A DNA stretch of 64,000 bases from Tricharina praecox (taxonomy: Eukaryota): assembly GCF_024521635.1 (NCBI RefSeq), contig NW_026250405.1, positions 1,054,001 through 1,118,000 on the forward strand, written 5' to 3'. Below the pieces are notes generated by a model. It was not told the origin of the DNA. It saw only the letters and a list, made by a program, of their open reading frames with translations, and made no database searches. Shown here in pieces: positions 1 through 64,000 of the stretch. Position numbers and translations under genes: made by a program. Numbering within the stretch: position 1 is the first letter of the stretch; every line of letters starts with the position of its first letter.

Positions 1-864
1 AGAGTACACGCCAGACCTGTTGGTTACAAGAGCCTTTCATCACCACCAATGGTTAATTGGTGGGCGGAAACCTATCACCCTGCAGAACTGTGTTTGGCGG
101 TGCCCACTCTACATACATTGCATCATACCATACCATACCACACACATCGTCCAGTATACTTCGACATGGCTGGTCCCGTTCTCCGCCTCTTAACTGCCTA
201 CACAACCTACATACGGTACTCTACAGTTAGGTGACCAACCGTAGCCTCCGCGTTTGAGGTTCTGTCCTTTCTTTAGTCCTTTCTTTGGACTCATCGGAAA
301 GTCGCGTAAGGCAACGAACATTACTGGTAGTCTGTTATCAACTGTAGGGATTACCTGCTATTTTCTCGTGCCGCACACTTCCGTCCTCTGGTCACTGGTG
401 CGAATTGCTGACTACGTTGTATGTACTGGTCCCTATCGGCATGGATGGGTTGGTGGGAGGCGGGGGGAAATACATACCGGTACTTGATTCACCGGGTTCC
501 TTGAAGCTGCACCCTCCCTACGCGGTGACCGGAGCCGACTGCCATTGGACGCTCTTCCTGTCGCTGCCTCGCTACTTTGGCGAGCAGCGTCCTGGTGACG
601 AGGGTACTTCTTGGTACAGCTGATACCAAGACAAGACCAGCCAGCAGACAGGTTGCGCCGAAGGGCGAGCGAGAGAGCGAGCGGGCGGCCATCGAGAGAC
701 AGAGAGACAGACGCCAGAGACCTTGCAAGTAGTGATAGTTGCAATGCTATAGGTGGCAACTATGGCGGAATCCCTGCGCATGGAGGCCGACGGCCCTGGC
801 AGGCGGAGGCAGGCAGGCAGAGGCAGGCAGGCAGAGGCAGGCAGAGGCAGGTCGACGACCACCC

Positions 865-947
865 ACCACCACCCGCCACCACCCACCACCACCCACCACC
901 ACCCACCACCACCCACCACCACCCACCACCCACCACCACCCACCACC
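865..947. repeat. (CCA)n-type microsatellite
   Basis: Imperfect CCACCACCACC run, preceded by GGCAG/GGCAGA repeats at about 797-850. Confidence 0.9.
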
Positions 948-2342
948 CTCCCTCCTCGAGTCCAGGCGCTTACCGGATAGACACCCCCCCCCCCCAGCCA
1001 TGCAGCCATCCAGTCGCGACGGCAGGACGTGCTTGCTTGGTCTTGCTTGGCCTGGTCGCAGAGCAGAGCTATTGTCGACACTGCGGCTTTGCGCACTGTG
1101 GTTGGTGACAGGGTTGGCTGCACGGAGGGGAACACAATCCTCTCTGGCTCGCCAACCAGATCGGCGGGATCTATCGCCATACTTGTGTGTGGCAGGAGGA
1201 GGGGAGCGGACGCGGCTGGCATGGGTGCGTTTTGTTTTGTTTGGCTGCCCCGACGAATCGTCTCGTCTGCTTGGCTGGCTGGCGGCTTTGCTGCTGCTCA
1301 TTGCTCGCCGTCGCTGCTCCTTCGGCCCGCCGCGAGAGGGAGGCGGCGAGGATAGGTGGGAAGCAGGAACGTAATAACATCAGCGTGTTTCCCGGTTTCC
1401 CACGAACGCTCTCTTTCTGTTCCTTCCGGACTCTTTCGACTCGTTCACGTCGCGACCGTCTCTGTCGATTTGCCCGACCCCGCGAAAAACACCCTCGAAA
1501 CACACGACATCGCGCGCCATCAAAAGCCGGCGTCGCTTGGTTCCTTGATAATACGCTGCTCCCCCGTGTCCATGGGCATTTGTCCGTGACGGCCTCTCGT
1601 GCTCCGTGTCATTGCCGTGTAGTCGATCGTCGCTCGCGAAATCCGCACCCGCGTCGCGCCTCGGCAATTCCCGGGGAAGGCGGAGGAGAAAGAGAGAGAG
1701 AGCATCGGCGAGGACAGACCGTCGGGGGACTTGTTTGCGGTTGGGCACGGCAGGGCCGCCCCGTCTTGAGTTGCAGTCCGCAGGTGGTGGTAGAAGTCGT
1801 GCTGGACGTGCATACAACCAACTACCACTGTACTCCGCCTCAGTTTTGCGCCTCGCCACAGCTGCCTCCCTGGCTGGTGGACTACAGCACACCACAGCAC
1901 AGCACAGGAATCACGCCCCACGACGTCGACAACGCACAGGGGGGGGGAGGAGGGCGGGTGCGAAAGCTGCAGGCTGGACGGGCAGCATCGCATTCTTATT
2001 TATCGTTTAGAGGGGCCGGTCGCTCGCTCTTGAGAATTCATTGTCAGAGTCCCTTTGCCACCTAACGGCGTGATCATCAACACCACCACACCCACCGCCA
2101 CCTCTCTCACGTTACACAGACCCTGGTAAGGATCAATGCCTTCCTTCCTGGCCCGCCGGCCATCAATTGACTGCTCCATTCCTTCGTCTCCGTCACTGAC
2201 TGCTTGTTCTTTAAACCTTTCCAGTATTTTCTATGACACGACGGTGATGGTTGAGCAAAGAAAAACATTACAAGCACATACAACACCCCCGGTGACATCG
2301 ACATCGTCTCCGTATACATAACTCCCACACAGCCACATCATC

Positions 2343-5300
2343 ATGGAATCGCAAACACAAACCCAAACACTCGGCCACGGCCACCTCACCGTGGGCGACC
2401 AGCGCTACACTCCGAGACTACGACCGAAGCCATCTTCCAGCAAGCTTCGCTCGACCGCAACCCAGTCCACCGTCATCACATCATCCAATCTCCTACACCC
2501 ACCGGCGTTCAATCGCTCACGAACAGACCTGTCCGTCCCACGGACATCCAACCCAAACAATGCTCCTCTCGTCATGGATTCGTCGGTATTCAACAGGCGA
2601 GGACTTGACCGCCGGCCGAGTGGTCTGCCCACCCCGGTTGAGCGCTCGACAACACCAATACAACGGCCGCGGACCGGCCCTCCCACCAAGGACCATCGTG
2701 TCTTCTCCTCCGGGACCTTGAACAAGGCCCCATCATCCATCGGGTCGTCGGGTGCCTCGTCCGACAAGTCGGAGGCGGAGCGGAGGAGGAGACTGACCAA
2801 GAAGAAGACCTCGGCCACCAATTCGGACAGGTCGTATGCGCTGGGAAACAGCTCTTCCGGTTCGTTATCCACCACCGCATCCTCGCACTTTGGCTCCAGA
2901 AACACCTCGCAGTCCTCCGTGCTGGGCATCACATTACCCGCAACCTCAGCTTCCTCGCAGTCATCTCTCCATGCCCGGCAACGATCCGGCAGCATTCCTC
3001 GATTGTTAACGCAAGACCTCCCAGTCCCCTTGGGTTACTCTAAGGTTGCTTGTGGTGAAAATAGTAGCCCGTCGACAGGATGCACTGACTCGCCATTCAG
3101 CCACTCGTCGACACCGTCCTCCTCGTCTTCCCACTCCCCCGGCCCAGCAGCGATGCTGCGAGCAGTCAGCTCGAGCCCGAGCCGACCCCCGGTGACTCGG
3201 CAGAGAACCGGGAGTTTTGCCAGCGTGGATGGCAACGATACAGTCGGATTGGATCCGGTACGGGAATCCACCACCTCGACATCCTCGGATTCAACCGTCC
3301 GCGCCAACGACAGGAGCAGGAGCAGGAGTGCCCCCAAGCCCCCTACGAATCAGTTCAGTCTTTTCCCAGCAACCACACAGAGACCCCCGAAATTGGCCCC
3401 TTCACCTCAACTCGTCCCTTCCTCGAAAGCGATTTCGCCGGCTACCGGCGCTGCGCGGACCAAGTGGGGTGGAAACGCCTCCGGGATCCCATCTCGTCCC
3501 TCGAGGGAGGGAGCCGGGCTCGGATTGTCGATCCCCGGCACCATGTCCTCCGGGAATGGGCCTTCGCTTACCAAGACCCGCAGCAGATCCATCAGCACGA
3601 CTCTGTCTCAGGGTAAGCTCCACAAGGAAAGGGCTACCCCGTCGCCGGGTCCCGCGCCATCAACCGCACAGAGGGCCGTTCCCAGGGCGATCGCCCAAGG
3701 ACTCACGTACAACACCATTCCCCCTCTCCGAGGCACCGGATCGCAGGATTCGGTTGTGGCACAGAAACTGGCGACGCCAGCCATCACCAAGCCGGGATTC
3801 TTTTCTAGGGGACGGACAAAGTCGGAGGAGAAAGTGCCCGAGAAGTTGACCAAGCGCGGGCCGACTGCAGGGACGGGATACGAGGGGTATGGAACATTCG
3901 GCAAGGCTTCGAGGTCGAAGAGTGGAGGCGCCGGTGTCGGTCGTGGAAGAAGTGGCAGCCAGACATCCACGTCTTCCACTAGCAGGGAGAGGAGTGGGAG
4001 CAGACCGGGAAGTCGCAGCAGTGTCGAGATGGACGACTATCTTGCCGAGAGGCTGAAGCCGGTGGTTATCGCGGGTGGTGCGGTGGTCGAGAACCACAAC
4101 CGACCGACGGAGATGGTTCGATCTGGAAGTTCGCCGGCGATTTTGGAGGCCAGGCCGGACAGCAGGCAGGGCAGGGAGCCGCAGAGGAGCGGAAGCTCGC
4201 TCGGCGTGTTCAGCAGAGGCGGAAGTCCTCCGAGCCCGAGCCCGATCGAGCCCGAAACCGTTGCGGCTCGCAGATTCAATGTGCCTGGAAGATCGGTGAC
4301 GCCTATCCCTCCGCCCATCAACACCACCGGTTTCAGGATCCGTCCGGCTCCTAGCCCAGCGGGTTCCGTCGAGTCCTCGAGGAACTTGTCTCTCGAATCG
4401 GCGGACCTTACAACTCCAGCGTCGTCGAAGCCAAAGGCCAAGAGGTGGATCTTTTTCCCGAAATCGCAGCCGAAGCCTACCGCCGCGCCACCACCGCCGC
4501 CAGCAGCATCCCCAGTACCGCCCATGTCGCGGTCCACATCGAGACGCAATGTACCCGCGCACTACGCACTTCTCGACCAGGAGGAGCAACGCGAGGCTCG
4601 TGAAATGGTGGAACGCATGCAAGAACTCCGCCAGCAGAAGCAGCGAGTCGTATCCAACGAGAATACTGAGACACCGCAAGCCACCGCGAACCACACCCAT
4701 GTCCTTCGCAAGCAGCCTCCCATCAATAGTACCAAGCAGAAATCGGCTCAAGCTGCGCCCGCTGCAAAGCCGGCCGGCCAGGCTCTTCTTCCACCGTACC
4801 GTTCCTTCCTGGATAGGTCTCGATCGGCTAAAGCCGAAGGAAAGAAGCCCGAGAAGGAGCCTGCCTCTGCGACCTCGGAGCTTAGGATCAGAACGGAGAT
4901 GCCCCTCCTGTCACCTGAGGAAAAGGTTTTCAGCGCGCCCGCCAGCATGGGAAGAGTCGGAGGCCAAGCCTTCGAGCCACGCACAACTCCCAGCCCCGAA
5001 GAGTTTCAGATCAATTGGAAAGCGTACGGTCTCACCCCGACCAACGCGCCTTCCGGAACGGAAAAGAACAAGGACTTCTGGGAGTACGATCCTCTCGATA
5101 CCCGCGGACGGCGAGCTGCAGTACCTCCGCCTTTGGGCACCGATACATCTGTTGCCGCAACCAGCGTTGCGTGGCCTCCCAGGAACGATTCCATCTCGTC
5201 AGCTGTTGTGAGCCAGACGATCGAGGTGCCAGCACAGGAAGAAGAGGAGACGCACGAGGAATTCTACAGTGAGCTCGAGGGCATGTATGGAATCCCACCG

Positions 5301-6830
5301 ACTCCGGCAACGGCCACATTCGCTCCAGCCATCAGGCGCACCAACACGGTCCGGTCGACGACATCATCCCTGGGCTCGCCCTTCCAGTATGCCGATCTCT
5401 GCTCGCCCCTCCAGTTTAAGTTTGATCCGCTGGAAGTGGAGCAGCGAGAGGAGCACCAGCATGAGGAGGAAGAAGAGGATAGCTTCGAGTACGATAATTA
5501 CTCGCCCGATTCGCCGACGCTTCCTCCTACCATGCCTTCTCGGACAATCCCTGACAATATTCCGATTCTGTCGCATTCCCATTCTAGTGTACTCGGACCG
5601 AGCCCAGACCAGCCTCTGCCATTCACCCCCACTTCTCAGGGAATCTTGCCTCCGTCTACGCCTTTCTCGATCTCTTCGTTCATCCGATACTACGGTGAGA
5701 CCGATGAGCAGCGCGAGGCCGCGGTGAACATGGTAGAGCCCGTCAAGCACCAGCTCGACAGCCCTGAGGATACTCCAGCCAAGACCCACAGATCGACCGA
5801 CTCCAATGGATCCACCGCTACGACCCAGTCCAGCGCCTCGGCCATTGTGGTCGAAGACGAGATGAAGATTCGGCCGTGGGCGCTCATTGCATCCCGATGG
5901 CTCTCGTTCGACAGGGTGCTCGTCAGCCCTGCACACCAAGCGTTGAGCAGTGGCAGCGGCGGCCGTGTCCTGGTGGTCGACGGCCTTGGAACTGGTAACC
6001 CATCTCCCAGCCAAACCCTAGTTGCCTCAGCTAACACCCCCATCGCAGATGATTGGTCCTTCTACTGTGCGCTCTCGTACCCTTCGGCAAAGGTTTACAA
6101 CCTCTCGCAAGCTTTTCCCTTCCCGCCTCCGACGGGAAGCGCGCCCCCGGTCTCGCCATCGGTGCCTCGCCCGCCAAACCACCACCAAGTGCACTACCCG
6201 TCCTTCGCCACGCCGTTCCCGTTCCCCAAGGGCTTCTTCGACGTCATCTGCTTCCGGTTCCTACCATCGTCGTCGGACGCGCACTGGGCCTTCATCCTGA
6301 GCCAATGCAAGCGCGTGCTGCGACCGGGCGGGCATCTCGAGGTGACGCTTCTCGACGCAGACCTGATGAACGTTGGCCCGCGCACGCAGCGCGCAGTCGA
6401 CCTGGTCAAGGCCATCATGCAGCGCGAGAGCGAGGCGGTCGGCTCCTCTGCCGCGCCGCGTCCAGCCTCTGAAAAGGTCCTGCGCATCCTCGCCAAGAAG
6501 GGCTTCGAGGACGTCAACAAGTGCTTCGTAGGCCTGCCGGCCGTCGGGAAAGTTGGCTCCAGCGGCGCCGGCGGTGAACGCGGCACTACAGAGCGCGAAC
6601 ACAGTCCTGAAGATCCCGACGACATCAACGAGGTCGTCAGCAAGGTCGGCCGCTGGTGGTACTCGCGCTGCTACGAGGGCGTCATCACAGCCCAGGGCGA
6701 ACACATGGAACGCAGCATGTGGGCCGACCGCGCCCTGCTGCGCGAGTGCAGGAAGCGCCATACGAACTTTCGCATGCTCGTTTGCTGTGCGCGGAAGCCG
6801 GTTAGGGGGGAGGTTAGGGACAGGGAGTAG
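2343..6830 (+). CDS. Large S/P/T-rich protein with C-terminal class I SAM-methyltransferase-like domain
   Basis: 1495-codon ORF. The C-terminus has RVLVVDGLG..DDWSFYCAL, FPFPKGFFDVICFRF and CKRVLRPGGHLE (Methyltransf_11-like). Probable in-frame 54-nt intron at 5995-6048 (GTAACC..GCTAAC..CAG). Probable 5'UTR intron at 2126-2224. Confidence 0.85.
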   Translation: MESQTQTQTLGHGHLTVGDQRYTPRLRPKPSSSKLRSTATQSTVITSSNLLHPPAFNRSRTDLSVPRTSNPNNAPLVMDSSVFNRRGLDRRPSGLPTPVERSTTPIQRPRTGPPTKDHRVFSSGTLNKAPSSIGSSGASSDKSEAERRRRLTKKKTSATNSDRSYALGNSSSGSLSTTASSHFGSRNTSQSSVLGITLPATSASSQSSLHARQRSGSIPRLLTQDLPVPLGYSKVACGENSSPSTGCTDSPFSHSSTPSSSSSHSPGPAAMLRAVSSSPSRPPVTRQRTGSFASVDGNDTVGLDPVRESTTSTSSDSTVRANDRSRSRSAPKPPTNQFSLFPATTQRPPKLAPSPQLVPSSKAISPATGAARTKWGGNASGIPSRPSREGAGLGLSIPGTMSSGNGPSLTKTRSRSISTTLSQGKLHKERATPSPGPAPSTAQRAVPRAIAQGLTYNTIPPLRGTGSQDSVVAQKLATPAITKPGFFSRGRTKSEEKVPEKLTKRGPTAGTGYEGYGTFGKASRSKSGGAGVGRGRSGSQTSTSSTSRERSGSRPGSRSSVEMDDYLAERLKPVVIAGGAVVENHNRPTEMVRSGSSPAILEARPDSRQGREPQRSGSSLGVFSRGGSPPSPSPIEPETVAARRFNVPGRSVTPIPPPINTTGFRIRPAPSPAGSVESSRNLSLESADLTTPASSKPKAKRWIFFPKSQPKPTAAPPPPPAASPVPPMSRSTSRRNVPAHYALLDQEEQREAREMVERMQELRQQKQRVVSNENTETPQATANHTHVLRKQPPINSTKQKSAQAAPAAKPAGQALLPPYRSFLDRSRSAKAEGKKPEKEPASATSELRIRTEMPLLSPEEKVFSAPASMGRVGGQAFEPRTTPSPEEFQINWKAYGLTPTNAPSGTEKNKDFWEYDPLDTRGRRAAVPPPLGTDTSVAATSVAWPPRNDSISSAVVSQTIEVPAQEEEETHEEFYSELEGMYGIPPTPATATFAPAIRRTNTVRSTTSSLGSPFQYADLCSPLQFKFDPLEVEQREEHQHEEEEEDSFEYDNYSPDSPTLPPTMPSRTIPDNIPILSHSHSSVLGPSPDQPLPFTPTSQGILPPSTPFSISSFIRYYGETDEQREAAVNMVEPVKHQLDSPEDTPAKTHRSTDSNGSTATTQSSASAIVVEDEMKIRPWALIASRWLSFDRVLVSPAHQALSSGSGGRVLVVDGLGTGNPSPSQTLVASANTPIADDWSFYCALSYPSAKVYNLSQAFPFPPPTGSAPPVSPSVPRPPNHHQVHYPSFATPFPFPKGFFDVICFRFLPSSSDAHWAFILSQCKRVLRPGGHLEVTLLDADLMNVGPRTQRAVDLVKAIMQRESEAVGSSAAPRPASEKVLRILAKKGFEDVNKCFVGLPAVGKVGSSGAGGERGTTEREHSPEDPDDINEVVSKVGRWWYSRCYEGVITAQGEHMERSMWADRALLRECRKRHTNFRMLVCCARKPVRGEVRDRE

Positions 6831-7605
6831 GCCCGTTTTGTTTTCACGTTTTTGTCGCGTTTGTCACGTTTTCATCACGTTTTTGTCACCATTTTCTTCG
6901 GGCCTTCGGCGCATCTGATGGGATTTTTATTTCATGTTTGGCGTTTGCGATTGCGTCTGTATATTTTGTTTTCTCTTTGTTTATTTCTTGGGAATACCTG
7001 CATTACTACTTCCTTGTTCTACGTTTTCTTCTTTTTTCTTCTTCTTTTTGGCTTTCTTTCTAGGCTGGCAGGGACGGGGTGGGGATTCGGGATTCGGGGT
7101 TTGGGGGTGTTTTTCTTTCTGGGAAGAACTGTTTTTTGGGCGCGAGCCACCAACCTTTTTTTTTTTTGTTTGTTTGTTTTGTTTGTTTTGTTTGTTTGTT
7201 TGACGATATGATATCTACTAACGACTCGATTATGACGGCGTTGATTATTTGGTTTTTGGTTTTACTTTTGGTTTTTTGTCAAGGTGCTGAAGGAAGGTGC
7301 TGAAGGGGGTTATACTTACCAGATTGATGTATGAGCGGTTTTGTCTTGAAGTGGTGGTGGTGTGCACTGTGGGGTGTGGAGGAACTGGTGGGTGTAGGAT
7401 GGGATCGCGGGGAGGGGGGGATGGACGGGATGCCTTGCTGCGGGGGAATAAGATAGGAATTGAAGATCCGATATGATGAACACACCCTCTTTTTTTGGAC
7501 TGTGAACTTGTGAAGTGAATATTTGCTGCCTTCAGGAGGGAGGGAGGGAGGGAGGGAGAATGCCTTATGTCTTGCATCCATGCAGCATGCAGCGTGCTCG
7601 GTGGA

Positions 7606-7664
7606 CGGTAGACCAACCAGAACGGTAGGCCAACCAGAACGGTAGACCAACCAACCGGAACGGT
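7606..7664. repeat. 18-bp tandem repeat, about 3 copies
   Basis: CGGTAGACCAACCAGAA-like unit repeated. Confidence 0.7.
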
Positions 7665-8372
7665 GAACTAATCAGAGACCTTGGGCACTCGCTCGCAGAC
7701 ACACTGCCTAGAGGTTTGCCGAGAACGTGACTTGTTGTGTTACTGCAGGGGTTGGGGTTAGACTGGTTTTATAGAGTGGTTAAGCGCTGTGTTGATGGTG
7801 ATGTTGCGCAAGGAATTGGGGGGATGGAGGGGAATCGGGGGAGGGAGGGGAAGGAATTGAGGGGATGATGGAGGGGGTCTTGGGAGTGAGGGTGGGGGGA
7901 GTGGGGGGATGCTGAATGTACTGAAAGACCTTGATTATTGATTGTGGGTTGCTGCGCATACCGCCGGCTCCAGCAACAGTACCAGCAGTAGCAGGACCGA
8001 TTGATTGCTTGACAGGTTGACAAGATCACAAGTCAATTCCCAAATGGCAGACTCTCAGAGGGCAGAGGGCAGAGGGCAGAGGGCAGAAGGGCCAGAGGGG
8101 GTCAGATGTCAACGTGAAAACGCACGACCTAGGCGAGGGCTGGAAGTACCATGGGCAGGTTTATTGCTCCTCGACTTGAGCCTTGAGCCTTTCTCACAGC
8201 CTCGCAGTCTCGCACTGGTTGGAACTTGGAAGTTGGAGGTTAGAACTTGGAACTGGGCACGCTGGAACTTTGCACGCCGGAAGTTGAAGCTTGGAAGAAG
8301 CACTGCAGCGAGTCTTGGTTGTATCTGTCAATCTAGAGTTCTCAAGCCTCACTCGATGACGTGAGAGGTAGA

Positions 8373-8965
8373 CTATCGGATTCTTCTTTCTTATGCTTTT
8401 CTCTGCGCACTAGTTACGGGTAGATATCTGATCTTGGTGTTCTAGGGGTGGTTTGTTCCTGTATTGTACATATGATACTACGAGTGCCGTAATTGATTGT
8501 CCTTGATCGTGCTGCCGTACAATACAATACCTACACAGCCAGCCTTGGAACATCCACCCATGAACATATCTACTCAGCAGAGCACCTACCCAGCACCCGG
8601 GTATGCCCAATCCCTCAAGTCCTAAGTACCCACCTGCCTACCCAGCGATCCCTGATCCCGAATCCCGAATCAGTTCTAACTTCTGGAGCGGCGGAGCTCT
8701 CTTGGAAGTTGGAACTTGACATGTAAGTTCGGGGGATCCCATGTATCGGCCCGTGGAAGGTGGCTGTGGCTGTAGCCTGTGGCTGTAGCCTGTGGCTGGA
8801 GGCGGCGTGGTACGGTATGTGCTCGTTAGCGCGGCGACGACGGTACTGTTTCTGGTTAGGACGTTTGAACTTTGATGGTGATAGTGATAGTGATAGTGAT
8901 CGGTAGTGATGGGAGTTAGCGTGAGAAATGTCGAATACCCACTTCTGCGCGCGCGGAGGTTGAAA
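8373..8965. repeat. Diverged direct repeat, copy A (partner at about 10860-11580)
   Basis: Colinear shared blocks: TCGGATTCTTCTTTCT, ATACTACGAGT, CCCGGGTATG, ATCCCGAATCCCGAATC, GAGCGGCGGAGCTCTCTT, CATGTAAGTTCGGG, CCATGTATCGGCCCGTGGAAGG, GACGACGGTA, ATGTCGAATA, GCGGAGGTTGAA. Confidence 0.85.
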
Positions 8966-10264
8966 CTGTTGATGCGAATGTGGATTGATTGATACTATGG
9001 AAAGGACAGTGTGTTATATAAACAGTGAAAAAACTTAGATACCGACAAAACCAGGTTCTTGGTGCCGAGCCCACATCTATATAGGCTCTTGATGCCGAAC
9101 CCACATCCAGATAGACTTTTGAATCTTGATGCCAAATCCACATCTAGGTTCTGCTATGTATCCGCCGGCGCTCTCGGCATTCCACCGCCGATCACTCGGC
9201 TGCCTACGGCGTCGCCGTGTTGGAAATATACTCCAGAGTAAGATGTGGTGGTGAACAGTGTAGTATTGAAGTATAATGCTGTAGCCTCGTGAGAACAGAA
9301 GATATATGGGAATAGGGGTAAAGGCCCGTGCCTTCTACCATGACTAATCTAGGTAGACAGATATTGCAACACTTTCCCTCTTGCTGCCTACCAGCTGGCA
9401 GCAAGCATTGAACGAGGCAACGAAGGAGTAGGTATGAGAAACAGTGAAAAGTGAAAACAGTGAAACTGGTGAAACTCCTCATTGGCCTCAGTAAAAATCT
9501 ATGCAGTAAACCCTGTGGGAAAAACCTGCTAGGGAATGAGTACCAACTTGCTGAAGTCCAAAAACAGTACAGTAGAAACTTGTCAAATAGGGATTCGGGG
9601 GCAAAGCCGGCCAAGCCACCGCCGCCGCCGGGCCCCCTCGGGCCGCCGGGGACGAGCCGCCGCCAGAAGTGAGAAAAGTGGCACACGGGCCCTATGCATG
9701 TAGAATGAAATGCGAACAATAATCCCCAGGTACCTCCTTAAAACTCGTAACCGTGGGAAAAACCTTCGTGGGAAAAAGACCACCGGCATAGGTAGGAGAA
9801 AGAGTGCACCGTCCAAAGAGAGGGGGAGCAAAATGACCATAGTTCAACCGCTTGTCATGCTTCACCAGAAGCTTCCACCGAATCCACTTCCCCTGTGTCC
9901 CAGCCCGTGGACATGCTTTCGCCGAATGCATCTCCAGGGGAAGAATCGCCGTCATGATGTCGCAAGTAGGTTGTCTGGGTTGCGTCTGTCTGGCACCCAG
10001 TGTCCAGTCCGGCCAAAGGTGAGGACATATCCGGATGTCGATTTCAGTCGCTTGCGTCACCGGCAGAGTTTGTGTCTTCGTCTCCGTCTTCGTCTCCGTC
10101 TCCGGCAAGATCTGCGTCTCCGGCAGAGTCCGAGTCTCCGAACTCGATGTTGCGCAAGGGCCGCAGGGTGTAGCATGTAGCAGTTAGCTTCGAATGAGTC
10201 GCGGTCCGAGATCTGTGATCTTGTATTCGGCGTGGTGGTGGTTCTTTAGTTCGGTAACTCGTTC

Positions 10265-10520
10265 CGCAAACGGGGATCATGCTCGCATCGGCAGAGGCCG
10301 AGAGTTCCGAGAAACGCGTCAATATGGTGATACCAACAGGCGGGCAGCTTGCCTCAGTCCGTGTAAAGGCTTCCTAAGTTTGCAGGCATGATGTCCATTC
10401 TAGTCAGTTGCCTCACGGATGCCCGCCGACATACCTAGCCATGTAGACTTCGCCGTCCACTTCCGGATTGAGGAAGGCAGTGACGACGTCAAGGTGATTG
10501 ATCCTCCACCCACGACCGCA
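10265..10520 (-). mobile_element. Degenerate Ty1/copia reverse transcriptase fragment
   Basis: The minus strand reads, across frameshifts or stops, WRINHLDVVTAFLNPEVDGEVYM ... CKLRKPLHGLRQAARL ... WYHHIDAFLGTLGLCRCEHDPRL. These match the copia RVT_2 motifs (HLDVxTAFLN; CxLxKxLYGLKQAxR; WY..ID.FL..LGF.R...DP.L) in the correct order. Confidence 0.85.
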
Positions 10521-10521
10521 T

Positions 10522-10731
10522 TCGATACACGGTATGCCTTCCATCGTAGGTACGCGCATCTCCGTGCCGGCCATAGCATATCCGCATCCGACACTCGTCG
10601 GCATGCTATCCATAGGTACGTGGACCTTATGGGTTCTCGCATCCGACACCATCGGTATGCCATCCATAGGTACGCGCACACTCGTGCCTACCATACATAG
10701 GGTTCTGACATCCGATGTGATCGGTATGCCT
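10522..10731. repeat. Minisatellite, about 4 imperfect copies of a 55-65 bp unit
   Basis: Recurring CATCCGACAC..CGGTATGCC.TCCATAGGTACG. Confidence 0.75.
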
Positions 10732-10859
10732 TTTGCCTTTATTCATTACTGCTACAAGCCTCAATTGTAATTTGGCAGTCTGTAAGGAAAAGTTCTGGAC
10801 TCAAGGTTCAGCTGACACTTGATGGCGAGACTCGTGAGAGTAGGATGCACCTATGCAGT

Positions 10860-11580
10860 TGTCGGATTCTTCTTTCTCGTGCTTTTATCTAAGCACTACG
10901 GGTATAGGATACCTATCTGGTCTTGGTGGGTTGTTTCAAATACATACTACGAGTACTCGATTGTCCTGCGTGCCAGCTGCGATTGGACTGCCTACAATAC
11001 TACCATATCCACACAGTCAGCCGGCCTTCCCGTCCACCCACCCATGAACCCATGAACCCATCCAGAGCACCCACCCATTAACCCATGAACCCATCCAGAG
11101 CACCCATCCAGAGTACCTACCCAACTACCCGGTACCCGGGTATGGTCAAGACTCAAATCCTCAGTACCCACCCAGCTGTCCGAATCCCGAATCCCGAATC
11201 CCGAATCGGTTCTAGAGCGGCGGAGCTCTCTTAGAATTAGAACTTGCCATGGCTATATTAGTTGCCATGTAAGTTCGGGCGACGGGAGGTGCCATGTATC
11301 GGTGCCATGTATCGGCCCGTGGAAGGCGACTGTGCGTGGACGGTAGCTGTGGGCGGAGGCGGCATGGGCGGAGGTGGTGTGGTATGCGCTCGTTGGGGCG
11401 GTGACGACGGTAGTCTTTCTGATCAAGATGTTTGAACATCGAATGGCCGGGTGAAGAGGGGTGGATGCGGTTTATGTGGTAGTAGGTAGTGATTTCGATG
11501 GTGATCCTTGGTGATGGGCGTGCGCGTAAGAGATGTCGAATATCCGCCCTCCCCCAGCCCCCTTTGCGGAGGTTGAACAG
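10860..11580. repeat. Diverged direct repeat, copy B (partner at about 8373-8965)
   Basis: Same colinear blocks as copy A, with internal small expansions (CCCATGAACCCATCCAGAGCAC). Confidence 0.85.
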
Positions 11581-12243
11581 TAGCGCTGGATAGCCGTAAC
11601 TGATGCATGTTCTTCCTGTGTATTAGGAGGGGAGGGGGCGCAAAAGGGGCAGGCTAAGCCATGGAAAAGCGTGAATGAGCACTACCTACCACCTTCCGGA
11701 TCGCCGCGTATGAACGAATGACACACCCTGCAAGAAACATCAAGTCAAGTCAAGACATGAGAATTTCTAATCAACAGTAAAGAAATAGAAAACTAGAAAC
11801 AAAACACTTCTGTGCAGGTACCTGCGCCATCTCCATCTACCGTAAAACACCATGAAACTCACCTGTACCCCCTCCCCTTCCCGAACCCCCCTACCCACCG
11901 GCTGTAACAGTCGACCCGCAAGCAAAGCAAAGCAAAGCAAGAAAAAAAGAAGAAAAAACAAACTATCACCATTTTCATCGTCATCTCAAACAGGTAAACA
12001 CCTCCAGGCTCCAGATCAATATCGATCGAAGCCGGGCCAGCAAGGGGGACCCGGGAGAAAGAAAAAGAAAAAAACAAGCAAAAAAAGAAGATATTCCCAT
12101 GTTCGAGCAAAATAGGAGATTCCCTTGTTCGAGCAAAACAGAAGAGATTCCCATGTTCCAGAAAAACAAATCGATCAGATCACACAAGTACCCAGGGTAC
12201 CCGGGCTTCGTTGGACAAAGCCCCATGAGTACCACATCAGGTA

Positions 12244-14585
12244 TTAGTGTGCGTCCCTCATCCTCTTGACCGCCTCCATGCGCTCCGACCGGTTGCCTTT
12301 GTCACCCGCGCGACTCTGACGAGCATCACGGGGAGTGGCTGGTCGAGCATGGTCGGCGGGCTTCTGCTTCTGCTGTGGCTGGTGCGTATAGTGCGGTGCG
12401 ATGTCCTCGATGACCGGCATGAACAGCTCGAAGAACCACTGCCTCAGGTCCTGCTGCGAGCGCATGCTCACGAGGCCGCTGGCTTCGCGGTTACTCTCGA
12501 TAATCGCGCCGATGTAGGCTCGGAAGAAACGGGGAGCCTGGATCGACACTTGCAGCGGATAATAGGCTGCCAGGAGGGAGAGTGTGCGGTCCGACACCAG
12601 TGCGCTGGCGAGGCCCTGCACAAGAGTTAGCAATTGATGCATCGGCCGCTGGGAGCCCATACCCTCAAATCACAACGCTGGCCAGGTTGGCCGAGGCCGA
12701 GGGTTTGAATCAGCTCCATAGCATGAAGCCTGAGCTGATTCTCTCCGGCCCACTCAAGTAATAGATGGCCTGGACTGTGATCATTCGGTTCAGCAGGGTC
12801 CGAGGCGCCAACGGGGCTGTACGTGACTAAAGGCTTCAGAGCAAGCCTGATGTCGGGCATTACGGGGGGATACAGCGGCCTCTGCTGGGACTGGGAGCCA
12901 AACTGGAACTGGGAGTCCTGCTGACATTGAAGCATGCCGGAGGGCTCGAGCTGCATTCCCGAGAACTGCGGGAACTGCCGAACAGTTTGGAATGGAAACT
13001 GTCCGCTGAAACCGGTGGCTATTGGTTGCCGTTGATCGAAAGCCATGGGGGGAGGCGATTTGATGGCGAGCGAATTGAAGCCAGGTGGCACCCAGTCACG
13101 ACCAGGGAGGGCACCGAAGTGACTCTCTACTTCACGACTAGGAGGGGCGCCCAAGAGACCCTCTCCCTCACGGCCCATGCGAAGGTGGTCGCTCCAGGAC
13201 GGTCTTGGGGGCTTGGAGGTGGACCTAGCTCTAATAGGCCTCGTCAGTTCTCTTCCCCTCGGAGCCTCCTTATTCAGTCCCTTGAGGTTTCCCTCGGTAG
13301 CTTCCTTGGCCCGGGCTGGACGATAGCGATCTATCTCGGGTCTGTAGCGGTCGATATTTGGCGGGCCGTCCTCACGCCTCTTCAACGTCCTGCCGCGGTT
13401 TTCATTGTATCTGGAACGGCTGGGGGAATTATCATGTTTATGTAGATAAATTTGATGGCGACGATGCTGCTTTTCCTTCCTCGACTCGATCTCACCATCC
13501 TCAAGCCCGCTGGTAGAACGCCTCGCACGCTTCGAGGGGGGCATAGGGCTGGAGTCCATCGTCGTTTTATTCTTGTCATGGGGCTCACGGGAGGCACTAT
13601 TCTTCTCGCTGCGCGTCTTCTCCTTCTGACTCAGCGACAGAAAGTTACTATCAGGCTTCGTGTGAGCCACCGTGACATCAAACTTCTCGCCAGTCAAGCG
13701 GTTGTATTCGAGCGGGATGCAGTTCGTCTGCGTCTGCTGCCGCTGCTTCTTCGGCTGCTCCAATTCTGGTGAGGGAGAGGGTGAGGGTGTTTTCGGAAGT
13801 GCGAGCTTGGTCATCCGCTCCTGGTTGAAGGGTATGAAGTTGTCCGTCTCTGCAGGAAGGCCAACGCCACGCAGGGCCGATAGGAACTCAGAAGTGCCAC
13901 TCATGATAGTATTTGGAGTTAAAGCAGCGGGCTCCCACATCCTGCCGGTGGGGACGGAGACGAGAGGAGCGGAGTACTTGGGGAAAACGGGGAAATTGCC
14001 ATGTGTGTCCTGATACTCCACTCCCTCCTTCTTGATCTTGGTGGCGAGGTACTCACCTAGCTGCCATTTCCTCTTCGCCCCCGACCTCCTAGGAGGAGCG
14101 GCAGGCTCAATCCCACTCATATCAGTATCACCCACGCCCTCCTCGAGCTTGATGGCCGGCTCCAGCGAAGAGGGAGCCGGAGGTGCAGGTGCAGCGGTGC
14201 CGACACCAAGTCCCGACGGGAAGGACTGAGTGCCCACAGCCTGCCTAGAGGCCCTTCCAGGAAGCTCGTTGGCACTGCCGCAGAGTACCGGATAGCCACT
14301 CGTACATGCTGGAGCCGTAGTAGACGGTGTGCCAAGGCCAAAGGAAGCGGTAGAAGTGTTGAACATATCGTGAGCGCGGGGTCTCGTGCGAGCTGGCGCA
14401 GGCGTGAAGCCCCAGCCATGGGACAGGAGTTGCAGCTGTGGGCTGTCCTGCATTGTAGCATCCAGTCTACCTCTAGATGGAGCTTTCGCGGGCGTCTGGA
14501 ATGCGGGGGTGGAAGGGTTCAGAGAAGGATCGGGTAGGCAGGTCAAGGCTGGATCGATGTCCTCCGTTTGCATGGCCTCGTCCAT
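12244..14585 (-). CDS. Hypothetical protein, about 764 aa, largely low complexity
   Basis: 652-aa ORF joined in phase 0 by a 47-nt intron (12662-12616, GTATGG..GCTAAC..CAG) to the 12244-12615 exon (GLASALVSDRT...). No recognisable domain. Confidence 0.75.
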
Positions 14586-14860
14586 CTTGAGTCGTGGGAT
14601 GGGGTGCGACCGGAGAGACTATGAGAATAGACTGTGAGGAGAGGCTGTGATTGCTTTCGGATTGAAGACGTCCTCACAAGGGGAGGTCGAGAGGTGGGGG
14701 GGTGGGGGTGTGAGGTGAAGAGAGGAGAGGGAGAGGATGGTATTGTGCGATGTGAGTTGGTGACTAGTGCGAGAGAGCAATCATTGAACGCTTACCGCCC
14801 CACAGTCACTCGGGTATGCATCTCGCTCAGATAGATCAAACAAACACAACGAAATCGATA

Positions 14861-15010
14861 TTGTTTGGTAGGCAGCGGCGCCACATCGTGCTGGCAGGCA
14901 GCGGAGTCCCAACTCCCCGAAGGGCCAGAGTGGGCGGGAAAGGAGTGCGACAGTTCGCCATAGTCTACATATTGTGCTGCGAGATAAACGGAAGATCTCT
15001 CTCTTTCTCT
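14861..15010. repeat. Left arm of a diverged ~150-bp inverted repeat (partner at 16470-16618)
   Basis: Its reverse complement matches 16470-16618: TAGACTATGGCGAAC, GCACTCCTTTCC.GCCCACTCTGGCC, GCCAGCACGATGTGGCGCCGCT.CCT.CCAAACAA. Confidence 0.9.
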
Positions 15011-15234
15011 CACAACCAAATCAATGTTTTTGCGTCTTGCATTCAATCCAGACGAGTGATAGTTTGTGAATGCTCTTTTCTCACGTCTAGATTAGCATCA
15101 CGTGTGCATCTTGCGGTTGTCATGACATCACACCCAGCACCTTTATCGAATTTCCATGTAAAATACACAGAGTATCTGTTGTCTGCCACAACCATGAAAG
15201 GAGCAAACTGTATGTATGATAGATAGGGGATCAC

Positions 15235-15385
15235 ATAAGATAGAAAGAGGGGCTAGCCGGATGGATGGATCCAAACGTTGTAAGCAGCGGAGGAGAGCCA
15301 TATGAGATGGCTCTTCGAAGTTGCATAGAACATCACCTTCTCTATCATCCATCATTTTCGCCGTCTCCCTTCCAGGGCTACGTCA
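15235..15385. repeat. Dispersed repeat (second copy at about 24313-24505)
   Basis: Shared ATAAGATAG..GAGGGGCTAG, GGCTAGCCGGAT, AACGTTGTA, GGAGGAGAGC, TGAGATGGCTCTTCGAAG, TCATTTTC.CCGT.TCCCTT, CTACGTCA. Confidence 0.85.
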
Positions 15386-16412
15386 GTATTGTCCCCAGTA
15401 GTGATCCGTACAGAAAACTACCGACACATCTTAGCAGAAACACGCTTCAGTCATTCCAATCTTATCAGACACCTTAGGTACCCGTCGGGATAGGCATGGC
15501 CGGAACCTCCGATGGCAGGCCTTGCCCACCACCTCCGTGATACCCGCTACCTTTCGCCGGAAGAAACGAGCATGAGCGAATCCGATGACGGGCCGTTTCC
15601 ACGCCCCTCTTTCTGTTTCTCTACCATGGGGAGGTCCTCCGTATATGTGACTCGTCCATCTTGAGTCGTAGGGTAGAGAATGATCGGAATTCTATGGATC
15701 TGTGGGTTCGACGTTTTCCCTGTAAGGGAGGCGGAGGAAGAATAGAGCGTGAGAATGGCGGTGTGTGGCATGGTCTGGAAGAGCAGAGAAGGATAGGAAG
15801 ACGCCGCGCGACGCGGACCGGCGCCCGACGCCTCGTCACCGCTCGAGAGCTGCGTTTGACACTCACCCGCAAATGCACCTGCCTGAGTGAGGATCACTCG
15901 ACTCGACTGGATCAAACAAACACGACTACTTTCCTTTGTTCGATCATCTTTGTATTCGACGTTATTGGATCATGGCAGTCATAGCGAGCAGGAGAGGGAG
16001 AAAGAAGGCAGAAGAAAAACGATGCTCGTGCTTTTGTCCACCACCCTGCCGCCTCCTAATCCACAAGTACAGTCAGGCGTTGTCTCGCTGCTGCCATTGG
16101 TTCTTCCCCGCCTTGGTTATCCAACCTCAAGTCGGGGAGGAGTCCATCGCGGACGCGTGGCGGAAGTAGGGTGGTAGAAGAGTGTACTTCTCCTCTCGCC
16201 TCCGCGACGCGCGGGCTCGTGACCGCTCTGGTGTCGTCGCAGCTCCCGAAGGCCGGGAGTCCCGATCCCTCTCTCGTGGTGTTGCACCGCTCGCCACGCC
16301 ACACCACACCTCGCCGTCTCTTCCCTCGCCTCCAGTATTTATAGTTCCTCAGTCGGGCATACCGTGTCTCGAGCGACTGCGGCGGCGGCCGAGGTTTGGC
16401 AACAAACGTTAC

Positions 16413-16415
<3 letters not shown>

Positions 16416-16478
<63 letters not shown>
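16416..16478. repeat. (GA)n microsatellite
   Basis: About 31 perfect GA units. Confidence 0.95.
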
Positions 16479-16483
<5 letters not shown>

Positions 16484-16618
16484 TTTTCAGTTTATTTCGC
16501 CTGCAGCCTATCTAGACTATGGCGAACCGTTGCACTCCTTTCCTGCCCACTCTGGCCGGCCGGGGATTGGGACCCCGTTACCAGCCAGCACGATGTGGCG
16601 CCGCTACCTGCCAAACAA
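16470..16618. repeat. Right arm of the inverted repeat (partner at 14861-15010)
   Basis: See the left arm. The ORF track also shows the same spurious peptide (DYGE..HSFPAHSG; QHDVAPLP.KQ) on opposite strands. Confidence 0.9.
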
Positions 16619-16882
16619 ACAAATAACAAAAGTAATCGCACCAAGAAAATATCACCGCATATCCTCATCTCCTACTTCCTCGCACCGGCCGCAGACACAG
16701 TAGGTATCCTGCTGGGCACTCTTGATCTGCTCCCGATGCGATGCTTGCCTCGTCCTCATCCTCCTCTTCCGACGTGACTACGGATATTTCTGTGTCTTGC
16801 CACTCAAAGTCGACCGAGTGATGGTTGTGAAGGTACAAAACATGAGCAAAGGTCTAGGTGTCTCTTTTGCAAAAGGCGTATC

Positions 16883-17008
16883 ATGCATCGCATTGATAAA
16901 TTCACCGTGCTACGGAAGATCAGCGATCGCCAACTAGATAACCTCAAGCTCTTCAAGCCCGGCCCGTGGTTGAGTGACCGCGTCATCACATCAACTGATG
17001 CATCGTGA
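16883..17008 (+). pseudogene. Possible Ulp1/peptidase C48 relic, probably transposon-derived
   Basis: A short frame reads ...QLDNLKLFKPGPWLSDRVITS, resembling the C48 motif L..L.PG.WLND.VI. No catalytic His/Cys region is visible. Confidence 0.3.
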
Positions 17009-17604
17009 TACACAATTTACACGTTCCCCAGACGAAGGGATATCCAGATAACACTTTCTCCACGCGATGAATTTCTTCACGTGCAAACCCCGCCTGAACC
17101 GAGTCCTGAGATATGTGTAAAAAATTACATACTATGTATTGAAATGCATCTACTATAACCAAGGCCCGGGAATTATCCGCAGACATATTCGAAAACTATA
17201 CGCACCGCGAAGAAAACCCAAAACCAAAACCAAAAAAGAAAAAGAAAAGAAAAGGAAAAACACAGTGCATGCAAGTGAGCCACACATACATAACTCCGGA
17301 ATAAAAGAAATTATGATACCGTCCAGGCAGAACGGGAGAAAATATCTAGATCGCTGCAAACTGACTTTTGAAACCAGATGAATAAGAAAAAGAAAAATGA
17401 TACATAAAATCGAAAAAGAGGTTGCAGAATGCACGGTGGGAATGAAGTAAAAAGAGAGAGACGAAATATGTAGAAGATTCCTTATTCGGGGGACACAACA
17501 AAGACAAGGAAGAGAAAAAATTAGCAGTTTCACCGAGACAACCTATGTACCGACTAATTATTCAAGCAAATTCAAACTTTCTTCTCCGAAAACCCGTATT
17601 CCGT

Positions 17605-19504
17605 CTAACAGGCTTCAACCACAAGCGCCTCAGGAACGAGTCTTTCGTCGATGGTAGCCATCGCCAGAGTAGTGTCCGCCTCCTCCACTTCCTTCTCCTC
17701 GTGCAGCTTGGCTGAGACCATCAGCTCCTCCATGTGCTGAATCAGACCGTACCAGAGATATCCGGGGCTGACGATCTCGACATCAAACTCACGGACCATG
17801 TTGGAGATGAACTTGATGAAAGCCGTGGTGCTCAGGTGACGGCCAATGCACACCCTCGATCCAGCTCCCCAGGTTATCCATCCAGCCTCGAGGTAGTTCC
17901 TCATGGTTCTAGGCAGTCCTGTTCCATCCTTCGCGATCTCGGTGGGGTGGTTGCCCAACCAGCGCTCGGGCTTGTACTCCTCCGCATCTTCGCCGAAGTA
18001 TTCCTTGTTGATGTTTGTAGGCCAGCCGGACATCGAGACGACGTAGCCAGAAGGAATGAAGAAGTCGTTCAGCCGGCAGCCGATCTGCGGCACCTGGCGG
18101 CCGAGTGAGAGACCGAAGGTGGGGCTCAGACGCAAAGCTTCCAAGATGGCTGCCTCCAGGTAGGGGACGCGACACTCTCCAAGCTGGTGCGTGGCATCCT
18201 CAAGCTTGACCGGGACGGAAATGGTGGCAAGCTCCTCGCGGATCTTGGCAAGGACTTCCGGATGCGAATAGATGAGTTTGACAACGGCGGGCAGCGCGCT
18301 GGATGCAACCATGGAACCGGCGCTGCAGGCAAGATTAGCTTTTTTCTTTTTCATGTAAGGGAGCGATACGATGCAAGGGTGCGTGGGGTGTGAGGCATAC
18401 TATATGAAAAACACATTATTGGTGATTCCCTCCGTCCAGTTTCCCTGAGGAAACAACTTCCGGATCTTCTTCTCGCCGGCACGGAACTTGGACATTAGAT
18501 TATCTGGAAGATGATCGGCAATCTCGTTGATGCGCTCCTACGTTCAATGTCAGTTTTTCGTATGACCCCTATCCGAACAACTCTGTGGACACTAACGTTC
18601 TTGTGGGACTCTCCCTTGCTGTACCCCAGACTCCAACGGAACAGATGCTCGAGCTGGCTGTTCAGAACACACTTCCTGATGTAACGGGTGGTGATGTCAA
18701 GGGCGAACGGGATGGGAACCAACGATCCGACCACGTTGAAGATCACACGAAGGGCACCGATCGCACCGTCTTGGTCCGAGCCCGCGGCGCACAGTCCGTT
18801 CGAGTAGCCACTCATCAGGAGTGTGGCCAGATCGAACATGAAGAAGTGAGTCCAGTGGTTCAAGCAGGCAACTTTTCCTTCGGCGACCACGTGCTGCTTG
18901 AAACCTTGGGTGAACGCATCGACAGCCTGGTACACACGAAATCGAGTAAGCAACGCATCACCACCACGGCTACTGGGGATTCCGTGCAACATACCTCATC
19001 AAAGTGATGCTCGAGCTTGGAGAGTCCCTTCTCCGAGTACGGGTGCGAAAGCGCATACTTGCCCAACCTAGCCCTGGCCGGGTCCGTCTCGAAGACAAAG
19101 TTGAAGTCCTCATTGAACAGTCCGGTCTGGAACGACTTGGCTTTGAGGAAGAAGCTCTCTTCCTTGCGCTCGTCGGCAAAGCTGTAGAGCGTGCCACGCA
19201 GCATCGGATCCGAGATGGAGACCTCGTCCGGTGAGATCCATACAATCGTGCCGTACTGCTTATGGAGCTCGATCAGCTTCGCGTGCCAGTTGCGGCGGAC
19301 GTTGGCGTAATATGCGCGGTACCAGCAGGTGAATCCGGCAAGGAAGGGACCTGGGACACCCTGCCGTCTCATCGGAGAGTTGACATAGCGGATGACTCGG
19401 CGGCCAAGCTGGTAGGCGAAGAAGCCGGCAATGAGAAGCGCCAGGTTGCGCTTGAGTGCCGTGAAAACAGCGGCGAAGAGCTGGAGGACAATTTCATGAA
19501 TCAT
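17605..19504 (-). CDS. Cytochrome P450, 564 aa, with atypical I-helix
   Basis: Exons 19504-18995, 18926-18597, 18537-18401 and 18322-17605, with canonical introns, total 1695 nt. N-terminal TM anchor, VPGPFLA hinge, EALR (ExxR), PERW, heme motif WGAGSRVCIG. The I-helix reads FIYAGSMVASS. An acceptor immediately before the ATG suggests a 5'UTR intron (donor GTATGT at about 19870). Confidence 0.93.
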
Positions 19505-22500
19505 CTGCAGGACAGGGAGGTTATGTCAGTGCGTGCTGCAATGTTGGATAAACGTGGATCAACTTGCCTTGGCGAAGTGTTTATGAGGCGAATCGAATTG
19601 AGCGAATCGTCAACGAACCAAAGGGAGATAAAGGGGAGTTGCGTCGGGAGGGGGTTACGCGGGAAGGATTGGGCGGGGATGATTCTGTCTTTCTTTCGAT
19701 GCCCGAGAAAAGAAGTTGGTTGTGACTGGCGTTGTCGGTCAGCAACGGATCCGACGACGGCGAGCGGGAACTCGTGATTCACGACAAGTTTACCCTACCC
19801 GCAAAACATTCCTCGGAATGCTTCTCGGGCAATGGGTAAAGATGAAGTTGAAAATAAGTCAGGTACATACCTTCACTTCACGAGGTATCGTGAATGACCG
19901 GTGCAGAATTCAAACCCGGTGCAAAGTGGATGAAAAAAGAGGTAGAGTGGTGAAAGTGGAAGAGAAAAGGAGGAGTTGAGGTGTATTATAGGTGCTGAGC
20001 CTGGAGGAAACAGCGAAGACTTGGGAGAGTGAATTAGGAGTGGGGCAGTGAATGGGGGTGGGGTGAGAAAGCAGATGGATGACGGAGGAGTGAGTGGAGT
20101 GAATTGAGGGGAGGGAGAGGAGGGGAGGGGAGCGGAGGACGAGGGAGATGGGAAGTCAACAAGTACAAGTACTCGGTGTTGGTTTTGTCTGTCTATGCGG
20201 TGATCGCGGGTGGAGCTTGTGTTTGTTGTACACCATGTCCGTGTGTGCTATATGTATTGACTGTATGTATTGTACATGCGATGAGGTACCCAGATGATGG
20301 CACGCTTCCATCTGTGATCCCCCAACACGGCGGCGGCGAGCACCGCTGGAGGCTCTCTCGCTCTCTCGTATCTGCTGCCCGCAACTCTGTTTACGGCACG
20401 GACATTTTCGCAGGGAAGCAGGTACATAGCGAACCTACCATCTTCTACCATAAACCCTTCACTGTTGCATGCACTCCACTTTGCTATATAACACCAACAA
20501 GCACCCCCCCACAACAACCCTTCACCATCCCTTCCCTGGCCCTTTGCTTTTTTCCCCACAGACCTCAGGCGAATCGAGAATCCTCTGCATGTGCAGATAT
20601 TGGACTGCTCCAACGACATCAGCGAGTTCTCCTTATTCCGTACCATTCCGTAATCCCGGGTCCGCCCCGGCTGGCTGCATCGCAGCAGACACCACCCACC
20701 CAACAATCCGAGAGCATCCTCCCTTCGTCCTCGCTGGTCATCGGCGACTTCCCTCCCTTCCTTCGTTCCCATCCCGGGGGACGATCATCCTTCCCTCTTT
20801 CCTTCCTTCCGTTCTCTTGTCGGAGTATATTAGTATTTTAGAGGTCGCGGAGAGAAAAGATAAAGATAAATAAGATCCTAGCTTAATAAGATCCCAGCTT
20901 ATACCGTCGCTAGCTCGTGATGGCTGAAACAGATCGTGGACAAGGATGGGGACGCGGGCTGGGGACGGGGGACGGGGGCGGGATAGCGGCGGTTATAGGG
21001 GGGTGTGGTGCGGTGTAGGGGGATAGAACAAGCGCAATATTCGAGCAGGCCTGGGCTGGTCACGACGGGGATGCAGTCTCGTCAAAGTGATTCTCCTTAA
21101 GGGTGCGGTAACTACTTGTTGCCTATGTTTGTCAGACTCGAGAGCTCTCAGCCGCAGGAGGGCCGGGAAGTGCAGTTTCTCGGCTTCACTTTGCCACCTT
21201 GGCATCATGAATCGATATCAAGGAGTCGACCGCACTTCGCTCGACTGAGCAAGTAGTCACTCTACCTGCACCATCCGAGCCGCCGCAACGCTTCTCTTCG
21301 TCTACCTCTTTCCTGCTCCTCCTCCTGCTCCTCCTCCTCCTCCTGCCTCCTGCCTCCTTCAAGCTCTTGTCTGCTTGTCTGCCTGCCTTCCTGCCGCAGT
21401 GCCGCGGTGCCTGCTGCAGAGCCTGCCTACCCGCCCGCCTGCCTGTCTGCCCGACACCTAGCTGCCATCAACCGCGCCGACTCCATCCATAACTACTCCT
21501 ACGAGAAAGAACCGAACCTGTGGGTGCGCGTAAACGCAGCTCCCCCTTAGAAAGGGAGGCCATGTGCTCATGCTGATGCTGTGTCCAGAAATTCAGCTCT
21601 ATATATTTCTGCGGCTGCAGTCAGGCCGGCAGGCATGCAGGCGGCAGATCGGCTAGACTTCGAATCATCTCGACTGGACTGGGCTCCACATATTCACCGT
21701 AGTGCCCTGCCCTGCCCTGCCCTGCCTTGCACGTACTGCACTGCAGGGCAGGGAGAGGGAAAGTCGGAGCGGGGGACAACTGTTGCCGCGTGGTCGACGA
21801 CCGGCCAATGCTACAATCCGTGGGTTGTGCGTATGTGGGATGGAGGCAAGGCGGTATGACAGTGCATTGTCAGGGCAGAAGTTGTGGGCCGGGAAGGAGT
21901 GAGGAGATGGTCGTACTGGTATCACGCATGACCATCAGATAGTGGTTCATTGGGGTGGGTGAAGGGAGGGGGAGGGTGGGTGGGGAGCGAGCGGTTTGGT
22001 TCGGTTCGTGTCCAAATCACTCCCTCACCTCCGTACATACAAACGGCGTCACTGATTTCACCACTTTGCCGCGTGACAGCCCCTCGGGAAGGATAAAAAG
22101 GTGAAGGGAAAGATAAACTTTTGCGCACAAATAAATCCTTCTGCATTATGTGTATCTAAACTTCAATTTATCCCAGACTCCTGGAACTCCTACCTACCCG
22201 TGTAACTAAGTACGTAGGATGTAGGTACCGTCTCTTCTCCTTGCCAGAAAGAAAAAAAGCTCCATATTCCGCAATCCCCGGCTGGCGGGAGAGAAAATAC
22301 GGATGACATGGCATGGTGAGAACATGGCGAAAGCATGGCAAGCCACGAGGTGGATGGATTCCAGCATACGCAATGTACTGCATGGTACAGTATAGTACCT
22401 AGGAAGCCAAGTTCTGCACAGCGCCCCGCAGTCAGCCGCCTTCAAAATCGCAGTCAACTGGAAGGATAGTTGCACGCGCAGTGGTGAGGAGTACTCTACA

Positions 22501-24312
22501 TATGATGGCAGCAGCAGCAGCAGTTCGTTCGGGTTCGTTCGGTTGCCTTATCACGATGCAGCAGGGTGCAGTGTCTGTCGAGAAACTGACTGCAGGAAGG
22601 TGATTGGATCGGAAGGAAGGCCGGACACCAAGGGCAGCAATGCAGCTTGGAGAACGATCATCGACGAGAGGATTTAGGAACTCAACGCACGGCGCAACGC
22701 AGCGCGACGTTCAACAGCGCCCCGTGGGGTATGTACCCCACCCTTCAAAACTCTAAACATAGTGTCCCTGGTGTTGGTGGTAGTGGTTGTCGTTGTGGTG
22801 GTGGTGGGTGTAGGAGTAGTGGTGTACCAGTGAGGGTGTGGTGGTAACCATGGCGGTGTGGTGGTGGTGGTGTGTTACTGGTGGTTGACGGTGACTATAG
22901 TAGTGCTGGTGATCGATCGGGATCAGGTCTGTCTCGGGAGAAGGAGTAAAGGTGATCATCTCCCAGACAGATAAAGCAACTGCCACGTTTCTCTGTTTCT
23001 GGAAGCCTTCCATTGGTGTACCGACAGTCATAAAGTGAAGTCGAACATTGCCGGCCCAGTGTCACTCCGGATCAGATGCATCGGCAAAGGCCTAGTTTGG
23101 AGGCGACCGTGAATCTGAATCATGACAACATCCATCCTCACCCAACCAAATCTCGAATCTTGTTTTTCCCTTGCATCCCTCGTTCTGGGCGGTTCGATTT
23201 TGGAATGCTACGGCTGATCCTGAGCGGATGGGGAGTTGATATCGTGGTACTGACTGAGGTGAAGCCTGACCTTGAAACCAACGGTGGTGAAGACCAATAA
23301 GATGAAATTCTAACTACTGTTAATGCTCCGGGAAGCTGCCGTATGCAATTCCAGAAGCTAGCCATCTTTTCGAATCGAGTGTTGACAGATTCGGCAGTTG
23401 GGAGGCAAAGGACCGAAGTGGGAGAGTAGAAGCTTTGCAGACCTCTTAAGATCATCGTGGTGTCGGTGTTGGTTTATTTCAGTTCCGTGCAGTAACACTG
23501 ATGTTCATGCGGGTCAATCTCCTTTTTTTTTCTTTCTTCCGCCGCAATCGTGTTAGCCAGAGACAGTCGACGAAGTTGCAGAATAGTGGTAACTTCCGAG
23601 AGCATCGATGCTGAATCCAGGCCTCAATCTCACCCGCGTCAACGTACGTGACGGTACTTATGTGGAGTAGTGGTACTATAGTCCGACCGCCGCGTCCTGG
23701 TCGTCTTCGCCGTCCATGCACATACCTTGTGATCACTCTCTCCCGCTTTCCCTAGCCCGTTCGTCCGACGGCATGCGCTTCAACATGATAGGCCAGTTTC
23801 CTCATATCGTTCGATGATTCTCCGTCGGCATTACCGACGGCGGGGGTGGTCGTGAGATCGTTCGATTATCTCCGCCATGGCAGCCACCCACATACGAAAG
23901 GGGGTTCGTGTCAAACAGCCGAAAGCGCAGTCAGGCAAAGTGTAGCGAAGGGCGGGAATCGAACGTGCCAAATGTTGGCTGCGTGAGAACACGGCAAAGA
24001 GACAGGGTCAGGAAGAGGAGGAGTTGCCTACCCTGCGGGCTATTCGCACTAAGCTGCCATTAGGAAGTTATTAAGATGCGGCTCTCCAAGGGCTGCACGG
24101 GCCATTCATAGGCCATCACTCAAGCTTCACCACTGGAGAGCTGGCGCAGGGAATCCGAATGGGTACTCCCAGCCGCCATGGTCTACCTAGTGAGGTCGCC
24201 TGCGACCATAGATTGGTGTTCTCTCTATAGGTCTTCCCAATTGTTAAACAAAAAACAAAAACCGAATGTGGACCTACTCTGAGAGGAGCATCCGAGGATA
24301 GATAGATAATCA

Positions 24313-24505
24313 GATAAGATAGGGCGAGGGGCTAGTCGAATCGGTGGATCCGGATGGTGGCGATAGCCGGGCTAGCCGGATCGGGTGGCTCCGAACGTTG
24401 TAGGAAGTAGTGGAGGAGAGCTGAGATGGCTCTTCGAAGCTGAATGAAACCTCAACTTCGCCATCATCTTTCATTTTCACCGTTTCCCTTTCAAGACTAC
24501 GTCAC
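24313..24505. repeat. Dispersed repeat (partner at 15235-15385)
   Basis: See the partner copy. This copy has an internal duplication of GGGCTAG..G.ATCGG.GG.TCCG. Confidence 0.85.
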
Positions 24506-24666
24506 CTACACATTCGAGTAGCCCTACACCCTCTCTATGCATAGAGAACTCACCCCGGACAGAAGCGTGAACGTGAGTTAAATAAGGAATAAAACTTTGA
24601 TGCATTATCGGTCCGTTGCTTTGATTGCGCGTTTCATTTCCCATTTCATTTTCATTTTCCCCAACA

Positions 24667-25742
24667 TCAATGGCTATTCCCCAACTTTCCTCCAGCCTTT
24701 ACGGCCTTCTCGACTTTCTCCATCTCAGCTATGGCTGCAGTCCAATCCTGCCACTCCTTCTCGCCTCCCGGAAGTCCTCCGCTCAACGGCAACCTCGTCC
24801 CGTCCCTATCACCGAATCCGGCCACCCTGGACACCGCCTCCTTGATTCCGACGGTCCCAAACTTCACCACCAACTCCTCAGCACTCGACACAGCCCACTG
24901 AAGCCTCCTCGCCTCATCCTTCTCCACTTTCGTTACCGTGTCCGCTGTGGCCAAGTCAAACAACCGCACCACACTCGCCGGGAAGAACGCCGCCAGTCCG
25001 TCGATAGCACCGGCACACCCCATCTGGACAACCGAGAACAGGTGCTGTCCCAGCCCCGAGAATAGCGCGAACCGGCTGTGGTCGATCTCCGGGTCAAGCG
25101 AAACCTGTGTGTGCACCGACACATCGCCGTGGGAGAACTTGGCACCGACGATGTTGGGATGTGCGGCGAGCGTACGGATGGTCGAAGGTGTGATCTTGAT
25201 GTTGTTCGATACGCCGGGATAGTGATATCTACACATTTCTGTTAGCCATTGAGGGCCAATCGTTCCGAGTTGCATTGTCCTTACATTAGAATGGGAATTG
25301 GGCTTCTATCCGCCACCGCCTGGTACCACTTGGTTATACCCTCCTGATTCGCAGCGGTGGCGAAGTAACCCGGTGCCAGCACCATACCCCAATCCGCACC
25401 GGCCTCTTTACTCTCGACCAATAGCTCGACCGTCTCGGCGATACTATTCGTCGCAGTGCCCGCGATCAATGGGTAATCCGGGAATCCGCCTTCCGCCAGC
25501 CCTTCTCTTACCGCTTTGATCATGATCTTGCGTTCGCTGCGAGTGACGTGCACCGCCTCGCCGGTGGATCCGAGAAGCACGAGGCCCTTGATTCCCGCTC
25601 TGGCCAGAAAGAGGGAGTGCGCGACCTGCGTGTCCGTATCGAGCGGTGGAACGACGGGATCATAATTCTTCGAGTCCCTTCTCGCAAAAAAAGTCGGGAC
25701 GGGGACGAATATTCCGTGGGGAGGAGCAGCGGAGACGAGCAT
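24667..25742 (-). CDS. DHDPS-family class I aldolase, 339 aa; probable 2-keto-3-deoxy-L-rhamnonate aldolase (LRA4-like, by context)
   Basis: Exons 25742-25285 and 25228-24667 (56-nt intron GTAAGG..GCTAAC..TAG). Motifs GLVLLGSTGE, LIYHYPG (catalytic Tyr) and NIVGAKFS (Schiff-base Lys). Substrate is inferred from the neighbouring genes. Confidence 0.88.
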
Positions 25743-25890
25743 GATGGCAGTGGATAATGGAGTCGGTTGATTTTACGGGAATTGGAATTCAGAAGACGGC
25801 CATCGCTAGAAGATAAAGCTCATACCCATTTCGTTACTTCGTTGTCATCATGATCGCCTGTTCGGCACAGGGCTATGATGCTCAACCACT

Positions 25891-25907
25891 CGGCGCGAAT
25901 TAACCCG
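25891..25907. promoter_or_regulatory. CGG-N11-CCG candidate Zn2Cys6 (RhaR-type) binding site
   Basis: ctCGGcgcgaattaacCCGag, with palindromic flanks, 149 bp upstream of the aldolase ATG. Confidence 0.45.
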
Positions 25908-26940
25908 AGCCCTTCGGGGCAACGAAACCACGACCACGCGAGCCGAGGTGGTCCACGACAGGAGGCTAGAGGCGGCACGTCGGCCACCAGTCCACTTCTC
26001 TATCCGCTGCGCTCGAAGGGAAGATTTGGAGCCTATATCCATCTACAAAGCTAAGAACTTCACGATGGATGAGATGTCGCCCCTGTTCTTTTGTCGATAT
26101 TACTCTGCGCATGCGCGCCTCCCCGGGCGTCCCTACGTACGCCTTGCCACGGGGTTTAATATCTAACGCGATGATCATCGCCTTGTCTCGCTTCTCTCTT
26201 GGCTGTTTAAAGGGAACAAGTAGTGTCCGCGTACATAACACGGTGAGTGCTTCTGTATTTGGATGTCCCAAATACCGGGAACGCCTGGAATGGAAGGAAC
26301 AAGAAGCGCGCGGTGAGTAAGAGTGTTAAGCGATGATTCGGTGGAGGGTTTTTTTTTGCGATCTATGAGACGTTTACTCTTTATGGAGAGTAGTGAGCCG
26401 CAGCTCATAACCATCTGCAGGTCACCTGCACGATCGATCCCTTTGCCTTGTGCTTCAGCCGTTCAGCCTTGGGCGAGTGATCCAGCGCAAACTGTCCGCA
26501 TACCCGTATCTCATCAGCCTTAGAATTACCCGCGGTTGTACCTGTACTCCCGAGTTCCTACTCCCGCCTGGCCTATCTCCGCCGACGCTCAAAGTCTTGG
26601 GATTCTGCCGGATGACTTGCTGGCGGTAATGGAGTTTAGGATGACATTTATCCTTCCTTTCAACGTAGCCGCCTCTTCCATAAGCACTCTCGCCAGCTGG
26701 GTGTTGATGGCATAAGGCAAACGCATGTAGGCATGAAGGAATGAAGACATGCAGGCGGTGAAGTTTACTTTCCCCTTCAAGCAACCCTGACGACTTGATC
26801 GACTTGTTACATTGGAAGAAATCATATTTTGTTTACTGCGTTTGCTTTTTATTGATGTTCTCCGCCCGCAGATGAGGCATCCCTCACACACCAATACCCA
26901 AAATCTCTCCAAGAATGGATACTCCAACCCGCCACGACCA

Positions 26941-27907
26941 CTACTGCAAATTTACAAACAACCCTCCGTCTACTAAAATCTGCGCACCAGTGACGTATCC
27001 ACTGAGACTACTCGCCAAAAACACGGCGGGGCCCACAATATCCTCAGGCACACCCGTGCGTCCTAACGGGATCCTCCCCTCCATATACTCCCGCTTTTCA
27101 TCATTGCTCAAGTCCTCATCATTCAACTGCGTGCGAATCGTACCCGGAAGGATCGCATTACAGCGAATGCCATGCTTCCCCAGTGCCGTAGCAGTGGACT
27201 GCATGAGCGAAAGCACGCCCGCCTTGGTGGGCGTGTAGTGCGTCTGCCCCGCGCCGCCCACGAGCGCGGAGATGGAGGATATGCCGATGATGCTTCCGCC
27301 CTTGCCCTGGGCGACCATCTGTTTTGCGGCGGCCTGGGTTGCATAGAACGCGCCGTCGAGGTTTATGCGCACCGTCGAGGAGTACAGCTCCTCCGGCAGC
27401 GTGAGGAAGTCGGCGAACTGGCAGACACCCGCGTTGGAGACGAAGACGTTTAGTTCCCCGAAGGCGTCGACGGCGGCCGCGATGAAGTCTAGCGACGTCT
27501 GCCGGAGTGAGATGTCGCCGGGTCGCGCGAGGAAGCGTGGAAGCTGGGAGGTGCACGGAATGCTGTCGATTGCGGTGGCGAGGGACTCGATTTCGGCGGA
27601 TTGAGAGGGGCCAAGATAGTTTACGGCTACGTTCGCGCCGTGTTGCGCCATTCCGAGGGCGATTGCACGTCCTATTCCGGTTGCGGCGCCGGTGATGGCG
27701 ACGGTTTGGCCAGCGAGGAGCTGGGGTGTAGAGGGAGTCGGCGGGATTGTTGTGGTTGTGGCTGTGGGAGCTATTGTGGTATCGGCCGTGGGGGTGATCG
27801 ATGTGATGGTCTGGGATGATGTTGTAGCGGTTGTGGAAGCTGCGGATGTAGAAGCGGATGATATGGGAACTGCGGCTGCGCTTATGGGGGCGTCTACACT
27901 GCTGCTG
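26941..27907 (-). CDS. LRA1: L-rhamnose 1-dehydrogenase (SDR) terminal exon with N-terminal S/T/A/P linker; requires an upstream exon
   Basis: TGAATGIG Rossmann motif, FVSNAGVCQF, SSISALVGGAGQTHYTPTKAGV (YxxxK), YVTGAQILVDGGLFVNLQ, typical of fungal LRA1/lraA. The ORF-track start at 27984 is TTG, and the first in-frame ATG lies after the Rossmann motif. Branch site GCTGAC plus CAG acceptor at 27908. Confidence 0.9.
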
Positions 27908-28122
27908 CTGCGAAGTAAGTCAGCCACTGAATGCACGTAAATCTCATTTGACTGCAAATGAAATCCATTTCTTCTAGGCCGCAATGCAACCCTTCATCAT
28001 CACATATACAGTAACGTACAAGCGGATAACCAAGTGCCTCCACATGTCCACATCTAGTACAAAGCCAAAAAAAAAAACAGACACACGCGCGCATCGACCT
28101 TCCAACCCCCCACCAATCGCAC

Positions 28123-29469
28123 TTACTTGCTAACACCATTCGTAGCCTGACCATTCGTCTTCACCTCCTGCTCCTTCTTCACGCTCAACGGTCTCTCGGG
28201 GCTGGGGCTCAGGATGCCTGCCGCATCGATCAACCGCGCGCGCGGGTTGAGCGTCATTCCGAATCCCGGCTTGTCTAGTACGCTCACCGCCATCTTTCCG
28301 TTGACGGGTATGGGCTCGTCTAGGAACATGTCTCCAAACACTGGCATAACGGACTTTCCGTCGGGGGAGTTGGCGAGGTATTCCTGGAACGGACAGTTGC
28401 TCTGAGAAACCACGTAGTGGTATGAGTACGGCCCGCTAGCGTGAGGGACAACGGGAATGTCGTATGCGGCCGCCATGGCGGTGACCTTGAGGAGCTCCGT
28501 GAGACCGCCGACCCACATCACATCGGGCTGTACGATGTCGAGATTGCGGCCCTCGATCAGCTTTCGGAAGCCGTATTTGGTGTACTCGTGCTCGCCGGTG
28601 GTGAACTTGAGCTGCGGGAGCGCCTGCTTGAGCTGCTTGAAGCCGTCAAAGTCATCGGGGTGCAAGACCTCCTCCCACCAGTTGATGTTCAGGTCGAGGC
28701 AGGCGGTGGCCAGTTGGATCGTGTAGGGCACCGTGAGCGCCATGTAGCAATCTACCATCAGCGGGAAATCCGGACCGACGGATTCACGGTGTTTCCGGAG
28801 GAACTCGATATTCTTCTTCAGGCCCACGTGGCCATCGTCGGGACCGTACGGCAGCGGCACCTTCGCGCCGAAAAAGCCCATCTCCTTCGCCGCCACGGGC
28901 TCGGGGGTGGTGCAGTAGAAATCCAACGTCTCCCGCGTCGCGCCGCCAATCATCTTGTACACCGGCTCATTCCGGATCTTTCCCAGCAGATCCCACAACG
29001 CCAGGTCAACGACGGAGATGGTGGCGATCGGAAGTCCCTTGCGACCGTAGAACATGGTCGCGCGAAACATCTGGTCCCAGAGGAGGTTCAGGTTGCGCGG
29101 ATCCGCGCCGAGAAGGAATCGCTCGAGGTGCTGGGAGACGATCCAGCATGCCGGTGGCCCGCCGAAGCCGGTCGCGAAGCCGGTTGTGCCGTCGGTCGCT
29201 GTGATTTCGACACAGAAGGAACCGAGTACGTTGATACCCCAGGATGTGCGCGAGGTCTTGTAGGCCGCGAACTTGGACATGGGAGTTGCGATGGGGGAAT
29301 CGATAAGCCTGCATCGTCAGAGATAAGCCCACCACGGCGCGGAAGAGGGGAACTGAGGGGAAACAAACCAGTGGCCTCCCTCGACATTGTGGTAATCACC
29401 GCCGGAGCCTGCTCCATCGGTGATGAAGGTACGGATGGACTTGATCGTGGGGAATTCTTTGACGGACAT
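28123..29469 (-). CDS. LRA3: L-rhamnonate dehydratase (enolase superfamily, mandelate racemase subgroup), 428 aa
   Basis: Exons 29469-29369 and 29308-28123 (60-nt intron). Motifs GGDYHNV.GGHWLID, SRTSWGINVLGSF, KVPLPYGP, MVDCYM, WWEE, TTGEHE, VVPHAS, FQEYL. The stop TAA overlaps a GTAAGT donor at 28126. Confidence 0.93.
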
Positions 29470-32400
29470 AGCTGCGGATAGTGAAGAGTGAAATGAATAG
29501 AAGACAGAGGTATGAACAGCACAAGACGGCGAGATTAAGTATGCAGTAGGAGACTGCAAGGCAAGCCTGAACAGGGAAGAAAACGGAGACGTTTCCAAAA
29601 CTGACCTCCCTTCGCCTCGCCCGCTTGCTCACATACGCACGCACGCGGGTTCGGTTCTCCTCAATCTATCTCCATCTCCACATGCCGTCGTTTGCTTCAG
29701 CTAGCTCGTAGCAGCAAAGGCGCGTGTGCATGTGGCCAGCTAGGTCTGTCGTCGCAGAGCAGTCTCAGGGCCAGATTGATCGACAGCTCTGCTCAGCTTC
29801 AGTTGTGGGGTTTGGCGCTAGGTGAGGGGCCGGCGATTGAATAATTCCGCTGCCGAGTGCGGGGTCGTCTTGCTAGCCTGATAGATAGCCGGGTGGTCTC
29901 GGTGGGCATTGTCCGAAGCGCCGTGGATGTGGAGGAGGCTGTGAGGATAGGCGGACGGGACATGTGGAGATAGCCGATGGCGTGGTAAGGATTGTCGGTT
30001 GGACATTGCGTTCATGGGTAACTTTGGTGAACCGAGCATCACTCGCGATGACCAGATTGTACAGTCATCATAAGGGTCTGTTAGTTCGAAGCATGGGGGT
30101 ATATGCTATACCACCATCCGCGAATAGCAATCGAGCAGAAGAGAGGCCCGTGATTCTTGCGCTATCTTCTTTGCCGCCAAATGCGGAGCGCTACACCGTC
30201 GGTGGCAGATGCAGCGACATACAGAGTCGCGTAGGTAGCTCGGGGTTTGCTGAGCAGAAGAGGCCCCACCAGCCTCCAGCAGAAACTCGGTTATAAGGGC
30301 ACCACGGTTAGACATCATTCCATCCACATTTCCTCTCTCACCGGCTCACGCACATCCAGTCTATATCCGATACTTCACTGCGGAATCCGGACTCCCGACA
30401 GTCTATCGCAGTGTCGGCACAATAAGTAGAGGGCTCAATCCTTCCTGTGAGCATGCGCGTTGTCTTCTCCACCATCCATACGGCCTGAACGACAAGCTCT
30501 GTGGTTCGTGGACACCGAGGCCAGGAAATACAATTGTTACGCAGCGCCATTGACTGTTCGTGCGCCCACTGGATGCTCGCTCCGCTATTCATCTTTGTCG
30601 ATATCTCAAGGACAGCGAGCTGCCAAACGCCATGGTTGAGCCAAGATGGAGTGTTCGAAAAGCGTGTGGCTTGATGGGTACGAGTCATGGAGGGTACAAT
30701 CGACGGACTACGGACCACGGACTACGGACCAAGGGAGACGTATCACGGGCTGATTCTTTTGTGGTGCTTGGAGTTTTGGTTGCAAAGGCTGGCATGGCAA
30801 TTCTCCACGAATTACTAACGAACGACATATCAATTCGCATGAGTGCTTACTTTAGTGCTTAGGTAAATACCTACTCCCCCCTAGAACCAGAACAATCGGC
30901 TCCCGGAAAGATCACCATCGCAAATAGTTTCATCCCACTACCGTATCCCAAACTCTAACTTGAATAATACCAAGCAAAGAGAAAAGAAATGTGCAGACAG
31001 TTGTCGATGTCGAAAGGTATAAAGTAATGATCGATCGAAAAAAAAGATGCAGATGGACGAGTGGAAGAACGGTTCCGTCCAATCAGATGTATTTTTTTTT
31101 GAGACGGATTCCTCCAAAGCCCATTTTCTCTCCATCTCCCGGATCAACTGCGCGAAGGTGAGGGGGTATTCTGCGTCCTTGCAGCAGATTTCGGTCCACT
31201 AAAAGTCAACTTGGACACCCGTTAGCATGTGCATCTTCAGAGCCTACTCGATAAGCTTCTGATCCGTGACACCCGGTTTGCCGAACGTGAACTGGAAAGT
31301 CAGCTCAACATGTAGCTCCGAGACAAGTGCTAAACCAGGACACGGATAAGGCTGAGCCATGTGGATTTGCACTGCAGGAAGATCAATGCTAGTTAACGGC
31401 ACCATCCTAGTCGTCGTCCGAAGTGGCACTGGGACCCCCATCATGACTGGACTCGTGGAAGCGCATAACTATGAGTCCCTGGCGGTCTGAAATTATGTAT
31501 GCATTTGGATCCTCGCCACCACGCTCGAGCTCTCCCTGGGATTCTGCTCGACCCGGGAACCCTCAGCCAGCTCTTGTCCGATGCGCTCTTGCTGGTCTTC
31601 CTTTTTTAATCGGAGGATTCGATCACCGGGTTCGACAACACTGAGACAGATGTACCCTTGCAGCCTTGCTCTAGACAGTCGCACGCATATGGGGGGAGCT
31701 CTTCCAGAGCATCGGGCTGACTATTCCAGCTGATGGCTCGTTCTTGAAGTCTCTTATCCCTTACGATAATAGCGAGCTCATAGCCGAGGGCGTATATATA
31801 ATCACCAAAAGCTTCGTTATTGTCCATAAGCACCTGAATATTGGTCTTCTGGGTGGTATTCCCGCTCTTATGGGCTACAACTAGACTGACCCGGGGCTCT
31901 TGCTACATACCGCCATACCAATCTATGACACATTAGAGTTTAATAGCATAAAACTTCTAGATATAAGAAGACAGAGAACCAGCAGAAAAAAAATCGTACA
32001 GCATTTTTCCCAGCCGGTGCTCAGTCAGCTGAGTGGTATTCTATGAACCTCCATGTTGAACTGCGAGAAATCACAGACATCGTAACTACTGGGGCTCATT
32101 GCCTAGTAGGCATCACTCTAACAAACAGCGCGAATGTATTATATAAAGATGCGCCCCTGACATTCTCGCGGCGAGTCTTATCTTCACCCCGTATCTGGCC
32201 TGTCACTCGGCGGCTCCCCTATCCGTCGCGCCCTTCGATACAGAAAACACCAACTACTTACGTCAAGCACAGCATCACGATTCACACCTTTACGTACACG
32301 ACTTCACTACAATCGACAGTAAGAATCAGTACGCTATCCAGCATATACCCACAGTAGCAAAAAAAAAGGGACGTTTGTCGGGACCGGAGTGTTACTCGAC

Positions 32401-34815
32401 CTAGGTATGAAATTCCCGCAACGCTTGGGTATTCTGATAGGATACCGCGCTCAACGGAATGCAGATCTAAACGAATGCGTCATATCTGAACTCCAGTCGC
32501 CTTACTAGAGCTGTGACACTACGTAACTTCTTTTTTTTACACTGCGCATTTCGGTATCGGAAATGCTTGTGATAAATTCCTGATTGTATGACTACGCGAA
32601 CCTCCCTAAATGCTGGTGCTGCCATTTTGTTTCGGCAACGATCCATCACTGTTATATTGTGAAGACGACGGATTTTTGTTTTTGCAAGAACACCGGTTCC
32701 GCACCATGCCGAGTGATCGCCAGACGCACGCTTTGCCCCAGATCCATACGGTACTAGTAGAGCCTGGACTCAGCACGATAAGCGAAGCGTACTGGCGGCT
32801 ATATATATGCTAGGTAACTACATCCCAGTATCACACGCGATTGCCTGGCTAATGATTTTCCCCCGTCCCCCCTCTCCCGCTTCTCGGCGAGCCGGTGAGT
32901 CGGAGGGGGTATCTAAATTCGGAGGACCCAGACGGACGAGGACGGAGACGGAGACGGAGACAACCCGGTGGATGGGATGGACAACGAGGAGCCATCACAG
33001 CTTGGAATGGAGGGAGTCATCGCGGCTCAGAATGGACGCCTGTACTCTGTGTAGGAGGGGCGAGGGAGTACCTACCAAGTGCAGTGAGGCTGAAGGCGGG
33101 GGGGGGCTATGTTGATTGCACTGTCTTTGGGGCGGGCCGGGCCGGGGAAAGTAGCGTGCCCAGTGGCGACATCAAGCGGACCTGGCTGGAGGGGTATGTA
33201 CCTTGGCAGTGGGCAGTGGGCAGTGGGCAGTGGGCAGTACCTATGTGTGCATATTGCCATCATGCAGCAGTCGATGTTCAATGAAGAAACGAATAATGGG
33301 AAGCGTGGGGAAGCGGGGGAGACGAGGGAAGCGGGGGACGGGGGGACGGAGGGGGATGGGGATTGAAAGCTGATCATGGTGAATGCCATGCCATGCCGTG
33401 CTATGCTATGCCGTGCTATGCTATGCTATGCTATGCTATGCTATGGCTGGGATGGGCTGGGCTGATCACGGCTGATCATGGCTGGGCTGGCTGAGTTGAT
33501 CATGGCAGGGTTTGCTGCTGCCAACTGTACCTAGGCACCACATATTACATGCCCACCGGACCTGATCTCTGGCTACATACATATTCACACCAGCCGGATT
33601 AGCGGAAGCGTTTACTTGGTTACCGTATATTTATGAGTGCACTGCAAGTCTGCAACCCATCCACGATGAATCATGATTCCGTGAAAAGGAGAAACAAAGC
33701 ACCCGCCCTTCAGGCTTCTGGCCCCCTTGTGAGTCGAAACCTGGGGGATATCGGCTGAGAAATAGCCGCTTACCGGCAAGGCCAGGCAGAGATCGTGATC
33801 CACTTTTCCCCCTAACACCGACCACCGACCACACCGACCAGCGGTACCGTATTGAGTACCGTGTATTTACCCTTTTCAGTTTTGTGGGGAAGACACAATT
33901 AATAGTGTGCATTTGTTTATTTGCTAAGGCTCCTGCCCAACCGTGAGTTGATTGGTGCGTAATTCGAACCGGCATTTATTCGAATTTCGAATCCCTGCAT
34001 TCTCGGAACTCCAGAGTCTAGGTACTGAGGAGGCTACGGTATGGTATGGTATGGTATGGTAGCATTTGTATGTAAGTATGGTACGGTGGAGTGTGGAGTG
34101 GAGTGGAGTGGGGTGGAGTGGAATAGAGTGCTTACATACATACATAGGTAGACCATGGTTCGCAATCTCCCCGCTCGCCCGCTCGTTCACTCGTACGTGA
34201 GTGGTGTTGCGGATGCCCCAGGCACCATATGCATACTAAGCATTCGTGATTGCCCCCCCCCCCGCAATAACTAACTATAGGTCCAATCGTCCCCGCACGT
34301 ACGCTTCACATGGCCGGGGCAGCCGATGCCTAGTGTTCCACACGGCCCCCGCCGAACCATCCGTCTCGATCGTGGAAAGGTACCGTAGCCGCCTAACCAA
34401 ATTCCTCATCCTCGTCCTGTCTTGGGCACCAGTGACCCACATCCGTACTGCGCAGGTAGTTCTAGATTTCTGGAAGTATGTTTGCCCTCCGACTGCAAGA
34501 CCAGTAATTCAGAAATCGAGTGCTATTCCATGAACTGCAGTGTGATATACGAAATACTGTGGTATATATAATTCATCCTCGCCAACAGACAAACAAAAAT
34601 AATAACACTATATACGCCATGCCATGCCATGCCATGCCATGCCACGCGCATGCCCTGTTCCCAAGCCAATCCAGATGCCCCGCATTACTCCCCCTGATAG
34701 CTTTCCCGTTAAAAACAAAAACATAATGGTATCGATCCAACTCCCAAAGCAAAGCAAAGCAAAGCACAACGGCCACCGTGAACAAACAGATAACACAAAA
34801 GGAAAAAACACAAAA

Positions 34816-37368
34816 TCAAACAACCTGAAACAGCCAATCCGCCTCTTCCCCGGCTTGCGGACCGACCCACTGTCCGACGCCCTCACGACCTATGGGGGCA
34901 TCACCCGACACCCTCGGGAAGTTGAACCACGAAAACACATCGACGAGGTCGCCCTGCATATCGCCGCTTCCGACAGGCGTGTGCATATCCAGTCCGAGTG
35001 GCATAGCGGCCTGCTGCTGCTGGAGGCGTGGATCCGGCTGGCGCGAGATCATCACGTCGACCGAGTACGCCGTCATGCGCATGTCGCTTAGGATCTCGAC
35101 GCAGCTGCGGTCCTGGCCCTCGCCCTTGTGCCCGCCCAGCATGAGCTCGTCCAATACTCGCTCGATGATCCCGCCGTACCGGCTCGCGACCTGCCATATT
35201 TTGCCTGCTTCGCGCAGGGCGTCGAGGAAGAGCCGGACATCGGGGATCTCGCCGCTCTCGGCGGTCGAGGCGTGGACGAGGAGGAGCCGTGTGGCGACCC
35301 AGACTGCGAAGGGGAAGGTCGGCCCTAAAAGCGGGATCAGGTTTTGGGCGAGCACGAGTCGCGTGATGGCCGCGATATTTTCGACGGCTGATAGGCAGCG
35401 TTGCGATGCGCTGTAGCTGGGGCCGAAGATGGAGGAGCGGGTGGTGGGGTAGGCGGCTGCGGAGTGAAGACGGATTACTGCGCTGTAGGTGGGAAGGGGA
35501 TGTTAGCGGGAGGGTGGTGAGAAATGGGATGGGGGGTGGGGAGTGGTGGGTGAGTGTGGTGGTGGGGGTGGTGGTTGTAGGGGGTGGTAATGGTGGTGGT
35601 GGTAGTGGGGGAACGAACGTATTGTAGTATGCATGTAGCATGACCCAGCTCGGGTCTACAGCGCCACCGCCCATGTTGAGAGCGCGCGTCAGGTTGCCAA
35701 ACGACATTGGAAGCGAGTATTTCCACGACGTGAGCGCCTTGTCGAGGGTGCGGTACTTTAGCTGCCACGCCTCGACGTCGGAGAGGACATTGATATCGAC
35801 CGTCTCGCGCAGGAATCGGTGGATCCGTCCGAGGATGCCGACGACCTCTATCTGATGGCTGAAGGCCGAGAGCGACTCGACGTTGTTGACGGATTGTGTC
35901 GGTTTCTTGGCCGGTATCTGGAACCACCGCGTCTGCGTGGGCTGGTTGCGGTCCCACAGGCTGTCGCGGCAAGGCAGCTGGCGCTCGACTTCGGTCTCGT
36001 CCAGGGTCAGGTCCAGCGACGTGCCTAGGGACGTGATGACGTCGAGGAGATAGATGACCCAGAACAGTCGCCGTCGGCCCTCCTCCTCGATCCAATCGCT
36101 GCTTTCCGGAAGCGCACGCACGCCCATGGTGCTGATCTGCGGGAGCACCTCCTTCGCGGGCTCGAGTGCCAGCCCCAAGTGCAATGCCATGCGGGTGGTG
36201 AGGGCGAGGAGCCCCCATCCGCTCGGCCCGTTAGTGGAGCCCACGACGTCCAACACCAGGATCGAGATGGCACGCAGCGACTCGACGGATGGAGTCTCGA
36301 GCGCGAAGAAGATGACTTTGCGCTTTGCGACTTGCCGGAAGTTGGTCTTCCATTGCTCCGTCAGGCGCGGGTCGTTGCTGAACCGCAGTGCGGCGGCGAC
36401 AATGGCGTGCATCAAGATTACGTTTGCGGGGCCGACCTCGGTTGGCCGCCTCTGGAAGAGGCTATCGAGCAATGTCTGCCTGTGAAGTATGGGACATGTG
36501 GGATGCACGTGGTGGAAGAAGGCATCGATCAGTGTGCACAGGATGTCATCGGTCGGCAAGTCAGGGTCGAACGAGTGGGAAGTGGACAGATCCGCCATCT
36601 GGCGCGACGCGATGTCGGAGGTGGGCGGGAACGGGAGCTGGGGGGCGGGCGGTGTGTGGGACTGGTTAGACGCCGTTGACGGCGAGGGAAAGTGGTGCGC
36701 TGCTGCGGCATTGTGGTTATGATTGCTCTGCTGATGCTGCTGCTGCTGTTGTTGTTGCTGCGTAGCGTGCAAGTGGGATTCCAGCAGTCGCGAATGCGTC
36801 ACCAGCATGGCCTCGACTCTATCGAGACGCTCTTCGAGCTCGCGCCCGATTCCGGCCCGGAGTCCGGGCTTTTTTTTTTGGCGATAGATACATTCCTGAC
36901 CGTTGCGACTGCACCATCCGCAACTCGGCTGGGACCGGTCACACTTGACCTTCCGTTGTTTGCACGTCTCACACCTGATTGGTTTTCCCACCCCTTGTCA
37001 GCCGAGCGCCACCGACACGCCGCCGACGCCGCCGCCGCCGGAAGGCAGCAGCAGCAGCAGCGGTTTTTTTCTACGCTCTAAGGGCGGGGGACGACTCACG
37101 AAGAAATTCCGTCCATCTTGCGTCGCTTGCGCGCCTGCCCATCTTCATCGCCGTTCGCCTCACGCGAGTGCTTGAGGTCTTCTTCGGACGAGTTGCCGTT
37201 GTCGCTACGCCCACCGTTGGTGACAGTCGACTGTCGTCGCTGCGATTGCTGCTGCTGTTGCTGCTGTTGCTGAAGCATTGTATTCGGCGTCGGTGGTGGC
37301 GCCAGTACTGGCGACTGCGTGTGGTGATGTATGTGTGCCTGGGCAGGAGTGGTTACTGGTGAAGCCAT
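34816..37368 (-). CDS. rhaR: Zn(II)2Cys6 transcription factor with fungal-specific TF domain, RhaR-like, about 763 aa
   Basis: Exons 37368-37100, 36974-35619 and 35482-34816. Zinc cluster CETCKQRKVKCDRSQPSCGWCSRNGQEC, EEEGRRRLFWVIYLLD, AVIRLHSAAAYPT, LGPTFPFAVWVATRLLLVHA, C-terminal DWL. Located beside LRA1/LRA3. The symbol rests on motif recall plus context. Confidence 0.85.
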
Positions 37369-40300
37369 CGCTGAAAAGCGTGGTGGTGATGGTGCTGGTG
37401 GTGGTGATGCTGGTGGTGGTAGTGGTAATGGTGGTGGTAGTGGTAACGGTGGTAGCGGTAGTGGTAGTGGCTTTACTTGCGAGTCGGATCCAGGGAGAGG
37501 GAAGCAAGCAGCAGCAGACACGAGTTGGGGAAGTCCGGGGATGGGGGTTCTACCTATATCCACTCTGGTATGTGGGGTAATCGGCACCAAAAGGAAAGGC
37601 CCTTGGTCTGGTCCGGCAACGCGTATGGCAGGGAGGGAGGTTGCCAGGGAGGTGGTTAGCCAGAGCCAGCCAGCCAGCCAGCCTTACTTACTCGCATGCT
37701 CGACTCGCCTCGACTGGACTCGACTCGCATGGCCATTTCCACACTACGGTAGTTGGTCAGTTCCTTACTTTCTTCTTCTTCATGATCGTCATCATCTTCT
37801 TCTTCTTCGTTGTCTTCTTCGTTCTCTTTTCCAGGGTTGTGTGTGGAGTATGGTGATGATGCCCATTGCCCATGGCCATTGCCCATGCCCACAACCCTCC
37901 CCCTACCTTCCCAGCGCCGATGGCCATGATCCTTTTATTATTCTTACCAATAGAATAGATGCATTTCGCCGCGTCGTCGCCGGCGCTTGGGGTTTGCGTC
38001 TGGTCCCATCCCCATCCATCCCCATCCATCCGCTTGGCAGTCGCAGTCCCAGTTGCAGTCCCAGTCCCAGTTCTCGTCACAGTCCCAGGCCCAGTCGCCG
38101 TAGAGTGTCTATCTACGAAAGTACTTCCTTATGACTTCCTCACTTACACCTACTTACCTAGGAGTACCAAGCCCATACTATATCTACAGCTAGAATACCT
38201 ACTCTACTCTGCTATCTCGCCAGTTTACTTTTCCTTGGATTCTGGTTCGCCTCCCATTCGACATTCCCCTTTCCCCTTCCCCTCATCACCATTCTCGCTT
38301 CCACACTGGGAGCCTGGGGGCGCATTCACTTTGCCCATCCATCCATTCACCACGCCCTCGGGTGCTGGCCTTACGCACATACATAGCAGGAAGGAAGAAG
38401 GAAGGGGGGGAAGACAACCGCACGTTATTCGGATCAATTCGCGTCGGCTCCCCACATTTTTCTTTCGCACCCATGCACGCAGTAACTACGCAGCACGCTG
38501 GAACCTTGGATATTAGCCGAGAACCGTTAGTTGCTAGCATACTCTGTTTACTCGATTCCCCCTCCGACGGGGGCACGGTAGGGGTGAGTCGGATAAATCC
38601 TGCATGAGAAAGGAACGAACGAACTGGCTCCCCCTCCCTCACATGGGGGACATGGGCTGCAACTGCACCCCAACGGTTCTTCCCCAGAGAGAGACAGAGA
38701 GAGAGGGAGTGCCTGCTGTGCCTGCTGTGTGTGTGTGGGTGACGGAGTTGAGAGCGTTAGTTAGTTGGCCTCCCTCCTCCTCCTCCTCTGCAAACGAGGT
38801 TGCCAGTGGCTCACTAGCTCTGGGGGGGGGTTTCTGCTTGTTTTTTTCTTTTTCCCTTTCGTTTTTCCTTTATTTCCCCGTGCGGGGGTGGGGGTATGAC
38901 GGACCGGCGCGAGCTTGCGGAGGACGGGGGACGGGGGATCAGGCCGATCGGATCGGTTGACGAGGGGGAGGATGGGGAGGAGGAGATGGAGGAGGAGGAG
39001 AAGGCCAGGCCCGCAGCTTGGTGATCACGATGGACTATGATTGAAGTGTGGATGGAGTAGAGTGGAGTAGAGTGGAGTAACTAGAGTAGGGAAACACCTT
39101 CGTCGACCGCCGGTTTTTGGTTACAGCCAAGCGAGTAAGTACAGTAGGCAGAGTATCTATAGTTATAACTCATGGCCACGAACTGGAAAGTAGAGTCGAG
39201 TATAGACATACGAGAGAAGCTCAGCGCTGAAATCGGCCAGCACAGACCCGCTGTTTCAAATCGAACAATAGGGAGGGTACTCTATGTACGCACATATTCG
39301 TATATTATGGGAGGTGAGAGTGAGAGTTGAGGCTTCGGGGGAAGGGGTGGGGTGCTGATGGAGTGCTGATGGAGTGCTGATGGAGTGCTGATGGAGTGCT
39401 GATGGGGGGAAGGGCCTGGGGGGAAGGGCCTGGGGGGAACTTGGAAATGGACTTGGAAGGGGGGGACGGGGGACGGACAACCAACTCGCTTACAATGATG
39501 AGTTGGCCCAGACGAGACGGACCAGCTACAGGCTACAGCTGCAATACCGAGGATGAGAAAAAGAAAAAGATGCGTGCGGAGAAGCGTTGTTCGTGGGGCT
39601 GGGGGAGGATCGGGAGGAGAATCAGGGGCGGAGGAGGGGGATGACTATAAGGATGAGTATGGGGATGAGGACAAGGACGAGCAGTAGTAGAAGGACGACG
39701 ACGAGAAAAAGGAACGGCACAGGTATTTCACAACTCCCGTCAAACAATGGAGCTCTAGTTTCCGATACGGTGCAAAAAAAGCCACCGTCGGAGCAGAGCA
39801 GATTCAGGATAGATGTGCGTGCTTGCTCGCACGAAAGCAAGAAAAAAAAACGCAGGAACGCCGTCCCGCCGTACCTATTCCCCTCCCCTCCACGCAGCAT
39901 AGCATGCGGACCTGGCACATCTCGCAGTTTATATTGAGTCGTGGGCCACCATCCTGTGCTCCGTCGCGGAGGAAAGCCTCCGCGTCCCCGTCCCCAGCCC
40001 CCGTTCCTCTAGCGATGGGTTGCTGGCAGTCACGCCGGCCTTCCGCATCCAGCGCCGGCGCGGAAAAACTATTGATCCGCCCCCCGCCGTGTGTGCCCAC
40101 CGCGCAACGACTCAGCGAGTAGGGATGGCGCCGCGCCGGAATGCGCTGCAGAAACTAGTGTGGGTGCCTGGGTGCGTGCAAGCATGAGGTTCCGGTTCCG
40201 CCTGGAGTGGTTTCTCCAGAGATTTTCAGGAGTGGGTCAGATTCCGGAGTAGAGTATTAGAGCGGGTACTATTACTCTGGGTAGTTTGGGGTCGGCGCAA

Positions 40301-41932
40301 GAAAAAAATACGACGATGACCCGCACACCACCACCATCATCACGACCGTGAGATCGATGGCCGTGGAAAGTAAGCAAAGGCTCGTCACCAGAAGCCCCCT
40401 TCCCCTCTTCCCTCCACCCGCACTTGCCCAGGCCTTTTGGATTGCTTGCATGCAGCACGAGAACCAGACACCGGAGTCCCCTCCTCCCCTCTCCTCTGCC
40501 CTCCCCCATTGCTAGCGAATGGGAACACCGTGGAACTATGTATGTACCTCCAGTGTGGTGAGCCATCTAGTTTTATACATACACACATACACACATACAC
40601 ACATACACACATACATAGACGCATACATACGAGCCTACCTCACCCCGTTCACGGGGGCGGGGGCGGGGGGGTGGTGGACTCTGGAGCGGTGGGGAAACGA
40701 AGGACGGCGCTACCCCGCAATGGATTGCCCCGGGATTTTAGGCGGTCTTGAGAAGCGAACTCCGGACAAACTGTAGGCCTCCTTTGCGACTAGGCTAACT
40801 ATGTGGGTAACCAAGTACATCCTGCGTACATGCGGAAAAAGGGATGTCCATCTAGATATCTAGAGTACATAGAGTATTGTACACGTGCTATGTAACTTGC
40901 TAGGCCGACCTATGTATGGGCGGCACGCGCGGTGAGGATGGGGATGGGGATGCTAGATGCCGAGAGAAAGAAGGAGAGGATCCGGACAGCTCGACTTGAC
41001 TGGACACGACTCAAAAACCACCCAGGATTAGGGACCTACATATTCCTCGAACTTACGCATGTAAGTTTCTTTCTTTCTTTCTTTCTTTCTTTCTTTCCAT
41101 TCCTTTCCCTTCCTTCCTTCCTTCCTTCCACTTGACCGGTTCGTAACTCCTTATTCCCGTTAACCTGCTTGTTCCTAGCTGCTTCTAGTCTGTAGAGTGC
41201 TCGCGAGTCGCTCCTGAAGGAAGGGAACCGGGGGACGGCCGGGGGGGGGGGGCTGGGGCCTGCGGCGCACGATCGAAATGCCTCTATTTTGGTAGGCAGT
41301 AATCCTTCAGACTCAGACACCCCTCGTCCGTCGTATGTGTATATGCGTACCGTATGCGATGTGCATTGGTGGTCGGTCTCAGGCTATGATACTCTGAGTC
41401 TTGTCTTAGAGTGTATTTGTGCTTGTCGAGTGGTACACAAGCGTAGTAGAATAGAGTAGAATAGAGTAGATGTATGGCTTCGCTCTCGGCTACAGCCGGC
41501 AGCGGCAGCATGTGAAACTGCCGTGTTCAGTACCGAAAGGCGGGTGAGAAACTGTGCATGGCTCGTCGGATCGAGCTTCGAATCGTGTGGAATAATCATG
41601 ATTAGTATGGGTGCTCTGGCTAATGGCCATCCCTTACCTATCGTGGTATCACAGCTCATATTCACCTCGAGCCGGCGGTAACGTTGAACGTTGTACATAG
41701 AGCACCGTATGTAGTCCATCGCTGCGCTTGCGCTTCCGGCGCTGATCATTTCCGCCCAGCGTGGCACGAACCCGAGCGAGCGACGTCACCATTCCGTGAT
41801 TCTTGACGTCACTCGCACCCCCCCCCCACCATACCATCAAAATGAAATGGAGACGGTGGGAGATTATCATCTCACATCCTATCAATCACGACGAGACCAA
41901 AGCACAAATATACACACACACAGATACTCGGC

Positions 41933-43349
41933 ATGCCTTCTACTTCCAGCTTCATCCGCCTCAGCCCTTTCGTACAGCCTTCGCCGTACGGCAAGAAGGG
42001 CTCCAAATCTGTTGCTGCGAGATTCGCGACTGCGACTAGAAAGGACTTCAAGATCGATGAGGAACAGCCTTATGGCGAGGTTCGCCCCCATCTCGTATGA
42101 GGCAAGAGCTTGAGACGGTACTGATCCGAGTAGATGTGGATGGGCGACCACCCGAACGGAATGGCGCACACGCTGGACGGCCAATCACTCGGGTCGCTGA
42201 TTGAATCCGCCCCAGAGGAATACCTGACATCCGCGGTCTACAAGCGCTTCAACAGCGACCCGCACCTCCCGTTCCTCTTCAAAATCCTCAGTTTCGATAA
42301 AGCGCTGCCATTGCAGGCGCACCCTGACCGGGCGCTCGCAAAGCGGCTGATGGCCAAAGAGAAGGCCGCGACAGGCAAAAACGAGACATTCGTGGACCCG
42401 AACCACAAGCCGGAGGTAGCGGTGACGATCTCGGACGTGTTCGAGGGGTTCGTGGGGTTCCGGCCCATCCACGAGATCAAAGTGTTCCTGAAAGTCGTGC
42501 CGGAGCTGCGGAAGCTGCAGTCCGACCACGAAACCGTCGAGGCGTTCCTTGCCGCCCCCGACGACTCCAAGGACGCGCAGAGCCTGCTCAAGACTATGTT
42601 CGCCGAACTCCTGGCTTCAACGCACACGGAGATCCGTGCGTGCTCCCAGCAGTTGCTGACGCATGTCGAGCGCGACGCCGACGATGCCATAGGCGATCTG
42701 GGACGGAAGCAGGGCCTCGCCCGCGTCATCCGTAAGGTCCTCTCGGACTATCCTGAAGACGTCGGGATGTTCGCCGCGGTGTTCTTCATGAACTATGTCG
42801 TGCTGCATAAGGGCGAGGGGATCGCGGTGCCGGCGAACTGCATCCATGCATACCTCGAGGGCGATATCATCGAGTGCATGGCGTGGTCGGATAACATGGT
42901 AGGCGACTACACCTATGGGGGGCGGGACGACTGAGCTGACCGGTGAATGGATTGCGTGCGGACTCGGAGCTCCCGAGGAGCAGAACGACGCTCGCGTATT
43001 CGTCGATATGCTCCGGTATGAAGCGTCGGAGTCGAAAAAGCTGGAGTTGAAGCACGAGAAGTGGAATAAGTCGGACAATGCAAAGACGCAGATCTTTTAC
43101 GCGCCGATGGCCGAGTTCGACCTCCTCAACACCAAGCTCGACGCGGGGGAGCAAGAAGTGGTCGATAAGGGAATCGATGGACCGGCGGTCTTTGTGGTCA
43201 CGCAGGGAGTGGTCACGCTGTGTCGTTCGGATGGAAAAGAGGAGGAGAATCTGCAGCAGGGACAGGTGGTTTTCATCAAGCCTGGGACGGGATTCAAATT
43301 TAAAGCGGAGAATAAGGCGGAGGTCTGGGGATCTTTTGTGGAAGGTTAG
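41933..43349 (+). CDS. Type I mannose-6-phosphate isomerase-like protein (divergent paralogue), about 436 aa
   Basis: Exons 41933-42079, 42134-42898 and 42951-43349. Motifs PYGEMWMGDHP, LPFLFKILS, LQAHP, DPNHKPE, HAYLEGDIIECMAWSDN. The second intron, as needed for homology, ends in TGG rather than YAG. Confidence 0.85.
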
Positions 43350-43900
43350 GCGCGAGGCAATGGGCATTGGGCATTCCGTTTGATTGAATTCAATCATGCA
43401 CGTTTATGAATCATGTGTGCTCAGTAACTACCTGGCGAACATGCGTATCATACCAACATCATGATTCGGCACGCCACCTTCATTATGTGCCTTTCGATAT
43501 CACGGTACATAGAGTGGGACAGAGTAGGTACATGCGTTCAGGCAATAAACAGCCTCGGTCATGGCCGTTGCAGGTATGTAACAATCCACGCTTCCGACTG
43601 TCCAACAAAGGAAACTAGGTTGCGGAAGTCGCGTCTATTAATAGCATAATCACTATCGCGATATTGCTTCAGCACGAGAATCACCGCAGCGCATCGAGGA
43701 TCACCCGCGTTTTTACACTTTTTTGAGTTCAAACCTGACAGCAGTACGGTACTCAGGTAAAGGCAGGGTCGATTAAAGGATCACGGAACAGAAGTGGCAG
43801 GAGCGAATGAGATCGCCGATACCACAGTGGTTCGACTGTTGTAACTTATAACTTGGAGTCAAATCGCCGTGATTTCATCCCACCATCGAGACCCGCCGCC

Positions 43901-45341
43901 ATGTATTCGCTTTCAAAATCGCTCCTGCTGTTGATATCCTCCAGTCTCTGCCTTTCCAGCGCGCTCGTGATCGACAAATTTGCGGCCGAGGACTCAAATG
44001 CACTCGGGAACTGGCATGGTATGTATACCTATAGCCCCTTCGTTCATGGAACCAACTGTCTCACCGAGGCAAATCAGGCTGCGACGAGGGCGACGGGATA
44101 ACCTGCACCTGGCTCACGAACGGCCTCCGCATCCAATCGACCGACACGGACTACAGCTTCTACACGCAGCTCAACAACGGCTGCCAGGACATCACCAGTC
44201 TTAGCTCCCAGTATCTCCACGTGAAGCTGTCGGGCAGCACAGCCTTCTCCATTGCCCTGCAGCAGAACAATCCGCAATGCGACGAGGCTGTGGCGCCGTA
44301 TCCAGAGACGTGGGACATCGTGTATGCCGCCGACTACGCGGTCAGCGGCGAGATCTACGTCCCGCTGAGCCACTTCAACATCAACAAAGCGCGTGCCGTC
44401 GGCTTCGCGTTCAAGGCATTCCGGTCCACCGCCACGACAACGCTCACTCTCGTCGAATTGGTCGCAAGCCTCCCCTCCGGGCGAACAGTGCCGGCGAAGA
44501 AGGCCACCGGCTCGCTGGTCTTCCAATGCACCCGCCCCAACAGCATCGCCTTCGGCATCGACGACGGCGTGCCAGAGCTAGCGCAGCAGACGATGAAGAT
44601 CATCGCGGACGCGGGCATCAAAGTGACTTTCTTCACGGTGGGCTCGGCTCTGTACGACTCGTCGGGGAACTTCACGGCGGTGTACAAGGAGGCGCTCGCG
44701 CGCGGGCACCAGGTGGCGCTGCACTCGATGACGCACCCGAAGATCGAGGGGCTCGCCAGCGTGGCGCTGATTGATGCCGAGTTTCAGCAGTCCATCGCCG
44801 CGCTAAAGGATAAGCTCGGGGTCACCACCAAGTATTTCCGTGCGCCGTATGGAACTGATGGCGCGCTCACTCGCCAGCGCTTCGAGGCCGCTGTCGTCGG
44901 CGGCGGGAGTAGGATCATCAACTGGGTATGTCAGCTCCTTCCGGCCGGGGAACTGCCGAGTCCCATTGGCGCTACTGTAGAGGAGTCGACTGACCATCGG
45001 TGATTACTTACATATGTAGAGCATCGATATTGAAGACTGGCTCTGGGGAACTAGCAGTACTCCGGCGAAGCAGGTGGACGCGGTAACGAGGGATATCGCC
45101 AAAGGAGGCAATCTTTTGTACGATCACTCCCGACCCCCCTCTTCCCTTCCCGGTTCATCCGGTGAAAAGGTACCTACATGAAAGCGCATTGCTGATGAAT
45201 GATGTCCGCAGCGTCGCTCATTACTTGTATCCCAGCACCGTGCAGTACTTGCCAGAGTTCATCCGGCTCGCCAAGGCCACGGGAAAACAGATCATGCGCG
45301 TCGATCAGTGCTTGGAGGATCCCGATGCGCCGCCTTTGTAA
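43901..45341 (+). CDS. Secreted CE4 polysaccharide (chitin-type) deacetylase with extra N-terminal domain, 397 aa
   Basis: Exons 43901-44018, 44078-44925, 45020-45117 and 45212-45341. Signal peptide. NodB motifs FGIDDG, HSMTHP, FRAPYG, WSIDIEDW, FVAH. Confidence 0.9.
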
Positions 45342-45469
45342 ATTAACTAGTGGGAAGGGGCGGGATCGGTGATGTTTTTAAGATATATAATGTGGATCGT
45401 GGTACGCTAGTTTATTTTGAAGGCAGCATCTTACTTCAGATCCTGTAATTGTGCCTTCGCCAAACACCG

Positions 45470-45565
45470 GGTCACATGGTGTAATGGTTAGCACATAGGA
45501 TTTTGACTTGGTTTCGGCCTTTTCAGAATCTTCCTGGGATCTGGGTTCGATTCCCAGTGAGACCT
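45470..45565 (+). tRNA. tRNA-Gln(TTG) with ~24-nt intron
   Basis: Acceptor stem GGTCACA/TGAGACC (one mismatch), A-box TGGTGTAATGGTTAGCAC, anticodon stem TAGGA/TCCTG with TTG at 45503-45505, intron about 45507-45530 (partly complementary to the anticodon arm), T-arm CTGGGTTCGATTCCCAG, downstream T-runs. Confidence 0.9.
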
Positions 45566-45842
45566 TCGTTTTGTTCTTTTTATTCTTTGTTTCTTTTCTT
45601 TTCGAATCTTGTGAAGTGTCATTTTACTTGTCAGGGGTCGGCATTATCGTTGCAGCCTCCAATCTGTCGCGGTGTCTGATATTTATCGATTCCAGACGAT
45701 TGCGTTGCATGCTATCTACCTATCTACTGGTTCAGCGACCACCGCGTGAATCTATAAGATGGCCGCGCCCCACCCATAGTTATGCACGGCGTCCGTCGTG
45801 CCGGATATGTTTACGTTTTGCCGTTCTGAATCTTTACGCGTA

Positions 45843-48800
45843 ACCAAGTGAGTTCGTGAGCGAGCCCAGCACTTCCAATCTAATCTAAAGTATCGTTACT
45901 GATTCTTGGCGACCCAAGGCGAAGGGGAAGGGGAAGGAATGAAACGGTTCGAGCGGGGCTGTGCACAAGTAATTGTCTGTCGCCGGCTGCGACCGGATCT
46001 GCTTGGCCGGCCTCCCAGCCAGCCAGCCAGCCGCGCGCCCGCGCGCCCCGCCCAGCCTTATTTCCGTGTCTTGACTCTGGGTAGTGCCGGTGCCAGTGTG
46101 AATGTGCCATGTCGCGTCGGATATTTGAATTTGGGGCGCACACTGTTACATACCGGCACCGGCACCGGGTGCTCGGCTGCCGACGCCGGGCGGTGAGGCG
46201 ACGGAGAAGCATCGGACGGTTGGACGGTTGGACGGTCGGAAGGTCGGACGGGAGTTGCAGCATGCGAGGGGTTTCTACCTTTGAAGGAAGGGGAAACTGT
46301 GGGAACCGTGGGAAGGGGTTTTGCTTTCCTTCCCGCCGCGTGCAACGTGCGACGTGTGTATGTATGCACTCTAGAGTACGTGGAGTACGGTAGGCTTCCC
46401 GTTAAAAAGCAAGCATTCCCGATGCAGCCTTACAGTCCTCCCTTCGAGATGTCGAGATTCTAGAGCAGCGTTACCTACCAAGGTGTTTCTACTAACTACC
46501 GTACTGCATCTATCTATCGCTACTATCATATCTAGCCGCCTCGACCTCCAGGCTCCAGGCCTCCCCCCCTCATTCGAGCGCAGCTGCCAGCTGTGTACGA
46601 CTCTACCAGTACTTACCTCATACTCTATTTCGAGCTCGCGAGCGAAGGCGTGCGACCGCCGACTGCTGCCTGACTCTGAGCTGTCTTCTGCCTTTTTTTT
46701 TTACTTCCTGAGGGCTTGGAAGTTGAGGGATCGCGAGCGGGGATTGGCCCAAGCGCCCAACCTTACGTTGATTCGGGCTTGGTGGCGCTTGCACTTTGGG
46801 AAAGTGGACCCTGAACCGGGGGAATCAGCGAGCGAGCCACAGGAGATCCTTCCACCCCCCGCCCAATCCAGGGGCCCGCCACAGATATTTCGGTATCAAG
46901 CTGCGACACTGGTGTGGATTTTTGAATGGAATCGCGCGATAGAGGTGTTTTGAATGAGGCGAAAGCGCGGCCGTTATTCGATACATATATGACGAGAGGC
47001 AGTGGCCATTGTCGTTGCCATTGAAGGGTTGCTTCTGGAGGTCCCATTCAACACGTTCATACGTTCACACGACCCCCCGTTCTTTGCGCTTTCACGGCTG
47101 TTCTCTTTCTTCTTTCTTCTTCTTCTTTTCTTCTTTTCTTCTTTCTTCTTTTCTTTTTTCTTTCTTCTTTCCTTCGTTCTCGACTCCCTCTGGAAGGCTC
47201 ACGTCGTTGCAACATTCTCCCATTAGGTCAGGAACGTCAGCATCTTCGTTCTCACTCTCGCATTGGACAAGACTACTACCTATCATACCTCCTTGGGTAT
47301 TTTTCCAGCAGCAGCGCCATAGTAGAGTGGATAGTCGTCGTTGTACGTCATCACTTGTGCATAAGCCGCCGCCGCCGTGCGGATTACACGCAGCTGCAGT
47401 GCCAAGCACGAAAGGCAGACCAAGTGAGTTCGTGAGCGAGCCCAGCACTTCCAATCTAATCTAAAGTATCGTTACTGATTCTTGGCGACCCAAGGCGAAG
47501 GGGAAGGGGAAGGAATGAAACGGTTCGAGCGGGGCTGTGCACAAGTAATTGTCTGTCGCCGGCTGCGACCGGATCTGCTTGGCCGGCCTCCCAGCCAGCC
47601 AGCCAGCCGCGCGCCCGCGCGCCCCGCCCAGCCTTATTTCCGTGTCTTGACTCTGGGTAGTGCCGGTGCCAGTGTGAATGTGCCATGTCGCGTCGGATAT
47701 TTGAATTTGGGGCGCACACTGTTACATACCGGCACCGGCACCGGGTGCTCGGCTGCCGACGCCGGGCGGTGAGGCGACGGAGAAGCATCGGACGGTTGGA
47801 CGGTTGGACGGTCGGAAGGTCGGACGGGAGTTGCAGCATGCGAGGGGTTTCTACCTTTGAAGGAAGGGGAAACTGTGGGAACCGTGGGAAGGGGTTTTGC
47901 TTTCCTTCCGCCGCGTGCAACGTGCGACGTGTGTATGTATGCACTCTAGAGTACGTGGAGTACGGTAGGCTTCCCGTTAAAAAGCAAGCATTCCCGATGC
48001 AGCCTTACAGTCCTCCCTTCGAGATGTCGAGATTCTAGAGCAGCGTTACCTACCAAGGTGTTTCTACTAACTACCGTACTGCATCTATCTATCGCTACTA
48101 TCATATCTAGCCGCCTCGACCTCCAGGCTCCAGGCCTCCCCCCCTCATTCGAGCGCAGCTGCCAGCTGTGTACGACTCTACCAGTACTTACCTCATACTC
48201 TATTTCGAGCTCGCGAGCGAAGGCGTGCGACCGCCGACTGCTGCCTGACTCTGAGCTGTCTTCTGCCTTTTTTTTTTTACTTCCTGAGGGCTTGGAAGTT
48301 GAGGGATCGCGAGCGGGGATTGGCCCAAGCGCCCAACCTTACGTTGATTCGGGCTTGGTGGCGCTTGCACTTTGGGAAAGTGGACCCTGAACCGGGGGAA
48401 TCAGCGAGCGAGCCACAGGAGATCCTTCCACCCCCCGCCCAATCCAGGGGCCCGCCACAGATATTTCGGTATCAAGCTGCGACACTGGTGTGGATTTTTG
48501 AATGGAATCGCGCGATAGAGGTGTTTTGAATGAGGCGAAAGCGCGGCCGTTATTCGATACATATATGACGAGAGGCAGTGGCCATTGTCGTTGCCATTGA
48601 AGGGTTGCTTCTGGAGGTCCCATTCAACACGTTCATACGTTCACACGACCCCCCGTTCTTTGCGCTTTCACGGCTGTTCTCTTTTCTTCTTTTCTTCTTC
48701 TTTTCTTCTTTTCTTCTTTTCTTCTTTTCTTCTTTTCTTTTTCTTTTTCTTTCCTTCGTTCTCGACTCCCTCTGGAAGGCTCACGTCGTTGCAACATTCT

Positions 48801-49001
48801 CCCATTAGGTCAGGAACGTCAGCATCTTCGTTCTCACTCTCGCATTGGACAAGACTACTACCTATCATACCTCCTTGGGTATTTTTCCAGCAGCAGCGCC
48901 ATAGTAGAGTGGATAGTCGTCGTTGTACGTCATCACTTGTGCATAAGCCGCCGCCGCCGTGCGGATTACACGCAGCTGCAGTGCCAAGCACGAAAGGCAG
49001 A
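45843..49001. repeat. Near-identical tandem duplication, 2 copies of about 1576-1582 bp
   Basis: ACCAAGTGAGTTCGTGAGCGAG starts at 45843 and at 47419. Both copies end in CCAAGCACGAAAGGCAGA. The visible differences are confined to homopolymers and the TTC tract. Confidence 0.97.
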
Positions 49002-49729
49002 AGGTGGAACGCAGCAAAAGAAGGCGCAAGAGAACGATACCTTCTTTGGTTGTTATTCTTCCCCGCATCCAAAGCATTTCCGTCCGTTCCGCTTCGCTTT
49101 CTGGGATTCAGAGCCCGCCCGCCGCGCCCCGCACCGCCCCGCTGGAATTCCGAGATTGCTGGCCATCTAACGGACGAGGTAGTTTGGGTCACGGACCCTG
49201 AGGTTAGACTTTCCGCTGGTGGGCTCAACCGTCGGAGCATGAGCATCAGCATCGGCCTACTTTCTATCCATCTTCTCTCGCTCTCTTTCCTTCTCTTTCC
49301 TTTTCTCTCGTTTCTTCCCTCTTCCCTTTTTACTCCTTCCCCCTCCTCCTCCCCTTGTTCTAGTCTTCTCGTCTTCTCGCCTTCTCGAGAAGCCTGGCAC
49401 TAGACGTCTTGAGTGAACTCCACCTACGTCTCACTCCATCATCCACCGCCAATACTTGTCTACACGCCTGAAAACCTGCTCGAACGCCGAGTACACTACT
49501 CGCGCTAAGGATCGCCCCCTTCAAGCCACCGTACGAACCAAGACGTACCACCAACCAGCGCGCGGAGTCGATATAGTTATCCGTCTCGTCACATATACCC
49601 GTCTGACGACTCCTCTCGTCGTAGTGTTTATATAACCTTCTGCTTGTGCCCACCTCCCCGCAAAACCCCAACATCCCCAGCAGTACCGTAGACGACGACA
49701 GCTCTCGCGCAACCCCCCACCCACCCAAT

Positions 49730-50269
49730 ATGTCATCCACTCTCGTCAAGCGTTTGGCTCTCGAGACACAACCCCTCAGCAAGAGTGCCATAGGAGCCAT
49801 CGCCGGAGCGGCGGTCTTCCTCGTCCTCTTCTTTATCGGCATCGGTGTCTTCCTGTGGTTTTATATCAAGTCGTCGAAAGTACCAGGCACGCCGCATGTT
49901 GGCTCGTTCGACGATTCCAAGGTCGACCTCGAAGCAGGCGCGAACGAGAAATCGTTCGTGCCTTCAACCCCGTCTTCGCTCGTGCCTTCGACTCCGTCCT
50001 CGCTCGTGCCGTCGACGATCGTCCCGCCTTCACCGGCCCCCGCGCCGGCGAAGCCGATGCCCGCCCATCTCAATCTCGTCGACGAGACACCGGAGTCCGC
50101 CAGTGCCAACAGAAATACCATAAGCACCACTGTCCCGCCGACGTCGTCCCGGAAAAGCCGACTGCAGGTTGACAGCCAGAAAGCGGCCGGATACGACTGG
50201 AACCGAACCAGCACCGTCAGCAGCAGCAGCCTTGAAATCCCTCCTACGCCAGGAAAGGACTTTGTTTAG
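49730..50269 (+). CDS. Single-pass membrane protein, 179 aa, with P/S/T-rich tail
   Basis: ATG at 49730, TM segment AIGAIAGAAVFLVLFFIGIGVFLWFYI followed by K, three (S.VPST) repeats, TATATAA at 49629, coding-like codon bias. Confidence 0.7.
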   Translation: MSSTLVKRLALETQPLSKSAIGAIAGAAVFLVLFFIGIGVFLWFYIKSSKVPGTPHVGSFDDSKVDLEAGANEKSFVPSTPSSLVPSTPSSLVPSTIVPPSPAPAPAKPMPAHLNLVDETPESASANRNTISTTVPPTSSRKSRLQVDSQKAAGYDWNRTSTVSSSSLEIPPTPGKDFV

Positions 50270-52799
50270 GGCTGGCATACCGACCTACATACGGCATACA
50301 TAGTGCACATGTTTTTGCTTGGGGGTTTTTGGGTACCTTTGTTGATTTTGCGGGAGTTGTACGGATATCGGATGTTGCGACAAGCCGGGGTTCAGGGGTC
50401 TAGGCTACTTAGGACCGCGCCGACCGGATGTAACGACCACCGAGATCGGTGGGGGCTGCAAGCACGACACACGACACAGCACCACCTCGACATGGAATAC
50501 GTACGCTCGTCGCGCACATGGGCATCAAGAGAGAGAGCTCCACCCATCCCATCGGCACGACGGGCGGAAACATCTCCGTCGGTCGAACGAGGCATTTCCA
50601 AGTTCAGTTCAGTTCCAAGCTTCTAAGTTCAAGTTGTGTCTCCGCTTTACACGGTGGCGCTCTCGACCTTGCACGCATCATTCACTACTGTACTGGGCGC
50701 GCGACCCCTCTATTCTCAACCCGAAACGCACTTTAGCCGTGCCTTTGCCCCACCAATCCCGGCGGATCGCTTTCAACCTCTTTGCTTTTTTCTTCTTCTG
50801 CTTCTCTCGTCTTCTTCCAAACGTTCCTTCATCTTCTTCCAAACGTTCCTTCATCTTTGCATCATCGAGCACACTTGCATTACATTTTTTTTTTTTCTTT
50901 CGGATTTTTCACATTATTTCATATCTATGGGAGCATTTTCTGTTGGCGACACACAAAAGGCGTTTTTTTTATTTATTGTATATTTTTTTGGGGCCGTGAC
51001 GGGCAGGTGGTTTTGGCTTTTTGGTTTTTGGTTTTTTTTCCTATTTGTTGTACTTTTATCCCCATCTGTTTCCGCCCCATCTAGACTTTGTCACGAATCT
51101 CGTTTGTCCCGTCTGCGGAGTTTTCTAGGGGAAAAGGACTTGTTTGGCTGGGCGGGCGGGGATGGGGCGGCGGCAAGGGCGGGCGACTGGGCGACTGAGC
51201 GACTCGGCGACTCGGCGACTCGGCGGGGATAGGGTGGGGGAACGGACCGACCGGACCTCCTTGTTCATAGAACGAAGCTCGTACTATATATACGGCGACT
51301 TGGTGTGTGGCTGTATCATAGATAGCACGGGGGATCACGCAAGCAGAGCATGTACTGTAGAGTATGTAGAGTAGAGTAGAACAGTGTACTGTACATAGCA
51401 AGCAAGCAAGCAAATGCAAATAACTAGCGATGGCAAGCAAGCATCGTCGCCGTCGTCGTCGTCGTCATGAGGGTGATCTCATCATTATCATCATCATCGT
51501 AGGTAATCAACCTCAGCACCACCACATCATGGTCATCATCACCTCATCATCGCCCTCACTGCCTTTCACAAGCAAGGCACAGGCACGGGCCACGCTTCCT
51601 CCTGTACCCACTCTACCTACTCTACTCGCAGCCCACCCTCTTATTAATTATCCCACCAGCGATCTAGAATCTGGATTCCGACCATGTTTCTTTCCGCCGT
51701 GTGGGTCGGGTCAGGTAGGTCTTGATCTTGCGCCGGGAAGACGACGCGACGCGATCCCTGCAGTTGCAGTTGCTTGCAGTTGCAGGTAGATATATACCGG
51801 CTTTGCTGCAAAGCTGCCAGGGACCGGCGATTGGTGCGTGGACGGTGCGCGAGCGACAGCTCACATCATCGGTCGCTCGGTCGCTCGGTCGGCGGTCGGC
51901 GGTCGGTCGCGTTGCGTGCGTTGCACTGGCGATCACGACAACTAACTAACTAATCACCTCACGACGAAGGTTCCATGGTTTTGGAGAACCGGAGGGAGTT
52001 TCGGAGGCTGTGGAGAGCCTGGAGTGCCTGGAGAGGATTTCGGAGAGGACAAGGCGGGCGGGGTTTTCGGGGTATGGGGTGGGTACTTGGGTATTTGGGT
52101 ACTTGGACTTGGGTACTTGGACTTGGGTAATAGGGTACATGCCGGGGAACTTGGAGTGCTTGGAGCGCATGCCGAGGATCTTGGAGTGCTTGGAGAGCTT
52201 GGCTTGGAATGCTTGGAGTGGGGACGTGTGTGGTCACTGGTGGTGGGAAGCGTGGATGGTGCGTGGATGGTGTGGCTTGTAGCTTGGAAGTTGGGGGACA
52301 AGGAAAGCGTTTGTTTGCGTCTCGTGTCGACTGTGCACAGGTTTCTCTCCTCCGCGGTTTCTATTGGATGGCACAAAGACGAGTGACGAAGCAGGCTGAC
52401 ACCTGAGATCGATGAGATCGATAGCCGATATCTATGTAAATATGACGCCATTCGCATACCAAGGTACCGTACGTAGCGGTTTCTGCAGAAGCCGGACGAA
52501 CAAGATAGTCGAACACGCGCAGCCTGCACGCAGCGGATATAAAACAAACTCTCGACGCTACCACGTCGGAAGCGCCACAGTCATCATATCGCCATCACCG
52601 ATAATCAACCATCGCTAACCCGAACCGAAGATCACCATCACCATCACCATCACTATCGTAAGCTAGCTACCGGTATCGTACTCTATCACCACGCGGGAAA
52701 TCAGCTAGAAAAATCGCCCGACATACCTAAGCGAGGATAGTCGTCGGATTCAACATCAAACCTCCATCGTAATCGTTAGCAGCATCATCAGCAGCAATC

Positions 52800-53524
52800 A
52801 TGGCATCCTACATCCCCGAGCCAGTGAAGCGACAAGTGAACGCCCTAAACGATACCTACAACCCTCTCAGCGCGGCGCAGCAGCCATCTCAAGCGCACGG
52901 GAAATATAGCTACGCCAAAGGTGGCTATTCTCCCCCTCCGTCTTCAATCTCCTCATTCCACTAACATCAACAGGAATCGCCTACCAATCCTACGGCGAAG
53001 CCGCGCAGTCGCCATCATGGATCGGCTCGGGGGCACAGCTAAAAGCGGCGGGAGTGATGGAGATGCAAGCGGCGGCGGCGGGCAAGACGGCGCGGGAGTT
53101 CACCGAGATGCTGCGGAGTGGAGATCCGGGCGTCGAGGAGGCTGCTCGGATGGGCGTGGATATGGCCGGCGAGGCGGGGAAGGGACTGGGAGACGGGGTG
53201 AAGATGGTGGGCGGCGGGGTGGGGAGCGTGGGGAGTGTGCTCGCCGAGAAGGGGACGGATGTGGGGAGGGGGACGCTGGGAGTGGGGCAGGATGTGGGGA
53301 AGGGACTGGGTGAGGGCGTGAAGGGTGTTGGAGAGGAGGTAGGAGGCGGGTTGGGGAAGGGAGCTGGTGCCGTTGGTGACGGGGTGGGGAAGGGACTGGG
53401 TGAGGGCGTGAAGGGTGTTGGAGAGGAGGTAGGAGGCGGGTTGGGGAAGGGAGCTGGTGCCGTTGGTGACGGGGTGGGGAAGGGACTTGGAGGGATGGGT
53501 CTTGGTTCCTGGGGGAGGAGATGA
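52800..53524 (+). CDS. CsbD-like stress protein with Gly-rich repeat tail, about 223 aa
   Basis: Exons 52800-52920 and 52974-53524 (intron GTGGCT..ACTAAC..CAG). QPSQAHGKYSYAKGIAYQSYGEAAQSPSWIGSGAQLKAAGVMEMQAA resembles fungal CsbD-like domains (from recall). Perfect 90-nt internal duplication. TATAAAA at 52538. Confidence 0.7.
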
Positions 53525-54543
53525 TTATAGAGGGATTCAGAGAGTTGGAAGAGAGGTGGGACGCTGTCTGGGGAAGGGAAGGGAGCAGGTGCAGTCGGCG
53601 ACGGGGTGAGTAACGGACTCGGTCGTGCGGAAGGAGATGGTTATACAGCAAGCCCCATTTTACTCCTTCCTACCTACTCACCTAGATATCTACCGGATGT
53701 AGCGAAGATGGCTTTTTCTGTCATGTTTTTAGTAGATAGCTTACCTAATACCCAACTTGATTTTGTCTGTTGTCGAAGTTCATGCCTCGATTCCACAGTG
53801 AGGTGAGATTTGGTTTCCATGTCATCACTCGGATCGGACATCCGTGATCTCTCAGCAATAGTTACTACCGGTACTCTACTTGGAGTATATCCGCGGCCAG
53901 CCGCGGCGCATTCGTGTCGGCCGACAGAACTCACAGAACTCGTCGGAAAGACATTTCATACGGGGCGAATTCTCATCACAGCTAGAGTGTTTGGTGGTGC
54001 CGTGGCATTCTGCGGTACCGTATGCAGCCTTTCGATTTCGTCGGGGGAGGGAGAGATGCCATGTACGGCTGTACGAGACACGAACAGCACTCGGATAGGT
54101 ACAACTGGGTACATCTCGCTTCCTTCCCAGCAGAACGGGGAATCTGCGGTACATGGTTGGTAGCTCGTTCCCGTGTACCGGAACTCTGTGGTCCAGAACA
54201 TGCAGCCAGTCCAGCATTCCCAGCACCCGCCAACCACGCCAATATCTAATGCATTTCTGGATCAAGTTTTTTCTATGTACTTTTCTTTTTTCCTCTCCGT
54301 TGTCACTTGTCAGGCCAGAAGCAGGCAGTGTGCCTTCAGCCCTCCGCCGACAAGCCAGCCATTAGGCGGCCTTGTACCGCTAGTAGTTGTGTCCTCACTG
54401 GTGCATTCGCTTCCCAGATAGTTGCCGGTATCTAGATTCGGGAGTAGCGAGCGGCGGCACCTGACGTCACAGCCACTCCATGGTTACCAGTACATACGGT
54501 ACTCGCACTTGTATCCGCTGGCCACACGGAGTGATTATCTTGG

Positions 54544-54660
54544 TAGTTGTCAAGCCACACACGGTGATCATCGCGACCTCACCAGGTGCTAGTAGACACT
54601 AGTTGCGAAGCCACACGCAGTGGTCATCACGACCTCACTACTAGGTACCGAGCCACTCCA
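54544..54660. repeat. ~56-bp tandem repeat, 2 copies
   Basis: TAGTTG..AAGCCACAC.C.GTG.TCATC.CGACCTCAC occurs twice. Confidence 0.75.
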
Positions 54661-54845
54661 AGAACCCGACAAGACAAATCAAGCATTCCTGCCCGGATCT
54701 GCAGCACTATAACTAACATAACCGAGCCGAAGCACCTTCTGCATTCCGCCCAGCTTCTTGCCTCGCAGCACAAAACCAACATCACCCTTAAAATCAACAA
54801 CAGAGACACAAATATTCCCACACTCTACCGCACGAATCCATCGCC

Positions 54846-55166
54846 ATGTCGACCGGCATTCCCAACCTCAGCAACCTCAAGCCTTCGCACTCATCCTCGT
54901 CCTCATCCTCGTCTGCGAGCGCACAGAAGTCGCCGTCCTCCATGAAGGGCCGCGCAAAGTATGCAAAAGGCGTGATCGACGTGCGTCCATATCCCTGCAC
55001 CCCCATATTTTCTCATTGTATGTATGTATAGCTGATGCATGTGCTCCCGGCGGCACTGCAGGAGGTGATTGGCAGGAAGAGCGCAGGCGCGGTTAACAAG
55101 GCCAACGGTGTGGCCGAGATGCAGGCCACGAAGGAGCCGGGCGATCGTGGGATGGAAAGAAGGTGA
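54846..55166 (+). CDS. Small CsbD-like protein, 79 aa, paralogue of the 52800 gene
   Basis: Exons 54846-54980 and 55062-55166 (GTGCGT..GCTGAT..CAG, phase 0). The spliced product is PSSMKGRAKYAKGVID|EVIGRKSAGAVNKANGVAEMQATKE. Confidence 0.65.
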
Positions 55167-56984
55167 TGGGGACGGAAAAGAGGACGGTTGGGGGGGGGGG
55201 GGGGGGGGGGGGGCGGGTGTGTCTCGTCGAGGCGAAGGAAAGCTGTGCGTGTGCGTTGGCCATCGGTGGCGAGAGGAATAACTGCCCACGGAGATGTTGT
55301 TGTTGGAGTAGATTTGCAATGGTTGTTGTTTTCTTACACCATGCAAAATGTGAATGGCAGTTGCCAGTCTGCTCATCCGGCGTATCCCGCGCCGGCATCG
55401 TGTCTTTGCATTGAATTCAAGGCCAAACCCCTTTCATCCCATTGAAGCTCCCAACATATCACTGCGCATGTTCAGCCGTTCCTTCAGGGGGTACTGGTAC
55501 CTACCTGGCAATCCACGGAAGTTCCCTGTTCCGTCGGACTGACTGTGCTTTACTTCCCACAGTACCGGTTGGTATGAAGGGGGCGTACCTATAGTTGGTA
55601 GATACTTTTAGGTATCCTCCGAACGGGGTGGGGATATGGCGGACTGGGCACGCAGAAAGGCCGGATCCTTCTAAGTTCTGGTTTCTCGAGATATCTACCA
55701 GAAATTCGTGGTCGATTCTACCGTCTACGGCTTGGGATGATTTTGCCCGCCGTCGCACGCACCGCCGTTGGGTTCAGGTGGACAAGCAAAGTGCGTTTGT
55801 AGTAGGTACATAGATTGTTGAGCTCGCGGCATCAACTGAAAGCGGCCGGCGATCGGAATGGCATGTCCGTCCGATTCAGGCCACCACAGAGGCAACAGTC
55901 ATTTCTATGACAAGATACCGAGATCGGTAGCCAGGCGAAGACGCCACCGCGCCCTCCGGCGAAACCGTACGTAGAGTACTCTAGAGGGGGCGTACGGTGT
56001 AGTATGTACCGCGGGACATGCCACCGGCGAGAGTCAGTTGGGTGTAAGAATACGACGGTGTGTGTCACTGTGACACCACAGGACGGCCTTCATAGGGGTA
56101 TCTCGAGTCTTTGCATTCAGCTGATCACGAACACCGACTGACCGACCCGGCTCAACTAGAACCTATAACCTACCCCGGCCTTGATCGACCCGGCATACGT
56201 GCGGTGAACTGGACACTGCCACTAACGTATAAGTCTATTTCCTCGTCTAACACTTCGAGGACGGCATTGACTTCGATTGCAGATTGATGGGCCATGATTG
56301 GCCCGTCAGCCATCGCTTCGCTTCCCCACCAATCCGGAATCTTGGCAGTGGAGATTGGGCCCAACGAACAAGCTCTTTCTGCAGGGGGCGGCCTGATCAC
56401 ACCCACTCTTCATGCGGAAAAAGGCACAGCATCTACATGGAGCGACTACCAATGGGACAGGGCTGACACCCTTAGTCACCAATAAACGTCCACCTGCGCC
56501 GAGCAAGTAGGTAGCTATGCGGCTGAATCCCCTGAATTGAGATCTTCAATGCCGTGGGTGGTGCATGCAGCCCTTCCAATTTCCGTGCTGTTCACGGCGC
56601 GACAACTACTCGGAAGCAGAGGAGGAAGAAGAAGAAGAAAACATCATTCGGCCAGCAGGACGGTTCGCGGCGGGAGACCTCAACCTTCGCTAGTGCCCTC
56701 TCCTCCCGTTTGTTGGTCAATCCCAATCCTTGTATCATGCCATCTCACGTGGAGGCAGACTGCCGGGCTTTGGACGAAGCTGTGCGCTACTGACCTGGGC
56801 ATCGTGAGAGAAGACACTCGGTGGATTCTGTATATAAGGACTCCGGACAGTCCTCCTCAATTAAACCTCACCAACCTGATCATCCATCCACATCCCCTGA
56901 CAGCTTCTCCACTGCTCCATACTCCATACATACTCTCTAATCTTTAATCAACTCCCCTCAACTTCCTCCCACAAAACAATCATC

Positions 56985-57788
56985 ATGCGCGCTGCTACCC
57001 TCCTCTTCCTCGTCTCCGCAACCGTCGGATTCGCCGCCGCCAACCCGGTGGCCGACGAGTACTACGACAAGAAGCACGTCTCGTATGTCGAGCCCAAGAA
57101 GAACACCTACTACGAGGCCCCCAAGAAGACCTACGTCGATGACACCAAGAAGAACTACGTCGATGACTCCAAGAAGAACTACGTCGAGCCCAAGAAGAAC
57201 ACCTACTACGAGGCCCCGAAGAAGCACTACGTCGAGCCCAAGAAGAACACCTACTACGAGGCCCCGAAGAAGCACTACGTCGAGCCCAAGAAGAACACCT
57301 ACTACGAGGCCCCGAAGAAGCACTACGTCGAGCCTAAGAAGAACACCTACTACGAGGCACCCAAGAAGCACTACGTAGCTCCCTCCAAGAACTCGTACTA
57401 CGAGGCCCCCAGGAAGCACTACGTCGCCCCCAAGAAGAACACCTACTACGAGGCACCCAAGAAGCACTACGTCGCTCCTAAGAAGCACACCTACTACGAG
57501 GCGCCCAAGAAGCACTACGTCGCTCCCAAGAAGCACTACGCTCCCTCGAAGTCGTACGCTCCCGCCAAGTACGAGGCCCCCAAGAAGTACACCCCCAATA
57601 AGCAGGACGACCACAAGCACGACCACGACCACTCCGACGATGAGTACGATCACTCCGATGACGAGCATGATCACTCCGACGACGAGTACGACTCCGACGA
57701 TGACTCCGACGACGAGTACGAGCACGACAACGACCACAAGAAGTCGACTTACACCAAGAAGGCTCCGGTCAAGAAGACCTACTACTAG
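56985..57788 (+). CDS. Secreted Tyr/Lys/Pro-rich tandem-repeat protein with Asp/His-rich tail, 267 aa
   Basis: Signal peptide MRAATLLFLVSATVGFAAANP, about 8 copies of HYVEPKKNTYYEAPKK (48 nt), strong C/G third-position bias, TATATAA at 56831. Confidence 0.92.
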   Translation: MRAATLLFLVSATVGFAAANPVADEYYDKKHVSYVEPKKNTYYEAPKKTYVDDTKKNYVDDSKKNYVEPKKNTYYEAPKKHYVEPKKNTYYEAPKKHYVEPKKNTYYEAPKKHYVEPKKNTYYEAPKKHYVAPSKNSYYEAPRKHYVAPKKNTYYEAPKKHYVAPKKHTYYEAPKKHYVAPKKHYAPSKSYAPAKYEAPKKYTPNKQDDHKHDHDHSDDEYDHSDDEHDHSDDEYDSDDDSDDEYEHDNDHKKSTYTKKAPVKKTYY

Positions 57789-58228
57789 ATTTTCTTTGTG
57801 TGCACGGGTGAGAGGGATAGGATTGGCTGGATTGGGGGTTGTTTATCTGGTGAAAGGGTCTGGCATTGATGGGTTGGGATGGGGTATGATGACGGGTGGG
57901 GTCTAATGTTTAGTTTGGCTTGGTGGATATTTAATGATAATATATCTTTTCTGGTATATGTTTGCATGGTTTGGGGGTTGTCGGGATTCAATTGACTTCA
58001 CTTGAAATCGTGCTATGTTCGGCGAGTGAGACGGTGAAGCATGAGTCCATAACTTGCTTGATACTATTACGAGTTTGCCATACGGCTTAGGGAAGCCAGA
58101 TCAAAAAAAAATCGTCCCATCAGAAATCCTGCCAAGTAAAAGGAAATAAGTCCACCCAACCAGCCCAAGTTCCTTGTCCATAGATATATGCCATTCTTTA
58201 CGTCTCGCAGCCCGATTCCGCCCATAAT

Positions 58229-58965
58229 TCAAGCCTGCTGGATAGCCAGCACGACATCGATACACGGATTCTCTGTTTACGCCACTCAGTTCAACCCCGT
58301 CTAACTTGGGGCGTTCGGTTGCTCACGGTTTTCAAAAGCCGGCTTGACGGATAGGTCATACGTTCCGGCCCTATCCTGGGCGACGCAGAAGGCTGTCGAG
58401 ATTACCACGTCCCATCATCAGTATGTCACGTGCCGGCCCAAAAAGCTCAGAGGAGGAGGAGGAGAAGGAGGAGGAGGAGGAGGATCAAGATCTCGAACGT
58501 ACTCAGGCCCGTCTGCCCGCCGGACTGCGGAACCACCACGATCTGCTGCGTGCCGTTCTCGTCGCACGTCCAGTGCGCCACGACACTCAGCTCCTCGCCG
58601 CCGGCGGACGAGAACCGCAGGTACCGGAAGACCTCCGCCGGCGGCACGAACTGCGTGATCCCGACGTAGCTCTTCCCTCCGTAGGCCTGCAGGTAGAGTC
58701 TGTTGTTGGTCATCCTGAGCTTCGTGAGAGCCGCGCCAGTGCCGGAGGCGGACCCGGCGATGACGGAGCGGTAGAGCGTCGGCTGGATCTGGATGAAGTT
58801 GATGGGCGTCTTGTGGAAGCTGAAGCTGGAGTTTTGCACGTTCACGGTGAAGTCGTAGCCGAGCCCGTTGTAGAGGATCAACGGGACGTTGCAGGGCTTC
58901 GGCTGCGTCTGCGCGGCGCCGAGGGCGGCCAGGATGGCGAAGAGGAAAGTGCAGAGGAGATACAT
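58229..58965 (-). CDS. Small secreted protein, 190 aa, 4 Cys in the mature part
   Basis: Exons 58965-58503, 58392-58327 and 58272-58229 (donors GTACGT and GTGAGC; CAG acceptors) give ...GQTGLTFCVAQDRAGTYDLSVKPAFENQNPCIDVVLAIQQA*. Signal peptide. TATAAA about 135 bp upstream. Confidence 0.8.
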
Positions 58966-60734
58966 CCTGGCGGTGGCGCTGAAGTGTATCGCGTTGGAAA
59001 AAATTAAAAATAGTTTGAGGCTTGCTGGTAGTTCTCGCTGAGACGGTAGTCTGATGGTTTCGATGTCATGATCCAGTGGTGCCGGTGGGGGAGCTCTTTA
59101 TACCTCAATACTTTCGAACAGCAGATGGTGAGTGGAGAAGAGCCCCTTCCTTCTCACTCGTGCACTTCCCCGCCCGACGAGTTTTCATGACAATCGACTG
59201 GTGATCTATTAAAAGTGAAAATTGTTTGACGGCGGGCCAGCGATCCAAGGTGATGTTGATGCGTATGTACGGTCTCGTATCGAATACGATACTTGGCTGC
59301 GGGTGTGGTACAGAGTGACCAATTAAACCGGATCGTCGTCACGATGCGTCGCAGGAGAACGGTAGAAGCTATTCTTAACCATGGGATCGGATCCGTACCC
59401 GAAGCTTCTTTCTCGACCAAAGTTCCTCATCGGAGACGAACGACATGTGTATGCGCTCTTTACTTGATCGATCCTGCGTAAGGTTTCGGTTCCTCATTTT
59501 CGTATTTCAGCCCCAGCTGAAGATACTTTGGAAAAGATCGACATACAGATCTAAACTTTGTTCTACCTGTAGTTTTCTTTACTTTGCGATACCTGTATGT
59601 AATTGCAAGTGGCTTCGTGGATGATTGTCCTTCGGATCGAAGACGAATCTGCGGGTACGAGCTGAATATAGAACAGACAGCTTCACATATTCGACGTGGC
59701 CCTTTCTCCTTCCGTTTGTCCGCCAAAGCAGCATCGATACTACCCCAAACTGCCCATCTACGGTCCTTCATCCACCATGTAATCCCTTCGCATCCAAGAG
59801 ACCAATGGAATCGAAACTGAAAGCGGGAAGAATATGGTCGTACCACAATCATCAACTATCACTCACTATGGCTTTCGGTAGCTGGATTGTCCGGTGAATA
59901 TCTAGCAGAAAAATCCGAAAAGAAGCAGTAAGTGGAGTATCCGAGTGGAAGTGCAGGGAGTGGGAGGAGAGACAGGCGGGGACGCGGCGAGAGGAGGATG
60001 AGGGCACTGAGTTTGACGGGCCGGGGTCACTCCCGCTGTTTCTCCCCATACCCTGCTTATGGCATCTCCTGATCAAGAAGCAGGGGGCGATGCGAATTGA
60101 GGAGCGGGGCTTTCTATTCCTAGATTTGTTTTCTTGTTGCGCTTGACCTATATCTTCTGGAAGGCGAGGGCGAAGGGTAGAGGAAGCCACATCGGGCCGC
60201 TTGACGAAAGTTGAGTTGGACAGTGGACATGGGAAGGCAGTGTGTACATACATTGCCATGATCTAGATAGGTCACATGCAATCAATGATACGAAAAAAAA
60301 ACATAGTAGAGGAATCGCGCATACAATTAATGAGTAAACAAACAAAAATAGCAGAGAAAATGGATTATTCTAGATTATGTAGGTCGCATGCAAGATGAAT
60401 CATCATCAGCCGAGGGATCAGATCCGGCGAATAGGGGTTTTTATCGCGTGTAAACACAAGGATGAAGATCCCTCCGGTTAGTTCCCTGTAGGAAGTTGGC
60501 ACTCAATTGACATGGTACCAGTAACTACATCGCCGATGGTCAAGATAGAGTGGGTACCTAGTCTCGCGCGCTTCGCAAATTCGAATGATAGGGTTGTCAT
60601 CATCTGGACATATTGATATTTACAGGACTTAAACACACTTCTTCGGCGCTTTGATAATACATCATCTCATCGAGTACAGAGCAAGGTATGCCAGAACTTG
60701 CTCTTCCTCTTTGGTTCCTAGTGAGAATGTCAGT

Positions 60735-62691
60735 TTATAGGCTCGAGTTGGTTTGCAAAGGGGGGAAATATACCTTTTTCTCTCTCACTATTGGCGGGAG
60801 AATCTTCTGAGGGGATGGCGCAGTACGAGGCCGCTGATACCTCATGGAGCTGGAGCCTGGAATCGACAACATCGACTTTACCGGCCTCCGAGCTGCTACC
60901 CCAGGTGCGTGACTGTTTATTAAAAGAAGATTAAAATTGTACATTAGGACACCGAGGTTCTTCCTCAAGGTTGTTGACATGACCTCCATCGACTCGCGCT
61001 GCGCAACATAGCTGTGCCGTCGTAGCGGAGTCCGTGTCTGAACGATGGCCAGGGATTGGGACGACCGATATGCGCGGGGAGGAGGCGTTATCGGAGTTGA
61101 AACAGGCCGGGGTATCTGGAAGAGCATGTCATGTTAGGGGAGTGCGGCCCATAAACAAAGCATTCACGAGCAGCGAATCGACGTATCATACCTCTTCTAC
61201 CTCGTCCTCATTGTCTGCTACCTGCCCTTCCAGCCACGAGAACCATACCGGCGACAGGGAGGATATCCGCCTGGGGAACTTGCGATGTCGATCCGAACCG
61301 GAGCCCGGCTCTGAGGTGCCGCCTAGGCTAAGAGCTTTGGAACGCGGGGGCTCTTGCCCCAGTTGCTGGTGCCAGCTGGAAAGTGTTTCACAGTAGGTAT
61401 ACGCGCCGAGAGAATCGGACCTTCCATCGCTGCCGGCAACCTCCGAATGTACGATAGTTGTCGTATTGCTTCGCACCGAGCTTCGGTCCGAGACGGTCGG
61501 CGACGGGGGAACACAGCGGATGGAATCGCGGTGAGATGTGAAAAAGTCAAGCCGGTACGAGTCGTGCTTTTTCGTAATATTTGGTACAGGTATATCGCTG
61601 TCGCAATCCTGGGTGGGGGCCGAAGCGAATTGCGGACTGGGAAGTTCGGGACTGCCAGGTTCGGGACTGGGTTCAGGGTCAAAGTCGTAGCCAATAGCTT
61701 CGGCATAACAGCGACTGTCTTCCTCCTGCTTGATGCGTCAACATATGCACTGCATGCTGACGAGATGAAGGAAATTGCTTACCCCGTCAAAGTCCCAGTC
61801 GCCGCCAGAAACGTACTGCGTGTCTTTGGTGCAAGTGAAGTCCTGGGAGTCGGGGAAAAGTTCGGTTTCAATAGGAAACTTGTCATCGTTTCGGCCTACC
61901 GGTGGTGGTGGTGGTGCCAGCACCACCGATGTACTACTGTGTTTCTGTGGGAGCGGAATCTGCTCGCTGCCAACTGATTGTCGGAATATCGAAAAATCGT
62001 GATTGCCACTCTGTAGGGGCATGCTCGCAGGTCTTCGCGTCTCTCCTATGCTCCTGTTCATCCCGGCGTCGGGTTTTGATGACGCCTTCCTTAGCATTAT
62101 CGCAAGGGTGGGACTGGTAGGGCGATGCTTGTGCAAACTGGTTGATTTTCGGACGCGATTAGATAACCCATCCGATGGAGTGTCTTCAAGGCTCGACCTT
62201 GAAGATTGCTGTGAAGGGAGCTCTGGTAGAGGCTTTGACGTCCGGTCAAGAGATTGTGTTCGTTGTGTTTTTGGTGAAGAAGTGACGTTCGCTTGAGGTG
62301 TGTGTTGTGGCGGTTCTGAGGAAAGACCGCTCTCTGGTGCATCAGATAGCGTCGATTTGGGCGGCACTGGCATGAGCCCGACCAGCGGTGCCGAGCGATT
62401 ACTGTGTAGAAAGACTGGTGGTTGGTATACCGGCATCCCGTAGAACCCGCAATGAGTGAGAGGTCTCTGTCGTCGTTCCGACGATGGGCGGGGAATGGGA
62501 CTCGAGGGAGGATGAACTTCTGGAACGCGCGGAAGTTTTGCGGTGGCCGGCGGCGGCAGTGGCGACGGTGACAGTGATTGATTCTGCGACCGATAGTTAG
62601 GTATCTCGGCTCCTTTCCAACCCAACAGCCACGACCATGTCCGCCTCCGAGCGGGCGAGTCATCGTCTGGAGGCGTTCGTAGTGACGCCAT
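60735..62691 (-). CDS. Hypothetical S/P-rich protein, about 607 aa
   Basis: Three ORF segments join in frame via introns 61782-61726 (GTAAGC..CAG) and 61191-61116 (GTATGA..CTAAC..CAG). The 3' end is uncertain. Confidence 0.65.
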
Positions 62692-63519
62692 GCATTGAAA
62701 TGGACGAATCCTCAGGTGTATCGTCTGTCAACAGAGAACGAAAAGAGGAGACGATTGCACCGGTTCTTTAATATGAATTATCAGCGACTGCAGGTCGCCG
62801 TGCCCCGGCCGTTTTTGTGGCGGATATATTGATGTTCCTGCATACGGCAGCGCGCCAGGTAGTACCTGCATCCGAAGCCGAGGCCAGCCATCATCCCCAC
62901 CTGCCAAATCATAGTAGCCGATCGAAGGGTTCGGTCGCCAAACGTCGTAGCGTGGGCTATATGACTATTGTATTCTGCGCGATGCGGAAGTCGCCATGGG
63001 TGCGGAGATCATAGTGCGGCGTCCGGTCCCGGTTGAGTCGTTATTCTGGAAGGGAGAAAGGGTCAGGCTGTGCGCGTCTTTTGTCTCGTCAGGCGTTGCC
63101 GCAACCGTAAGAACTAATGGGGGCGGCTGGCTAATGTTCCGAAATTCGAATGTCGGTAGTGGTGGTTCGACCGGGATGACGGCATCTAAATTTAGCCTAT
63201 GTTTATAGATTGCATTGGCCGTTACAATTTACTGGTACTTCTGGGCAGTCGACGTAGAATCGGTGAAACGTACTTGGCTGTTCAATGAAACCTGGAGAGC
63301 CGCTTTGTACTAGGTATTCATGTCGCCTACAAGCACTCGTAAGCCGTTGAGAATGATGAAACATAAAACAACAAAAACAAAGCGGAAGTCACCTTTAGGA
63401 CCGATAATATGATGGAAAGGACCACAAAACATAGCTGGATACGAATTCCCAAAGATAATCCTCCCGCCGGAACAACCATGACCATGTGTCATGCCGCCGA
63501 ACATCAATAAATAATCCCT

Positions 63520-63960
63520 TCCACCCTTAGGTTGCACCTTCTCCGTCAACATCTCCATAATCATGCCGTAGCCTTTCCGCTTTGCGGATGATGGCGACGT
63601 CTGACTAATTTTGTTGACAGGGCTCCGAGTCAAATCTTCCGGCATCACGAGCATTGCCGCCTGATCTTCTAAGCTTCACCTTGCAGCACTCGAGAGGACC
63701 GTATTACCGTCGCTTCACATTCAGAGCTGCTCTGTCGAGGAGAAGCTTCAGGACCTCGTTGTGCCTCTTCCGACTAGTGTCGATGCTTGTCGGCCGGAAC
63801 AAATAAAGACGGTTAAAGCATTAGCGAACTGAGATAGGTAATACGACGGGGTGTTGATGTCGATACCGTGGTAGGCGAGTAACAACCTGATCACCTCGAC
63901 AAAGCTAGAGCCTAGGCATAGATCCGAGTAAGTCAGGGCCGCATCTAAGCTACAGTTTTT
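63520..63960 (-). pseudogene. Degenerate ankyrin-repeat sequence
   Basis: Fragments VEVIRLLLAYHGIDINT and VNKISQTSPSSAKRKGYGMIMEMLTEK resemble ankyrin repeats but are separated by stops. Confidence 0.45.
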
Positions 63961-64000
63961 TGGATGTTGCCGTTGGTTTCCCAAGGGATCAGCACTGACC

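Follow-up and report, generated by a model that had tools for sequence, protein, structure and literature searches.

On the minus strand of a stretch of Tricharina praecox DNA of 64,000 nucleotides (the window), a gene for L-rhamnonate dehydratase (LRA3) is followed by a reading frame for an SDR of the L-rhamnose 1-dehydrogenase type (LRA1) that has no start codon of its own. In the available portions of two accounts of the fungal rhamnose pathway, the four steps are assigned to separate proteins encoded by separate genes (PMC5674754; PMC7532622). The evidence given below establishes that LRA3-LRA1 is a real fused gene. The two parts very probably form one unit, in which splicing of a spacer turned intron drops the LRA3 stop codon and yields a 749-aa fusion, the only form of LRA1 at the locus.

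A stop codon within a splice donor

The fused gene is laid out as follows.

29369..29469, minus strand: exon 1, LRA3 N-terminus (101 nt; ATG at 29469-29467; in spliced contigs of the two runs X1 and X2)
29309..29368, minus strand: intron 1 (60 nt, GT..AG; absent from contigs of both runs)
28127..29308, minus strand: exon 2, body of L-rhamnonate dehydratase, MR_MLE_N + MR_MLE_C (1182 nt)
27908..28126, minus strand: intron 2 (219 nt, phase 2; GTAAGT donor, CAG acceptor; from sequence and contig joints)
28123..28125, minus strand: TAA stop of free LRA3, bases 2-4 of intron 2 (in the unspliced-donor contig of X1)
27727..27907, minus strand: start of exon 3, the junction Asn codon and a predicted 61-aa linker rich in S/T/A/P (from composition and pLDDT)
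26941..27726, minus strand: rest of exon 3, SDR domain of the L-rhamnose 1-dehydrogenase type (TAG stop at 26943-26941)

Exon 2 ends in ...GTTAGCAA at 28127 and runs directly into the GTAAGT donor. The sequence-only reading of the locus had placed the TAA of LRA3 inside this donor, and the coordinates agree, the minus strand reading AA/GTAAGT. It had further proposed a 219-nt intron with its acceptor at 27908 in the matching phase. This too is found: a branch-like GCTGAC lies at 27925-27920 and the CAG acceptor at 27910-27908, exon 3 starts from 27907, and the joint CAG/C gives AA+C, an Asn codon, with GVSNSSSVDAP as the junction peptide. Recomputation of the spliced coding sequence returns the figures given earlier (101+1182+967 = 2250 nt), that is, 749 codons and a stop, for a product of 79.7 kDa by calculation. 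The product from an unspliced donor is computed to be an LRA3 of 428 aa and 47.2 kDa. Intron 2 also contains the T-run and the TGTATA that had been described in it, and is probably the former 3'UTR of LRA3 together with the intergenic spacer.

On the proposed mechanism, LRA3 and LRA1 would lie in one transcription unit, with the 219-nt phase-2 intron occupying the place where relatives have an intergenic spacer. Joining of AA/GTAAGT to CAG/C would remove the LRA3 stop and let the frame continue via an unstructured linker of 61 residues into LRA1. The fusion would then combine two activities of the non-phosphorylative rhamnose pathway: L-rhamnonate dehydratase, its step 3, and L-rhamnose 1-dehydrogenase, its step 1. 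If the donor stays unused, one Lys would be added before the stop, giving the free 428-aa LRA3. Both proteins are presumably made and active. Any intron of phase 2 whose donor reads GTAAGT or GTGAGT is expected to contain an in-frame stop, which therefore need not be an adaptation.

RNA contigs across the locus

Contigs from two public runs, X1 and X2, match the window with zero differing letters and therefore come from one organism, or from near-identical ones, studied in two experiments, not from two species. Three soil metatranscriptomes (X3-X5) contain next to none of the locus's words. Both X1 and X2 are labelled 'RNA?' by guess, and the evidence consists of assembled contigs, not raw reads; the contigs are taken to derive from spliced RNA because both introns are missing from them and have GT..AG ends. 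In X2, a single contig of 2675 nt comprises 26869-27907, 28127-29307 and 29368-29600 and covers the whole fused message. In X1, one contig comprises 26838-27907 and 28127-28156, with intron 2 removed; another covers 27936-28156, where the donor is unspliced and the exon runs on into intron 2; and a third has intron 1 removed. The intron 1 joint, 29307 to 29368 (60 letters skipped, cut +1), is present in both runs, with 233 letters on its shorter side. At the intron 2 joint, 27907 to 28127, the shorter side has 255 letters in X2 and 30 in X1. The bridging rule being 31 letters, the spliced contig of X1 is one letter under it on the LRA3 side, which leaves the single X2 contig as the robust bridge.

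Joining of 28127 to 27907 in RNA had been set beforehand as the test on which the sequence-only reading could fail. That joint is seen in contigs of two runs, and the opposite case, an LRA1 message that starts by itself, is not represented among the X1 and X2 contigs. Because contigs of both runs carry exactly the predicted joint, the arrangement is more than chance. The unspliced-donor contig of X1 means that an RNA able to give free LRA3 also exists. This contig stops 28 nt short of the acceptor, at 27936, where it abuts 15 adaptor-like letters and has no A-run, and intronic poly(A) is not supported; contigs of this kind cannot show RNA ends. In X2, only the spliced form was assembled, with no contig across 27928-28115, and in neither run does a contig cover the unspliced acceptor at 27908-27935, contigs showing presence and not absence.

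The two enzymes and the linker

Exon 2 matches PF02746 (MR_MLE_N; E 2.7e-10) and PF13378 (MR_MLE_C; E 1.9e-41), and its best solved relatives, 3fxg and 2p0i, are named L-rhamnonate dehydratase (E 7.9e-207 over query residues 4-391 of 397). The LRA3 translation, like those of fungal homologues, shows the motifs MVDCY, WWEE, TGEHE and VPHAS, candidate sites of the metal-binding acidic residues and the catalytic His. Among the best 150 matches of a representative search with LRA3, no full-length fusion appears and only P0274 (599 aa) exceeds 430 aa, a search that is uninformative on fusions.

The SDR part matches adh_short_C2 (E 2.9e-57). Its best PDB matches are 7b81 and 7do5-7 (E 4.7e-82; the next best, 6.8e-45), its best matches carry the name L-rhamnose 1-dehydrogenase, and it is 66% identical to a Scheffersomyces stipitis protein named L-rhamnose-1-dehydrogenase. 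By sequence it groups as a putative orthologue of the characterised LRA1/RHA1 and not of another SDR. The glycine-rich motif TGAATGIG is present and near-invariant across 15 aligned sequences. S211/S213, Y224 and K228 are invariant in the SDR alignment (A2); we take these to be the catalytic Ser and the Tyr-x-x-x-Lys of classical SDRs.

A flexible S/T/A/P linker of about 62 aa had been proposed ahead of the SDR. Its composition (80% S/T/A/P) bears this out and so, in the model, does its flexibility, residues 1-57 of the exon-3 product having pLDDT <50 and no predicted secondary structure; its length is 61 aa. The linker region is open in a second frame as well (ORF 27158-27919), so that an open frame there is by itself weak evidence.

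The SDR frame was also said to have no ATG before its TGxxxGIG motif, and none is found: exon 3 has no in-frame Met until residue 86, past the motif, and of eight intronic ATGs none reads into the SDR, which rules out an independent start of LRA1 from them. A mini-exon ending at GTTATC was considered as well and rejected, having a poor donor and zero contig support. In the predicted structure of the exon-3 product, strand 1 occupies residues 68-72 and a helix residues 77-88, so a start at the internal Met would remove strand 1 and the glycine loop. The existing database call at the locus, P0117, begins at that Met and is a 236-aa SDR stump without the cofactor loop. Automatic pipelines would therefore score step 1 of rhamnose use as missing or broken, though it is fused to step 3. 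With its own start codon lost, LRA1 at this locus would be made only as the fusion.

Relatives, rival readings and neighbours

The same design occurs in a metagenome relative (L001), whose LRA3 and SDR are 87% and 71% identical to those of the window. L001 reads ...ACCAA/GTAAGT, with TAA in the donor, followed by a 334-nt intron with a branch-like CTGAC and CGCAG/C in the same phase, and its frame is open into the SDR. Around the donor, L001 and the window agree at about 24 of 25 bases, while the intron itself has diverged; the donor is thus conserved in a related genome. In L001 the LRA1 ATG is retained in frame, 11 codons ahead of the glycine motif, and judging from this sequence fusion there may be optional or unused. 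Two other fungal contigs have separate LRA3 and LRA1 genes in the same order, each LRA1 with its own ATG: L002 has a TAG stop and ~420 nt between the genes, and L009 a TGA stop and ~220 nt. In an alignment, the ancestral Met position of LRA1 is lost in the window and also in P0118 and P0129, which have S/T/A/P-rich frames upstream. The fusion appears to have originated by conversion of the intergenic spacer of a tandem gene pair into an intron.

Three Sordariomycetes have fused LRA3-LRA1 gene models in the databases: Echria macrotheca (P0002, 692 aa), Podospora australis (P0004, 703 aa) and Cordyceps javanica (P0022, 579 aa). Like the window, they have the dehydratase first and the SDR second in one predicted protein. 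They differ from the window in having short, unrelated linkers and, in P0002 and P0004, a Met retained immediately ahead of the SDR, and all three are automatic models named 'hypothetical protein'. Read as protein models, they may be real fusions or merged neighbours. Any such fusion is probably independent of the one in the window, because the nearest stand-alone relatives of the window's LRA1 are Pezizomycete proteins of ~260 aa. The earlier statement that no LRA3-LRA1 fusion was known therefore holds for the literature searched, in which none is described, but not for the databases, where these three models are found.

Could the joints stem from contig chimerism or from a processed copy in DNA instead of from mRNA of the locus? 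The guessed run type and the use of contigs instead of reads would allow it. However, two runs from two studies have the identical two joints with the frame kept and no letter differing, both joints fall exactly at GT..AG with branch-like sites, and X1 has spliced and unspliced forms together, as RNA would; an artefact of assembly is accordingly most improbable. It is also improbable, though somewhat less so, that two genes are present and the spliced RNA is a by-product of read-through, LRA1 being made mainly from a separate message (through a non-AUG start or a promoter in the 219 nt) or from a paralogue. The separate genes of L002 and L009, in the same order, and the LRA1 ATG kept in L001 accord with such an arrangement, a paralogue may lie outside the 64-kb window, and non-AUG initiation is documented in fungi (PMC7214817). 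Against this, the sole SDR-exon contig in each run continues over the splice into LRA3, the unspliced acceptor has no contig (with the proviso on absence made above), LRA1 lacks an in-frame ATG, its ancestral Met being gone in the window, P0118 and P0129 alike, and the donor is conserved in L001.

A single unit with a spliced stop codon thus remains the preferred reading, and what is left to weigh is whether the stop is used. Intron retention is the common background form of alternative splicing in fungi. Retention of this kind could explain the unspliced RNA of X1, and X2 assembled the spliced form only; a constitutive fusion with no switch, in which the unspliced RNA is pre-mRNA or splicing noise and free LRA3 is not meaningful, is a plausible account that falls short of probable. 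It is opposed by the relic T-run and TGTATA, which the intron keeps as a 3'UTR would, and by the X1 contigs, in which the unspliced and spliced branches share a node at similar depths (86.3 and 94) and the LRA3 exon has 408.6 (the X2 contig has 230.3), depths that are a hint only, as contig depth is neither a usable quantity nor a basis for ranking the parts of a gene. Doubtful, if worth stating, is the fuller proposal of a regulated stop-in-donor switch. Here the balance between free dehydratase and fusion, the latter being the cell's sole source of LRA1, would depend on how splicing competes with retention, or with the forming of a 3' end in the relic 3'UTR. By virtue of the long linker, SDR oligomers could be attached to an oligomeric core of the enolase type in one rhamnose-oxidising assembly, and the lineage from spacer to intron would be stepwise, from separate genes to L001 with its ATG kept and to the window with the ATG lost.

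Several known systems resemble the fused gene in part. Stand-alone LRA1/RHA1 and LRA3 of Scheffersomyces stipitis, and lraA/lraC of Aspergillus niger and A. nidulans, belong to the same enzyme families and pathway, and like the window they are clustered with an LRA4-type aldolase; the window differs from them, as far as the available accounts extend, in its single spliced reading frame and its LRA1 without a start codon. The bacterial bifunctional rhamnulose-1-phosphate aldolase/short-chain dehydrogenase is likewise a rhamnose-pathway SDR fused to another enzyme of its pathway, and most long bacterial matches of the SDR combine PF00596 with an SDR and are so named by their source. However, that enzyme belongs to the phosphorylated pathway, has another partner domain, involves no splicing and has ~30% identity to the SDR. 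In fungi, peroxisomal isoforms arise by splicing or read-through. Fungal alternative splicing also makes two proteins from one gene in SKI7/HBS1 (PMC3597508). In these cases, as in the window, splice-site use decides the C-terminal part; the alternative part there is a domain or targeting signal of one ancestral gene, whereas in the window it is a whole second enzyme, once a separate gene. In mammalian conjoined genes, a transcript spans tandem genes and a splice out of the last coding exon of the first gene removes its stop together with the spacer, as happens in the window. Such transcripts are mostly minor isoforms of genes that are still independent, whereas in the window the downstream gene has no start of its own and fusion would be obligatory for LRA1. 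Two marks of a conjoined gene are found here: tandem separate genes in relatives (L002 and L009) and an in-frame RNA without the upstream stop (X2).

Together with L001 and the separate genes, the window provides a rare evolutionary series with an RNA-confirmed end point, from tandem genes to a stop in the donor with the ATG present and then to loss of the ATG. The series illustrates how a spacer may become intronic and how a 5' leader may come to encode a protein linker. The predicted protein is a natural two-enzyme protein for steps 1 and 3, non-consecutive reactions in a pathway that serves pectin utilisation, and is a candidate for channelling, stoichiometry and engineering use. Whether splicing sets enzyme ratios in a fungus is a question that can be addressed at this locus.

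In the 64-kb window, tblastn with P0003, an LRA2-LRA1 model, matches the SDR only and so gives no LRA2 lactonase, and PF04909 (amidohydrolase, LRA2) is absent from the 78 ORFs scanned. The 57 ORFs of at least 70 aa at 20.8-24.7 kb and 29.6-34.95 kb have no credible Pfam match, the single one being to DUF678 (E 0.0092), below its cut-off. Two neighbours of the fused gene are recognisable.

34904-36997, minus strand: Zn_clus + Fungal_trans protein, ~5.4 kb upstream of the fused gene (possible RhaR/TRC1-type Zn2Cys6 regulator)
24670..25772, minus strand: DHDPS-family gene, LRA4-like (keto-deoxy-rhamnonate aldolase type), two ORF pieces downstream (PF00701, E 3.5e-12 and 9.5e-11)

The LRA4-like gene holds the same place downstream of LRA1 in L001, L002 and L004.

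Structure of the fused locus

A reading made from sequence only had placed the stop codon of the L-rhamnonate dehydratase gene (LRA3) inside a splice donor, and removal of that intron was claimed to fuse LRA3 to LRA1, an L-rhamnose 1-dehydrogenase of the SDR family. This stop-in-donor observation at 26941-29469 is confirmed. The LRA3 exon is directly followed by GTAAGT, hence its in-frame TAA forms bases 2-4 of the donor, and the acceptor lies, as had been proposed, in the matching phase.

Features of the fused gene and its neighbourhood
29469, minus strand: start ATG (sequence reading)
29368-29309, minus: intron 1, 60 nt, GT..AG (sequence reading; contig joint in runs X1 and X2)
28127, minus: end of exon 2, ...GTTAGCAA, GTAAGT directly after
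28125-28123, minus: in-frame TAA of LRA3, bases 2-4 of the consensus donor GTAAGT
28126-27908, minus: intron 2, 219 nt, GTAAGT donor to CAG acceptor
27925-27920, minus: branch-like GCTGAC (sequence reading)
27910-27908, minus: acceptor CAG (sequence reading)
27907, minus: C, first base of exon 3, completing AA+C (Asn), frame open from here
26943-26941, minus: stop TAG of the SDR frame (sequence reading)
directly downstream of the fused gene, minus: DHDPS-family, LRA4-like gene (Pfam)
34904-36997, minus: Zn2Cys6 transcription factor, ~5.4 kb upstream of the fused gene (Pfam)
17608-18399, minus: cytochrome P450 fragment (Pfam scan)
42134-42931, plus: phosphomannose isomerase (Pfam scan)

Scripted joining of the three exons (101+1182+967 = 2250 nt, 749 residues) reproduces the claimed coding sequence and junction peptide. 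The predicted fused product is 79.7 kDa and that of the unspliced message 428 aa (computed 47.2 kDa). An AATAAA at 26853-26848 (minus strand), ~90 nt past the stop, fits a normal 3' end of the fused message.

Pfam places MR_MLE_N and MR_MLE_C domains in the 397-aa product of exon 2, nearly all of which aligns with a solved L-rhamnonate dehydratase (E 7.9e-207). In the exon-3 product the SDR domain starts at residue 67 (adh_short_C2, E 2.9e-57); an alignment of 15 sequences shows conservation of its glycine motif and of the Ser/Tyr/Lys positions. Its best solved structures are 7b81 and 7do5-7 (E 4.7e-82), the next being far weaker (6.8e-45); the neighbouring database entries carry the name L-rhamnose 1-dehydrogenase, among them the Scheffersomyces stipitis protein at 66% identity.

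The claim that the SDR frame has no ATG before its TGxxxGIG motif is borne out. Exon 3 has its earliest in-frame Met at residue 86, and none of the eight intronic ATGs reads into the SDR, every one stopping within 66 codons. In a structure model of exon 3, residues 1-57 are unstructured (pLDDT <50), strand 1 spans residues 68-72 and the next helix 77-88. Since strand 1 and the cofactor loop precede Met86, a protein started there would be without both; the database entry for the locus, P0117 (236 aa), is exactly this stump. LRA1 from this locus would thus depend on the splicing of intron 2.

Recognisable coding sequence is missing for several kb on the flanks of the rhamnose genes: 57 ORFs of at least 70 aa in 20800-24700 and 29600-34950 gave no credible Pfam match. 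The LRA2 lactonase was not found within the 64-kb window.

RNA across the splice

Assembled contigs of two public sequencing runs, X1 and X2, which come from two studies under two organism labels and are RNA by guess only, were aligned on 26800-29600. No letters differing from the window were reported, so the source organism is the same as, or nearly identical to, that of the window. Both runs contain the joint 27907 to 28127, skipping 219 letters (CT..AC on the plus strand, GT..AG on the minus), and the joint 29307 to 29368, skipping 60. Two canonical introns are missing from the contigs, which therefore derive from spliced RNA. A single X2 contig of 2675 nt (26869-27907, 28127-29307 and 29368-29600) represents the whole fused message, spliced at both introns. 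Of the X1 contigs, one of 1705 nt carries the LRA3 exons without intron 1, and one of 1100 nt joins the SDR exon to 30 letters of LRA3 exon 2; one letter below the bridging threshold of 31, the latter is supportive rather than independent proof. The joining of 28127 to 27907 in RNA, by which the fusion was to be judged, is thus present, and the interpretation of LRA3 and LRA1 as fused by splicing is supported. The contigs reach past 29600 by 222 nt (X2) and 291 nt (X1), to about 29890, so the 5' leader is at least 350-420 nt before the ATG at 29469. Fused-message contigs stop at 26838 (X1) and 26869 (X2), contig ends being no proof of an RNA end.

Another X1 contig, 236 nt long, extends without splicing from 28156 into intron 2, to 27936. 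This RNA may reflect either control of the splice or ordinary incomplete splicing. The two branches have similar depths in X1 (94 and 86.3) and the unspliced branch is absent among X2 contigs, each a hint only. The unspliced acceptor, 27908-27935, is covered by no X1 or X2 contig, and contigs show presence, not absence.

Most likely LRA3 and LRA1 are transcribed here as one unit, with what used to be 3'UTR and spacer acting as the intron. Splicing is predicted to give a dehydratase-linker-dehydrogenase protein, and its failure free dehydratase. A stop within the donor is by itself unremarkable, since GTAAGT creates one in every phase-2 intron; the notable point is that this stop is inherited from an LRA3 gene that was once separate. 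The RNA evidence supports reading the locus as two pathway enzymes fused by a splice over what was formerly intergenic spacer.

Relatives and other fusion models

The closest stand-alone LRA1 proteins are Pezizomycete, ~260 aa (identity 75% in Morchella, 73% in Rhizina, 72% in Tuber), with the starting Met 2-4 residues ahead of a conserved PQLL/KLL segment. Among 80 metagenome loci kept, five have both genes on one strand with LRA3 ahead of LRA1 (L001, L002, L009 and, with larger gaps, L014 and L072); the remaining LRA3-bearing loci have other layouts, LRA3 being mostly on the opposite strand. The genes are separate in L002 and L009, where both have a stop and an ATG of their own (spacers ~420 and ~220 nt). 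L001 (LRA3 87%, SDR 71% identical to the window) repeats the window's design: LRA3 ends ...ACCAA|GTAAGT with TAA inside the donor, and 334 nt after it a branch-like CTGAC and CGCAG|C follow in the same phase, the SDR frame being open. Window and L001 agree at ~24 of 25 bases around the donor but have diverged over the remainder of the intron. L001 keeps an in-frame ATG 11 codons ahead of the glycine motif, lost in the window. The ancestral Met is also absent from the metagenome gene calls P0118 and P0129, whose upstream frames are S/T/A/P-rich, and the call P0120 (83% identical) begins at the internal Met from which P0117 also starts. The order LRA3, LRA1, LRA4-like is common to the window, L001 and L002; L004 shares only its LRA1, LRA4-like part.

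In L009 (2921-3158) the LRA3 stop TGA lies within a donor-like GTATGA, with CAG immediately 5' of the LRA1 ATG; both are phase 0, 226 nt apart, and no good branch site was found. An in-frame splice is conceivable from this sequence but may be chance. The LRA3 tail of L001 (3500-3600) consists of ~7 GKAN-type four-residue repeats, then conserved NGVTK, then the donor; fungal LRA3 in general has variable low-complexity C-terminal tails (P0237, P0244, P0319).

LRA1-4 and lraA-C are described as separate enzymes in the parts consulted of two articles about rhamnose breakdown by fungi (PMC7532622, PMC5674754). The sequence-only reading knew of no described LRA3-LRA1 fusion; full-text searches of main texts likewise found none, but three fused models exist in databases. 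MR_MLE domains occur in 3 of 116 long proteins matching the SDR: Echria macrotheca (P0002), Podospora australis (P0004) and a shorter Cordyceps javanica model. These Sordariomycete models are automatic ('hypothetical') and have the dehydratase first, as in the window; P0002 and P0004 still have a Met ahead of the SDR, which the window lacks. Of 20 long LRA3 matches, the Podospora model alone has this architecture, and neither set holds a fused model from a close relative of the window.

Sixteen of those 20 (P0387-P0402) are Pleosporales models of 918-988 aa in which L-rhamnonate dehydratase is combined with a UDP-sugar pyrophosphorylase domain (PF01704); since they recur across many genera, they may be a real second LRA3 fusion, not merged neighbours. 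Three other Pleosporales models (P0003, P0006, P0009) place an amidohydrolase (PF04909, LRA2-lactonase type) before LRA1, which would fuse pathway steps 2 and 1. LRA1 with a Zn2Cys6/fungal transcription-factor domain (PF00172, PF11951), in 22 of the 116 long SDR matches (Fusarium, Colletotrichum, Lasiodiplodia and others), probably represents neighbours in the rhamnose cluster that were merged into one model.

In several relatives (L001, P0123, P0125, P0126 and P0129 compared) an intron follows ...YV close to the C-terminus of the SDR, and their gene calls run into nonsense there. The window has no intron at this position (26944-26990), suggesting that one was lost or gained within the clade.
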